52,462 nt of DNA from Armatimonadota bacterium (GTDB lineage Bacteria; Sysuimicrobiota; Sysuimicrobiia; Sysuimicrobiales; Humicultoraceae), in assembly GCA_037443365.1 (NCBI GenBank), contig JBBIOM010000011.1, positions 1 through 52,462 on the forward strand, written 5' to 3'. The notes beneath the pieces are model-generated. The model was not told the DNA's origin and made no database searches. It saw nothing but the letters and a program-made list of their open reading frames with translations. Numbering within the stretch: position 1 is the first letter of the stretch; every line of letters begins with the position of its first letter. A program made the position numbers and the translations under genes. Shown here one piece after another: positions 1-52,462 of this stretch.

Positions 1-50
1 TCGTAGGAGATGCCCAACTCATCCAGGATTCGGGTCGCGCGCGTGCGCAT
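1..50 (-). CDS. 5' end of probable YbaK/EbsC family aminoacyl-tRNA deacylase (partial, runs off window)
   Basis: Reverse strand from ATG at 50 reads MRTRATRILDELGISY, resembling the N-terminus of YbaK-family proteins; only 16 codons are visible. Confidence 0.5.
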   Translation of the reverse strand, partial: MRTRATRILDELGISY

Positions 51-107
51 GCTGGCTTGGGAGTTCGGCGGGGAGCCCTGCGGCGTCCTGCGCCGCACCG
101 GCTGCGC

Positions 108-113
108 TATACT
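108..113 (+). promoter_or_regulatory. Putative -10 element TATACT (candidate leaderless promoter for the helicase)
   Basis: TATACT at 108-113 lies 6 nt before an in-frame GTG at 120; no SD is visible. Confidence 0.5.
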
Positions 114-119
114 GACCTG

Positions 120-2117
120 GTGAGACCCGTCACACTACACCCGGGCATACGCCCCATCCTGGCAGAGGTGGGCGAGGCAGGGCCGGGCGAGTTTGTCCCT
201 GCCCGGTTCCAGCAGGAGGCGCTTGCGGCGCTTGCTTCGCACGACGTCCTGGTCTGCGCGCCTACCGGCAGCGGCAAGACGTGGATCGCGCAGGAGGCGA
301 TACGCGCGGCCCTGGCGGCCGAGGGCCAGAGCTGGTACACGACACCCCTGAAGGCGCTCTCGAACCAGAAGTTCCGGCAGTTCCAGCGGCTCTTCGGGGA
401 CGCGGCGGTCGGGTTGGTCACAGGGGAGCGGCGAGTCAACCCGCGCGCGCCGGTCATCGTGGGCACCACCGAGATCCTGCGCAACATCCTCTACGCGGCC
501 GGGGGCGGCATCGCGCTCATTGTCCTCGACGAGGCGCACTACCTGGGAGATGTGGAGCGCGGCACGGCCTGGGAGGAGATCTTGCTGCTGGCGCCTCCGG
601 GCGCGCGGCTCCTGCTGCTCTCGGCCTCGATGCCCAACGTGGACGAGATGGCCGGATGGATGGGTGAGATTCGCGCCCGGCGGCCGGTCGTAGTGCTGGA
701 GGATCAGCGTCCAGTTCCGCTTCGGCTGCTCCTGGCCGGCGGAGGCGGCGCCCTGCTTCCTACTGCGCTGGCCGCGAAGGTGCGGCGCGAGGAGCGGCGC
801 CGGGGATGGCTCGTCGAGCTGGTGCGCCAGCTCGAGACCGGAGGTCTGCTGCCCGCGATCCTCTTCTTCCCGTCGCGCCGCGAGTGCGATGCGGCGGTGC
901 GCGAACTGTCGGCGCTGCGTCTGCCCGGCGCCGAGGAGCGCGCCCGGGCGCTTGGCGTGTGGGAGTCGGAGTACCCCACGCTGCTCGGCCACGCCTACCG
1001 GCACACGCTGATCCAGTGCGGGATAGCGCCCCACCACGCGGGCCACCTGATGGCCTGGCGCCTGGCTGTTGAGGACCTGCTGTCGCAGGGCCTCGTGCGG
1101 GGCGTGGCGGCCACGACCACGCTTGCGAGCGGGCTGGACGTGCCGGCGCGCACGGTGGTGCTCTCCACCCTGGTGCGGAACAGCCCACAGGGACCGGTCT
1201 CGCTCTCGGCAACGGAGTTCCAGCAGATGTCGGGCCGGGCCGGACGGCGCGGACGCGACCGCATCGGCGTGGTGGTCATCCCGGCATCCGACCGCGCCGA
1301 GGCGCAGATGGGCCTGGCCCTGGCCGGGGCAGAGGCCGAGCCGGTGACCTCCGCGTTCACCCCCTCCTACTCGCAGGTGCTGAACCTGCTGTCACGCCGG
1401 GACCTGCAGACCGCGCTGGCCGAGATAGGCCGATCGTTCGCCGCCTACCAGGGCCTGCTGGGCCGCCGGATGAGGCTCCCGCGCCGGCTGCCCGACGGAG
1501 CGGTCGCGCAGGCCGCCGCCCGAGCACGCGACGGCTTGAGCACCGAGTTCCTGCTGCGGGCCGGGGTGCTGCAGAGCCTGGGATACCTCGACCGCGAGGC
1601 CTGCCTGACCGAGGACGGACGGTGGGCGATGCGCCTGCGGCACGCGCGGCTGCTGGTGCTCGCGGAACTCGTGCGGCGCGGCCAGATTCCCTCTGCGGGC
1701 CCGCGCCTGGCCGCGGTGGCCGCCGCCTTGGGCACGGAGCGGCCGCCCCGAGGCGGCGGGGGCAAGGCGCGCCTGGCCGCGCTCGCGCACATCGTGGAAG
1801 ATGTCGCGCGCCTGGAGCGGCAGTTCGGGCTAGAACCCGATCCTGTGGCCGGGGAGTTCAAGGCACAGTGGCACCGCGTGCGCCGGCGCCTGGTCCCCTC
1901 GCCGGCCGAGCGCCGGGCCGACGCCCTGGAGGCGTGGGCGCGGGGCGCGGAGTGGACCCGGCTGGTGGCCGCGGTCGAGTCCGAGGAGGGCGACCTGCAG
2001 CGCACGATCCTGCAGGCGGCGGAGGTGCTGATGCAAATCGAGAACCTCCCGATGCCGGGGCTGCGGGCCCTTGCCAGGGCGACGCGCGAGACGCTGCTGC
2101 GGCCCCCGGTGGTCTAG
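120..2117 (+). CDS. DEAD/DEAH-box SF2 helicase, Ski2/HelY-like
   Basis: Motifs APTGSGKT, TPLKALSNQK, VGLVTGE, TTEILRN, LDEAHY, LSAS, HHAG, ATTTLASGLDVPA and QMSGRAGRRG; C-terminal EGDLQR segment resembles DSHCT. Start at GTG 120 is inferred (ORF is open from 57). Confidence 0.9.
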   Translation: MRPVTLHPGIRPILAEVGEAGPGEFVPARFQQEALAALASHDVLVCAPTGSGKTWIAQEAIRAALAAEGQSWYTTPLKALSNQKFRQFQRLFGDAAVGLVTGERRVNPRAPVIVGTTEILRNILYAAGGGIALIVLDEAHYLGDVERGTAWEEILLLAPPGARLLLLSASMPNVDEMAGWMGEIRARRPVVVLEDQRPVPLRLLLAGGGGALLPTALAAKVRREERRRGWLVELVRQLETGGLLPAILFFPSRRECDAAVRELSALRLPGAEERARALGVWESEYPTLLGHAYRHTLIQCGIAPHHAGHLMAWRLAVEDLLSQGLVRGVAATTTLASGLDVPARTVVLSTLVRNSPQGPVSLSATEFQQMSGRAGRRGRDRIGVVVIPASDRAEAQMGLALAGAEAEPVTSAFTPSYSQVLNLLSRRDLQTALAEIGRSFAAYQGLLGRRMRLPRRLPDGAVAQAAARARDGLSTEFLLRAGVLQSLGYLDREACLTEDGRWAMRLRHARLLVLAELVRRGQIPSAGPRLAAVAAALGTERPPRGGGGKARLAALAHIVEDVARLERQFGLEPDPVAGEFKAQWHRVRRRLVPSPAERRADALEAWARGAEWTRLVAAVESEEGDLQRTILQAAEVLMQIENLPMPGLRALARATRETLLRPPVV

Positions 2118-2206
2118 CGGGAAGGCGTGTTGGGCATAGGACCTCTACCAGGGGTCTGGAGCGCCGCAGGCCACTCCCCACGCCGGATGGGTCTGGAGGC
2201 GTAGTG

Positions 2207-2629
2207 TTGAAGCGCATTGGGTCTTCAAGCGGCTTCACGCTGATCGAGCTCGTCGTGGTCGGCGCGATCGCCGCTGTGCTCGTTACGGCCACGGTGGGCC
2301 AGTACCGGGACTTCATCAGCAACCAGCGTCTCCACGCCTGGTCGGAGACGATCGCCTCCGACCTGCGGGCCGGACAGCAGGTCGGCGTCTCACAGCGCCG
2401 CACGGTCGTGGCCGTATTCGACGGCAACTCCTACACCATCATGGCCGACAACACCGTGATCAAGGCCGACCAGTTCCCCCCCGACATCACCAGCACGCCC
2501 GAGACGGTCACGTTCTCCGCGCTCGGCACGACCTCGACCGCGGGCACCATCACTCTCCGCAGTCTGCTGACGAACCGCACGCGCGTGATCTCGGTTGCGG
2601 CCTCTACCGGCCGCGTGAGGATTGACTGA
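2207..2629 (+). CDS. Type IV minor pilin / pseudopilin, FimT/GspH-like
   Basis: Class III signal SSSG|FTLIE plus hydrophobic helix; C-terminal VTFSALG...TGRV pattern; GGAGG at 2195-2199 (start TTG 2207 or GTG 2204). Confidence 0.85.
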   Translation: MKRIGSSSGFTLIELVVVGAIAAVLVTATVGQYRDFISNQRLHAWSETIASDLRAGQQVGVSQRRTVVAVFDGNSYTIMADNTVIKADQFPPDITSTPETVTFSALGTTSTAGTITLRSLLTNRTRVISVAASTGRVRID

Positions 2630-3060
2630 TGACCAGGCCCGCAGCAGGCCTGCTGCGCCTCGGTCGAAGGGGCCAGGGCGGGTTCACCCTGCTCGAGGTC
2701 ATGATCGGCATGCTGCTCCTCTCGGCGGTAGTGATAATGCTGAGCCAGGGATACATGGCCGCGATCAGCCGGGCCGGGGAGATCGGTGATCACTCAACCG
2801 GGGCCGCATGGATGCAGGCGATGGTGGATCACCTGCGCAATGTCGGCTACGCCGGGGTCAGCGGCTCATGGACCGAGACGGCGGCGACCTGCACATCGCC
2901 CGAGCCCTGCCTGCCCCTTGCGTTTGATCGGGCCGAGATACAGGTGACGGGCACGGGCGTGCCACTCCTCAAGCAGGTCAACATCACGCTCTACCGGAGG
3001 GGTGGGGCGGCGCCGTTCCTCGCCCTGTCCACACACTTCACCGACATCAGGCTTCCGTGA
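2629..3060 (+). CDS. Type IV minor pilin, PilV/GspI-like
   Basis: Prepilin site QGG|FTLLE; TGATG coupling to the upstream gene; Cys pair. Confidence 0.85.
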   Translation: MTRPAAGLLRLGRRGQGGFTLLEVMIGMLLLSAVVIMLSQGYMAAISRAGEIGDHSTGAAWMQAMVDHLRNVGYAGVSGSWTETAATCTSPEPCLPLAFDRAEIQVTGTGVPLLKQVNITLYRRGGAAPFLALSTHFTDIRLP

Positions 3061-3758
3061 TGAGACGCCGCCTGCGGCATCCGGATGTGCGAGCCGGCGG
3101 CGGCGAGCGCGGGATGACGCTTGTCGAGGTGCTGGCGGCGCTGGCAGTCGGGACGCTAGTGCTGGCCACGATCTACCTGGCCATGGGCACCGCGATCCGC
3201 GCCCGGCTGCTGGTGGAAAGCAGGGTCCACGGCCAGCAGCATGGGCGCCTGGTCATCCAGTGGGTGGCCGACCGCCTGAGGCAGGCCGGCTACGCGGTCA
3301 GCCCCGCCAGCACGATTCCCAGGTGCCGGGATGCCCTCGTTGTCGAGGACGGAGCGCTGACGCCGACGGCCACGCGCCTCTTCTTCAACACCGATCTGGA
3401 CGGTGCGGGCGCAGGCAACCCCACGCAGACGATCGGGTTTCTCCTGGGGGTAGAGACCGTGGGAGGAGCCGCGGTGAGCGTCGTGCAGGAATCGGTCACG
3501 GACTGCACAAGCGGCGCGATCGAGCGTCGGGCCAGTATCTCCGATCCCACCTCGGTAGAGATCGCCTCTATTGCCTTTGAGTACTACGATGCGAACGGCG
3601 CGGTTGTCTCCAATCCAACAACCCCTGCTGCCATCCGCTCTATCCGGATGGTGCGCGTCACGATGGTCGAGCGGGCGGCGGCAGGCGCACTGGGAACAAG
3701 GGAGCAGACATGGACGGTTCTGGTCAATCTCAGGAACCCAGATCCGCGTACGCTCTAG
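3057..3758 (+). CDS. Type IV minor pilin, PilW/GspJ-like
   Basis: ERG|MTLVE; DRLRQAGY motif typical of PilW; C-terminal VNLRN. Confidence 0.85.
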   Translation: MMRRRLRHPDVRAGGGERGMTLVEVLAALAVGTLVLATIYLAMGTAIRARLLVESRVHGQQHGRLVIQWVADRLRQAGYAVSPASTIPRCRDALVVEDGALTPTATRLFFNTDLDGAGAGNPTQTIGFLLGVETVGGAAVSVVQESVTDCTSGAIERRASISDPTSVEIASIAFEYYDANGAVVSNPTTPAAIRSIRMVRVTMVERAAAGALGTREQTWTVLVNLRNPDPRTL

Positions 3759-3778
3759 TTCCGCTCGCGGCGCCGGGG

Positions 3779-5089
3779 GTGCGGCCAGGGCAACGGCGGG
3801 CCGCTGTCCGCGGAGGCGAACGCGGCAACATCCTGCTGATGATCCTTCTGTTCATCGTGGCGGCCGGCGTGCTCACGGTGGGCCTGCTGGGCAGCCTGAT
3901 GGGCGAGATCCAGGGCGGGTTCTCCTATCGCCACGGCGTGAAGGCGCTGGCGGTTGCCGAGGCAGGCATCCACTACGCGGTGGCCAGGATCAACGAGAGC
4001 GGGGGAAGCGCCTACCCAGGGGAGAACGGCCGGCAGATGACGCATCCGATCCAGGGGGCCCTGGGGGTCTTCGACGTGGCGGTGCGCTGCTCAAACGGCA
4101 CGGTGCCAGGGAGTCCCAATCCCTGCGCGGTAGCGCCCCAGCCCAACGTGCGCGTGATCACCTCGACCGGGTTCGTCCCGAACAGCGCGCGGGCGCTGGG
4201 ACGGCGCACAGTCGTGGCCGTGGTGCGCCAGGCCATGCTGACGTCGCTGGATTTCGCGGTGTGCGGCCGTGATGGGGTCACCCTCGACCGGGACACGAGC
4301 CTGTACGGCAACACCGGCAGCAACGGGAACATCGCGCTCTACGGGCCTCCGGCCACGCCGGGCTCGCTGGCCCGCACATATGCCTACGGCGGGCAGCCGG
4401 GCAATGCCGTCGCCGGAGGTGCCGTCACCTGCTCCGGCTCCTGCGGGCCGCCATACAACCAGGTGGCCGGGACGGCCACCAGCAACTACCCGGGCGGTGA
4501 GGTCTGTCCGGTGCTGCCGGCCTTCACCTGCAGCCCGGCGACCGCGGCCTCGGGCGACCGCCTCAACCAGGCGAACCTCACCATCAGCGCCGCCAACGCC
4601 AACACCGTGCTGCGCAACGTGACGATGGGAGCGAACTCAACCCTGACCTTCGCCACCACCAGCGCCAGCGAGATCCTCACGGTGCACCTGAACACGCTGA
4701 TCGTCGGGCGGGACAGCCGGGTGCGCGTCACCGGACCTGGGAAGGTCGTCCTTCACCTGGCCGGGCGCATGGAGATCGGCCAGAGAACGCTCTTCGGGGT
4801 GGATGGCGCGAACGCCAACATTGACCCCGGACGCTTCGTGCTCCAGAGCTGCGCAAGCGACGTTGGCAACGACTACGCGGTGGAGTTCAACCAGACCGGC
4901 GCGATCAATGCCATTATCTTGGCGCCCAACGGCAGAGTGCAGCTCGACCAGGCGAACCTCTCGAACGGCGCGATTCAGGCGCAGAGAGTCCAGTTTGACC
5001 GGGGCACCGACTTCCGATACAACGACACCGGCTTCGCCATCAGCGGCGGCGCCTTCAACACGCTGACCTCCTGGCGCGAGCAGCCGTAG
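3779..5089 (+). CDS. PilX/GspK-like minor pilin with large C-terminal beta-rich domain
   Basis: ERG|NILLM (no Glu5, as in PilX/GspK); ALAVAEAGI PilX-type motif; ITSTG; ends TSWREQP. Start is uncertain (ORF open from 3710). Confidence 0.8.
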   Translation: MRPGQRRAAVRGGERGNILLMILLFIVAAGVLTVGLLGSLMGEIQGGFSYRHGVKALAVAEAGIHYAVARINESGGSAYPGENGRQMTHPIQGALGVFDVAVRCSNGTVPGSPNPCAVAPQPNVRVITSTGFVPNSARALGRRTVVAVVRQAMLTSLDFAVCGRDGVTLDRDTSLYGNTGSNGNIALYGPPATPGSLARTYAYGGQPGNAVAGGAVTCSGSCGPPYNQVAGTATSNYPGGEVCPVLPAFTCSPATAASGDRLNQANLTISAANANTVLRNVTMGANSTLTFATTSASEILTVHLNTLIVGRDSRVRVTGPGKVVLHLAGRMEIGQRTLFGVDGANANIDPGRFVLQSCASDVGNDYAVEFNQTGAINAIILAPNGRVQLDQANLSNGAIQAQRVQFDRGTDFRYNDTGFAISGGAFNTLTSWREQP

Positions 5090-5093
5090 CAGG

Positions 5094-5122
5094 TTGACAA
5101 CCGACGGCGCATCCCCGACGAT
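5094..5122 (+). promoter_or_regulatory. Putative sigma70 promoter
   Basis: TTGACA (5094-5099), 17-nt spacer, GACGAT (5117-5122), upstream of the hypothetical gene. Confidence 0.45.
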
Positions 5123-5156
5123 AGGGGCGAGCCGGAGGTATGGAACGCTTCCACGC

Positions 5157-5957
5157 ATGCCCAGGTCCAACACCGTCACCGAGATAGAGATCAAGGTATT
5201 CGACCGCCCGCGCGCGTTCGCGTTTCGCGGCCGGTCGCTGCGCGCGCTGTCCGCGGCGCTCCGGCGTGAGGTCGCGGGCGCCGGGGGATACCTGGGCCGG
5301 ATAGCCGGCGTGCTCGACGCCCTTGCCGCCGCGGGGTGGCGCTACGCCATCTTCCGGGGACAGAGCGTCACCCTGACGCACAGCCATGCACCGGACAGGG
5401 TGCTGATCGAGGCGTTTCTCGCCGAGCGGTTTGGCCCCGACCTGCTGGAGCGGATCACCATTCGCGAGCGCACAAACCGACCGACGCCCAGGCCCCCGCG
5501 CCTGCCCAAGGCCGACGATGAGATGAGCCGCGAGCTGCGGCGCCTGATCGGCGCCGACAGCCACAAGAAGGACCTGTATCTGGGGCACCCGACCGAGGAG
5601 CTGGCCGAGCTGCTGCTGGACATGAGCTTCCTGGCGCAGGAGGCCCTCGACGACCCGGAGGTGTCGCGGCTGCTCGACCGGACCCAGTCCGAGCACGAGG
5701 AGGACGCGCAGTACCGCGATCTGCACAGCCGCTATCTCTCGCTGACGGAGCGCACCGGCATGGGGCACCCGGCCGCCGAGGAAGCGTACTGGGACCTGTT
5801 CTCCTACACGTCGCGCAAGCTTTCTAGACTGATCCCGGCGCTCCGGTCGTTCCTGGAGCGCCGGGGTTTTGACGATCTGTGCGAGCACGAGGCCACGGCC
5901 TTCTTCACCGCGGCCCTATCGCTGGCACTCTCCGCCATCGAGGCGGACGAGCCCTAG
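5157..5957 (+). CDS. Hypothetical protein
   Basis: Long ORF with host-like codon usage and a globular-looking sequence; no recognisable motif. Confidence 0.7.
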   Translation: MPRSNTVTEIEIKVFDRPRAFAFRGRSLRALSAALRREVAGAGGYLGRIAGVLDALAAAGWRYAIFRGQSVTLTHSHAPDRVLIEAFLAERFGPDLLERITIRERTNRPTPRPPRLPKADDEMSRELRRLIGADSHKKDLYLGHPTEELAELLLDMSFLAQEALDDPEVSRLLDRTQSEHEEDAQYRDLHSRYLSLTERTGMGHPAAEEAYWDLFSYTSRKLSRLIPALRSFLERRGFDDLCEHEATAFFTAALSLALSAIEADEP

Positions 5958-7063
5958 CCCGGCGCGCGCAGCGTCCGGACCGCCTCCCCGACTACCACCT
6001 GCAGCGCAGCCGCCACCGGTACGGCCAGCAGCGCGCCGAGAATGCCCATTAGCTTGGCGCCGACCATGATCGCCACGATCGTCAGCAGCGGCGAGAGCCC
6101 CACGGTCTGCCTCATCACGCGCGGCACCAGGATGTGCCCCTCGGCCTGCTGGATCACGGTGAAGAATACGACCACGGCCACGACCTGCCAGACCGACCCG
6201 AAGAGCGATACGATCACTGCGGGGATGGCGCCCAGCACCGGTCCTATCATGGGGATCAGCTCGGTTATGCCAGCGGCCAGGCCCAGCAGGAGCGGATAGG
6301 GAAGCCCGATCGCCCATGTTCCCAGGCCGGCGGCTACGCCGATGATGAGGCCGAGCAGCAACTGCCCGCGCAGCCAGCCGCCGAACTTCTCACCGATGTT
6401 CCCCAGCACGACCTCGATGCGCGGCCGGTGAGGCGGGGCGAAGAGCCCGAGGAATCCCTGCTTGATGCCCGGTCCCTCCAGCAGCATGTAGATGCTAAGA
6501 ACCAGGGCCGTGATTGCCGACACAACGACGCCGAAGACGCGAAACGCCACACCGGTGGCCGCGCCCACATACTCGGTGAGGCGGCCGGCCTCGTACGGAA
6601 GGCGATCCAGCAGGGCGGCCAGGTCCGGCAGCCAGGCGTAGCGCTGCTGCAGGCCCGCCAGCATTCCCAGCAGGCCCCTGTGGATCTCAGGGGCCTTGGC
6701 CGCAAACTGTCGCGACTCGGCCACTATCGGCGCCACCAGCAGGCCGCCCGCGAGCACGAGTGCTGCGACCAGGCCCAGATAGACCACGGCGATCGCACCC
6801 GAACGCGGCAGACGCCACCGCCGTCGCGTCCATTCGCGCCCCGCCAGCCGCTCGACCGCGGGCTCCAGGCCGGTCGCCAGGATCGCGGCGACCAGGATCA
6901 CGACCAGGATCTCGCCCACCGCGATCAGCAGACGAACGGCGCCCACAACGGCGATCGCCACAAGCACGACGATGGAAGTCCCGACCACCATATCGAATCG
7001 CGAGACCAGCGCGGTCACCCCCTCGGCGGTTGGTGATGCTGCTTCTCGGACGGACCGCCTCAA
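5954..7063 (-). CDS. AI-2E family transporter
   Basis: Multiple TM helices; WLRGQLL, ELIPMIGP, QQAEGHILVPRVM and GALLAVP motifs. Start is uncertain (alternatives 7018, 6991). Confidence 0.9.
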   Translation of the reverse strand: MRRSVREAASPTAEGVTALVSRFDMVVGTSIVVLVAIAVVGAVRLLIAVGEILVVILVAAILATGLEPAVERLAGREWTRRRWRLPRSGAIAVVYLGLVAALVLAGGLLVAPIVAESRQFAAKAPEIHRGLLGMLAGLQQRYAWLPDLAALLDRLPYEAGRLTEYVGAATGVAFRVFGVVVSAITALVLSIYMLLEGPGIKQGFLGLFAPPHRPRIEVVLGNIGEKFGGWLRGQLLLGLIIGVAAGLGTWAIGLPYPLLLGLAAGITELIPMIGPVLGAIPAVIVSLFGSVWQVVAVVVFFTVIQQAEGHILVPRVMRQTVGLSPLLTIVAIMVGAKLMGILGALLAVPVAAALQVVVGEAVRTLRAPG

Positions 7064-7109
7064 GGAGGATTCGCGACTGCCCCTGCCTGTGCCTGGAGCG
7101 GAAGCCGCC

Positions 7110-7138
7110 TTGACGCTCCCCCCGGCTCTTCCTAGAAT
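7110..7138 (+). promoter_or_regulatory. Sigma70 promoter of tRNA-Asn
   Basis: TTGACG (7110-7115), 17 nt, TAGAAT (7133-7138). Confidence 0.75.
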
Positions 7139-7166
7139 GAGTCTGCCGGTCAGGCTTCTCTCGCGT

Positions 7167-7241
7167 TCCGCGGTAGCTCAACGGTAGAGCGTCCGGCTGT
7201 TAACCGGAGGGTTGTAGGTTCGAATCCTACCCGCGGAGCCA
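7167..7241 (+). tRNA. tRNA-Asn (GTT)
   Basis: Acceptor stem TCCGCGG/CCGCGGA, D arm GCTC..GAGC, anticodon arm TCCGG-CTGTTAA-CCGGA, T loop GGTTCGAATCC, discriminator G and encoded CCA. Confidence 0.97.
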
Positions 7242-7332
7242 CGCTCACTGGGTGGCCGCGCGCCAGGCGCGGCGTCGGCCCTGACGCGGCTGATCGCCCA
7301 CCGTCCAGGTCAATGGTCCTGAATTGGGGAGG

Positions 7333-7692
7333 ATGAAGGTGAAGGCCACACCCGAAGGCGGGTTGCCCGCGGGTCAATCCGTCGCGCTGCCAGAGCTCGT
7401 TGCCTATCAGGAAGGGGCGGTTGTCAGCCGGACCCTTCTCAAGACGAGCGGCGGCACGGTGACCCTGTTCGCCTTCGATCGAGGACAATCGCTCTCGGAG
7501 CACACCGCGCCCTTCCACGCCATCGTGCAGGTGCTCGATGGAGAAGCAGAACTCCTGATCGGCGGGAAGTCGGTCATCGCGGGCGCAGGGGAGACAGTAC
7601 TCATGCCAGCCGACATCCCGCACGCTGTGAGCGCCATCCAGCGGTTCAAGATGCTGCTCACGATGGTTCGGGAGGTCCAGGCCAGCACGTGA
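7333..7692 (+). CDS. Cupin domain protein
   Basis: VVSRTL, TLFAFDRGQSLSEHTAP, MPADIPHAV and FKMLL pattern. Confidence 0.9.
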   Translation: MKVKATPEGGLPAGQSVALPELVAYQEGAVVSRTLLKTSGGTVTLFAFDRGQSLSEHTAPFHAIVQVLDGEAELLIGGKSVIAGAGETVLMPADIPHAVSAIQRFKMLLTMVREVQAST

Positions 7693-7718
7693 CCAAGGTC
7701 AACAGGGGACGAGGTGCC

Positions 7719-8693
7719 ATGCCTGAGCACAGAATCCTCTACCTTTCGCAGTCGGAGGTCGCCTCCGCCGGCGTCACGATGCGCGAGATCATCGACGCGC
7801 TGGAGGTGGCGTTTCGCGAGCACGGCGAGGGTCGCGTGGAGATGCCGCCCAAGCCGGGTGTGCACACGCGGCCCGACGCCTTCATCCACGCCATGCCGGC
7901 GTACGTCGCGGCGCTGCGCGCGGTAGGGATGAAGTGGGTCGGCGGGTACCCGCAGAACCAGAGCCGGGGGCTGCCCTACATCAGCGGCCTGTTCATCCTC
8001 AACGACGATGACACGGGGCTGCCGCTCGCGGTGATGGATTGCGCGTGGATCACCGCGATGCGCACCGGCGCGGCCACCGCGGTCGCGGCGAAGCACCTAG
8101 CCCGGCCGGACTCAAGCACCGTCGGAATCCTCGGCTGCGGTGTTCAGGGCCGCAGCAACCTCGAAGCCCTCAAGACGCTCTTCCCGATCGAGCGCGTGGT
8201 CGCATACGACATCGTGCCCGAGCAGACGGACCGGTTCGCCTCCGAGGTCGAGGCGCGCTGGGGGTTGCGGGTCGTCCGGGCGGAGCAGCCCAGGGAGGCC
8301 GTTAGCGGCTGCGACATGGTCGTCACCGCCGGGCCGATCCTGCGCAAGCCACATGCGACGATCAAGGCCGGCTGGCTGAACAAGGGAGCGTTCGCGTCGC
8401 TGGTGGACTTCGACTCCTACTGGGACGGCCCGGCCATGAAGGAAGCGGACAAGTTCTGCACCGACGACGTGCCGCAGCTCGAGCACTACCGCTCGGTCGG
8501 CTACTTCCAGGACATCCCGCCGGTGCATGCCACGGTGGGTGAGCTGGTGGCCGGGAAGAAGCCCGGGCGCACCGACCCCAGGGAGCGCACCATGACCTGC
8601 AACCTGGGGCTCGCCCTGGACGATGTGGCCACCGCGCCGATCATCTACCGCCGGGCGATCGAGCGCGGGATCGGGACCTGGCTGGAGCCCTGA
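7719..8693 (+). CDS. Ornithine cyclodeaminase / mu-crystallin family protein
   Basis: HAMPA, GMKWV, ITAMRTGAA, Rossmann GCGVQG and NLGLALDDVA; RBS GAGG. Confidence 0.9.
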   Translation: MPEHRILYLSQSEVASAGVTMREIIDALEVAFREHGEGRVEMPPKPGVHTRPDAFIHAMPAYVAALRAVGMKWVGGYPQNQSRGLPYISGLFILNDDDTGLPLAVMDCAWITAMRTGAATAVAAKHLARPDSSTVGILGCGVQGRSNLEALKTLFPIERVVAYDIVPEQTDRFASEVEARWGLRVVRAEQPREAVSGCDMVVTAGPILRKPHATIKAGWLNKGAFASLVDFDSYWDGPAMKEADKFCTDDVPQLEHYRSVGYFQDIPPVHATVGELVAGKKPGRTDPRERTMTCNLGLALDDVATAPIIYRRAIERGIGTWLEP

Positions 8694-8749
8694 TGCTGGC
8701 GGGGCCTGCCATGGCTCCGCCAGCGCGCGCTGCCTCGCCAGACGAACCC

Positions 8750-9475
8750 CTACGGGTTCAGCCACAACAACAGGTTCTTGATCGCCACGAAGAGCAACGT
8801 CAGCGCCAGCACGCGCCGCACCTGCTCGGGCAGCAGCCGATGCGCGCCGATGCGCGAACCGACGAGCCCTCCCAGGAGCGCCGCCACCACGAGCGGCCCC
8901 ATGTCTCCTACCACGAAGGTACCGCGCGCCACGCGCCCGGCCAGCGCCGCGATCGAGTTGACCACGATGAACACGGCCGAGGCCGCCGCGGTCTGCTTCG
9001 CGCCGGCCCATCCCGCGAGGATCATGAGGGGGCTCAGGAATATGCCCCCTCCGATCCCGACGATGCCCGAGAGGATCCCGATGCCGGCGCCGGACGCAAG
9101 CGCCACCGGAAGGGCAACAGGCCTCGGCGCCCGTTCAGAGGGAGTCCACCAGAGCCGCACGGCAGCCGCCAGCAGCGCAGCGCCCAGCAGCAGCGTGTAG
9201 GCGCGCGGGGAGACGCGCAGCCATCCGCCCAGGTACGCCGACGGGATCGATGTGATCGCGAACGGCCAGACCAGCCGGGGCGAGAGATGCCCGGCGCGCG
9301 CGTAGGTGACCGTGGCTACCCCCGCAACGAGCACGTTGAGCAGCAGCGCGCTGGTGGACATCTCGGCAGGGGGAACGCCGAAGAGGCTCAGGATGGCCAG
9401 GTAGGCGGAGGCCCCGCCGTGGCCCACGGACGAGTACACGGCCGCGGCCAGGGCGACAAGCAGAAACAATAGCAT
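8750..9475 (-). CDS. Sulfite exporter TauE/SafE family protein
   Basis: YSSVGHGGASAYL and SGIVGIGGGIFLSP internal repeat; hydrophobic throughout. Confidence 0.9.
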   Translation of the reverse strand: MLLFLLVALAAAVYSSVGHGGASAYLAILSLFGVPPAEMSTSALLLNVLVAGVATVTYARAGHLSPRLVWPFAITSIPSAYLGGWLRVSPRAYTLLLGAALLAAAVRLWWTPSERAPRPVALPVALASGAGIGILSGIVGIGGGIFLSPLMILAGWAGAKQTAAASAVFIVVNSIAALAGRVARGTFVVGDMGPLVVAALLGGLVGSRIGAHRLLPEQVRRVLALTLLFVAIKNLLLWLNP

Positions 9476-9550
9476 GCCTGTATGGTTCGCAACGCTCGCG
9501 CGGACTCCTACTGAAGGAAGGACCGGCGCGCGCACCGAAAGTCGCTGGTT

Positions 9551-10297
9551 GTGGCCGACGGGCAGCCGATAATCGTCCTTGAGGACGTGCACAAGTGGTT
9601 CGGGAACCTGCACGTCCTGCGCGGCATCAACCTGGCCGTGAGCGCTGGCGAGGTGGTCGTCGTGGCCGGGCCGTCCGGGTCGGGCAAGTCCACGATGATC
9701 CGCTGCATCAACCGCCTCGAGGCGCACGACCGGGGGCGCATCGTCGTGGACGGGACCGAACTCACGGACGACCTGCGCAACGTGGACGCCGTGCGCAGCG
9801 AGGTGGGCATGGTCTTCCAGTCGTTCAACCTGTTCCCCCACCTGACGGCGCTGCAGAACGTCACGCTGGCGCCGATCCAAGTGCGCCGCCAGACCCGCGA
9901 GCGGGCCGAAGGGAGCGCCCGCGACCTGCTGGCGCGCGTCGGCATCCCTGAGAAGGCCGATACATACCCATCGCAGCTCTCGGGCGGCCAGCAGCAGCGG
10001 GTCGCGATCGCGCGGGCGCTGGCGATGCAGCCCAGGATCATGCTCTTCGACGAGCCCACCTCGGCGCTCGATCCGGAGATGATACAGGAAGTGCTCGACG
10101 TCATGCGCGACCTGGCGCGGGGCGGGATGACAATGATAGTCGTCAGCCACGAGATGGGGTTCGCCCGCGAGGTGGCGGACCGGCTGGTCTTCATGGACGA
10201 GGGCGCGATAGTCGAGGAAGGGACGCCCGAGCATTTCTTCACCAACCCGAAGGAGGAGCGCACCCGGATCTTCCTGTCCAAGATCCTGCATCAGTAG
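9551..10297 (+). CDS. Polar amino acid ABC transporter ATP-binding protein (GlnQ-like)
   Basis: [43 protein letters not shown] and SHEMGFA. Confidence 0.95.
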
Positions 10298-10299
10298 AC

Positions 10300-11262
10300 A
10301 TGAGACGGAATCAGAGAGAGATCATTGACGCCCACCTGCACCTGAGCACGGCCACGATGCTCCGGCGTCAGCGCGATCGGGCATCGGCTGTACGCGCCGC
10401 GGCACGGGAGCGCGCCCGAATGCGCGGCCTCTCCTTCCAGGAGCGGATCGCGCATCTCGAGGGAATCACGCTGGCCGAGCAGGCGCAGATGTGGCTGGAC
10501 GGCTTCGATGCAGCGGGGGTCTCCTGCGGGGTCTTCATCGCCATGGGCGAGGCGCACGACGACCTGGCCGAGTTCATCGCGCTGCGGCCCGACCGGCTCT
10601 ACGGCTGCGGCTCGCTGCTGGACCCCACCCACCCGGACGCGGCGCGGATGGTGCGGGGGTTCCCCGCGAAGGGGTTCCGGGCACTCAAGCTCTACGCGCC
10701 TGCCTACCGGGTGGCGCTCAACGACCGGCTGGTCTATCCGGTATACGAGGCCGCTGCCGAGTGCAACCTGCCGATAATCATCCACTTCGGCATCACCGTG
10801 GGGGCGTTCTACGATCTGACCTTCGCCAACCCGCTGGCGCTCTCGGCCCCGGGCAGGGAGTTCCCCGACGTCACGTTCATCGTGGCCCACTTCGGCGCCG
10901 GCTTCCTGCGTGAGACCATGCTGCTGGCCTATCACACCGAGAACATAGCCGTGGACACCTCGGGCACGAACAACTGGCGCGCCTACACCCCGGGCGAGCC
11001 CTCCCTCGAGCAGGTCTTCAGGGACGCGGTGCGAGCCTTTGGCCCGTCGCGCATCCTGTTCGGCACCGACTCCACCTACTTCAGCGGATATCGTGGCGAG
11101 CTCGTGGCCGAACAGACGGGGATCGTGGAGAGGCTCGGCCTGAGCGACGACGAACAGGCCTTGATCCTGGCCGGAAACGCGCGGCGGATCTTCGGCATCG
11201 CCGCCGGGCGCGCGTCTGTCCCGCCCGGGCGGCCTGAAGCCGGCCGAAAACGGGAAGAATAA
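10300..11262 (+). CDS. Amidohydrolase family (amidohydro_2) metal-dependent hydrolase
   Basis: IIDAHLH, LKLY, IIIHFG, IVAHFG and ILFGTDS. Confidence 0.9.
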   Translation: MRRNQREIIDAHLHLSTATMLRRQRDRASAVRAAARERARMRGLSFQERIAHLEGITLAEQAQMWLDGFDAAGVSCGVFIAMGEAHDDLAEFIALRPDRLYGCGSLLDPTHPDAARMVRGFPAKGFRALKLYAPAYRVALNDRLVYPVYEAAAECNLPIIIHFGITVGAFYDLTFANPLALSAPGREFPDVTFIVAHFGAGFLRETMLLAYHTENIAVDTSGTNNWRAYTPGEPSLEQVFRDAVRAFGPSRILFGTDSTYFSGYRGELVAEQTGIVERLGLSDDEQALILAGNARRIFGIAAGRASVPPGRPEAGRKREE

Positions 11263-11273
11263 CTCTAGAGACC

Positions 11274-12431
11274 ATGGCCGTCATCGAGCCGGCAGAGACC
11301 CAGACCGCAGCCGGGCCAGCCATCTACCACGTGGCCGACGTGCGCCTGGGAGGCGCGTTCCCGTTTCTGGGGGACGCAGGGGCCGCGCATCGTGTTGCTG
11401 TGCGCGAGGCCTTCGTGCGGTCCGTGGATCAGGGCCTGCTCCTCGCCCCTGACCTGGTGCTGATCACCGGAAACCTGTTTGGAACACCGCAGCCCCCGCG
11501 GGATCTGGGCGAGTTCGCGCGGGCGCAGATCGAGCGCTTCAGTGGGCGCGGCATACCGGTGCTGGTGGCGGCCGGGCCGCTCGACGCCTGCTGCGAGAAG
11601 ACCTACGCCATGGGGGCGCTCTCCGACATGGAGCGGGTAGCGGTCTTCCCGGAAACGCCCAAGGCGGTGGAGCTGCGCGATCTTGACATGACGGCTGTCG
11701 GCGTGTCCTGGGGCGCGGCGCCGGCGCAGGCCGAGGCGCTGGCGGCCATCGCCGCCTACCGGCACGTGCGCCGGCTCGTGGGCGCGCTGCACATAGAGGT
11801 TCCCGATTCCGAGGAGGGCCTCCGGGCGCTGCGCCGACAGATCGCGGCATCGGGCGCCGCCTACCTGGCACTGGGAGGTTCGCCGGTGCGGCGCGATCTC
11901 TCAGCCGGAACGGTGACGGCCTGGTGCCCGGGAGCCCCTGAGGTGGTGGCCCCAAAGGAGGGTGAGGGCTCGCCCCTGCTGGTCCGGTTCGGGAACGGAG
12001 CCGCGGCCCAGCCCGAGATGGTGGTGCGGCCGGTTCCAGTGGCGCAGAGGAGATTCGTGCGGCACACACTGGAGCCCGCGGCGTTCATCTCGATCGGGGA
12101 CCTGGCCGGCGCGATCCAGGCGTTGGCCGATCCCAATCACGCCGCCGTCGTGCACCTGCGCGGGGGCTCCCGCATCAACCAGTTCATTGACACAGACGAG
12201 TTGCGCCAGCGCATGGCCGGGGAGTTCCTTGCGCTGGAGATAGTGGATGACTCCGCGCCGTCGGCGTCCGAACTGGAAGCAGCGGCATACCCCGATCTCT
12301 CGGTGGCGGGCAGGTTCGTAGCGGTGGCGCGATCAGAGATGGCGAAGGCGCCGGATCCGGAGGCCGCGCGCCGCGTGGGGTCCGCGCTGCGGCTGGGGCT
12401 CTGGCTGCTCGAAGGAAGGCACCATTCATGA
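11274..12431 (+). CDS. SbcD/Mre11/YhaO-like metallophosphoesterase-fold protein with degenerate active site
   Basis: Motif scaffold is preserved but substituted: HVADVRLG, ITGNLFG, AAGPLD, GALH, LALGGSP, WCPGAPE; overlaps the downstream SMC-like ATPase by ATGA. Confidence 0.8.
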   Translation: MAVIEPAETQTAAGPAIYHVADVRLGGAFPFLGDAGAAHRVAVREAFVRSVDQGLLLAPDLVLITGNLFGTPQPPRDLGEFARAQIERFSGRGIPVLVAAGPLDACCEKTYAMGALSDMERVAVFPETPKAVELRDLDMTAVGVSWGAAPAQAEALAAIAAYRHVRRLVGALHIEVPDSEEGLRALRRQIAASGAAYLALGGSPVRRDLSAGTVTAWCPGAPEVVAPKEGEGSPLLVRFGNGAAAQPEMVVRPVPVAQRRFVRHTLEPAAFISIGDLAGAIQALADPNHAAVVHLRGGSRINQFIDTDELRQRMAGEFLALEIVDDSAPSASELEAAAYPDLSVAGRFVAVARSEMAKAPDPEAARRVGSALRLGLWLLEGRHHS

Positions 12432-14560
12432 CGATCACGCAGATCCGGCTGCGCCGGTTCAAGCGCTTCGCCGAGTGGCAGGCAGATCTGGACCCCGGGC
12501 TGACGGTCATCCGCGGACCCAACGAGGCCGGCAAGACCACGCTCATGGAAGCGGTCTTGGAGGGGCTCTTCGGCAACCCGGCGCGGGGCGCGGGCGTCGC
12601 GCGGCTGCGTTCGTGGGGAGAGTCGCGCCTGGGCGAGATCACGATCGGGATGCGAACAGGCGAGGGCTGCTTCGTGCTCCGAAAGGATCTGGAGGCCGGC
12701 ACGATCCTCCTGCAGCGCGAGGGCGGCGGGGACCGCGTCGAGACCCTGCGCGAGGTCCAGAAGCGTCTGCTGGAGTGGATCGGGCTGGCCACCGAGGACG
12801 CCTATCGGGCCACGGCCTTCGTCGCGCAAGGCGACATAGCGCGCGTCGGCGAGGACCGTCACCTGCTCGGTGCCCACCTCTCGCGCGTCCTCGCCGGCGC
12901 CGGGACCGAGGGCGTCGGGGGCGCGCTGCGGTGGCTCGCCGAGCAGCGAAACCGGCTGGCCGCGGACCTGCCCGGTGGCGGTGGCGCGGCCGACCGCGCC
13001 ACTGAGCTGTCGGGAAGGCAGGGCGCGGCGCGGCAGCGCGAGGAGCGTGGGCGGCGCCACCGCCTGGAGTTGCGCGAGGTCGCGGCAAAGCTGGAAGCGA
13101 TGGAGCGCGAGGCGGGCGAGAGGGCCGAGCTCGCGCGCGTCGCGCGGTGGGTGGCCGATCTCCAGCGCCGGGAGCAGGCGTTGGTAGAGGAAGAGGCCGC
13201 GACCAGGGAGCACCTCAAGCGCGCCGAGGGGCTGCTGGGGCGCCTGACCAGGATCGAGGCAGGTCTCGCGGAGTTCTCGTCGCAGCAGGAAGCGCTGATC
13301 GCCGAGCTGTTTCAGGCGCGCCGTCAGTACCTCGGTGTGGAATCGGACCTCCGCGAAGGACGCGAGCAGGCCATACGGGAAGAGCGCCTCCTGGAGCACC
13401 TGGCCACGCGCCACCAGGCCGCGGCAAGGGTGGCCGGCGCGGCGTGGACGCTGGCCGGCAGCGGCGTGATACTCATCGCCGGGGGCGCGCTCATCGCGGC
13501 CCTCCTGCGCCACTGGATCGGATGGGTGCTGCTGGCCGCGGGCGGAGTGGCGGCGGTCGTGGCACTGCGCTACCGGGATCGCATCGGCCAGGCCGGGGCG
13601 ATCTACCGGGCGCAGGAGCAGCGGGTGTTGGACCTGCGCCGCCGAGTCGCCTCGTTGCAGGATCAGATAGCCCAGGCCGGTGAGTTGGTGGCGACGCGCC
13701 TCCGCGCCGCCGGGGGCACGGAGATCGAGGAGGTCGAGCGTCGGTTCTCGGGCTACATGGAACTGCTGCGCGAGCGCGAGGAGGTACGGGCGGCGCTGCG
13801 GCAGATCCGCGGCACCGATCCCAAGGCGGCGCTGGAAGGCCGGTTGCGCGAGATCGCGGACGAGCTCGCGTGCGTGCGAGCGACGATCGGCGCGCAGCCC
13901 AGGGGAACCAGGCGGCTGCCGCCCGGCGGCGTAGAGCAGATGGAGCGCGAGGGTCGAGAAGCCGCGGGCATGCTCGAGGATCTGCGGGCCAGGCGCGCGC
14001 GCCTGGAAGGGGTCCTGGAGGAGCTGTGTAAGCAGGGCGAGGACGGTCCTCGCCTGAGCGAGGAGATCGCCGTCCTGCAGGCCAGGGCCGTCCGAGCGGC
14101 GCAGTTCACAGAGGTAATCACGCTGGCCGCGCGCATGCTGGAAGAGGCCAGGGCCAAGAGCGTCTACCCCGCAAGGGAGCTGCTGGAGCGGCGGGCCGGG
14201 CAGTACCTCTCGCTGGCCACCGCTGGGGCGTACGGCAGGGTGTCGGTGGACGAGCGCACGCTCAGGGCGCAGGTGTGGATGCCGGCTGCCGGCGGCTGGA
14301 AGGAGGCGGGCGACCTCAGCCAGGGAACCAGCGACCAGCTCTACCTCTGCCTGCGCCTGGCGCTGCTCGACGTGATCACCGGCGATCGCCGGCCCCCGCT
14401 GTACCTCGACGAGCCGTTCGCGCACCTCGACGCGGGACGGCGCAGCGCGATGCTCGCGCTTCTCGCCGGTGCGGCGCGGGACCGTCAGGTGGTGCTGTTC
14501 ACCTGCTCGCCCGAGTGCGACGCCGCCGCGGATCGCGTCATCGTGCTGGAACCCGCATAG
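12428..14560 (+). CDS. YhaN/SbcC-like SMC-family ATPase with central transmembrane hairpin
   Basis: Walker A GPNEAGKTT, Q-loop FVAQG, coiled coils, two TM helices mid-protein, signature LSQGT, Walker B/D-loop LYLDEPFAHLD and QVVLFTC. Confidence 0.9.
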   Translation: MTITQIRLRRFKRFAEWQADLDPGLTVIRGPNEAGKTTLMEAVLEGLFGNPARGAGVARLRSWGESRLGEITIGMRTGEGCFVLRKDLEAGTILLQREGGGDRVETLREVQKRLLEWIGLATEDAYRATAFVAQGDIARVGEDRHLLGAHLSRVLAGAGTEGVGGALRWLAEQRNRLAADLPGGGGAADRATELSGRQGAARQREERGRRHRLELREVAAKLEAMEREAGERAELARVARWVADLQRREQALVEEEAATREHLKRAEGLLGRLTRIEAGLAEFSSQQEALIAELFQARRQYLGVESDLREGREQAIREERLLEHLATRHQAAARVAGAAWTLAGSGVILIAGGALIAALLRHWIGWVLLAAGGVAAVVALRYRDRIGQAGAIYRAQEQRVLDLRRRVASLQDQIAQAGELVATRLRAAGGTEIEEVERRFSGYMELLREREEVRAALRQIRGTDPKAALEGRLREIADELACVRATIGAQPRGTRRLPPGGVEQMEREGREAAGMLEDLRARRARLEGVLEELCKQGEDGPRLSEEIAVLQARAVRAAQFTEVITLAARMLEEARAKSVYPARELLERRAGQYLSLATAGAYGRVSVDERTLRAQVWMPAAGGWKEAGDLSQGTSDQLYLCLRLALLDVITGDRRPPLYLDEPFAHLDAGRRSAMLALLAGAARDRQVVLFTCSPECDAAADRVIVLEPA

Positions 14561-14594
14561 CAGTCCGTCGAGGCGCTGGTAGGGGGCCTCTGAA

Positions 14595-15641
14595 GTGAGA
14601 GTGCACACGCGGCTCCACCGTAAGGCCGACGGTCGCCGTCTGCTGCTCTACGGCACCACCCCCCACACCCTCTCGCCGCTCGAGGAAGGCCCAGGCGCGT
14701 CCGAGGGTCAGGTGCATCTCCGCTGGCACCCGCTGCGCGAGGAGTGGGTGGCTTACGCGGCCGGCCGCCAGGAGCGGACACACCTGCCGCCCGCGGAGTT
14801 CTGCCCGCTGTGCCCCACGCGGCCGGGCAGACCGCCCACCGAGATCCCGTACGAGGATTTCGAGATCGCCGTATTCGAGAATCGGTTCCCTGCTCTCGTG
14901 GCCGAGCCGCCCGATCCGCCCGGGGTCGCGGCGCAGACCTCGCCGGCCGCCGGGGCCTGCGAGGTGGTTGTCTACACCGCGGCGCACAGCGGCAGCCTGG
15001 CCACGTTGTCGCAGGAGAGGCGCGAGCTGCTCGTGCGCACCTGGGTCGAGCGGTACCGCGAGCTGTACGCGCGCGAGGACGTCCGGTTCGTGATGCCGTT
15101 CGAGAACCGCGGCGAGGCCACAGGCGTCACGCTCCACCATCCTCACGGGCAGATCTATGCCTACCCTTTCATCCCTCCGGTGCTCCAGGCGGAGGTCGCG
15201 GCGTTCCGCCGGGAGACGGTGTTGAGTGATCTCCTGACCAGGGCCGGCGGCGAGTATATGGTTGAGGAGGATGACGCCACAGCGGTGATGGTGCCGCCGT
15301 TCGCGCGCTTCCCCTACGAGGTCTGGGTGTTCCCGAAGCGCGTCCAGCCCGGGCCGTGGGCTCTGGAGGATGTCGAGGTAGCTGCCCTGGCTCGCGCGTT
15401 GGGGAGAGTCGTGGCGCGCTACGACGCCCTCTTCGCGCGGCCCTTCCCCTACGTGATGGCGCTGCACGCCGCGCCCAGAGGCGAGGAGGAGCACTTCCAC
15501 TTCCACGTGGAGTTCTATCCTGTCATGCGCGGGCCGGACCGGCAGAAACACCTGGCCGGCACCGAGCTCGGGGCCGGCATGTTCACTGCCGACATCCTCC
15601 CTGAAGACGCGGCGCGTGCACTGCGGCGCACCGAGCCATGA
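14595..15641 (+). CDS. galT: Galactose-1-phosphate uridylyltransferase
   Basis: LRWHPL, CPLCP, FENRFP, FENRG and HPHGQ catalytic motif. Confidence 0.95.
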   Translation: MRVHTRLHRKADGRRLLLYGTTPHTLSPLEEGPGASEGQVHLRWHPLREEWVAYAAGRQERTHLPPAEFCPLCPTRPGRPPTEIPYEDFEIAVFENRFPALVAEPPDPPGVAAQTSPAAGACEVVVYTAAHSGSLATLSQERRELLVRTWVERYRELYAREDVRFVMPFENRGEATGVTLHHPHGQIYAYPFIPPVLQAEVAAFRRETVLSDLLTRAGGEYMVEEDDATAVMVPPFARFPYEVWVFPKRVQPGPWALEDVEVAALARALGRVVARYDALFARPFPYVMALHAAPRGEEEHFHFHVEFYPVMRGPDRQKHLAGTELGAGMFTADILPEDAARALRRTEP

Positions 15642-16657
15642 GCGAGGCCGCAAGCGAGCCGTCCGGGCCCACCGAACCGTGGGAGGTCTGCGCGCAGGCC
15701 CCGGGAAGGGTCAACCTGCTGGGCGAGCACACCGACTACAACGAGGGCTTCGTCCTGCCGATGCCGCTCCGGCAGGAGACGCGCGTGCATGCGGCGCGGG
15801 CCGATGGCGTGGTGGAAGCATACGCCGAGATCTTCGATGAGCGGCATTCACGCAAACCCGGCGCCCCGCGCGGGGGCGGTTGGATGGACTACGTCTCGGG
15901 TTGCGTGTGGGCCCTCAAACAGGAGGGCATCGCGCTTCCCGGCGCGAGGTTCCGCGTTGAGCGCGGGGTGCCGCTCGGCTCAGGGCTGGCCAGCTCGGCC
16001 GCGCTTGAGGTCGCGGTCCTGCGCGCGCTGCGGACGCTGTACGAGATCCCCCTGGACGACCTGCGTCTTGCGCTGATCGCCCACCGGGCCGAGGTCGAGT
16101 ACGTGGGCGTGCGCTGCGGCGTGATGGACCAGATCGTCGCGTCGCTGGGAAGGCACAACCAGGCCCTGTTCCTGGACACGCGCGATCTGCGGTACGAGTG
16201 GGTTCCCATACCCGCGGGTTATCGGTTCGAGGTCGCCGACTCGGGCGTCCCCCGGCGGCTGGCCGAGGCCGGCTACAACCGCCGCCGCGCCGAGTGCGAG
16301 GAGGCAGCGGCGCGCCTGGGCGTGCGCTCCTTGCGCGATCTCGCCTTCGGCGACCTGGAGCGCATTGCCCGGCTGCCCGAACCGCTCGGGCGCCGGGTGA
16401 GGCACGTGGTCGGCGAGAACGCGCGCGTCCTGGCAGGCGTCGGGGCGCTGCGCTCGGGGGATCTGCGGACGTTTGGACGGCTGATGCTGGAGTCGCACCG
16501 ATCCCTGCGCGACGACTACGAGGTCTCGACGCCTGAGCTCGACCGCCTCGTGACCCAGGCGATGGAGCAGGGTGCCCTGGGCGCGCGCCTGACCGGGGCC
16601 GGCTTCGGCGGAAGCATTGTGGCGCTGGTGGCAGTCAGCGCGGAAGCGCCACCGTAA
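15638..16657 (+). CDS. galK: Galactokinase
   Basis: APGRVNLLGEHTDYNEG, PLGSGLASSAA, CGVMDQ and GARLTGAGFGG. Confidence 0.95.
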   Translation: MSEAASEPSGPTEPWEVCAQAPGRVNLLGEHTDYNEGFVLPMPLRQETRVHAARADGVVEAYAEIFDERHSRKPGAPRGGGWMDYVSGCVWALKQEGIALPGARFRVERGVPLGSGLASSAALEVAVLRALRTLYEIPLDDLRLALIAHRAEVEYVGVRCGVMDQIVASLGRHNQALFLDTRDLRYEWVPIPAGYRFEVADSGVPRRLAEAGYNRRRAECEEAAARLGVRSLRDLAFGDLERIARLPEPLGRRVRHVVGENARVLAGVGALRSGDLRTFGRLMLESHRSLRDDYEVSTPELDRLVTQAMEQGALGARLTGAGFGGSIVALVAVSAEAPP

Positions 16658-17798
16658 ACCTGCTCCCCTCCCCTGCTCGGCTCTCCACCCACACGCGCCC
16701 GCCATGCGCCTCGACCAGCGACTTCACGATGGCGAGCCCGAGCCCGGAGCCGCCGCTTGCGCGTGAGCGCGAGGCATCCAGCCGGTGGAAGCGGTCGAAG
16801 ATCCGATCCCTTTCCTCCGGAGGGACGCCTGGCCCGGTATCGGCCACCCAGAGCCGCAGCTCGGATGGGTCGGCTTCCAGGCCTACCGTGACGTCTCCGC
16901 CCGCGGGAGTGTGCCGGATCGCGTTCTCGAGCAGGTTGTGCACAACCTGCATCATGCGCTCGCGGTCCACGCTGAGCACGGGCAGCCCAGACGCCATCCT
17001 GCTCTGCACGGTGACGCTCTTGTCTGCAGCGTGCGGGGCCACCGCCGCCGCGGCGTCGGCCACGAGCGCGGCCAGATCCGTGGGCGCACGGTGCAGCGGC
17101 AGCCGGCCTGCCTGCGCCAGCGAAAGGTCGCGCAGGTCCTCGACGAGCCGCGCCAGCAGACGCACCTGTGTGTGAAGCGCGGCCAGCCGTTCGGGCGCAG
17201 GCTCCACGACGCCATCCAGCATGCCTTCCAGGTTGGCCTGCAGCACAGACAGGGGTGTGCCGAGCTCGTGCGCGATGTCGGCGACCAGGTTGTGGCGGAG
17301 CTCTTCAAGCCGCCTGAGATCAGCGGCCATGGTGTTGAAGGCGCGCGCCAGGTTGCCCAGGTCGTCATCCGAGGGCACCGGCACTTCCTGGGCCAGGTCA
17401 CCCTGACCTATGCGGCCGGCGGCGACCGACATGCGGCGCAGCGGGGTCGCAAGATACCGGGCCATGAGGACACCCAGCAGCACCGCGGCCAGGCCCCCGG
17501 CAACGGCGGCCAGCCAGGTCGTGCGGCGCATCTGCGCCAGGAACCGCAGCTCCTCGGGTCCCATCATGCGCTGCATCATGCGGCGCATCTCCTCGGGGCT
17601 TGCCACGTGCGGCATTCGGCGCCGCAAGATGCCCTCGGGAGCGGACGGGCCGGGTGGGGGCAGCATCATCGGGCCGCGCAGGAAGTAGTGATCGAACTCG
17701 GCACGGATCGTGGCGCTCGAGATGACGCCCACCGCGGCAACGGAGACCAGGGCCACGGCCACGAAGGCCAGGATCAGCCGCCCCTGGAGGCTAGTCAC
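16635..17798 (-). CDS. Sensor histidine kinase (HAMP-HisKA-HATPase, BaeS-like)
   Basis: Two TM helices with a Met-rich loop, HAMP, DIAHELGTP, NLLENA, DTGPG and GSGLGL; start GTG overlaps the regulator stop. Confidence 0.93.
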   Translation of the reverse strand: MTSLQGRLILAFVAVALVSVAAVGVISSATIRAEFDHYFLRGPMMLPPPGPSAPEGILRRRMPHVASPEEMRRMMQRMMGPEELRFLAQMRRTTWLAAVAGGLAAVLLGVLMARYLATPLRRMSVAAGRIGQGDLAQEVPVPSDDDLGNLARAFNTMAADLRRLEELRHNLVADIAHELGTPLSVLQANLEGMLDGVVEPAPERLAALHTQVRLLARLVEDLRDLSLAQAGRLPLHRAPTDLAALVADAAAAVAPHAADKSVTVQSRMASGLPVLSVDRERMMQVVHNLLENAIRHTPAGGDVTVGLEADPSELRLWVADTGPGVPPEERDRIFDRFHRLDASRSRASGGSGLGLAIVKSLVEAHGGRVWVESRAGEGSRFTVALPR

Positions 17799-18483
17799 GG
17801 GCGGGCTCTGCCAGGCGGTACCCGGCGCCGTGCACGGTGAGCACGTACCTGGGCCGGCGGGGATCGGGCTCGAGCTTGTGCCGCAGGTTCTTGACGTGCG
17901 CGTCGATCGTGCGCTCGTAGCCCTCGAAGGCGTGGCCCTGGACGATGTCAATCAGCTGGAGACGCGTGTAGACGCGTCCGGGTGAGCGGGCGAGCGCTGC
18001 CAGCAGCCTGAACTCGGTCGGTGTAAGGGCAACCGTGGTGCCGCCCCGGCGGACCTGCATGCGGGCATGGTCAATCTCAAGATCCCCAACGGTTGTGGCC
18101 TCGATCGGCGCCTCGCCGCCGGTGCGTCGCAGCACGGCCCGCACCCGGGCAACTACCTCGCGGGGGCTGAAGGGCTTCGTGATGTAGTCGTCGGCGCCGA
18201 GCCCCAGGCCGAGCAGGCGATCCACCTCTTCCCCTCGCGCGGTGAGCATGATGATCGGCGTGCGCCCATCTGCGCGGATCTGACGCGCGACCTCCCAGCC
18301 GTCCACCTCCGGCAGCATCAGATCCAGGATCACGAGATCGGGCCTCTCGCGCCTGAAGGCCGCCAGCGCCGCCCGTCCGTCGGCGGCGCTGGCAACGCGA
18401 TAGCCGTCCCGCTCGAGGTACTTGCGGACAACGTCCGTGATCTCGGGCTCGTCGTCCACCACCAGGACTGTGCGCCGGCTCAC
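17791..18483 (-). CDS. OmpR-family response regulator
   Basis: VVDDE, LDLMLP, KPFSPRE, winged helix RTIDAHVKNLR and TVHGAGY. Confidence 0.95.
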   Translation of the reverse strand: MSRRTVLVVDDEPEITDVVRKYLERDGYRVASAADGRAALAAFRRERPDLVILDLMLPEVDGWEVARQIRADGRTPIIMLTARGEEVDRLLGLGLGADDYITKPFSPREVVARVRAVLRRTGGEAPIEATTVGDLEIDHARMQVRRGGTTVALTPTEFRLLAALARSPGRVYTRLQLIDIVQGHAFEGYERTIDAHVKNLRHKLEPDPRRPRYVLTVHGAGYRLAEPARD

Positions 18484-18529
18484 CTTCGCTTCGACCCCCC
18501 GCGCTTCGACCTCCCGGCCCTGCGGCGCG

Positions 18530-19027
18530 CTACGGGGCCACGACGATCCGTCCGGCCATGCCGGACTCGCGGTGCCCCGTGATGCTGCAGAAGAAGGCAT
18601 ACGTGCCCGGCCGGACGGCCCGAATCGCGCCCGCAGCCGTCTGCCCTGGTGGGGCAACGAGCCGGAAGCGCAGTCCCGGCACGGTGATGTCGTGCACGAC
18701 ATTCCCCTTGTTCACCAGGCTGATGTTGACCACCTCGCCGGTCCTGATCTGCACCTCTACCGGATTGAACGAGAAGTCCGCCGCGACGACCTCAACGGTC
18801 CGGGCGCCGGGGGCAGGCGGGAGCGCCCATGCGCCCATCCCAGGCCGGGCCCAGGGCCCGCGCACGTGATGCCGCCACATGCCGCCTGGCACGGGCCAGC
18901 GGTCCGGGCCCCACCCGCTTCCAGGGGCTCCATCCCATGCGGCCCTGCCCACGCAGAAGAGCCCGATGACACCGACTACGATCAGCGCAACACCCAGCAA
19001 CACTAGGTTTCGCATCGCCCTGTTCAT
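18530..19027 (-). CDS. Membrane-anchored cupredoxin (type 1 copper)
   Basis: N-terminal TM helix; VHD...FFCSITGHRESGM supplies His/Cys/His/Met ligands. Confidence 0.88.
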   Translation of the reverse strand: MNRAMRNLVLLGVALIVVGVIGLFCVGRAAWDGAPGSGWGPDRWPVPGGMWRHHVRGPWARPGMGAWALPPAPGARTVEVVAADFSFNPVEVQIRTGEVVNISLVNKGNVVHDITVPGLRFRLVAPPGQTAAGAIRAVRPGTYAFFCSITGHRESGMAGRIVVAP

Positions 19028-19037
19028 CCGCCTTCAC

Positions 19038-19412
19038 CTAGGAGAGTTCCTTCTTGATAGCGTCATACTCCTCGCGCGTGACCTCGCCCCTGGCAAGGCG
19101 GCGCTTCAAGATCTCCAGCGGCGTCTCATCGCGCCCGGCAGGCGTACCCGCCCCATCGCGCCGAACGAGCGACGCGATCACGAGTCCGATTCCCGCGAGT
19201 ATCAACAGCCAGAAGAACATACCGAGAAACGGCATCCACCAACCTCCCCCCACACCCTCTGTGGCCCACGGCGCGCCGAACCACCCTCCGCCCATCATGC
19301 CTGGGCCCATCATGCCTGTCCTGCCCATCATCCCGATGCCGCCGAGCAGCGGCAGCAGGATGAGCACACCGACTACCACGAGCGCGACAATCCCAACATC
19401 GCGACCGCTCAT
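19038..19412 (-). CDS. SHOCT domain membrane protein, Met/Gly-rich
   Basis: Two TM helices, GMMG repeats and C-terminal PLEILKRRLARGEVTREEY; RBS GGGGAGG. Confidence 0.9.
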   Translation of the reverse strand: MSGRDVGIVALVVVGVLILLPLLGGIGMMGRTGMMGPGMMGGGWFGAPWATEGVGGGWWMPFLGMFFWLLILAGIGLVIASLVRRDGAGTPAGRDETPLEILKRRLARGEVTREEYDAIKKELS

Positions 19413-19536
19413 CTTCCGCACCTCCCCTTATCGCCTCGGGCAGGAAACCGAGCGTCCGGTGCGCTGCCCGGATTCACGCCCGCCGAGTATACTGACGATG
19501 GCGAGGCCCAGAGTCTTCCCGCCACCACCCGGCGGC

Positions 19537-19607
19537 TCTCAATCGCATCTCCCAGACTACGGGGTGGCGGTGCAGAAGACGTGAATCAGATGCGAATGTT
19601 TGGTGAA
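19537..19607. promoter_or_regulatory. Candidate OmpR-type binding sites (11-bp-period direct repeats)
   Basis: GTGAA/GCGAA/GTGAA at 19581, 19592 and 19603; TCTC pair at 19537 and 19548; minus-strand -10 TATACT at 19491-19486. Confidence 0.45.
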
Positions 19608-19627
19608 GATGGGTCGGGTGACGCGCC

Positions 19628-20704
19628 GTGAAGACCAGGGGCGCGGGTGACGCCTCGTTCCTCGCCGCGCTTCTCGACGCCAGGACTGCCGAAGGCGTCC
19701 TCTGCGAGCACCTGCAGGACGGCAAGGTGCGCTGTGTCGCCTGCGGGCACCGGTGCGTGGTCCTGCCGGGCCGCCGCGGCATCTGCCAGGTGCGCTTCAA
19801 CGCCGACGGAACGCTGCGTGTCCCCTGGGGATACGTCGTCGGGCTGCAGTGCGATCCGACCGAGAAGAAGCCCTTCCACCACGTGCTGCCGGGCTCGATG
19901 ACGCTAACCTTCGGGATGCTGGGCTGCAGCCTGCACTGCCCGGGATGCCAGAACTGGGTGACCTCTCAGGCGCTGCGCGATCCCGCGGCAGGGATCGCGC
20001 CCGAGGAGATCTCGCCCGAAGATCTCGTGGCGTCGGGGCTGCGGTACGGCGCGCGCCTGGTAGCCAGTTCCTACAATGAGCCGCTGATCACGTCCGAGTG
20101 GGCGGTGTCGGTCTTCGCGGAGGCGCGCCGGGCGGGGCTGCGCACCGCCTTCGTGAGCAACGGCAACGCCACGCCCGAGGTCCTGAGCTACCTGCGCCCA
20201 TGGTGCGACTGCTTCAAGATTGACCTGAAGTCCATGAATCCCAGGAACTACCGCGCGCTGGGGGGTGTGCTCGAGCGCGTGCTCGCGGCGATCCGGATGG
20301 TCCATGCCATGGGCTTCTGGCTGGAGATCGTCACGCTGGTCATCCCCGGGTGGAACGACTCGGACGCGGAGCTGGCAGAGGCTGCCCGCTTCATCGTCTC
20401 GGTCTCGCCGGACATCCCGTGGCACGTCACCGCGTTCCATGCCGACTACAGGATGCTGGACCGGCCGAGCACCCGGCCCGCGACGCTGCTGAGGGCGGCG
20501 CGGATCGGCCAGGCCGAGGGGTTGCGGTACGTGTACGCCGGCAACCTGCCCGGGCAGGTGGGAAACTACGAGAACACTTGCTGTCCCTTCTGCCGGGTGG
20601 TGCTGGTGGAGCGCAGCGGGTACCACATCCGGCGGAATCGCATGCACTCATCCGGTGGGCGCTGTCCGGACTGCGGGCAGGCAGTCGCCGGGATATGGGT
20701 GTAG
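19628..20704 (+). CDS. amrS: AmmeMemoRadiSam system radical SAM enzyme
   Basis: CVACGHRC...GICQVR, DPTEKKPF, CSLHCPGCQNW, SYNEP, YVYAGN and C-terminal CPFC/CPDC. Confidence 0.92.
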   Translation: MKTRGAGDASFLAALLDARTAEGVLCEHLQDGKVRCVACGHRCVVLPGRRGICQVRFNADGTLRVPWGYVVGLQCDPTEKKPFHHVLPGSMTLTFGMLGCSLHCPGCQNWVTSQALRDPAAGIAPEEISPEDLVASGLRYGARLVASSYNEPLITSEWAVSVFAEARRAGLRTAFVSNGNATPEVLSYLRPWCDCFKIDLKSMNPRNYRALGGVLERVLAAIRMVHAMGFWLEIVTLVIPGWNDSDAELAEAARFIVSVSPDIPWHVTAFHADYRMLDRPSTRPATLLRAARIGQAEGLRYVYAGNLPGQVGNYENTCCPFCRVVLVERSGYHIRRNRMHSSGGRCPDCGQAVAGIWV

Positions 20705-20780
20705 CCGTGCGCCGCGGGCCGCCTCTTCGCGGTCCGCCTCCATAAACGCCGGGCTACTCTTGGGTGTCCAACGCAGTGAC

Positions 20781-21773
20781 ATGTCAAGGCGCGCGCATTC
20801 ACCGTGCCTGCCGCTCGCCCTGGTAGCGCTGCTGGCGGCCGTTGCCGCTTCGCCGGCCCTGTGCCCTGGCGGCGTCGCTGCTGCTCAGGGCCGCGGACCC
20901 GCAAGCCGCACAGGTTCGATTCACCACGCCGGCATCGAACGCACCTACCGCATCCACGTGCCCTCGTCGGCGGGCAGGGCCGGCCCGGTGCCTCTGGTCC
21001 TCGCCCTGCACGGCGGCGGAGGGAACGGCGCCGGCATGGAGGCGCTCACGCTGGGAGGGCTTAACCGGCTGTCGGAGACAGCCGGCTTCGTGGTGGTCTA
21101 TCCGGACGGCGTGGACCGGCACTGGAACGACGGCAGGGGAGTCCCGGAATATCGCGCGCACAGGGAGAACGTGGACGACGTCGGGTTCATGGCGGCCCTC
21201 ATAGAGCACCTGGCGCGGACGCAGGGCGTTGACCGCCTCCGCGTGTACGCGACAGGAATCAGCAACGGCGGGCTGCTGTCAATGCGGTTGGCCCACGAAC
21301 TCTCGCAGGGCATCGCGGCAATCGCGCCCGTGGCCATCTCCATAACCGACAAGATCGCCGCGATGCGCCAGCCAGCCAGGCCGGTTCCGATCGTGCTGAT
21401 CCCGGGGGTCAACGATCCCCTGGTCCCGTGGGAGGGCGGGAACCTGGGGTTCCCGGGCGGCCGCGCCGTTGGCAGGGTGCTGTCGGTGACCGACACAGTG
21501 CGGTACTGGGTCACGCACAACCGCTGCGCGCCCTCGCCCGGCGTCACCCTGGAGCCCGACCGGGATCCGCGCGACGGCACGCGCGTGCGCCGTGAGTCCT
21601 ACTCAGGGTGCCAGGACGGCGCCGATGTGATCGTGTACGCGGTCGAGGGCGGCGGGCATACCTGGCCCGGGGGGCTCCAGTATCTCCCGGAGCGCGTGAT
21701 CGGCAGGACAAGCCGGGACATCTACGCCAACGAGGTCATCTGGGAGTTCTTCAGGCGGCACTCCATCAGGTGA
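20781..21773 (+). CDS. Secreted PHB depolymerase/LpqC-family esterase
   Basis: Signal peptide, LALHGGGG, VVYPDG, VDDVGF, GISNGG nucleophile elbow and GGGHTWPG. Confidence 0.9.
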   Translation: MSRRAHSPCLPLALVALLAAVAASPALCPGGVAAAQGRGPASRTGSIHHAGIERTYRIHVPSSAGRAGPVPLVLALHGGGGNGAGMEALTLGGLNRLSETAGFVVVYPDGVDRHWNDGRGVPEYRAHRENVDDVGFMAALIEHLARTQGVDRLRVYATGISNGGLLSMRLAHELSQGIAAIAPVAISITDKIAAMRQPARPVPIVLIPGVNDPLVPWEGGNLGFPGGRAVGRVLSVTDTVRYWVTHNRCAPSPGVTLEPDRDPRDGTRVRRESYSGCQDGADVIVYAVEGGGHTWPGGLQYLPERVIGRTSRDIYANEVIWEFFRRHSIR

Positions 21774-21788
21774 TGATTCGGGCCACGC

Positions 21789-23093
21789 CTACGGCAGGGC
21801 GCCGCTCCGGCTGATCTGTGCGTACAGCGCCGCGCTGGGGCGTGGCGTGCGCACCTGGGTCGCGGGGTCCAGGGCGAACAGGCCGAAGCGCAGGCTCCAC
21901 CCGTCGGCCCATTCGAAGTTGTCCACCAGCGCCCAGTGGTAGTAGCCGCGCACAGGGCATCCTTCCTCGATCGCCTGGGCCACGCGGCGCAGGTGTTCGA
22001 CGATGAAACCGGGCCGGAGGTCGTCGTCGGCGTCGGGCAGGCCGTTCTCGGTGATGTAAAGGGGCAATCCGTACCGCCGAACGGCCCGAAGCACGGCCAG
22101 CAGCCCGTCGGGATAGATCTCGCCGTAGCCGCCGTCGCTGATCAATGCGCCAGGAGGCGGCTCGTCGCGCACGAACAGGTGCGCGGGCCGGCGCAGATCG
22201 AACGCCACGCGGCTGCGCGTGTAGTAGTTGACGCCCAGGAAGTCGAGCGTGCCGGCCGCCTGTGGAATCCGAAAGCGAACTCCGGCAGGTCCTATCAGTC
22301 TTCCCGTTTCAAGCGCGTCGAGATACATCCAGTTGACGATCTGGTCGAGCCGTCGCGCTACCCACCGGTCGAGAGGCGAGCGCGGGCCGGCCGGCTCGGC
22401 CGGCCGCAGGTACGCGGCCAGGCCCACGCGGGCCCGCGGCTGCACCGCGTGCACGGCATGATAGGCGGCCGCGTGGGCCTGCACCGAACGCACCAGCGCA
22501 CGCGTGAACGCGACGAGACCCTGCCTTCCCGGCGCAAAGCGTCCCAGAACGTAGGCGCTGACGAGATGCCCGACCGGCTCGTTCAACGTGATCCAGAAGT
22601 CAACCAGCGGCACCCCATTGCGTGCCTCCCGGCCCGCGGTCCCGGCGAACCGGCCCGCGAACGCGCCGAACGCCGGCACGATCCCGTCCCAAAGCCACCC
22701 GCCACGCTCGGCTACCCACCGCGGCAGCGTGAAGTGGTTCAGGGTGACCAGCGGCTCGATTCCCCGGTCGCGCAGGCCGCGCAGCATCTCGACGTAGCGC
22801 TCCTCCGCGGCGTGGTCCCACCGGCCCTCCTGGGGTTCGAGCCGCGCCCACTCGACCGACAGGCGCAGGGCGTTCTGGTGCAGGGCGACCATCCGGTCGA
22901 AGTCGGCCTCGGCGTTCTGCCACCAGTCGCAGGCCAGGCCTGACCGGTCGCCGCCCAGGATGCGCCCGGGCTGCTGCTCCCAGGCCCACCAGTCGCTGGC
23001 CGTGCCGTTGCCCTCGAACTGGTAGGCGCTCGCAGCGGTGCCCCACCGGAACCCACTTGGAAAGCGCGTGCGCAAAGGGGTCGTCCTCTGCAT
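21789..23093 (-). CDS. Glycoside hydrolase family 1 (beta-glucosidase/galactosidase)
   Basis: FRWGTAASAYQFEG, TLNHF, TLNEP acid/base, ITENG nucleophile and DNFEW. Confidence 0.95.
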   Translation of the reverse strand: MQRTTPLRTRFPSGFRWGTAASAYQFEGNGTASDWWAWEQQPGRILGGDRSGLACDWWQNAEADFDRMVALHQNALRLSVEWARLEPQEGRWDHAAEERYVEMLRGLRDRGIEPLVTLNHFTLPRWVAERGGWLWDGIVPAFGAFAGRFAGTAGREARNGVPLVDFWITLNEPVGHLVSAYVLGRFAPGRQGLVAFTRALVRSVQAHAAAYHAVHAVQPRARVGLAAYLRPAEPAGPRSPLDRWVARRLDQIVNWMYLDALETGRLIGPAGVRFRIPQAAGTLDFLGVNYYTRSRVAFDLRRPAHLFVRDEPPPGALISDGGYGEIYPDGLLAVLRAVRRYGLPLYITENGLPDADDDLRPGFIVEHLRRVAQAIEEGCPVRGYYHWALVDNFEWADGWSLRFGLFALDPATQVRTPRPSAALYAQISRSGALP

Positions 23094-23187
23094 GTGGAAC
23101 TCCGCGTGCAGAACCCGGCTCCAGGGTGGCTTCACGGCAGGCCGTGCCGCTTCCTTCCGGCGAGCCGGCTCGAAAGGGGGGACGACG

Positions 23188-23739
23188 ATGGAGATCGCGG
23201 GGCTGCAGGGAGAGAAGGTGCGGTTGGTCCCCGTGGACCGCGCACTGCACTTCGATAACGCGCTGCGGTGGATGAACGACCCGGAGGTCACCCGGCATCT
23301 GAACTTGTCCACCGGTGTAACCCCGGGCATGGAGGAAGAGTGGTTCCAGAGAGCGCAGAAGCGGGAGGGGGACTACGTCTGGGCGATCCACGACGAGCGC
23401 AACCGGCATATCGGCTTCACCGGCCTCCACGCCATTGACTGGAGGCAGCGGCGCGCCACAAGCGGCATCGTCATCGGGGACAAGGATTCGTGGGGACGCG
23501 GATACGCCACCGATACGATGCGGGTGCGCACGAAGTTCGCCTTCGAGACCCTCAACCTGCACCGGGTCGAGTCCGAGGCACTCGCCGAGAACCAGGCCAG
23601 CCAGCAGGCATTGGAGAAGGCAGGCTACAGGCGCGAGGGCGTCTTCCGCAAGCGGATCTGGGCCGAGGGCCGGTGGCACGACACCGTGCGGTACGCGATC
23701 CTGGACGAGGACTACTTCGCGGCCAGGGGTGAGGGCTAG
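23188..23739 (+). CDS. GNAT acetyltransferase, RimJ/RimL family
   Basis: IGDKDSWGRGYAT, FETLNLHRV, LEKAGYRREG and GRWHD. Confidence 0.92.
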   Translation: MEIAGLQGEKVRLVPVDRALHFDNALRWMNDPEVTRHLNLSTGVTPGMEEEWFQRAQKREGDYVWAIHDERNRHIGFTGLHAIDWRQRRATSGIVIGDKDSWGRGYATDTMRVRTKFAFETLNLHRVESEALAENQASQQALEKAGYRREGVFRKRIWAEGRWHDTVRYAILDEDYFAARGEG

Positions 23740-24179
23740 AACCCGTGTCCCGCCCCCTTGTGGCATGCGAAGCAGAACCTTGAGGGTGCCGTGCTGCGCG
23801 GCTCGATCATCGCCACCATGCGCGTGTGGCAGGCCTGGCAGTTCGCCGTCAGAACCCGCTGGTTCGACGGCCTGATCCGGACCGTCTGGACATCCTTGAA
23901 GGTGAAGGCGTACGCGTGCAGGAAGCCGTTCCTGGCCTTGGATAGGTACTTGGCCGCCCCAGAGGCGGGCACGTGGCACTGGTTGCAGCTGACCGTGCGG
24001 TGCGTCGCCACCGCCCAGGTGTCGTAGTTGTCGCGCATGATGTGGCAGTTGACGCAGGCCGCGGGATCGTCCAGCAGGTACGAGTAGCCCTTGCCGTAGA
24101 CGAACGTGTAAGCGCCCAGGCCGAGCACGGTGCCGGCCAGAAAGGCCAGCGCCAGGCCTGCACCGGTCCAGGGGCGCAC
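23736..24179 (-). CDS. nrfH: Cytochrome c nitrite reductase small subunit (tetraheme, NapC/NirT family)
   Basis: N-terminal TM helix; CVNCHIM, CNQCH, CQACH and CFACH. Confidence 0.93.
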   Translation of the reverse strand: MRPWTGAGLALAFLAGTVLGLGAYTFVYGKGYSYLLDDPAACVNCHIMRDNYDTWAVATHRTVSCNQCHVPASGAAKYLSKARNGFLHAYAFTFKDVQTVRIRPSNQRVLTANCQACHTRMVAMIEPRSTAPSRFCFACHKGAGHGF

Positions 24180-24190
24180 AGGTAGTTCCC

Positions 24191-25495
24191 CTACCGCCGC
24201 GGCCGCGGCGCCCGAAGCGCGGCGATCTCGGCCTGCCTGGCACGATCAATCGCGTCGCCCAGAACCCGGACCGCCTCCTGCGGGCTGTGGAAGCCCATGC
24301 TGTTCTCGGCGCTGATGAAGTCCCACCGGATCTGCGCCCGACGGTGCAGCGCGCGCGCCTCGGCGAGCGCCTGGTCGGTTGCGCCCTCGGATGCCGCCTT
24401 CTCTATCGCCGCCACGGCGTCTGTGATCGCCCGCTCCGCCTGCGACAGCAACTGATAGGTCCGGTCCTGGGCCTCCAGGATGCGCGCGCGCAGCTCGGCC
24501 TCGGACTGGCGATGGCAGGTGGCGCAGACGTTCTGCACGTTCATCAGGGGCGAGCGGATCCAGTGGTCGGTGACCTTGACCGAGCCCACCCGCCTGTAGG
24601 GCATGTGGCAGTCCGCGCAGCCCACACCGGAGCGGGCGTGGTTTCCGCTGGACCACAGCTCGAACTCGGGATGCTGAATCTTGATCATCGGGGCCTTTGT
24701 GATCGCGTGCTCCCAGTCCTTGAACTTGATCTCGTCGTAGTAGGCCTCGATGTTCTCGATCCGGAGTCCCTTGGACCACGGGAACACGAGGTACTTCTCG
24801 GTGGCCCCGCGGAAGTAGTACTCCACGTGGCACTGCGCGCACACATACGTCCGCATCTCCTGCCTGCTGGCGGCGCCGACGTCGATCCCCCTGGCCCTCA
24901 TCGCCTCGGCGAACGCCGGCCGGGACAGGCGCAGGGCCATTGTCTTGGAATCGTGGCAATCGGCGCAGGAGATGGCGTGCTTGATGTTGTTCTGTGCGAT
25001 CAGTTCCTTCATGGGGGTGGCGTAGAACCGGGCTGCGCCCAACCTCTTCATCAAGCGGGGCACATCGCTGGACTTGCAGGTCATGCATGTTCCCGGCTTG
25101 GCGTCGCCCAGCCGCTTGGTCTCCTGCACGGCGCGGAGCGCCTGGAGGTGCCCCTGCTCCTCCCGGTAGTCCACGCCAAAGGGGTTCCCCGCGAAGACCT
25201 TGACGAGATCAGGGTGCCGGTCGAGCTTCGAGAACGCCTCTGATCCGCCGTAGCGCCCGAACTCGCTGTACCTGACAAGCTCGGAGGTGCGCACCGTCTT
25301 GATGTACGCCTCGTACTGGTCTGGGAAGTTGCGCCCCCACACCGCGGGATCCGGCTCGTCCTCGGCCACGTCCACGATCCGGAAGTAGGTCAGGCGGGAT
25401 TCCTGCTGCCGGATGACAATCGTCACCAGCAGCGCCGCGAGACCCACTGCAAGGGCGATCCCAAGCACCACGACCACAAGGTGGCGGCTGCGCAT
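24191..25495 (-). CDS. nrfA: Ammonia-forming cytochrome c nitrite reductase, pentaheme
   Basis: CMTCK plus four CxxCH; CAQCHVEYYF, KIQHPEFE and ENSMGFH. Confidence 0.96.
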   Translation of the reverse strand: MRSRHLVVVVLGIALAVGLAALLVTIVIRQQESRLTYFRIVDVAEDEPDPAVWGRNFPDQYEAYIKTVRTSELVRYSEFGRYGGSEAFSKLDRHPDLVKVFAGNPFGVDYREEQGHLQALRAVQETKRLGDAKPGTCMTCKSSDVPRLMKRLGAARFYATPMKELIAQNNIKHAISCADCHDSKTMALRLSRPAFAEAMRARGIDVGAASRQEMRTYVCAQCHVEYYFRGATEKYLVFPWSKGLRIENIEAYYDEIKFKDWEHAITKAPMIKIQHPEFELWSSGNHARSGVGCADCHMPYRRVGSVKVTDHWIRSPLMNVQNVCATCHRQSEAELRARILEAQDRTYQLLSQAERAITDAVAAIEKAASEGATDQALAEARALHRRAQIRWDFISAENSMGFHSPQEAVRVLGDAIDRARQAEIAALRAPRPRR

Positions 25496-25647
25496 GGCTT
25501 GTGGGCCCCCTTTGGTTCCGACGATCCAGACGAGCAGTTCCCGAGCGATCATGAAGGGAGTTCAACCGTGGCGGCAGTTTCCCTCCCCGCCGGATTGCCT
25601 CGCCTGAAGGAATAGGGCGGCGCTGCGGGAACGAATCCGGCGGGACC

Positions 25648-26400
25648 ATGTCCAGCCACTTCACCGCCATAGGCTTCCCGGTGCGCGACGTGCGCGAGTA
25701 CTGGGCGCTTGCCCGACGGGCTGCGCAGACCGGCAGCCGCGTCGCGGGCGAGGGCGGGCACCTTCTGGTGCGTTGGGCCCCGGGCGGGGGACCGGAGATC
25801 TGGGTGCAGACCGACGAGGCGGGCGAGGCCCTGATCGCCACGCCGTTCTTCGCCACCGACGACGTGTGCCGCATCGCGCTGACCGGCGCAGGCCCGTCCG
25901 ACGACGGCGGCTTTGAAGGATGGGCTGACGGGTGGCTCAACCCCACCGACGACGACGAGCCCTACTCAGGGGTCTTCCCCCTGCGCGTTGACCTGGTGAA
26001 CTACCTGGCCGTCAGGGAACGGCTGCGCCCGGGACGCGTGATCACGGTGCGCCTGGCGTTGATCCTGCACGAGGCCACCCTGTACCCGGACGCGCGCGCC
26101 TACGAGGCGGTCAGGGAGTTCTCGTACCTGCCGCTGGTCCAATCGTTCGCATCGAGCATCCACCACGGGGCGGACGAGCCGTCCGGCGACGCCGACGCCA
26201 CGGCGCTGGTCACCGGGTACATCGCTGAGGCGCACGATCTGGCCAACGCTGCCAGCGGCGAGCGCTTCTGGTGGATGCGCATCGCCACGGCCGGGGTCAC
26301 CCTCTCGCTGGCCGCCGACCGCGGAGTGCTGCCGGCGGATCCCCGCCCCGGGCAGGTGCTCTCGGGCAGCGGGTGGGTGCTGGGCGAGGCGTTACCCTAG
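25648..26400 (+). CDS. Hypothetical protein
   Basis: Host-like codon usage; N-terminus MSSHFTAIGF; probable beta-rich C-terminus; no function assignable. Confidence 0.75.
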   Translation: MSSHFTAIGFPVRDVREYWALARRAAQTGSRVAGEGGHLLVRWAPGGGPEIWVQTDEAGEALIATPFFATDDVCRIALTGAGPSDDGGFEGWADGWLNPTDDDEPYSGVFPLRVDLVNYLAVRERLRPGRVITVRLALILHEATLYPDARAYEAVREFSYLPLVQSFASSIHHGADEPSGDADATALVTGYIAEAHDLANAASGERFWWMRIATAGVTLSLAADRGVLPADPRPGQVLSGSGWVLGEALP

Positions 26401-26985
26401 GATGAGGTCCTCGTCCACCCGACGGTAGTCGTGCATCTCCTGGGGGGAGAACCACAGCGCCATCTCAGAGGCTGCCTCTTCGAGCGTCCCCGAGGCATGA
26501 ACCAGGTTGCGCACCGGGCGCTTCTGCAGGTTGGCGACCGCCGGGGAGTCAGCGGACAGGTCGCCCCTTATCGTTCCGGGCGCGGCGCGGTAGGGCAGCG
26601 TGTCGCCCACGATCTTGCGGGCCACCGAGACGGCGTGCGTGCCTTCCAGCACGAACGCGACCACCGGCCCTGACGCGACGAACTCGATCAGCCACTGCCG
26701 TACCTGCCGCCCGATGGCCAGGGGATCGTCGGTGCCCGCCTCGCGCCGGACGTCCAGGCCGGCTGCCTCGAACGCCTCGCGCGTCTTGCCGCCGATCGTG
26801 CGCAGGAATCCTTCGTCCGCCGGGTAGTGACGCTCGAGCAGTTCAGGCGCCGCGCGCATCATCTTCAGGCCGATCACCTTCAATCCCGCGCCCTCAAACC
26901 GTCCCAGGATCTTCCCGATCAACCCGCGCTGGACGCCGTCCGGCTTCAGGAAGACGAGGGTGCGCTCACGTCGCGCATCGGGCAT
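26392..26985 (-). CDS. ndk: Nucleoside diphosphate kinase (long form with insertion)
   Basis: ERTLVFLKPDGVQRGLIG, PGTIRGD and RNLVHAS; RBS GGAGG. Confidence 0.95.
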   Translation of the reverse strand: MPDARRERTLVFLKPDGVQRGLIGKILGRFEGAGLKVIGLKMMRAAPELLERHYPADEGFLRTIGGKTREAFEAAGLDVRREAGTDDPLAIGRQVRQWLIEFVASGPVVAFVLEGTHAVSVARKIVGDTLPYRAAPGTIRGDLSADSPAVANLQKRPVRNLVHASGTLEEAASEMALWFSPQEMHDYRRVDEDLILG

Positions 26986-27023
26986 GCTGCACCTCCATGT
27001 GGTCACGTCGGACTCGACGCCGG

Positions 27024-27029
27024 TATAAT
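27024..27029 (+). promoter_or_regulatory. -10 element TATAAT
   Basis: Consensus TATAAT 11 nt before ATG 27041, in the divergent ndk/DUF3048 gap; no SD. Confidence 0.5.
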
Positions 27030-27040
27030 GTTACCCGCAC

Positions 27041-28090
27041 ATGAGCCCCAAGCAAAGAGCGGTTATCTGGGCGGCAACAATCGCGGTGGTGCTCGCCGCC
27101 GGGCTGTTCGCGTGGCGTAGCACGCCCCAACGGGGCGGGCAACCCGCCCCCGCGCCTCCGGAGCAGCCCGAGATGGAGCGCGCGCTCATCCCAGGAGCCG
27201 ACGGTGAGATTCCGCTGCTGATCGTGATCGAGAACGCGCCGCAGGCCCGGCCGCAGTCAGGCCTGGCCGAGGCGTGCCTGGTCTTCGCGGTTCCAACCGA
27301 GGCGCGCATCACGCGCTTTCTCGCCTCCTACTGTGGGGATACGACCACGGCGATCGGCCCGGTGCGCAGCGCCCGGGCGTACATGCTCGAGATCGCCGGG
27401 GACTTGGGCGCGGTCTTGGTGCACGCCGGGCACAGCGCGGAGGCCCTGGCGTCAATCAGGACGCGCAACCTCCCGGTCATCAACGAGTTCTGGGCCTCGG
27501 GGCCGTTCTGGCGCGATTCGTCGCGTAAGATGCCCCACAACCTCTACACGCGACTCGATCGCCTTCGCGCCGAACTGCGCAGGAAGCCCCTCAAGGTGCG
27601 CGCGGGCGAGGTGCCGTACTCCATGGAGGGCGCGTCGCAGGCGGCGCTGCCCGAGGCGGCGTTGCCCGAGGCGGCGTCCGCCAACATGGTCGTGCTCGAC
27701 TACGGGCCGCTGTACTCGGTGCGTTACAGGTACGATGCCGCCAGGCACGCATATCTCCGTGATCAGGACGGCCGGCCCCACCTGGACGCGGATGGCAGGC
27801 AGATCGCTCCGGCATCGGTGCTGGTGATGTTCGTGCAGTGGCGCGACGTGATGGAGAGCGGGACCCCCAGCAGCAAGATCAACCTGATCGGTGGAGGGCG
27901 CCTCGCGGTCATCACCGGAGGACACATCATCGAGGGGACCTGGCGAAGATCAAGGGACAAGCCCCTGGCGCTTCAGACCGCAAGCGGCAATCAGGTTGTG
28001 CTTCCCAGGGGGCCGGTGTGGATCGAGCTGCTTCCCTCGGACCGTCCCTTCACGGCAGGAGCAGAAGTCCCGCCACAGGGAGGGCGCTAG
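27041..28090 (+). CDS. DUF3048 (YerB-like) membrane-anchored protein
   Basis: IENAPQARPQSGL, ITRFLA, GPVRSAR, PHNLY and GPVWIE. Confidence 0.9.
   Translation: MSPKQRAVIWAATIAVVLAAGLFAWRSTPQRGGQPAPAPPEQPEMERALIPGADGEIPLLIVIENAPQARPQSGLAEACLVFAVPTEARITRFLASYCGDTTTAIGPVRSARAYMLEIAGDLGAVLVHAGHSAEALASIRTRNLPVINEFWASGPFWRDSSRKMPHNLYTRLDRLRAELRRKPLKVRAGEVPYSMEGASQAALPEAALPEAASANMVVLDYGPLYSVRYRYDAARHAYLRDQDGRPHLDADGRQIAPASVLVMFVQWRDVMESGTPSSKINLIGGGRLAVITGGHIIEGTWRRSRDKPLALQTASGNQVVLPRGPVWIELLPSDRPFTAGAEVPPQGGR
27639..27676 (+). repeat. 15-bp in-frame tandem repeat (about 2.5 copies, AALPE)
   Basis: AGGCGGCGCTGCCCG-AGGCGGCGTTGCCCG-AGGCGGCG. Confidence 0.8.
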
Positions 28091-29706
28091 AGACCGATCG
28101 CGCACCCGTCCACGCGCGGGTCCGAGGCGCCCAGGTACGTCCCGCGCGCGTGGTCCACCAGGATCGCCTGGGCCCCGCCGCCGCCCTCGGGCGAGGGGGC
28201 CGGCACGACGCGGTGCCCCCTGCGCGCCAGTTCGGCGAGGGTCTCCGGCGGGAACCCCTCCTCGACGCGCAGCTCGAGCCGCGATCCGAGCGTGGCCGGA
28301 TCGGTGCCTGGGAAGCTGTGCCAGCGCGGGGCCTCCACCGCCTGTTGCGGGCTCATGGAGGACTCGAGCAGGTTCTGTAGGACCTGCATGCTCCACTGCG
28401 GCTGCGCGTCGCCTCCGGGCGTGCCCCACACCAGCCAGGGCGCGCCGTCACGGAAGGCCATGTATGGGGTCAGCGTGTGCATGGTCCGCTTGCCGGGCGC
28501 AATGCAGTTGGGGTGACCGGCTTCCAGGGTGAACCCCCGGCCCGCGCGGTTGTTGAGCAGGATACCGGTGCCCTCGGCGATCTCGCAGCAGCCAAACGCG
28601 GCCGACAGGCTCGTGATGTAGGAGACGAGATTCCCCTCGCAGTCGGCCACGCAGAAGTAGGTCGTGTCTCCTGTCGCTTCGGGCGGAAGGCCGCCGGAGG
28701 TGGCGCCGGCGACCCGATCTTGGTCTATCTCCTGCCTCCGACGGGCCGCGTAGTCCTTGGCGAGCAACGCGCGGATTGGATTGCGCACGAAGACCGGATC
28801 ACCCAGGTACGCGAGCCGGTCGGCGTAGGCGATGCGCTTGGCCTCAACGGCCCGGTGAATGGCATCGGGTGAGTCCCAGCGTGCGGGCTCGAAGCCCTCG
28901 AGGATGTTCAGCATCTCGAGCAGCAGGATTCCCTGGGACGGCGGCGCGGTGGCGTAGACAGTCAGGTCGCGAAACGTGGTCGCGAGCGGCTCGTGCACGT
29001 CCACGGCGTACCCGGCGAAGTCCTCCGGCGAAAGCAGCCCTCCGTGGGCGCGGCTGTGCGCGCCTATCGCCGCGGCGATCGGGCCTTCGTAGAAGGCCTG
29101 GGAACCCCCCGCGGCCACGACGCGCAGCGCCTCTCCGAGATCGCGCTGGACCAGTATCTCACCTTCTTGCAGAGGCCTGCCGCGCGGGAGGAACACGGCC
29201 GCGCAGGAAGGGTGCCGGGCTATTGTCTGCGCGGCCTCACCGATCCACTGGGCGACCTTCCGCGCCACCGGCACGCCTTCTTCGGCGTAGCGGATCGCGG
29301 GCTCGAGCAGCCGCCGCAGCGAGAACCGGCCGCTTCCCCACCGGCTGAGGGACTCGTCCATCGCGCGCACCGCGCCGGGCACCGAGGCGGCCAGCATCCC
29401 GCGCAGCGGCATTGCCGCGCAACCTGCCTCGGCGAAGTACTCACGTGTCGCGCCCGCGGGTGCTGGGCCGCTGCCGTTCAGCCCGAAGACGCGGTCTTCC
29501 TTCTTGTGGTAGACAAGCATGAAGGTATCGCCACCGAGCCCGCTCATCATCGGCTGCACCACGCCCAGCACCGCGGCGGTGGCCACGGCCGCGTCCGTGG
29601 CGTTGCCGCCGTCCGCCAGGACCTTGAGGCCGGCCGCGGTGGCGAGCGGGTGGCCGGTGGCGATCATTCCACGGCGCGCGATGACTGTCGAACGTCCGGT
29701 GCGCAT
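28087..29706 (-). CDS. ggt: Gamma-glutamyltransferase family
   Basis: GGNATDAA, SGLGGD, SVPGA, PPSQG, GDTTYF (Thr nucleophile), NNRAGRGF, GTPGG and ASDPR. Confidence 0.93.
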   Translation of the reverse strand: MRTGRSTVIARRGMIATGHPLATAAGLKVLADGGNATDAAVATAAVLGVVQPMMSGLGGDTFMLVYHKKEDRVFGLNGSGPAPAGATREYFAEAGCAAMPLRGMLAASVPGAVRAMDESLSRWGSGRFSLRRLLEPAIRYAEEGVPVARKVAQWIGEAAQTIARHPSCAAVFLPRGRPLQEGEILVQRDLGEALRVVAAGGSQAFYEGPIAAAIGAHSRAHGGLLSPEDFAGYAVDVHEPLATTFRDLTVYATAPPSQGILLLEMLNILEGFEPARWDSPDAIHRAVEAKRIAYADRLAYLGDPVFVRNPIRALLAKDYAARRRQEIDQDRVAGATSGGLPPEATGDTTYFCVADCEGNLVSYITSLSAAFGCCEIAEGTGILLNNRAGRGFTLEAGHPNCIAPGKRTMHTLTPYMAFRDGAPWLVWGTPGGDAQPQWSMQVLQNLLESSMSPQQAVEAPRWHSFPGTDPATLGSRLELRVEEGFPPETLAELARRGHRVVPAPSPEGGGGAQAILVDHARGTYLGASDPRVDGCAIGL

Positions 29707-29815
29707 TGACACCATCACCTCACCGGGCGATTCACCCTGCCCTGCGCGCACTCCTGCGGAGGTATGCGGCACTGCCGGGACGAACTGGAATGAAGCATCT
29801 TCTACGAGGAACACG

Positions 29816-30274
29816 GTGACGCGTCTCTACTGCCTGACCTCCGGCATCGCCCTCCTGCTGTTGGGACTCCTTGCCCAGAGCCTGACGGCGCTGCATGCGG
29901 CCCCTGGAGCCCGGCTGGCCCACCTGGCGAGCGGGGCCGTACTGGTCTGCCTGGGAGCCGCGGGCTGGGGTGCGCGATTCGGGGCGCAGGCCTCGGGCCT
30001 GGCCTACACACTCGCGGCCCTCCTTGGGATTCTGAGCGTGCTGCTCAGCGGGGGCTGGATTCCGGTGCTGGGTATCCAGGCGCGCGATCTCTACATCTTC
30101 GCGCACCTGGTCATCGGGTGGACCGGCCTCTGGATCGGATTCCGCGCGCCGGGGAGCCAGGCCTCATCCAGGGCGGCCGGCCGTCATGCCGGGCCGAAGG
30201 ACACAGGCGCCGCAGGAGGCAGGCAGGGCAGGCCGGGCGCTGCGCCCGACACACCTCCCGCCCCAGGTAGATGA
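29816..30274 (+). CDS. Small 4-TM membrane protein (DUF4383-like)
   Basis: Four hydrophobic segments with two HL motifs (AHLASG, AHLVIG); GAGG before GTG. Confidence 0.65.
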   Translation: MTRLYCLTSGIALLLLGLLAQSLTALHAAPGARLAHLASGAVLVCLGAAGWGARFGAQASGLAYTLAALLGILSVLLSGGWIPVLGIQARDLYIFAHLVIGWTGLWIGFRAPGSQASSRAAGRHAGPKDTGAAGGRQGRPGAAPDTPPAPGR

Positions 30275-30857
30275 CCCGCAGGGAGAAGTCCGACCACTCC
30301 CGGCGGTCCAGAACCCGCATGAGGCTCGCCTCGATCTTGGCCGGATCGTCGTGTGCTGCAAGGCCCAGGCGCCGGCTTACGCGTCGCACGTGCGTGTCAA
30401 CCACGACGCCGGGCACACCAAAGATGCCCCCGAGGACCACATTGGCGGTCTTGCGCCCCACGCCCGGGAGGCGCAGCAGTTCCTCCATCGTGCGCGGCAC
30501 TACGCCCCCAAACTCGGCCTGAAGGGTCCTGGCCATGCGCACGATCGCGCGCGCCTTCTGCCGGAAGTAGCCGGTGGGCCGGATGATCGCTTCCACCTCG
30601 AGAGGGTCGGCGGCGGCGAACTCGTCCGGCGTCCTGTAGCGGGCGAAAAGCGGCGGCGTGACCCGGTTCACCTGGGCGTCGGTGCACTGCGCCGACAACA
30701 TGGTGGCCACCAGCAGCTGCAGCGGGTCCCGGTGACGAAGCGGCAGCCGGGTGACGGGGTAGCGCCCGCGCAGGAGCGCCGCGATCCTTGCGGCGCGGCG
30801 CCCAAGGACGCTCAGGGATTCACCTGTCGGGGACGGCGAAGCGGGCGGTGACGGCAT
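30111..30857 (-). CDS. nth: Endonuclease III
   Basis: LSAQCTD, HhH LPGVGRKTA, VDTHV and 4Fe-4S motif CRAQRPACPACLLRRLC. Confidence 0.95.
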   Translation of the reverse strand: MPSPPASPSPTGESLSVLGRRAARIAALLRGRYPVTRLPLRHRDPLQLLVATMLSAQCTDAQVNRVTPPLFARYRTPDEFAAADPLEVEAIIRPTGYFRQKARAIVRMARTLQAEFGGVVPRTMEELLRLPGVGRKTANVVLGGIFGVPGVVVDTHVRRVSRRLGLAAHDDPAKIEASLMRVLDRREWSDFSLRVIYLGREVCRAQRPACPACLLRRLCPSARHDGRPPWMRPGSPARGIRSRGRSTR

Positions 30858-30998
30858 GACCGCGTGCGGATTCGCCAGCACCCTGAATCGTTCCTGCCGC
30901 GGCACGCGAAGGCGGGAGGTCCGCCCAAGCCGGGCGGTGTATTGAATGCATCGGGGTGTCCTCCCGCCCGCAGGGAGCGGCCCCGGGAGGAGCTCCAG

Positions 30999-32090
30999 AT
31001 GCCCGCCTCAGATCGCCTCGGTCGCACGCGCACCCGGATGCGGCTGGCGCAGGTTGATCTCGTCAGCCTGCCGCCGGGCGACGACATGTACTACCTGCTC
31101 GGCTACACCCCGCATGCCGACGAGCGGCCGTGCTACCTGTTCCTGACAGAAGAGGACGCGCTCTTCCTCGTGCCCGAGCTCAACGCCGGGGAGGCGCGCG
31201 GCCGCATCGCCCTGCCCTTCCTCACCTACACGGACGCCGAGGGGCCCGGGGATGCGCTGCGCCAGGCGCACGGCCGGCTAGGTCCTCGCGAACGCATCTG
31301 CGTTGGCGACACGATGCGGGCCGACTTCCTGCTGCTCCTGCAGCAGCAGTGGGCGAGGAGCGTCTTCGCTCCTGGCGCCGAGGTGATGGCGCCCGTGCGC
31401 ATGATAAAGACCCCTGAGGAGATCGCGTTGTTGCGGCGTTCCGCCGCAACGGCCGATGTCGCCGTGGACGCGGCGTTTGCTGCCTGCCGCCCCGGCGCGA
31501 CCGAGAGCGCGGTGGCCCGCGCGGCCGCCGAGGCGTTCGCGGAACAGGAGGTGGCCCAGCTCGGGGCGGCAATCGTCGGGAGCGGCCCGAACTCGGCCTA
31601 CCCGCACCACCGATCGGGCGGCCGCGCCCTGCAGGCCAGCGAGCCGGTCCTGGTGGATCTCGGCGGCCGTCTCGAGGGATACATGTCGGACATCACCCGC
31701 ATGGGCTTCCTGGGCGAACCCACGGCGCGCTATCGCGAGATCCACACGATAGTCGAACACGCGGTGCGCGCCGCCATGGAAGCGGTCAGGCCCGGCGATC
31801 CGATCTCATCGGTCGATAAGGCCGCGCGCGCCGTGATCGAGAACGCCGGCTACGGCAGGTACTTCACGCACCGCACCGGGCACGGCATCGGCCTCACCGG
31901 GCACGAACCCCCATCTGTCACGCACACCAACGACCTGCCGATGCAAGAAGGAATGGTGTTCAGCGTAGAGCCCGGCATCTACTTGGAAGGCGAGTTCGGG
32001 GTCCGTCTGGAGGAAATAGTCGTCGTCACCGCGCGCGGCGCCGAGCGGCTGAGCATGCTGGCACGCGAGGTGCGGGGGCTGCCGGCTTGA
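30999..32090 (+). CDS. Xaa-Pro peptidase family (M24)
   Basis: RMIKTPEE, PHH, SDITR, HRTGHGIG, SVEPGIY and GVRLEE; RBS GGAGG. Confidence 0.93.
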   Translation: MPASDRLGRTRTRMRLAQVDLVSLPPGDDMYYLLGYTPHADERPCYLFLTEEDALFLVPELNAGEARGRIALPFLTYTDAEGPGDALRQAHGRLGPRERICVGDTMRADFLLLLQQQWARSVFAPGAEVMAPVRMIKTPEEIALLRRSAATADVAVDAAFAACRPGATESAVARAAAEAFAEQEVAQLGAAIVGSGPNSAYPHHRSGGRALQASEPVLVDLGGRLEGYMSDITRMGFLGEPTARYREIHTIVEHAVRAAMEAVRPGDPISSVDKAARAVIENAGYGRYFTHRTGHGIGLTGHEPPSVTHTNDLPMQEGMVFSVEPGIYLEGEFGVRLEEIVVVTARGAERLSMLAREVRGLPA

Positions 32091-33436
32091 TATTGCGCCT
32101 CGTGGCTGCCGGCGTGCTGGTAGGCGCCCTCTCTTCGACGGCCCCCCTCGCCGGCACGCTCGCCCAACAGCAGGAGGCCTTCTACCCCACATACGAGCAG
32201 GTGGCGACCCGCCTCGCGCGGCTGCAGGAGGCCTTCCCCGGCATTGTGCACGTGCGCGAGATCGGCCGCAGCTCGCACGGCAAAGCGATCCTGGCGGTGA
32301 AGGTCTCGGACAACGCGCCGCAGGAAGAGGACGAGCCGGCATGGCTGTTCCTGGGCATCATCCACGGCCGGGAGCCGCTGGGGCTTCGCATCACGCTCGG
32401 GCTCATCCACGATCTCGCGCGCGGCTACGGCACCGACCCCGACATCACCGATTGGGTAGACGCCTACGAGATCTGGTTCGTGCCGATCCAGAACATCTGG
32501 GGCTACGAGACGAACCAGCGCAAGAACGGGGACCGGCCGGGCGTGGATCTCAACCGCAACTACGACTTCCGCTGGGATCGCTGCGCCGTCTACCAGCCGG
32601 AGTGCGTTGACCCGAACGCGCCATACTACCGCGGTACCGCGCCCTTCTCGGAGCCCGAGACCCGGGCGCTGCGCGACCTGGCGACCGAGCAGCGCCCGCT
32701 TTTCGGGATCGACTTCCATCACGGCAACCCGTTTCCGCAGAGCCAGATCATGCTGCCGTGGTCGGGCGGGCGCGCCGAGGATCCGGCCCCTCCGCCCGCG
32801 GATCGGGCGCGCCTGGCGACGATGGCGCGCGAGCTGGCCTCCTGGATAATGGTGTCCCGGCAGACAGGGGGGTTCTGCGTGCCGGGATCGCCGATAGCCG
32901 ACCCGGCGATCTGCCAGGTGCCCGCGAACACCCTGCTGGCTCCGCACGGCCAGGCGTCGAACTGGCACCACGCGGCGACAGGAACGTTCCACTTCACCCT
33001 CGAGATCGCCCGACGCCTCTACAACGACCGGTACTTCTACACGCCCGACCCGAGCGACGACGATCCACCTTCGGTCCGCCAGGCAGACGAGTACGTGCGC
33101 AACCTCTCGGACGGGATCAGGCAGTGGCTGCGCTGGTTCCGCCACGGCAGGGAGGGGGACGCGTTCACCTTCCGCGGGCCTGGGATCACGGGAAGGGCAA
33201 CGGACGCGAAGACCGGCCAGCCCCTGGAGGCGCAGATCGAGGTGGAGGGATTCGCCGGCGGCGCGGCCAGGGATCGCACCAGCGATCCGGTCTCCGGGCG
33301 GTTCTACCGCCTGCTGCCCGCGGGAACTCACATCGTGCGGATCTCCAGGGAAGGCTACCAGCCCGAGACGAGGAGGGTCCTGGTTGCGGAAGGGCCGCTT
33401 GTCGTCCTGGACGTGGCGCTGGCGCCGACGCGGTAG
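32087..33436 (+). CDS. Secreted M14 zinc carboxypeptidase with C-terminal regulatory-like domain
   Basis: Signal peptide, HGRE, GVDLNRNY, PFSEPE, DFH, FTLE and a C-terminal transthyretin-like segment. Confidence 0.9.
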   Translation: MILRLVAAGVLVGALSSTAPLAGTLAQQQEAFYPTYEQVATRLARLQEAFPGIVHVREIGRSSHGKAILAVKVSDNAPQEEDEPAWLFLGIIHGREPLGLRITLGLIHDLARGYGTDPDITDWVDAYEIWFVPIQNIWGYETNQRKNGDRPGVDLNRNYDFRWDRCAVYQPECVDPNAPYYRGTAPFSEPETRALRDLATEQRPLFGIDFHHGNPFPQSQIMLPWSGGRAEDPAPPPADRARLATMARELASWIMVSRQTGGFCVPGSPIADPAICQVPANTLLAPHGQASNWHHAATGTFHFTLEIARRLYNDRYFYTPDPSDDDPPSVRQADEYVRNLSDGIRQWLRWFRHGREGDAFTFRGPGITGRATDAKTGQPLEAQIEVEGFAGGAARDRTSDPVSGRFYRLLPAGTHIVRISREGYQPETRRVLVAEGPLVVLDVALAPTR

Positions 33437-33459
33437 ACCGCAGAGGAGGTGCTCCCGCC

Positions 33460-34608
33460 ATCCGCGACCAGTTCCTGCTGCGCGACGACGTGATCTTCCT
33501 AAACCACGGATCGTTCGGCGCGTGTCCGAGGCCGGTCTTTGAGGCGTACCAGCGCTGGCAGCGCGCTCTCGAGGAGCAACCCGTCGAGTTCCTGGCGCGG
33601 CGCGCCGCCGACCTGCTGGCGCGGGCGCGCCTCGACCTGGGGGAGTACCTGGACGCCGACGCACAGGATCTCGTATACGTGCCCAACACAACCACCGCGC
33701 TCAACATCGTGGCCCGCTCGTTGCGCCTGGCCCCGGGCGACGAGGTGCTCGCCACCGACCACGAGTACGGGGCGCTGGACCGCACCTGGACGTTCGTCTG
33801 CGAGAAGGCCGGCGCGGCCTACGTGCGGGCGCACATCCCTGTCCCGGTCGGAACGCGTCAGCAGGTGGTCGAGGCTGTCTGGTCGGGCGTAACGCCCAGG
33901 ACCCGGGTGCTGTTCATCAGCCACATCACCCCGCCCACCGCTCTGATCCTTCCGGTGGAGGAGCTGATCGCGCGCGCCCGATCCGCCGGTATTCTGGCCG
34001 TGGTGGACGGCGCGCACGCGCCGGGCCAGATCCCGCTCTCCCTGCGGGAGCTGGGCGCCGACTTCTACGCCGGCAACTGCCACAAGTGGATGTGCGCGCC
34101 AAAGGGCTCGGCCTTCCTGTACGCGCGGCGCGAGGTCCAGCCGCTGCTCGATCCGCTGATCACGAGCTGGGGGTGGCGGTCCGAGAAGCCGGGACCGTCG
34201 CGTTTCATTGACGAGCACGAGTATCAGGGAACGCGCGACCTGGCGGCCTTCCTGGCCGTGCCCTCGGCGATCGAGTTCATGCGCCGGCACAACTGGGATG
34301 CGGTGCGGCAGGCGTGCCACGCGCTCGCCGGATACGCGCGCGGGGCGATCGGCTCGCTCACAGGACTGCCCCCGATCTGTCCGGATACGCAGCCCGACGG
34401 TCGCGCCTGGTATTCCCAGATGGCCAGCATCCCCCTGCCGCCCTGCGATCCGGAGGAGTTCCAGCGGCGCCTGCGCGAGGAGTTCCGGATCGAGGTTCCG
34501 GTGTGGAACTGGAACGGCCGCCCGATCCTCCGGGTCTCTATCCAGGCATACAACGCGCGTGGGGAGGTGGACGCGCTCGCCGAAGCGATCGGCGCCCTGA
34601 TCAGTTAG
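33460..34608 (+). CDS. Class V PLP-dependent enzyme (isopenicillin N epimerase/EgtE-like)
   Basis: FLNHGSFGACP, VDGAHAPG and NCHKW (PLP Lys). Start is inferred at ATC 33460 (alternative GTG 33490). Confidence 0.88.
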   Translation: MRDQFLLRDDVIFLNHGSFGACPRPVFEAYQRWQRALEEQPVEFLARRAADLLARARLDLGEYLDADAQDLVYVPNTTTALNIVARSLRLAPGDEVLATDHEYGALDRTWTFVCEKAGAAYVRAHIPVPVGTRQQVVEAVWSGVTPRTRVLFISHITPPTALILPVEELIARARSAGILAVVDGAHAPGQIPLSLRELGADFYAGNCHKWMCAPKGSAFLYARREVQPLLDPLITSWGWRSEKPGPSRFIDEHEYQGTRDLAAFLAVPSAIEFMRRHNWDAVRQACHALAGYARGAIGSLTGLPPICPDTQPDGRAWYSQMASIPLPPCDPEEFQRRLREEFRIEVPVWNWNGRPILRVSIQAYNARGEVDALAEAIGALIS

Positions 34609-34614
34609 GCCGGA

Positions 34615-36102
34615 TCAGGTATCGCGCTGCGCCAGCGCGCGTAGCGCTCGGCGGATCAGCTTGCCCGAATGGGAGCGCGGGAGGTCCTCCACAAACCAGA
34701 TGCGCTTCGGCACCTTGTACCGGGCCAGGTGCGCGGCGCAGAAGGCGCGCGCCCCTTCCACGTCGAGGGTCAAGCCGGGGCGCAACACGATCGCGGCTGC
34801 CACGGCCTGCCCCCACTCGGGATCGGTGAATCCGAACACGCCAGCATCCAGGACGGCAGGATGACCGCGCAGCACGTCTTCCACCTCTGCCGGATAGACG
34901 TTCTCGCCGCCACAGACCACCAGGTCGTCCCTGCGGTCCGCGACATAGAGGTAGCCGTCGTCGTCCACGTGGCCCACATCACCCGTGTGCAGCCAGCCGC
35001 CTCGCAGCACAGGCGCGGTCTCCTCGGGTCGGTCGGCGTAGCCCGGGGTGACCGTGGGGCCGCGCACCAGGATCTCGCCGGCGCGCGCAGACGCCGCTTC
35101 ACGTGGGGCCTCGTCGCCCAGGCGCCCTATGCGCACCTCGACGGGAAACAGCGGCCGCCCGGATGAACCCGGCCTGGCCGCCACCTCATCGGGGAGCAGC
35201 GTCGCGACCTGAGAGGCGGCCTCTGTCAGCCCGTAGGACGGAGCGACCGGCACCCCCTGCTCCAGGCATGCCTCGATCAGGCCCGGCGGCGGGGGCCCGC
35301 CTCCCAGCAGCACGACCCTGAGCGATGGGGGAAACGGGCGGCCCCGCCGCTCCTCCAGCATGCGCTGGAGCATTGTGCCTACAACCGAGACCACGGTGAC
35401 GCTCCCCGAGTCTATCTCGCGGTTGACAGCGCCGGGATCGAAGGCCGAGTGCACAATCGCGGGAATGCCGTAGATGACGCTGCGCCAGAGTATTGCCAGG
35501 CCGCCGATGTGGTAGAGCGGCAGCGGGGCCAGCCAGCAGTCGTCCGCGCGAAGCCCGAGGTTGAGCGCCGAGCCGACCGCGTTCCACCAGTGGTTGCCGA
35601 AGGTCAGCATGACGCCCTTGGGGCGCCCCGTCGTCGCCGAGGTGTAGATGATCCCCTGCACCTGCGCCAGCGACACGCGCCGGCGCAGGGAAGCGTCTGC
35701 CTCGGGCAGCGCGGCGAGCTCCTCGAGCGTGAGGATCCGGATGCCGCCTCCCAGGACGCCGGCTGCTGCCGCCTCGCAGACGACCAGCGCCGGCGCGACA
35801 TCCCGCAGGCACCAGACCATCTCGGGCGGGGCCAGACGCGTGTTGATCGGCACCATGACCGCGCGCAGCCGCGCCAGCGCGTGCGTGAGAACCACGAACG
35901 GGGCGCCGCCCCCAAGCACGAGGGCCACGCGCGCGCCCTCCCTGACGCCCAGGCCCGCCAGCTTGCGCGCCGCGCCGTCCGCGCGCCGGTCCAGCTCGCC
36001 AAACGCCAGGCGCTCCGATCCCGCTGCAAGCGCCAGCCGGTGTGGAAAGAGGCGCGCCCGTGCATGGAGCCAGTCGGGCAAACTCTCAGCCGGCGACTTC
36101 AT
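34615..36102 (-). CDS. menE: o-succinylbenzoate-CoA ligase
   Basis: YTSATTGRPKG, PLYHIGG, LLGG, SYGLTE, TGD and GGENVYP; men operon context. Confidence 0.92.
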   Translation of the reverse strand: MKSPAESLPDWLHARARLFPHRLALAAGSERLAFGELDRRADGAARKLAGLGVREGARVALVLGGGAPFVVLTHALARLRAVMVPINTRLAPPEMVWCLRDVAPALVVCEAAAAGVLGGGIRILTLEELAALPEADASLRRRVSLAQVQGIIYTSATTGRPKGVMLTFGNHWWNAVGSALNLGLRADDCWLAPLPLYHIGGLAILWRSVIYGIPAIVHSAFDPGAVNREIDSGSVTVVSVVGTMLQRMLEERRGRPFPPSLRVVLLGGGPPPPGLIEACLEQGVPVAPSYGLTEAASQVATLLPDEVAARPGSSGRPLFPVEVRIGRLGDEAPREAASARAGEILVRGPTVTPGYADRPEETAPVLRGGWLHTGDVGHVDDDGYLYVADRRDDLVVCGGENVYPAEVEDVLRGHPAVLDAGVFGFTDPEWGQAVAAAIVLRPGLTLDVEGARAFCAAHLARYKVPKRIWFVEDLPRSHSGKLIRRALRALAQRDT

Positions 36103-36965
36103 AACAGGGCCGCCGCCAGCAGCACCGCGTAGGCCAGGAGGAGCCCTGCGGTGCGCTTCAGCGCTGCGACGAGGGCCTCGGCGGCGTCGTGCCGCAGCAC
36201 CGTGCGCGCCAGCGAGAGCATTGCGGGTGCTGCCAGCCAGGGCAGCCAGAACCACGCTCCGAGCAGCCCGGCCAGGCGCATCGCCGCGGGCGCTGCCAAC
36301 GCCCCCCCCAAGCAGCACAGGTACAGAGCGCGCGTCGCGCGCGCGCCCATTCGCACGGCAAGCGTGCGCTTCCCGGCAGCGCGGTCGCTCGCCATGTCGC
36401 GCAGGTTGTTGAGCACGAGAATCGCGGCGGCCAGCAGCCCCACAGGCACCGAGGCGGCCAGCGCCACGGCGCGGACGCTCCCGCTCTGCACGTAGTCGCT
36501 GCCGACGACGGCCACCACCCCGAAGAAGAGGAAGACGAAGAGCTCGCCCAGCCCTCGGTATCCCAGGCGCAGCGGACCCGCCGTGTACGCCAGGGCGGCC
36601 GCGATGGAGGCCGCACCCGCCACCAGCACGGGCCAGCCCCGCAGCGCCACCAGGTAGAGGCCGGCCGCGGAGGCGATTCCCAGACACAGGTAGGCGCCCG
36701 CGAGCACCTGCCGCGGCGACAGCAGCCCGGTCTGGGTCACGCGCACCGGCCCAGCGCGCCGCGGGGTGTCGGCCCCGTGCAGGAAATCGAGGGCGTCATT
36801 GTGCAGGTTGGTGCCGATCTGGATGGCCAGGGCGACGACAAGCGCGGCAAGCGCGGCAGGGGGACTGAACATCCCATCGCCGGCGGCCGCGGCGGTGCCG
36901 ACCACGACCGGCGCGACGGCCGCTGGAAGCGTGGGCACACGTGCGGCGAGTACCCAGGGACGCAT
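36099..36965 (-). CDS. menA: 1,4-dihydroxy-2-naphthoate prenyltransferase
   Basis: ARVPTL, QIGTNLHND, GLGELFVFLFFG and NNLRDMASDRAAGKRTLAV. Confidence 0.95.
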   Translation of the reverse strand: MRPWVLAARVPTLPAAVAPVVVGTAAAAGDGMFSPPAALAALVVALAIQIGTNLHNDALDFLHGADTPRRAGPVRVTQTGLLSPRQVLAGAYLCLGIASAAGLYLVALRGWPVLVAGAASIAAALAYTAGPLRLGYRGLGELFVFLFFGVVAVVGSDYVQSGSVRAVALAASVPVGLLAAAILVLNNLRDMASDRAAGKRTLAVRMGARATRALYLCCLGGALAAPAAMRLAGLLGAWFWLPWLAAPAMLSLARTVLRHDAAEALVAALKRTAGLLLAYAVLLAAALL

Positions 36966-36971
36966 CGCCGT

Positions 36972-37790
36972 CTACGGGTACCGGGGGAACTTCTTGAAGT
37001 TGGGCCTGCGCTTTTCCAGGTAGGCGTTCCGGCCTTCCTGCGCCTCCTCCGACATGTAGTAGAGCAGCGTGGCGTCGCCGCCCAGTTGCACCAGCCCTGC
37101 CAGGCCGTCGGTGTCGGCGTTGAACGCTGCCTTGAGCAGGCGCAGGGCGAGCGGGCTCTTCTCGAGCAGTTCCCTGGCCCAGGCCACGGCCTCCTCCTCG
37201 AGGCGCGCAAGGGGAACCACGGCGTTCGCCAGACCCATCTCCAGGGCCTCTTGCGCGCTGTACTGCCTGCAGAGGTACCACATCTCGCGGGCCTTCTTGT
37301 GACCAACGATGCGCGCGAGGTACGTCGAGCCGTAGCCGGCGTCGAAGCTGCCGACCTTCGGGCCGGTCTGCCCGAAGATCGCGTTGTCGGCGGCGATCGT
37401 CAGATCGCAGACCGTGGCGAGCACGTTCCCGCCGCCGATGGCGTATCCGGCCACCACCGCTATCACCGGCTTGGGCAGGGTGCGGATCTGACGCTGCAGG
37501 TCGAGCACGTTCAACCGGGGGATCTTGTCCCCACCGACGTAGCCCGCGTCGCCCCGCACGCGCTGGTCGCCCCCGGAGCAGAACGCCTGGTCGCCGGCGC
37601 CGGTCAGGAGCACCACGCCGATCGTGGAGTCGTCGCGCGCGTCCGCGAAGGCATGCATCAACTCCACAACTGTCTCCGGCCGGAAGGCGTTGCGCACCTC
37701 GGGACGGTTGATTGTGATCCTGGCGATGCCCTCGGAGTGCTCGTAGATGATGTCGTTGTAGTCCCTGACCTTCGTCCACTTCACGGACAT
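36972..37790 (-). CDS. menB: 1,4-dihydroxy-2-naphthoyl-CoA synthase
   Basis: [30 protein letters not shown] and EAQEGRNAY. Confidence 0.97.
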
Positions 37791-37797
37791 GGCATCC

Positions 37798-38616
37798 TCA
37801 CCCCATTCTCCCAGCAAGGAAATCGAGCACGAGACTGCAGAACCGCTCTGGCTGCTCCAGGTGCACCGCGTGCCCGGCGTCGGGAACGATCTCCAGACGC
37901 GCGCGCGGTATCATGGCGCGCATCTCCTCTCCCAGCGCGCAGTAGGCGGGGTCGAGCGCGCCCGCTATCAGCAGCGTGGCTGCGCGGACCGCCGGGAGAT
38001 GCTCGCGCATGTCGGGCTGCGCGCCCTGCCCCAGCCCGCGCAGGCTGTTGGCCAGCCCTGCGGGGTTGTTCTGAAGCCGGCGGGCGCGCAGTTCCCGGCG
38101 CGCCTGTTCGGGCAGCGCTGCCTGGCTTGCGAAGAGCGGCAGGCGCTCCCACCGATCCACGAACGCCCCGACTCCATCCTGCTCGATCGCCGCGGCCAGC
38201 GCGGCATCCGTGGCGGTGCGCTCGCGCCGGGAGGAGGCGTCACGGATCCCGGGCGAGGCGCTCTCCAGGACGAGCGCGTCCAGCCGCTCGGGCGCGACGA
38301 TCGCCAGCGCGATCGCAACGCGTCCGCCCATCGAGTAGCCAAGAAGGCTCGCACGCCCGATCCCCAGGGCGTCCAGCACCCCCAGCACGTCCTCGGCGGC
38401 GTGGCCGATCCCGTAGCGCGAGGGATCGTCAGGCGCATCGGATCGCCCGTGGCCCAGCAGGTCCACCGCTACCGTGGTGTGGCGCGCCGCGAAAGCGGCG
38501 GCGTGCTCGGCCCAGCCCGCTGCGCTGCCGGTGAAGCCGTGCAGCAGCACGAGCGGCGGCCCCTCGCCGGACTGCTCGACGTTGAGATGCACGCCGTTTG
38601 CAGGGATCCGCGGCAT
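37798..38616 (-). CDS. menH: SHCHC synthase
   Basis: LHGFTG, DLLGHG, GYSMGGR, LESASPG and GHAVHLE. Confidence 0.93.
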
Positions 38617-40451
38617 CAGAGGGTACCCCCAGTGGTCGCGGCCGGCGAGGAGGCGCGCAGGGCGGCCTCGACCGCCTGCCACACCTCGCGGTGGCGCACG
38701 ACGTTGCGATCCCGCGCGGTGCGCACCTCCACTATGGCCAGCCCCGGCGAGGAGATGCCTTCCCGCACCTGTGACCTGAAGCCGGCCCACGAATCCGCGC
38801 GTGAATACGACGCGCCGTAGAGAGTGGCGACGTGCCTGAAGTCAAGGCCGTGGGGCGTGCCGAAGAGCGCCTCGAAGTGCTCGGGGTACTCGGCCTGCGG
38901 AAGGAACGAGAATATCCCGCCGCCGTCGTTGTTGACCAGCACGATGGTGGCGTCGAGCGCGTACAGCTTCGCCGCCAGCAGGCCGTTCTGGTCGTGGTAG
39001 AAGGACAGGTCCCCGAGCACCAGGACCACCGGCCCGCAGGACGCGGCCACACCCAGCGCGCTCGAGACCAGCCCGTCGATTCCGCTGGCACCGCGGTTCC
39101 CCAGGAACCGGATCCTGCGCGACACCCCCGGGAAGAAGGTGTCGAGGTCGCGCACCGGCATGCTGTTGCCCACGTAGAGCACCGCGCCGTCGGGCAGCAG
39201 ATCGGACAGCTCGGCGAAGACCTTGCCCTCGAAGGGCTCCTCCAGCGCGTCCAGATGTCGCCTGATGGCCAGCCGGGCCCGCGCACCCAGGTCCTGCCAG
39301 AGGGGCAGCCAGGCGCGCCGCGCCCGCTCGACGGAATCCGGCCCGCGCCCCTCGGGCGTTCGATCTCCCAGCGCGTCGAGCAAGGCCCGGCAGAGCAAGA
39401 CAGGATCGGCGTGCGCGAACTCCGCGGCCAGGCGCGAGGGGTCGTTCCACTCGGCGCCCGGATCCACGACGATCTGCCGGGCGGCACCGTGCGATTCGAG
39501 ATAGCGCACGAGCGGCTTCGAGGCGGGAGCGGCTCCGAAGCGCAGGACGACCTCCGGGGACGGGATCTCCTCCGCGCACGCGGTGCGCAGCAGCGCGTCG
39601 TAGGCATCAACAACCGGCCCGCGTGTGTGAGATCCGCAGCGCACCTGCGAGAGGGGATCGGCCAGCACCGGGTAGCCCAGCGCCATGCCCAGACGGCAGA
39701 CGGCCTCGGGCAGCAAGGGATCGTCCTGTGGCCCGCAGACAATCAGGCCGCGCCGCGCCGCCAGCTCTTGGGCGAGGGCAGCGGCGAGCGCGGGCTCGAG
39801 AGCCCTCTGCGCCGGGCTTGCCGTGGCCCAGCGGCGTCCTGCATCGCGCCCGCTCCAGGCGGCACGGTCGCGCTTCTCCTCCGGAGGGATCTCGTGGGGA
39901 GCGGGAACCGGCACCAGCGGCTCTCTCAGCGGGAAGTTGAGGTGGACCGCGCCCGCGGGCGCGCCTGCGGCCGCCGCCACCGCGCGCGCGGCCGTGCCGC
40001 GGGCGTAGCGCAGCATCAGGTCGGTGGCCTCCGGCATCGCCACATCCGCGAACCACTTGGCGTGCGTTCCGTAGAGGCGCACCTGGTCAATCGTTTGGGA
40101 CGCCCCGATATCGCGCAGCTCGTGCGGGCGGTCGGCGGTAAGCACCACCAGCGGCACGCGGCCGTATCGCGCCTCGATCACCGCGGGCAGGAAGTTGCCC
40201 GCCGCGGTGCCGGAGGTCGAGAGCAGGGCCACTGGGCCGCGGCGACCCTTCGCCAGCCCCAGGGCGAAGAACCCGGCAGACCGCTCGTCAATCAGCGTCC
40301 AGACCCTTATGCCGGGATGGCGCGCCGCGCACAACGCGATGGGCGTCGAGCGCGATCCCGGGCACAGGACCAGGTCCGTCACGCCGCAGCGTGTGAGCTC
40401 GTCCACCACGGCGCCGATATAGGCGTAGGTCGCGTTCTCGGGAGCGCTCAC
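38616..40451 (-). CDS. menD: SEPHCHC synthase
   Basis: CPGSRSTP, DERSAGFFALG, TSGTAA, ADRP, NRGASGIDG and GDLSF..NNDGGGIF. Confidence 0.97.
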   Translation of the reverse strand: MSAPENATYAYIGAVVDELTRCGVTDLVLCPGSRSTPIALCAARHPGIRVWTLIDERSAGFFALGLAKGRRGPVALLSTSGTAAGNFLPAVIEARYGRVPLVVLTADRPHELRDIGASQTIDQVRLYGTHAKWFADVAMPEATDLMLRYARGTAARAVAAAAGAPAGAVHLNFPLREPLVPVPAPHEIPPEEKRDRAAWSGRDAGRRWATASPAQRALEPALAAALAQELAARRGLIVCGPQDDPLLPEAVCRLGMALGYPVLADPLSQVRCGSHTRGPVVDAYDALLRTACAEEIPSPEVVLRFGAAPASKPLVRYLESHGAARQIVVDPGAEWNDPSRLAAEFAHADPVLLCRALLDALGDRTPEGRGPDSVERARRAWLPLWQDLGARARLAIRRHLDALEEPFEGKVFAELSDLLPDGAVLYVGNSMPVRDLDTFFPGVSRRIRFLGNRGASGIDGLVSSALGVAASCGPVVLVLGDLSFYHDQNGLLAAKLYALDATIVLVNNDGGGIFSFLPQAEYPEHFEALFGTPHGLDFRHVATLYGASYSRADSWAGFRSQVREGISSPGLAIVEVRTARDRNVVRHREVWQAVEAALRASSPAATTGGTL

Positions 40452-41899
40452 GCAGGTTCCTCCTTGATTCCAAGCGCCGACATCATGGGCGCCAGCTTCA
40501 GGCGGGATTCGGCGTACTCCGCGTCGGGGTCGGAACCCGCGACGATCCCGCACCCCGCGTAGAGCACGGCCAGATCGGCGCGCAGGAGCGCCGATCGGAT
40601 GCCGACCGCGAACTCGCCCTCGCCCCTCTGGTCCAGCCAGCCGACCGGCCCGGCATACCAGCCCCGCTCGAAGCCCTCGTGCCCGCGTATCCACGCAAGT
40701 GCCTCGGCGCGCGGAACCCCTCCCACAGCCGGGGTGGGGTGCAGGCGGGCGACCAGATCAAGCAGCGCCGTGCCGGGCTCCATCCTCGCGCGGAGCATGG
40801 TGCACAAGTGCTGCGCGTTCGCCAGCCTAACAAGCCCGGGGCCGTCTTCGACCGAGACATCGTGGCACGCGCCAGCGAGATCCTCGCGCAGGAGGTCCAC
40901 CACGGCGGCGTGTTCGAGCCGGTCCTTTCCGCTGGCCAGCAGCATCGCGCCGAGACGCCGGTCTTCGTCCTCATCGCTCCCCCTGGGCGCGGTCCCGGCC
41001 AGGGCCATGGCGCTTACCTCGCCGCCCCGCGCGCGCACGAGGCGTTCGGGCGTCGCGCCCAGGAAGCAGCGATCTGCGTTTGCCATCGCGAACAGCGTGC
41101 AGCCAGGGTAGCCGACATCCAATCTACGGAGCGCCGCGACGGGATCGAAGGGACCGCCGCGCACGCGGACCGAGCGCGCAAGCACGACCTTGCGCAGGAG
41201 TCCTTCCCCGACTGCCCGCGAAGCGGCCGCGACCCCGGTCTTCCAGGCGCCGGGCGATGGACGCTCCTCGATCGCTATCGCGCGCGCAGGAGCCGCGGCG
41301 CCTGCGCGTCCGCATGCCGGTGGCTGATCGCGCAGGCCTTCGAGGAACCGCAGCCCTTCGCCCGTGACCTGATCCGCCTGGTGCTTAGACGGGCCGTCGG
41401 GCGCAACCATCGTGGCGAGGACAGCCCAGTTCTCGCCTTCTGCGCCGGTCACGCAGATTCTGGGCAGGATCATGCACCCTGCCCCGAAGCCCTCCCACTC
41501 AGGACCGGCTGGCTCCTCGGGCGCGAACGCGAATCCTCCGAGCAGCACAGGTCCGGCCTGCGCAGGCTCATCCGGAGCCAGGCATCCCTCGCCAGCGGCG
41601 TCGCGCACCACCCCCTGCCATGCCGCGCCCACCCCCGCGAAGCGCCCCTCCCCCCTGGTGGAGACCGTCCATGCGCTTCCGATGCCGACCAGCCAGTGGG
41701 TCCTCCCCGGTGATGCCAGGAGCATCCGCTCGCGCGCACCGGCGCCGTGCGCAAAGGCAGCGATAGGGTCAACGGGCGGGACGCGCGCGCAAGCCCAGGC
41801 CAGCACAGGCCTCCCGGCCTCGCGCGCCCTGCCGCGTGCCGCGCGGACCGCTGCGCGCAGCCGCTCCTCGAGCCGGGCAGCCAGCGCGCTAGGGCTCAT
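40448..41899 (-). CDS. menF: Isochorismate synthase
   Basis: KVVLAR, GATPERL, ALAGT, KDRLEH, LHPTPAVGG and YAGCGIV. Confidence 0.93.
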   Translation of the reverse strand: MSPSALAARLEERLRAAVRAARGRAREAGRPVLAWACARVPPVDPIAAFAHGAGARERMLLASPGRTHWLVGIGSAWTVSTRGEGRFAGVGAAWQGVVRDAAGEGCLAPDEPAQAGPVLLGGFAFAPEEPAGPEWEGFGAGCMILPRICVTGAEGENWAVLATMVAPDGPSKHQADQVTGEGLRFLEGLRDQPPACGRAGAAAPARAIAIEERPSPGAWKTGVAAASRAVGEGLLRKVVLARSVRVRGGPFDPVAALRRLDVGYPGCTLFAMANADRCFLGATPERLVRARGGEVSAMALAGTAPRGSDEDEDRRLGAMLLASGKDRLEHAAVVDLLREDLAGACHDVSVEDGPGLVRLANAQHLCTMLRARMEPGTALLDLVARLHPTPAVGGVPRAEALAWIRGHEGFERGWYAGPVGWLDQRGEGEFAVGIRSALLRADLAVLYAGCGIVAGSDPDAEYAESRLKLAPMMSALGIKEEPA

Positions 41900-42491
41900 C
41901 GCCAGCCCTCGCGCCGACGCTGCGCAACAGCACGGTCCGCAGGGCCGGCAGCACTTCCAGCAGGTCCGCGCTCGCGGCCATCCGTTGCGTCAGCACCTCG
42001 TTGATCGCGCCGATCCACGCCGCGGATGCGGTCTGCGTATCCTGCGCGGGGATAGAGCCGTCGGCGGATGCGCGATCGAGGTGCCGCTGGATGAGCGCGG
42101 CGAACCTCCTGTGGATCCCCAGGCGGCTCTGCTCGAACTCGGGACCAAGCGCCGCCGACTCAACAAGCAGTATCCTGGCCAGGTCGCGGTGCGAGGCAGC
42201 GACCTCCAGCACGACCCGCAGCGCGGCCTCGACCTTGGGTAGGGCCCCGTCCTCGCTCTCGATGGCGCGGTCCACGCCCGCCTCGACCATGCCGGCAAGC
42301 TGGTCGAGCAGCGCCAGAAAGATGCCCTGCTTGCTGCGGAAGTAGTGGTAGAAGGCCCCCTTGGAGGAGACGGACGCGGCCACGATGTCATCCACGGTGG
42401 TGCCGTGGTATCCGCGCGCGGCAAAGACCTCCAGGGCCGCCTGGACCAGCCGGTCGCGGGTTGCGGAGTGCGTGTTGGCACGGCGGGCCAT
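41889..42491 (-). CDS. TetR/AcrR family transcriptional regulator
   Basis: N-terminal HTH GYHGTTVDDIV...SKGAFYHYFRSK; RBS GGAGG; overlaps menF. Confidence 0.95.
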   Translation of the reverse strand: MARRANTHSATRDRLVQAALEVFAARGYHGTTVDDIVAASVSSKGAFYHYFRSKQGIFLALLDQLAGMVEAGVDRAIESEDGALPKVEAALRVVLEVAASHRDLARILLVESAALGPEFEQSRLGIHRRFAALIQRHLDRASADGSIPAQDTQTASAAWIGAINEVLTQRMAASADLLEVLPALRTVLLRSVGARAGDEP

Positions 42492-42533
42492 CGCGCGGGG
42501 GACCTCCTGCTATGGCGGCCGGGCGCTGCCCGC

Positions 42534-42563
42534 CGACATAGACCGACGCGTCGGTCTATGTCG
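42534..42563. promoter_or_regulatory. Perfect 30-bp palindrome, probable TetR operator
   Basis: CGACATAGACCGACG|CGTCGGTCTATGTCG, directly downstream of the minus-strand -10. Confidence 0.8.
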
Positions 42564-42592
42564 AGGGTACGCGGGACGGATGCCTGTGTCAA
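42564..42592 (-). promoter_or_regulatory. Sigma70 promoter of tetR-men operon
   Basis: Minus-strand TTGACA (42592-42587), 17 nt, TACCCT (42569-42564). Confidence 0.75.
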
Positions 42593-42676
42593 CACTTCGA
42601 AGCAGCGCCGGCGTGCAGGCGAGAAGCCCGGGCACGGGGAACCATGTCAAGACAGCCAGGCTGCAGGAGGTGCGCC

Positions 42677-43888
42677 GTGCCAGAGCCGTCTGACCGCGAA
42701 CGTGCGATCAGCGCCTACGCTGGTGAGGTTCGAGCCTTTCACGCTCTGTTCGCAGGCGTGCTCGTGCTGATCGCGGTGCTGCACGCGGGCGTGGTAGTCC
42801 CCCACCTTCAAAGTCGCAGGGCGGCATCCCAGATTGCCGAAACGCTTGCACTCGTCGAAGGGGAAGCGGCATCGAACGAGGCGGTGGCGAAAATAGCGGA
42901 GGCGGCCGCAGGCGCGCTCACGGAGTTCCGGGACGCGCTGGATTCGGGACCGGCGGCGCTGCGGCGCGACATCGCTGAACTGATGGCGCGATCCCGCGCG
43001 GACGCGCAGGCGTCGGAGAGCATCGGGGAGGCGATCCGGCAACTGATCGGCCAGCGGGTCGAGGCACTGAGCACCGCTCTGGACGGAGTGCTGGGTCCCC
43101 TGCGGGTGCTGCAGAACCCGCCGTCCGGGATCGCTGAGGCGCTCCGCGCCGGAGAGCAAGACCTTGCGCGCCACGTCCTTGCCCTCAACGAGGTGCTGCG
43201 CGAGGCGTATGCGGCCGATACAGGCTTCTGGCAGCGCTTGGGCAGCCCTGGATCCTCGTTTGGCCCGGCCTCACAGCGCGCGGAGGAGACCGTGCGAGAG
43301 GTCGAACGGGCACGGAGATCGCTGGAGGGCCTGCTCAGGGCGGCATCGGCCGCGGCGAAGAACCGACAACCGGTGCTGCAGGCGCGCTCCGCCGAACTGG
43401 CAGCCAGGCAGCGCCATCTCAACGCGCGCTTGGCCGGGGTGAACTCGCCGCCCTGGTCCTTTCCACCGAGCCCTGACGATCTCGCACGCCTCTTCCCGAT
43501 CCTGGCGGGTGCCCTCACCCTGACGGTGTTCTTCCGGCTTCGGCGCATCCTCGCGCTGCGCCGCGCTCAGGAGGGAATCAGTCTCGACCTGCTGGCACCG
43601 TCGTGGGTTGTGGGAACACGCAGCACGCCAGGAGCATGGTGGGCGTTGATACTGGTCTGCGCGCCGCTTGTGGCTACAATCCACGCTTCGGTGATCGCGT
43701 TGGGGGACCCAGGGTTGTTCGTAACGGTCATGGGAGACCCTAGCGCCAGCTCCGCGGTCGCCTTCGGGGCGGCCTACGCGGTGCTCGTGCTGGTGGGCAT
43801 GTGCCAGCTGCCCGCGGTCACGCGAGGGCTCGTGGGCACGCCGCAGCGGCGGGCACAGGGAAAGCCCGGACGTGGGGCCTCGGGCTAG
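42677..43888 (+). CDS. Hypothetical membrane protein with long helical domain
   Basis: N-terminal TM helix, long Ala/Leu/Glu helical region and about 3 C-terminal TM helices; AGGAGG before GTG 42677. Confidence 0.7.
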   Translation: MPEPSDRERAISAYAGEVRAFHALFAGVLVLIAVLHAGVVVPHLQSRRAASQIAETLALVEGEAASNEAVAKIAEAAAGALTEFRDALDSGPAALRRDIAELMARSRADAQASESIGEAIRQLIGQRVEALSTALDGVLGPLRVLQNPPSGIAEALRAGEQDLARHVLALNEVLREAYAADTGFWQRLGSPGSSFGPASQRAEETVREVERARRSLEGLLRAASAAAKNRQPVLQARSAELAARQRHLNARLAGVNSPPWSFPPSPDDLARLFPILAGALTLTVFFRLRRILALRRAQEGISLDLLAPSWVVGTRSTPGAWWALILVCAPLVATIHASVIALGDPGLFVTVMGDPSASSAVAFGAAYAVLVLVGMCQLPAVTRGLVGTPQRRAQGKPGRGASG

Positions 43889-44718
43889 CCGGCCTCGTGC
43901 GCGCGCGCCTGTCCGGCGAGCAACTGCACCATGACAGGATGCAGCAGGCCGTTGGACGCCAGCAGTTCGGTCCGGAGCGAGCGTAGCGGCCGTCCTGCCC
44001 AGTCGCTGATCCGACCGCCGGCCTCCTCTACCATCAGGATCCCAGCGGCCACGTCCCAGGGTTGCAGCCCGGGCTCCCAGAACGCGTCGAGGCGACCCGC
44101 GGCCAGGTACGCCAGGTGGATAGCGGCCGCGCCCATGATCCGCACCTCGAGCGAGCGCAGGATGAGCGGGCCGATGGTGGGCAGGTGCCGGCTGCGCTCG
44201 GGCTCGCTCGGGAGCCCGGTCGCCACCAAGGCCTGGCCCAACTCCGCCGCGCCGGAGACCGCCAGCCTGATCGGCGCGGCGCCATCGCACAGCAGGTAGG
44301 CCCCCCGGCCGCGCTCGCTCACGAAGTACTCGCCAAGAGGCGGGATCGCGATCACGCCGCACCGCACGACCCCGCGGTCCTCCAGCGCGATCGAGACCGC
44401 AAACCAGGGGATACCGTGCGCGAAGTTGGCGGTCCCGTCTATGGGATCCACGATCCAGCACGGCCCCTCCCCCCTGGCCGCGATGCCCTCCTCGCCCAGC
44501 AGCCCGTGCTCCGGAAAGCGTGCGCGGATGCGCGCCGCTATCAGCCGCTCGGCTTCATGATCAGCCCTTGTGACGAGGTCGGTGGGGGTCTTGAGGTGAA
44601 CCTGCTTATCTGTTGGGGATTCGGGCAGGATGCCCATGACCAGAGCCGCGGCCTGGCGCGCGGTCTCCAGGGCAAACGCGGCCGTCTCGGAGAGACCCAG
44701 CCGGGCGAGCGCGCTCAT
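43885..44718 (-). CDS. Inositol monophosphatase family protein (SuhB-like)
   Basis: DLVT, GEE, WIVDPIDGTANF and WDVAAG. Confidence 0.93.
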   Translation of the reverse strand: MSALARLGLSETAAFALETARQAAALVMGILPESPTDKQVHLKTPTDLVTRADHEAERLIAARIRARFPEHGLLGEEGIAARGEGPCWIVDPIDGTANFAHGIPWFAVSIALEDRGVVRCGVIAIPPLGEYFVSERGRGAYLLCDGAAPIRLAVSGAAELGQALVATGLPSEPERSRHLPTIGPLILRSLEVRIMGAAAIHLAYLAAGRLDAFWEPGLQPWDVAAGILMVEEAGGRISDWAGRPLRSLRTELLASNGLLHPVMVQLLAGQARAHEAG

Positions 44719-45866
44719 GCGGCAGGGGCGCCCGGCAGGAGGGAGACGGGAGTCGCCGGCGCCCGCTTGCCCCACAGCGCAAGCCCAACCGCGCCGACCC
44801 CGAGCGCGACCGCCAGCAGCCGGAGGAGGACCCCCACCACGGGCAGGTTCGTGGCGACGGCGATCACCCCGACACCCACGGCCGCCGCCGCGTAACGCGA
44901 ATCGAGCCGAGGGGCAATGCGCTGACCGATTGCCAGCGCCACCGCGGCGTGGCTCGCGAACAGCGCCAGTATGTGGATCAGCACGAGCACGGCAGCCACC
45001 GGGATGCCGATCAGCATGATCACGAGCACCAGGACGGCGGCCGGAACCGCAACCAGCATGAGGAATCCCCATCCAAGGGACGCCCAGGGACGCCGGCGCA
45101 GCGCGTCCGAGGTGGCCTGCACGCCTCCCGGCGCAACACCCACCAGCACCAGCGCCAGGACGAGCATCCAGAGGAAGTCGAAGACCCCGAACGCCACCCT
45201 GGCCCCCTGCACCGCCGCGCGGGAGGGCATGGGCCGGGTCGGGTACGGCTCCTTCACCACGCTGCCGGTCACGCGCGCCTCCTGCACGATCAGCGCCGGA
45301 CGTTCGCTGCTGTACGTCAGGTTGCCGCCTATCGCGGCCTGGGGGGTCACGAGCAGTTCCCCTGCGCGCGCCACCACGTTCCCTCCGACGGTCCCTGCGA
45401 TCTCCACGCGTGCCGCACCGGCCCGCAAGTCGCGCCCGGTGGCACCCCTGTGGATGAGCGTGGTCGCGGCCACCGCCAGGTCACGCCTGATGCGGGCCTG
45501 CTGCTCGATCTCAACGGTTCCGCCGGCGGCTACGACGTCACCTCCAACCGTGCCCTCGATCAGCACAGACCCTCCCAGCACCCGCACGCTGGCGCCGATC
45601 GGACCGGAGATCTCGACCGCGCCGGCCAGCACCCACACGTCCCCATCCACCTGGCCGCGCAGCCGCACCTGCCCTCCCACCACCACCAGATCCCCGCGCA
45701 CCCTTCCGTCAATCACCACACGGCCCGAGGCCACGTAAAGGTCATCGTCAACGGTCTGACCCGCGGCTACACGCGTGAGCGGGCCCGTGCGCGTCTCCAT
45801 GCCTGCGACTGGAGATGCGGTCGCGAGCACCAGGATTCCGATCAGCGCAATCATCAGGGAGCGCAC
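44715..45866 (-). CDS. Membrane protein with exported bactofilin-like beta-helix repeats
   Basis: Signal peptide, repeated GDLVVVGG/GDVVAAGG units and C-terminal TM helices. Confidence 0.8.
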   Translation of the reverse strand: MRSLMIALIGILVLATASPVAGMETRTGPLTRVAAGQTVDDDLYVASGRVVIDGRVRGDLVVVGGQVRLRGQVDGDVWVLAGAVEISGPIGASVRVLGGSVLIEGTVGGDVVAAGGTVEIEQQARIRRDLAVAATTLIHRGATGRDLRAGAARVEIAGTVGGNVVARAGELLVTPQAAIGGNLTYSSERPALIVQEARVTGSVVKEPYPTRPMPSRAAVQGARVAFGVFDFLWMLVLALVLVGVAPGGVQATSDALRRRPWASLGWGFLMLVAVPAAVLVLVIMLIGIPVAAVLVLIHILALFASHAAVALAIGQRIAPRLDSRYAAAAVGVGVIAVATNLPVVGVLLRLLAVALGVGAVGLALWGKRAPATPVSLLPGAPAA

Positions 45867-45979
45867 AGGCAGACACCGCCTTCCTTCGCACACTGACTAG
45901 AGGATAGCACGCCCACGGGCGAAGCGGGCAGCGCCTCACCCCGGAGGAGTCCTGCTCTGCCGGACGAACAACCGAGGCG

Positions 45980-46459
45980 ATGGCGGCCATCCAGTTCCGG
46001 CAGGCATCCGCCCGCGACATGGACGAGATCGTCGCGATGTGGGGTGAGCTGGCGGCACATCACGCGCGGCTCGACGAGAACTTCCGGCCGTCGCGCCGCT
46101 GGCAGGAGGAGTACCGCGCGTTCGTCCTGAACCTGCTCGATCGCCAGGACGCCCGCGTCGTCGTTGCCGCAGAGTCCGGTCGGGTGATCGGATACGGGGT
46201 TGGACGCATCTCGACGCTGCCGGCGTTCTTCGCGCTGCGGCGGCGCGGCTACATCCACGACGTGTTCACGCGCGAGCCCTACCGGCGGCGGGGGGCCGGG
46301 CGCGGCATCGTCGAGGCCCTGCTGGCCTGGATGCAGGAATGCGGTGCCCTGACCGCAGAACTCACCGTGGCGGTCCCGAACGAGGAGGCGGTGGCGTTCT
46401 GGACAAGCCTGGGATTCGTTCCCTACATGCACCACTTCAAGCGAGGGTTGCGTTCGTAG
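45980..46459 (+). CDS. GNAT family acetyltransferase
   Basis: YIHDVFTREPYRRRGAG and NEEAVAFWTSLGF. Confidence 0.9.
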   Translation: MAAIQFRQASARDMDEIVAMWGELAAHHARLDENFRPSRRWQEEYRAFVLNLLDRQDARVVVAAESGRVIGYGVGRISTLPAFFALRRRGYIHDVFTREPYRRRGAGRGIVEALLAWMQECGALTAELTVAVPNEEAVAFWTSLGFVPYMHHFKRGLRS

Positions 46460-46466
46460 AACCGCC

Positions 46467-47072
46467 GTGAGCTCCATGCCCGCAGAGCCGCTCAGGACCC
46501 GCCTTCTGCTGCTGGGGCACGGCGCTGTGGACTGGGCCAGGGCCGTCGAGGGTGAGCCACCGCTGGCTGAAGAGGGGGTGCGCGACGTGGAGATCACCGC
46601 GGCCACCCTGGCGCACTTCGACGCTGTCGCGGCCAGCCCAGGGCGTCCGGCGCGCGAGACGGCCGAGATCATAGGCCAGGTCCGGGGCCTTCCGATAGCA
46701 TGGCGAGAAGGGTTGAACGAGATCGCGACCGCCGCCCCGCTGACCGACGGGCAGGCCTGGGCGGACTGGGTGGACCGGCTCTTCGAGGACTACAGGGTCT
46801 CGGCCGACGGCGAGTCCCTGGCCGACGGCACCGCCCGCATCATGGCCGAGCTGCGCGCGCTGGCCGACCAGCGCTGCGGCCGTACCACCCTCGTGGTCAG
46901 CCATCCCATCGTCCTGCTGGCAGCCAGGGCCCACGTGGCTCAGACCGCGGTGCTTCCCGAGCAGGTCCACAGCCTTCCCGAGCTGGGTCTGGCCGTGGTT
47001 GATTGCCTGGAAGGCCGGTTCTACCTGGTCCAGGACTTCCCGGTGCGGAGGCCGGAAGCCCATGGGGCGTGA
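46467..47072 (+). CDS. Histidine phosphatase superfamily protein, degenerate
   Basis: LLLLGHG (vs RHG), ASPGRPARETA, LNEI, GESL and LVVSH. Confidence 0.75.
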   Translation: MSSMPAEPLRTRLLLLGHGAVDWARAVEGEPPLAEEGVRDVEITAATLAHFDAVAASPGRPARETAEIIGQVRGLPIAWREGLNEIATAAPLTDGQAWADWVDRLFEDYRVSADGESLADGTARIMAELRALADQRCGRTTLVVSHPIVLLAARAHVAQTAVLPEQVHSLPELGLAVVDCLEGRFYLVQDFPVRRPEAHGA

Positions 47073-48042
47073 CATCCGCCCCGGATTCGCGGACGTGCTG
47101 GCCGCCCGGCGCGTGATCGCGGCCTTCCTGCGCCCCACTCCGGTGGTCAGGTCGCACGCGCTGGACCGGCTGCTTGGATGCTCTGCCTTTGTGAAGTGCG
47201 AGAACGCCAACCCCACGCGTGCCTTCAAGATCCGCGGCGGCATCAATCTTGTCTCGCGGCTGACCCCCGACGAGCGCAGGCGCGGCGTCATCGCCGCCTC
47301 CACAGGAAACCACGGGCAGTCGGTGGCCCTGGCGTCGCAGATGTTTGGGGTGCGCGCGATCATCGGTGTGCCCGAGCGGGCGAACCCTGACAAGATCGCT
47401 GCCATGCGCGAGTTCGGCGCCGAGATCGTCGAGGTGGGACGCGACTTCGACGAGGCCCGCGAGTGGGTGGAGCGCACCGCGGCGGCCGAGGGGTACCGGT
47501 ACGTGCACTCGGGCAACGAGCCGCTGCTCATCGCCGGGGTCGGGACGGCGAGCCTCGAGCTGATCGAGGAGGTCCCTGACCTCGACTGCATCATCGTGCC
47601 GGTCGGCGGCGGCTCCGGGGCCAGCGGGTGCTCGATCGCGGCCAAGGCGGTCAACCCGCGGATCGAACTGGTGGGCGTGCAGGCCGAGGGCGCCCCGTCC
47701 GTGGCGCGCTCCTGGCGGGAGCGGCGCATCGTCACGACGGATGAGATGACCACCAGGGCCGAGGGGCTGGCCACCCGCTCCCCGTTCACGCTTCCCCTGG
47801 CCATGCTCTGGGACGGGCTGGACGAGATGGTCCTCGTGAGCGACGAGGAAATGGAGGACGGAATCCGAATCCTCCTCGATACAACCCGGCAGGTCGCAGA
47901 GCATGCTGGCGCGGCCCCGGTGGCAGCGGCGAGGCGCGTGCGGGATCGCATGGCCGGTCGTAAGGTCGGGCTGATCCTCAGCGGCGGGAACATCACGCTG
48001 GAGGCGCTGCGCGGCTGCATCCAGGCAGGACCGGGTGGCTAG
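47062..48042 (+). CDS. Threonine/serine dehydratase family (PALP)
   Basis: KCEN..AFKIRGG, ASTGNHG, PVGGGSG and LSGGN; no ACT domain. Confidence 0.92.
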   Translation: MGRDIRPGFADVLAARRVIAAFLRPTPVVRSHALDRLLGCSAFVKCENANPTRAFKIRGGINLVSRLTPDERRRGVIAASTGNHGQSVALASQMFGVRAIIGVPERANPDKIAAMREFGAEIVEVGRDFDEAREWVERTAAAEGYRYVHSGNEPLLIAGVGTASLELIEEVPDLDCIIVPVGGGSGASGCSIAAKAVNPRIELVGVQAEGAPSVARSWRERRIVTTDEMTTRAEGLATRSPFTLPLAMLWDGLDEMVLVSDEEMEDGIRILLDTTRQVAEHAGAAPVAAARRVRDRMAGRKVGLILSGGNITLEALRGCIQAGPGG

Positions 48043-48102
48043 ATGCCGGGCCAGGCACCCGAGGCCGGGCCAGAACAACGAAGGCGAAGGGAGAGGTGAG
48101 GG

Positions 48103-49131
48103 GTGACGAAGCGCGAGCGGGTCTATGCCGCTGTTGACGGCAATCCGGTCGACCGTCCGCCGGTAGCGCTGTGGCGGCACTTCCCGCAGGAGGACCAGCG
48201 GGCCGAGACGCTGGCCCAGGCCCACGTGGCCTTCTACAACAAGTTCGATTGGGACCTGCTCAAGGTCACGCCGGCCAGCGCCTTCTACGGCGACGACTGG
48301 GGACTGCGCTCTACCTACAGGCCCAACCGCGAGGGTGTGCGGCACTACACCGAGCGGCCGATCAAGCGGGAGAGCGACTGGCCCAAGCTCAAGCACCTGG
48401 ACGTAACCACCGGGGCGCACGGGCGCGAGCTCAAGGCGCTGCGGTCCCTGCGGAAGGCGCTGCCGGACGCGGTTATCCTGGCCTCGGTCTTCAGCCCGCT
48501 CTCGATCGCACGTGCCCTGGCCGGCGAGACAGCGCTGCTGCGCTACCTGCGGGACTCGGTGGACGAGATGCACGAGGGTCTCGATATCATCACCGAGGCC
48601 ACCGGGCAGTTCGCGGCCGAGTGCGTCGGCGCAGGAGCCGACGGCCTGTTCTTCGCCACGCAGTGCGCATCCACCGGATACATGACCATCGAGGAGTACG
48701 AGGAGTTCGGACGGCCCTACGACCTGCGCGTGCTCGACGCGGCGCGCAAGGCCGAGATCGTCATGCTGCACATCCACGGCGAGCGCATCATGTTCGAGCA
48801 GCTCACCGACTACCCGGTCCAGATCGTCCACTGGCACGACCGGCGCACCGACCCCAGTCTCAAGGAAGCCCGGGAGCAGTTCTCGGGCACGATCTCAGGC
48901 GGCTTGGACTCAATGGACACGATAGGAAAGGGTACGCCCGAGCAGGTGGCCGCCGAGGTCCGGGACGCCATCGCCCAGGTCGCGGGCAAGCGTCTCATCG
49001 TCTCAGCGGGATGCGTGATCCCGATAGATGCGCCCGAGGAGAACGTCCGGGCGGTCAGGCAGGCGGTTGAGCAGGCGGTTGAGCAGGAAGCCCCGCCAGT
49101 CCCCCGGGAATCTCCCGGCGACGGCACGTGA
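48103..49131 (+). CDS. Uroporphyrinogen decarboxylase-fold (URO-D/MtaA-like) protein
   Basis: ERV..AV.G..VDRPPV, FSPLS, GADGLF, FGRPYD, LHIHG and SAGC; lacks the HemE RQAGR motif. Confidence 0.85.
   Translation: MTKRERVYAAVDGNPVDRPPVALWRHFPQEDQRAETLAQAHVAFYNKFDWDLLKVTPASAFYGDDWGLRSTYRPNREGVRHYTERPIKRESDWPKLKHLDVTTGAHGRELKALRSLRKALPDAVILASVFSPLSIARALAGETALLRYLRDSVDEMHEGLDIITEATGQFAAECVGAGADGLFFATQCASTGYMTIEEYEEFGRPYDLRVLDAARKAEIVMLHIHGERIMFEQLTDYPVQIVHWHDRRTDPSLKEAREQFSGTISGGLDSMDTIGKGTPEQVAAEVRDAIAQVAGKRLIVSAGCVIPIDAPEENVRAVRQAVEQAVEQEAPPVPRESPGDGT
49059..49087 (+). repeat. 12-bp in-frame tandem repeat (QAVE x2)
   Basis: GCAGGCGGTTGA-GCAGGCGGTTGA-GCAGG. Confidence 0.8.
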
Positions 49132-49165
49132 ACGGTACGCACCCGTGTGCGAGGGGGGATCTCTC

Positions 49166-50143
49166 TTGAGGAGACGTACGCTCACCAGTGTCGTTGCGGT
49201 ACTGGCCACGATCGTCCTGTTGGGCACGCTGTGGCCGGCCTGGGCCGGCCCGGCGGTCCGCATCTCTATCGCCACCGGCGGTGTTGGTGGCGTCTACTTC
49301 CCGATGGGCGGCGGATTGGCGTCGCTGATCTCGAAGCACATAGCCGGCGTCACGGCCACCGCCGAGGTCACGCCGGCCTCGGTTGACAACATGCGCCTCC
49401 TCCAGGCCAAGCGCGCTGACGTGGCGTTCACGCTGGCCGACACCGCGCATGACGCCTTCAAGGGCGAGGAGGCATTCCGCGGCTCCCCGGTCCCGATCCG
49501 CACGCTGTCGCCGCTGTACGACAACTTCAACCACCTGGTCACCGTGGAGGGCACCGGCATCGCCGCGATCGGCGACCTGCGCGGCAAGAGGGTGTCGGTC
49601 GGCGCTCCGGGCAGTGGCACCGAGGTCACGGCCCTGCGCATCCTCGAGGCGGCGGGCATCCACCCGGACCGCGACATCCGCCGCGAGCGGCTGGGCGCTG
49701 CGCCGTCGGTGGACGCGCTCAAGGACAGGAAGATTGATGCCTTCTTCTGGAGCGGGGGCCTGCCCACCGCGGCCGTGCTCGATCTTGCCGTCTCCCCGGG
49801 AGTACGCATAAGGCTCGTCGCTCTCGACGGGCTGGTGCCTGCCCTGCAGCGCAAGTACGGCAACCTCTACTTCCGCTCGGTAATCCTGAAGGAGTTCTAC
49901 CCCGGCATGCCCGCCAACGCGCCGACGATCGGTGTGGCCAACCTGCTGGTGGTCCATCAGGACTTCGACGCCGAACTGGCCTACCAGATAACGAAGCTGC
50001 TCTTCGAGCGCCGCGCCGATCTGGCCCAGATCCACAAGGAGGCGGCCAACATCACGACCATAGGCGCGGCCGGGCGCTCTCCGCTGCCGTTCCATCCCGG
50101 CGCGATTCGGTACTTCAGGGAGCGCGGCGTCGAGGGGTTCTGA
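49166..50143 (+). CDS. TAXI-family TRAP solute-binding protein
   Basis: Signal peptide, ATGGVGGVYFPMG, SVDN, GAPGSGT and PFHPGAIRYF. Confidence 0.93.
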   Translation: MRRRTLTSVVAVLATIVLLGTLWPAWAGPAVRISIATGGVGGVYFPMGGGLASLISKHIAGVTATAEVTPASVDNMRLLQAKRADVAFTLADTAHDAFKGEEAFRGSPVPIRTLSPLYDNFNHLVTVEGTGIAAIGDLRGKRVSVGAPGSGTEVTALRILEAAGIHPDRDIRRERLGAAPSVDALKDRKIDAFFWSGGLPTAAVLDLAVSPGVRIRLVALDGLVPALQRKYGNLYFRSVILKEFYPGMPANAPTIGVANLLVVHQDFDAELAYQITKLLFERRADLAQIHKEAANITTIGAAGRSPLPFHPGAIRYFRERGVEGF

Positions 50144-50213
50144 GTCGAAAGGCCCTGGATCTACGAGCCCCAGTCGGGCTCTCCTGAGGGCGGCCGCGGC
50201 CGTCACCCTGGCG

Positions 50214-50678
50214 GTGACGGTGGCTGTCGCGGCCGCCGTCTTGCTTGTGCCGGTTCACTCCCTGGAGATCACCGAGGCCGGCACCAACCGCCTCCTCTGG
50301 CGCGTTCCGGCGAAAGACGGGGAAACGGTGGACCTCGAGTACACCCACTCCATCACCGGAGCGCCGGTGACCGAGCGGTTCCGCGTCACAGGCGGCGGCC
50401 TGCGCCTCGTGGAGATTGCCAGTACGGGTGAGGCCGCCCTCCAGTACCTGGCGCAGGACCCCCCGTACGAGTCCCGGGGCGCGCGCCTGGTGTCCGCAAG
50501 AGACGGACCCACCGTCGGCGAACTTACGATCCGCATCGGGCAGACCGGCCGGCAGACCCTGGCGGTCGGCGGCAGGACGATCCCGCTGTACAGGGCAGGT
50601 GAAGGCGAGGCGGTACGCCTGGCCGTCACAAGAAGACCGCTGGCGCTCGTCCTGACGAAACGACCTCGTCCCCCATAG
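50214..50678 (+). CDS. DUF1850 family protein
   Basis: LEYTHSITGAPVTERF motif; position between TAXI binding protein and fused permease. Start is uncertain. Confidence 0.8.
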   Translation: MTVAVAAAVLLVPVHSLEITEAGTNRLLWRVPAKDGETVDLEYTHSITGAPVTERFRVTGGGLRLVEIASTGEAALQYLAQDPPYESRGARLVSARDGPTVGELTIRIGQTGRQTLAVGGRTIPLYRAGEGEAVRLAVTRRPLALVLTKRPRPP

Positions 50679-50687
50679 GAGCAGGCC

Positions 50688-52462
50688 ATGGAGCGGCCCC
50701 AAGAGGCGGCAACGAGCAGGCCCGAAGACGAACTCAAGGAGATCGTCGAGGAGTACGAGGGGAAGACGCGACGGCTGGCGGGCCGGTGGGGGATGTTCGT
50801 GGCAGTCCTCGCCGTTGCGATGTCCCTCTACCACCTGCACGCCGCCACGGCCACCTTCATCAGGCACGTCCACCTGACCCGGCACCTGCTCTTCGTGCTC
50901 GTTCTCGCCTTCCTGCTGTACCCGGGGACGCGCCGGTCGCTGCGGCGCGCCTCTCCCACGGTGTGGGACGTGATCCTTGCCGCGCTGGCCGTGGCGGCAT
51001 TGGGATACGTCCTGGTGGACTTCGAGGCCTTCGTGTACCGCTCGTACATCCCCACACCGAGCGATCTGGCCTTCGGCATCATGACGATACTGCTGATACT
51101 GGAGGCCACCCGCCGCACCGTCGGCGTCGCGCTCATGCTCCTGGTCGTCGCCTTCCTGGCCTACGCGTTCGCCGGGCCGCTCTTGCCCGAGCCCTGGACG
51201 CACCGCGGGTACGATCTGGTGCGCCTGGTGGGGCAGCTCTACATCACGCTCGAGGGGATCTTCGGCGTGCCTCTCGAGGTCTCGGCCACGTTCATAGTCC
51301 TGTTCACGATCTACGGCGCCGTGCTGGAGACCTCGGGAGCCGGGAGGTTCTTCGTGGACCTGGCGCTGGCGCTGACCAAGGGCCGGCGTACGGCTCCGGG
51401 CCAGGCCACGACCATTGCCTCGTTCCTGCTGGGCGGTCCCTCGGGCAGCGGCGTCGCCACCACGGTGACCGTGGGCGCCATCACCTACCCGATGCTCAAG
51501 CGCGCGGGCTACGATCGTGAGTCGGCCGGAGGGCTGCTGGCGGCCGGAGGGATCGGCGCGGTCATCTCGCCCCCGATCCTGGGTGCGGCGGCGTTTATCA
51601 TCGCCGAGATGCTGAAGATCTCCTACCTGACCGTCGTGATAATGGCCACCATCCCAACGGTGCTGTACTACTACTCGATAATGCTGATGATCGAGCTCGA
51701 CGCCCGCCAGATGTCGCTCGCCAGGGTGGAGATCGCGGCCGGGGACGCGTGGCAGCTCGTGGCGCGCTACTGGTATCTGCTCACCTCGCTCGTCCTGGTC
51801 CCGGTGCTCATGATCATGGGGTTCACGGCGATCAGGGCGGTCTTCTGGGCGATCGTCGTGGCAGCGGCCAGCAGCCTGCTGCGGCGGGAGACCGCGCTGG
51901 TGACCGCGCGCCGAGCCTCCCACGCCGATGGGAGACTCCGAGCGGCGGATGGAGGCCTGCGCCTGGGCCCGATCGTGCTGAATCCGGCGGGCCTGGTCAC
52001 CGCGCTCGACAACGGCAGCCGGCAGGTGCTCAACGTGGCGGTCACGTGCGCTGCCGCCGGGATCGTGGTCGGGGTGGTCAACCTGACAGGACTGGGGCTG
52101 AAGATCTCGGACGTCATCATCACCTACGCGGGCGGACAACTGCTGCCCACCCTCATCTTCGCCGCCATCGCGCTGTGGGTGCTGGGGCTGGCGCTGCCGA
52201 TCACGGCCACCTACATAATCGCCGCGGTAATCGTGGCGCCGGCGATCACGAAGCTTGGCGTCTCTGAACTGGCCAGTCACATGTTCATCTTCTACTACGC
52301 GATCCTCTCGGAGGTCTCGCCCCCGGTCGGACTGGCACCGCTGGCCGCGGCCGCGCTCACCGGCGGCAGGCCCTTCCGCACCATGATCATGGCCTGGAAG
52401 TACACGCTGCCGGCGTTCGTGGTGCCGTTCATGTTCACCCTGCACAAGGACGGCATGGGCCT
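50688..52462 (+). CDS. TRAP transporter fused 4TM/12TM permease (partial, runs off window)
   Basis: ATG 50688 after AGGAG; LEATRRTVG, EGIFGVPL, SGSGVATTV, PPILGAAAF and SEVSPPVG. It is absent from the ORF track because there is no stop in the window. Confidence 0.92.
   Translation, partial: MERPQEAATSRPEDELKEIVEEYEGKTRRLAGRWGMFVAVLAVAMSLYHLHAATATFIRHVHLTRHLLFVLVLAFLLYPGTRRSLRRASPTVWDVILAALAVAALGYVLVDFEAFVYRSYIPTPSDLAFGIMTILLILEATRRTVGVALMLLVVAFLAYAFAGPLLPEPWTHRGYDLVRLVGQLYITLEGIFGVPLEVSATFIVLFTIYGAVLETSGAGRFFVDLALALTKGRRTAPGQATTIASFLLGGPSGSGVATTVTVGAITYPMLKRAGYDRESAGGLLAAGGIGAVISPPILGAAAFIIAEMLKISYLTVVIMATIPTVLYYYSIMLMIELDARQMSLARVEIAAGDAWQLVARYWYLLTSLVLVPVLMIMGFTAIRAVFWAIVVAAASSLLRRETALVTARRASHADGRLRAADGGLRLGPIVLNPAGLVTALDNGSRQVLNVAVTCAAAGIVVGVVNLTGLGLKISDVIITYAGGQLLPTLIFAAIALWVLGLALPITATYIIAAVIVAPAITKLGVSELASHMFIFYYAILSEVSPPVGLAPLAAAALTGGRPFRTMIMAWKYTLPAFVVPFMFTLHKDGMG

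Follow-up and report, generated by a model that had tools for sequence, protein, structure and literature searches.

The gene pair at 11274..14560 of the window, which is the whole stretch of 52,462 nucleotides that was analysed, belongs, as a derived paralogue, to the SbcF-SbcE (YhaO-YhaN) branch of the Mre11-Rad50 type. The explanation that we favour, with moderate confidence, is that the first protein is a pseudo-nuclease that serves as the scaffold of a DNA clamp of the SbcEF type, which is anchored in the membrane, driven by ATP and works without cutting. Because the metal-binding residues have been lost yet the pair has stayed intact across many species, the complex is likely to hold or sense DNA at the membrane. 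The observation made in the first-pass annotation of this DNA is confirmed, and its interpretation is partly supported.

Results

Organisation of the gene pair

The locus comprises two genes and their junction:
11274..12431, + strand: ORF1, 385 aa, a YhaO/SbcF-like pseudo-nuclease (ORF call, fold and homology)
12428..14560, + strand: ORF2, 710 aa, a YhaN-type (AAA_27) ABC ATPase resembling Rad50/SbcC (Pfam, NCBIfam and fold)
12428..12431, + strand: ATGA overlap of the ORF1 stop and the ORF2 start (junction letters)

An ORF check of 11274..14560 found no internal stop in either gene, and the claim that ORF1 carries no frameshift or stop holds across 11274..12431 as well as in the 20 genomes that share its substitutions (the dead clade, see below). 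The ATGA coupling is present as annotated. A 4-nt overlap of this type is found at 13 of 14 related loci and 67 of 84 phylum loci, a co-oriented ATPase gene lies downstream of the ORF1-like gene at 14 of the 14 related loci with room for one, and an ATPase gene adjoins the Mre11-like gene at 84 of 88 phylum loci. Unrelated neighbours also share 4-nt overlaps in these compact genomes, such as ORF2 and an enolase-superfamily gene, or galT and galK, and the coupling is by itself no proof of an ORF1-ORF2 complex.

ORF1 keeps the Mre11/SbcD fold

The AF2 model of ORF1 (pLDDT 88.5, pTM 0.84) is a confident Mre11/SbcD fold, with a phosphodiesterase domain, a capping domain and a C-terminal helix pair, and the PDB matches listed for it by Foldseek are all Mre11/SbcD proteins (best 3dsd_A, E 4e-14; TM up to 0.60/0.72). 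ORF1 is homologous to intact metallophosphoesterases (protein P0072 at E 1.7e-18), and a profile search collected 8401 representatives at E<=1e-3; among the 143 best-scoring ones aligned from outside the clade, 127 carry the complete ligand set, meaning all six checked positions. No Pfam family matches ORF1 at E<=1, a genome-wide PF00149 scan did not pick it up, and its best NCBIfam Mre11 match is at E 0.18, with 11 bits against a cut-off of 500; its score with the curated SbcD model is likewise far under the cut-off.

12303..12410, + strand: C-terminal helix pair of ORF1, residues 344-379, where Mre11 has its Rad50-binding helix-loop-helix

In the model the pair is formed by helices 344-358 and 362-379, and it is the best conserved segment of ORF1, with a mean conservation of 0.81 in the dead clade. 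Both peptide patterns picked by the locus search fall within residues 344-379.

The metal site of ORF1 is replaced

The motifs of ORF1 were compared with those of P0072, an intact homologue that carries PF00149, and of 61 intact relatives from the same phylum:
11328..11351, + strand: former motif I, HVADVRLG; Asp22 retained, His ligand replaced by Arg24
11466..11483, + strand: former motif II, TGNLFG; bridging Asp replaced by Asn67, second Asp by Gly70
11568..11588, + strand: former motif III, AAGPLDA; Asn ligand replaced by Pro102, catalytic His by Leu103, Asp104 retained
11775..11795, + strand: motif IV region, LVGALHI; His173 stands in the column of the motif IV His, which is variable in the clade
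11865..11894, + strand: former motif V, LALGGSPVRR; ligand positions replaced by Gly202 and Pro204, followed by a fixed Arg206

The annotated Mre11/SbcD scaffold with replaced motifs (DVR, GN, GPLD, GGSP) is borne out by the fold and by the intact relatives: at motifs I, II, III and V, ORF1 reads D-V-R, G-N, G-P-L-D and G-G-S-P, where intact proteins read DxH, GD, G-[NT]-H-D and G-[HD]-x-H. R24 is present in 64 of 67 rows of the clade alignment and is invariant (100%) among the 20 dead-clade genomes, against His in 100% of the intact relatives; N67 and G70 are both at 100% in the dead clade, the intact relatives having Asp at 100% and 90%, respectively. Across the 20 genomes, the replacement residues R24, N67, G70, L103, S203, P204 and R206 are fixed or nearly so, at 90-100% conservation. 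The motif IV His, annotated as remaining, stands only in part: H173 falls in the column that reads HG in 67/67 intact rows, but the clade varies there (H 21, Y 21, C 13, A 6, S 3 and F 2 among 67 rows).

ORF1 thus retains D22 and D104, plus the non-conserved H173, and has lost five of the seven metal-ligand positions, which we take to be those of P. furiosus Mre11 by analogy, together with the catalytic His. Judged from these residues, it cannot be a canonical di-metal nuclease. Arg24 probably occupies the vacant metal site, pairing with Asp22 and Asp104.

It is improbable that ORF1 still acts as a nuclease or phosphodiesterase through alternative ligands, for instance D22, D104, H173 and N67 around one metal. 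A weak one-metal site is compatible with the sequence, D22 and D104 being present in nearly all members and H173 in this genome, and the new residues are strictly conserved; the variable H173 column argues against such a site, however, as do the Arg, Pro, Leu and Gly residues at five former ligand or catalytic positions, which leave no plausible second metal site, and the blindness of Pfam Metallophos to ORF1 at the threshold given above.

ORF2 is a YhaN-type ATPase with a predicted membrane hairpin

The features of ORF2 are the following:
12515..12541, + strand: Walker A, GPNEAGKTT; GPNEAGK[TS]T in 57 of 65 close homologues
12812..12835, + strand: Q-loop, TAFVAQGD (motif comparison)
13439..13573, + strand: hydrophobic helix pair at the apex of the coiled coil, residues 338-382, a predicted membrane hairpin (hydropathy and model)
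14315..14338, + strand: signature motif, LSQGTSDQ (motif comparison)
14399..14431, + strand: Walker B and D-loop, LYLDEPFAHLD; catalytic Glu662 retained
14495..14515, + strand: H-loop position, LFTCSPE, with Ser694 where distant YhaN proteins have His (LFTCH)

ORF2 is over the Pfam cut-offs for AAA_23 (43.6 bits) and AAA_27 (PF13514, 38.9 bits against a cut-off of 22), and precomputed PF13514 assignments are found on nearly all of its homologues. It matches NCBIfam Rad50 at E 8.6e-18, and its scores with the curated SbcC and Rad50 models are far under their cut-offs. The AF2 model (pLDDT 82) has a split head and an antiparallel coiled coil (helices 187-334 and 364-577), with Rad50 as the best Foldseek match (7zr1_D, E 2.3e-20). 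The description of the ATPase as intact holds for Walker A, the Q-loop, the signature and Walker B, which reads LDEP in all six of the most frequent patterns of the 65 close homologues and LDDP in the phylum partners of intact nucleases, but it does not hold for the H-loop, whose His is replaced by Ser694. This His is missing phylum-wide, including in the partners of intact nucleases, and because of its absence ATP turnover by ORF2 may be slow or atypical.

Apex helices had been annotated in place of a CxxC zinc hook, and the six Cys residues of ORF2 indeed include no CxxC. The Kyte-Doolittle hydropathy of the apex reaches a 19-residue maximum of 2.28, and the model places helices 336-359 and 364-427 on either side of a hairpin turn at 360-363, with a joining loop R-H-W followed by RYRDR. 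The apex does not belong to the repurposing, however: since 114 of 120 YhaN-type homologues have a central hydrophobic segment, it is not special to this locus, and CxxC is found in 0 of 57 YhaN-type homologues listed. The membrane hairpin, whose insertion is predicted, is a trait of the YhaN family and is also found alongside intact nucleases in the same phylum.

Loss of the site is clade-wide and under purifying selection

The first-pass annotation had asked whether the substitutions are clade-wide, and the same ones are fixed in 20 genomes from 8 genera, in one family of Candidatus Sysuimicrobiota. Dead and partly degenerate rows form one clade (SH-aLRT 100), separate from the same family's intact copies. 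Both the profile search and the tree place ORF1 inside a family whose intact members, in this phylum, precede genes for YhaN-type ATPases. An intact paralogous pair is also present in 5 of 7 genomes of the partly degenerate sister lineage, whereas an intact YhaO-type copy is found in 0 of the 20 fully dead genomes (E<=1e-10), and the locus of the dead pair differs from that of the intact pairs. The loss proceeded in two steps, the paralogue standing first alongside an intact pair and later becoming the sole pair of the YhaO-YhaN type. To call this an undescribed system was an overstatement, the pair being an offshoot of the SbcE/SbcF (YhaN/YhaO) kind, which is already described.

The same DxR/GN/GGxP pattern is found in an independent lineage, where the neighbouring gene encodes a 714-aa ATPase that also has a hydrophobic hairpin at its centre. 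A single origin of the two dead lineages is rejected by the AU test (p 0.006), and the independent dead protein P0265 has a weak PF04042 match (E 0.0015).

Purifying selection acts on ORF1, which evolves as fast as its ATPase partner. The NG86 dN/dS of ORF1 has a median of 0.28 and a maximum of 0.52 (136 pairs), that of ORF2 a median of 0.26 (105 pairs), and the dead ORF1 genes stay at 0.27-0.32 across all three dS bins. In the most reliable bin (dS 0.05-0.5), dN/dS is 0.31 for dead genes (14 pairs) against 0.16 for intact relatives (15 pairs), the latter standing at 0.47-0.56 at higher dS, and this comparison of dead with intact genes gives no consistent direction across the bins and is subject to the unreliability of NG86 at the GC content of these genomes.

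The twofold value in the low-dS bin and the loss of the catalytic motifs could be read as marks of a decaying gene, a recent pseudogene still without stops, but this is hardly credible. It is refuted by a pairwise dN/dS of about 0.3, like that of the ATPase, by frames free of stops and frameshifts in all 20 dead-clade genomes of 8 genera, and by the conserved replacement residues; ORF1 also diverges no faster than ORF2 (54-77% against 57-79% identity). Since ORF1 lacks the residues of a canonical di-metal nuclease, and since their loss is fixed throughout the clade in a gene kept by purifying selection, the repurposed, non-nucleolytic complex that had been proposed is the best reading.

A second Mre11-like gene and a possible partner nuclease

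A second sbcD had been suggested as a possibility, and contig C17 of the same genome does contain a second Mre11-like gene (Metallophos 43.8 bits) with GD, GNHD and GHWH motifs; its motif I reads DWQ, however, and its distribution is nearly limited to the genus of the window (5/7, plus the window's own genome), with one distant genome in addition. The dead ORF1 could recruit, or heterodimerise with, this Mre11-like protein or an unrelated nuclease in trans, so that the complex would still process DNA, and the intact pairs that accompany the partly degenerate pair in the sister lineage would fit the same idea. We consider it rather unlikely. The C17 gene has its own adjoining 907-aa SMC-like ATPase and this narrow distribution, TIGR00619 at E<=0.01 has no match in 4 of 5 nearly complete dead-clade genomes of other genera and only 24 bits in the fifth, and the earlier proposal of a partnership with an active paralogue fits only the partly degenerate lineage, the fully dead genomes having no intact YhaO-type copy at E<=1e-10.

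Genomic context

The neighbours of the pair in the window are an ABC ATPase gene, an amidohydrolase gene, galT and galK, and the chromosomal context (ABC-amidohydrolase ... galT-galK/histidine-kinase) is conserved, with vertical inheritance across 8 genera. No effector-like gene is adjacent to the pair. Several PADLOC models match ORF2 (mad3 at 4.6e-20, LmuB at 1.2e-9, PtuA and GajA), and none matches ORF1.

These matches to SMC-like defence ATPases, and a membrane position that would suit watching DNA entry, could suggest a membrane-tethered anti-phage or anti-plasmid sensor of incoming DNA with its effector encoded elsewhere. Such a sensor is very improbable: the LmuB, PtuA and GajA matches span only about the first 45 residues of ORF2 (mad3 covers residues 424-709), and a defence role is without support because the context is housekeeping and vertically inherited, with no effector gene nearby. 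The known SMC-ATPase anti-phage systems (Lamassu, MADS, Gabija, Septu and PARIS) were likewise rejected, with no PADLOC match for ORF1, partial matches for ORF2 and no effector.

Discussion

The closest described counterpart is SbcE-SbcF (YhaN-YhaO) of Bacillus subtilis. According to Krishnamurthy et al. (2009, PMC2811018), the central domain of SbcE is hydrophobic and insoluble, and the protein lacks a CxxC. [quoted passage not shown] The likeness, which is drawn from this published description and from Pfam, lies in the gene order, with the nuclease-like gene first and the SMC-like ATPase gene second, and in an ORF2 that is over the AAA_27 cut-off, has no CxxC and carries a hydrophobic domain between the coiled-coil arms. 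Unlike SbcE-SbcF, the pair has lost the phosphoesterase motifs and the H-loop His, and it is not followed by a yhaM-like gene. Several homologues bear the names 'YhaN' or 'SbcCD subunit' in databases. Even for the intact YhaO-YhaN family, experimental work on function is scarce in the literature.

A role away from DNA has some, if limited, probability. The pair would then be a coiled-coil ABC ATPase acting on the membrane or envelope in remodelling, scaffolding or signalling, and the nuclease site would be dispensable because the Mre11-like protein would be only a regulatory subunit. The family-wide conservation of the hydrophobic apex, a nuclease site lost at least twice with the pair retained, the metabolic, housekeeping gene context and the phylum-wide absence of the H-loop His are all consistent with this; the complete Mre11-type nuclease site in most family members, the Mre11 capping domain in the ORF1 fold and the phenotype of the B. 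subtilis sbcE mutants argue for DNA as the substrate.

Both subunit folds match those of SbcCD/Mre11-Rad50 (E. coli 6s85 and 7yzo, P. furiosus 3dsd, M. jannaschii 3av0), as do the Walker A, Q-loop, signature and Walker B motifs of ORF2 and the C-terminal helix pair of ORF1. In contrast to these complexes, the pair has a hydrophobic hairpin for a zinc hook, no nuclease metal site and no H-loop His.

In the non-cutting DNA clamp that we favour, ORF1 would no longer cut DNA and would survive as a dimeric scaffold and regulator, its conserved C-terminal helix pair binding the base of the ATPase coiled coils, from where it may gate the ATP-driven engagement of the ORF2 heads. The apex hairpins would hang the complex from the cytoplasmic membrane, and about 148 residues of coiled coil would bring the heads roughly 20 nm into the cytoplasm. 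There the complex may clamp or tether DNA in an ATP-dependent manner without processing it, the substrate being most likely ends, incoming or broken DNA.

Replicative DNA polymerases of eukaryotes and archaea have B subunits that are inactivated calcineurin-like phosphoesterase domains with a structural role. The one trace of them in this analysis is the weak PF04042 match of P0265. They resemble ORF1 in being a Mre11-related phosphoesterase fold used as a non-catalytic scaffold in a DNA-handling complex, a parallel at the superfamily level only, and they differ in complex and partner. Engineered nuclease-dead Mre11 alleles of yeast and mouse keep complex formation, tethering and signalling, and Mre11-Rad50 complexes have nuclease-independent structural functions. 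Those alleles are laboratory point mutants, whereas the dead clade is a natural, membrane-anchored bacterial branch in which many residues have changed and become fixed; it would rely on the nuclease-independent structural functions that such alleles preserve.

Results

ORF1 has a predicted Mre11-like fold and altered catalytic motifs

Where the first-pass annotation had placed a catalytically dead SbcD and an SMC-like ATPase, two same-strand open reading frames are indeed found, at exactly the stated coordinates and joined by an ATGA junction:

11274..12431, plus strand: ORF1, 385 aa
12428..14560, plus strand: ORF2, 710 aa, ATGA overlap with ORF1

A Pfam scan of ORF1 returned no family at E≤1, curated Mre11 models reached E ~0.2, and a sequence search of the PDB gave chance-level matches (best E 1.2). 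Despite the absent Pfam match, ORF1 is, as judged from its predicted structure, an Mre11/SbcD-fold protein. Built from an alignment of 67 relatives (pLDDT 88.5, pTM 0.84), the model was compared with the PDB using Foldseek, and all of the matches listed are Mre11 or SbcD. The best is Pyrococcus furiosus Mre11 (3dsd, E 4e-14), and the comparison extends to Methanocaldococcus jannaschii Mre11 (TM 0.60/0.72) and Escherichia coli SbcD (E 3e-9). At the sequence level, ORF1 is 30% identical (E 1.7e-18) to P0072, a homologue that bears PF00149, and a search with the ORF1 profile retrieved 8401 representatives at E≤1e-3, 333 of them at E≤1e-30. The best conserved region of ORF1 (0.81) is a C-terminal helix pair, located where Mre11 has its Rad50-binding helix-loop-helix. 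A complex of ORF1 with two ORF2 head halves was predicted with a score of 0.82, a value to be read beside the 0.67 that one control also reached.

Catalytic motifs of ORF1 and of its intact relatives
Motif I: ORF1, DVR; intact relatives, DxH
Motif II: ORF1, GN; intact relatives, GD
Motif III: ORF1, GPLD; intact relatives, G[NT]HD
Motif V: ORF1, GGSP; intact relatives, G[HD]xH

The four ORF1 motifs had been read in this way from the window by itself, and the reading is the same on alignment with intact relatives. D22 and D104 are retained, as is the motif IV histidine (H173) in the genome of the window. By analogy with the ligand set of P. furiosus Mre11, we take five of the seven metal ligands to be lost, together with the catalytic histidine. 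The catalytic-motif test that defines Mre11/SbcD nucleases came out negative for ORF1, which is therefore not filed as a nuclease of this family. Residual catalysis by ORF1, for which the three retained residues might speak and the extent of the presumed ligand loss speaks against, is very unlikely.

The replacement residues are conserved under purifying selection

Like ORF1, 69 of 72 word-indexed homologues (54-78% identity) are without a Pfam domain. In a 67-row alignment, R24 and N67 are each present in 64 rows, L103 and G202 in 62, and P204 in 52. Within the dead clade, that is the homologues whose motif state is that of ORF1, conservation is 100% for R24, N67, G70, S203 and R206, and 90% for L103 and P204. 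To judge from these alignments, the replacement residues of ORF1 are under constraint.

An orthologue is present in 16 species-representative genomes labelled Armatimonadota, Ca. Fervidifonticultor (classed under Candidatus Sysuimicrobiota) or Ca. Nitrosymbiomonas. ORF2 follows ORF1 in all 14 loci with enough sequence, 13 of which keep the 4-nt overlap, and the two proteins track each other in their identity to the window (54-77% for ORF1, 57-79% for ORF2). By NG86, the median dN/dS is 0.28 over 136 ORF1 pairs (maximum 0.52) and 0.26 over 105 ORF2 pairs. Together with the near fixation of the new residues across relatives, the ORF1 median upholds the proposal of clade-wide loss under purifying selection. 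Intact close orthologues with dN/dS near 1, the signature of a decaying gene, were looked for and not found; decay, which the loss of motifs could otherwise suggest, is exceedingly improbable. When dead genes were set against intact ones for dN/dS, the dS bins disagreed, and we therefore claim neither relaxed nor equal constraint. The orthologue of genome G029 (L045, G029:C144) carries an in-frame insertion of ~27 residues between profile positions 250 and 241-overlap.

Dead, partial and intact pairs coexist in the phylum

The ORF1 profile was run on all 94 genomes available for the phylum, 83 of which match at E≤1e-10; every match was retrieved and its motif columns were scored.

Motif states of ORF1 homologues in the phylum survey (f, families; g, genera)
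Dead: DR / NG / P-L-D / G-S-P; 20 genomes, 8 genera, all of family f1, to which the window belongs
Partial: DH / D[AG] / E-A-D / G-S-H; 7 genomes, genera g4, g5 and g6, plus a second copy in genome G023
Intact: DH / DD / N-H-D / D-W-H; 61 loci, families f3-f7 and f1 genera g4, g5, g6 and g8

In the tree, dead and partial rows form one clade (SH-aLRT 100) in which the dead rows are nested as a clade of their own (support 100), and both are separate from intact copies of the same family: the dead pair is of paralogous origin. An intact pair is also found in five of the seven partial genomes, the two exceptions being 68% and 59% complete, and in none of the 20 dead genomes, which are thus without an active copy of this type. 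G023 holds one dead and one partial copy. Intact pairs are located in different genomic contexts. In the simplest history, a paralogous pair arose and, with the intact pair still there, was stripped of motif III and of one half each of motifs II and V; the remaining ligands were then lost, and the intact pair vanished from those lineages. Two genomes are flagged unpublished, G025 (among the 20 dead) and G017 (among the seven partial and the five with both copies); the one partial copy observed with an amidohydrolase gene ahead of it (L049) is from G017, and the conclusions hold without either genome.

Motif V of the intact nucleases of the phylum (L051-L113) reads G-D-W-H, not G-H-x-H; among the 149 best representatives, at least 32 share this variant. 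In G074 (L111, G074:C215; genome 64% complete), two frames each hold a part of the intact-type gene, owing either to a frameshift or to faulty assembly.

A second Mre11-like pair and the genes around ORF1-ORF2

The genome of the window (2.22 Mb, 69 contigs, estimated completeness 97.7%; the window is its contig C11) contains a second Mre11-like locus:

C17:39698-43758 (L008:699-4759), minus strand: Mre11-like gene and ATPase gene

The search for a second sbcD, proposed in the first-pass annotation, is thereby answered in part: the 446-aa product is Mre11-like (Metallophos, 43.8 bits) with the other motifs intact, and its motif I reads DWQ, not DxH. The 907-aa ATPase encoded after it is SMC-like, with neither CxxC nor hydrophobic apex, and the best PADLOC match of this ATPase is LmuB (E 4e-17). 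Because strong matches to the C17-type gene are confined to the genus of the window (five of seven genomes, plus its own) and one distant genome, this pair is probably accessory and laterally moving. The other eight matches (E≤1e-20) are places already matched by the ORF1 profile; seven of them, on contigs with motif-scored ORF1-profile matches, fall on YhaO-type loci in the intact state. The SbcD model TIGR00619 was also run on five dead-clade genomes from other genera, all nearly complete; four gave no match and one a match of 24 bits. Given this result and the narrow range of the C17 type, the dead pair does not generally stand beside an active Mre11-type nuclease, and the idea of ORF1 as partner of an active paralogue, also disfavoured by the absence of intact pairs from all dead genomes, is not sustained for most genomes.

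The genes flanking ORF1-ORF2 in the window (G+C ~70%) are metabolic:

9551-10297, plus strand: GlnQ-like ABC ATPase, upstream of ORF1
10300-11262: PF04909 amidohydrolase, 11 nt upstream of ORF1
downstream of ORF2: galT, starting 34 nt after ORF2, and galK
16635-18702, minus strand: histidine kinase and response regulator, beyond galK

Of the 20 dead-clade loci surveyed, 13 keep the order ABC-amidohydrolase-ORF1-ORF2 and the other seven have ≤1.4 kb of upstream sequence; the flanking genes are better conserved (71-92%) than the pair. In such surroundings a defence sensor is highly improbable for ORF1-ORF2. The amidohydrolase was considered as a TatD-like nuclease acting in trans and set aside: its TatD match (E 0.022, 14.6 bits) is under the cut-off and NCBIfam gave none. 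A nuclease provided in trans has a slim chance.

In the three closest species, ORF2 shares 4 nt at its stop with a 378-aa gene of the enolase superfamily (MR_MLE; L009:6420-7556, L010:4130-5266, L011:9437-10573). It was rejected as a third subunit, being an enzyme of that superfamily and missing from the window. In L010, alone of the three loci scanned, a MazF/PemK-like ORF (5629-5976) follows; L011 has at the matching place a 115-aa ORF, known by position alone, and the window has no MazF/PemK-like ORF either. In several related genomes (L012, L019, L023) the histidine kinase gene directly follows ORF2. A 513-aa minus-strand ORF (8750-10291) overlaps the ABC ATPase gene; of this ORF, only the 3' (C-terminal) part, ~8750-9500, is hydrophobic and resembles a genuine membrane protein, and the remainder is likely an ORF-calling artefact of high GC. 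A scan of 9000-17000 gave no promoter-like site and one terminator-like site on the opposite strand, at or under shuffled expectation and uninformative at 70% GC. A search for RNA runs listed none carrying the sequence, and four DNA runs from one study, one of them perhaps the source, which are silent on expression.

ORF2 is a YhaN-type ATPase with a hydrophobic apex

The ORF2 N-terminus matches Pfam AAA_23 (43.6 bits) and the YhaN-type AAA_27 (38.9 bits, cut-off 22), and the protein matches the NCBIfam Rad50 model PRK03918 (E 8.6e-18). Its AlphaFold2 model (pLDDT 82) displays a split head, long helices (187-334 and 364-577) and a helical hairpin that turns at 360-363, and the top structural match is Rad50 (7zr1_D, E 2.3e-20). 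The ATPase motifs are retained. The earlier description of ORF2 as intact holds for Walker A, Q-loop, signature and Walker B (Glu662), to which a D-loop can be added; it does not extend to the H-loop position (14495-14515), which is Ser694 in ORF2 and His in distant YhaN proteins (LFTCH). Every phylum ATPase aligned (L056-L110), partners of intact nucleases included, has S, W, R, T or D in place of this histidine. Walker B reads LDEP in the dead and partial lineages and LDDP in the phylum partners of intact nucleases; therefore the ATPase partner changed too.

No CxxC was found in ORF2; residues ~338-382 form two hydrophobic helices with an R-H-W link, followed by RYRDR. This apex had been pointed out as a trait of the locus, and it turns out to be ordinary: a central hydrophobic segment occurs in 114 of the 120 YhaN-type homologues returned for ORF2, including proteins of 800-1000 aa from Proteobacteria and Firmicutes, and CxxC in none of the 57 inspected. 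In the phylum itself, intact nucleases are likewise followed by a 700-750-aa ATPase with such a segment. This family-wide feature suggests that YhaN-type complexes work at the membrane.

Loss of nuclease motifs recurs outside the clade

Among the best 143 representatives outside the clade, 127 keep the six checked positions, 16 lose at least one and six at least three. DxR and GN appear again in the lineage of P0265, P0328 and P0339. On a low-GC metagenome contig, a relative of P0328 (70% identical) reads DIR / GN / GNRD / GGQP, and the next gene encodes a 714-aa ATPase with Walker A and a central hydrophobic hairpin. A tree uniting all dead rows was rejected by the AU test (p 0.006, for a group named after the tree was seen and with long branches involved), and therefore the same solution was reached at least twice.

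Discussion

The ORF1-ORF2 pair descends from the SbcE-SbcF (YhaN-YhaO) branch of Mre11-Rad50-type complexes and would work like it. In PMC2811018, Bacillus subtilis SbcE is described as having no CxxC, its central domain as insoluble with a hydrophobic first half, and SbcE and SbcF as interacting by yeast two-hybrid. This is the one experimental paper on the family that our search found, beside one review-type mention. In the openly accessible literature searched, no account turned up of an SbcD/SbcF dead in nature, of a membrane-anchored Rad50-like protein or of the YhaN apex read as a membrane element. Common as it is in the family, the membrane apex is not exotic. What is new is a conserved, recurrent natural case of separation of function in the understudied YhaN/YhaO family.

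On balance, we favour a pseudo-nuclease scaffold within a membrane-anchored, ATP-driven DNA clamp. ORF1 would be kept, as a dimer, to scaffold and regulate the ATPase heads, with Arg24 occupying the vacated metal site. The ATPase, itself a dimer, would be anchored in the membrane via the apex hairpins, with its heads ~20 nm off, and the complex would clamp or tether DNA in an ATP-dependent manner, without cutting. That ORF1 is a pseudo-nuclease subunit is highly probable; the DNA tether is put forward tentatively, at somewhat short of an even chance. A function off DNA, compatible with a membrane apex and less readily with the Mre11-like fold, has a small chance.

More speculatively, nuclease-independent, ATP-driven DNA holding at the membrane could be the essential job of membrane-anchored SbcEF-type complexes. 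Conversion to a pseudo-nuclease would have occurred at least twice via the same changes (Arg for His in motif I, Asn for Asp in motif II, GGxP in motif V), and in one Candidatus Sysuimicrobiota family the dead paralogue pair would have displaced the active one, so that most genera would be without an Mre11-type nuclease, Arg24 acting as a mimic of the lost metal. Taken as a whole, this reading is doubtful.

Mre11-Rad50-type complexes are mostly treated as nucleases, and their cutting and their clamping or tethering roles have been studied with engineered nuclease-dead alleles. The dead pair, borne by uncultured organisms, is a natural, fixed, multi-residue nuclease-dead version that was long retained and arose again independently, and dead ORF1 is the sole Mre11-like gene in most genomes bearing it. 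Matched pairs in the intact, half-degenerate and dead states, all of one phylum, are at hand for comparative biochemistry, and the nuclease-independent function of the YhaN/YhaO (SbcE/SbcF) branch becomes directly testable.
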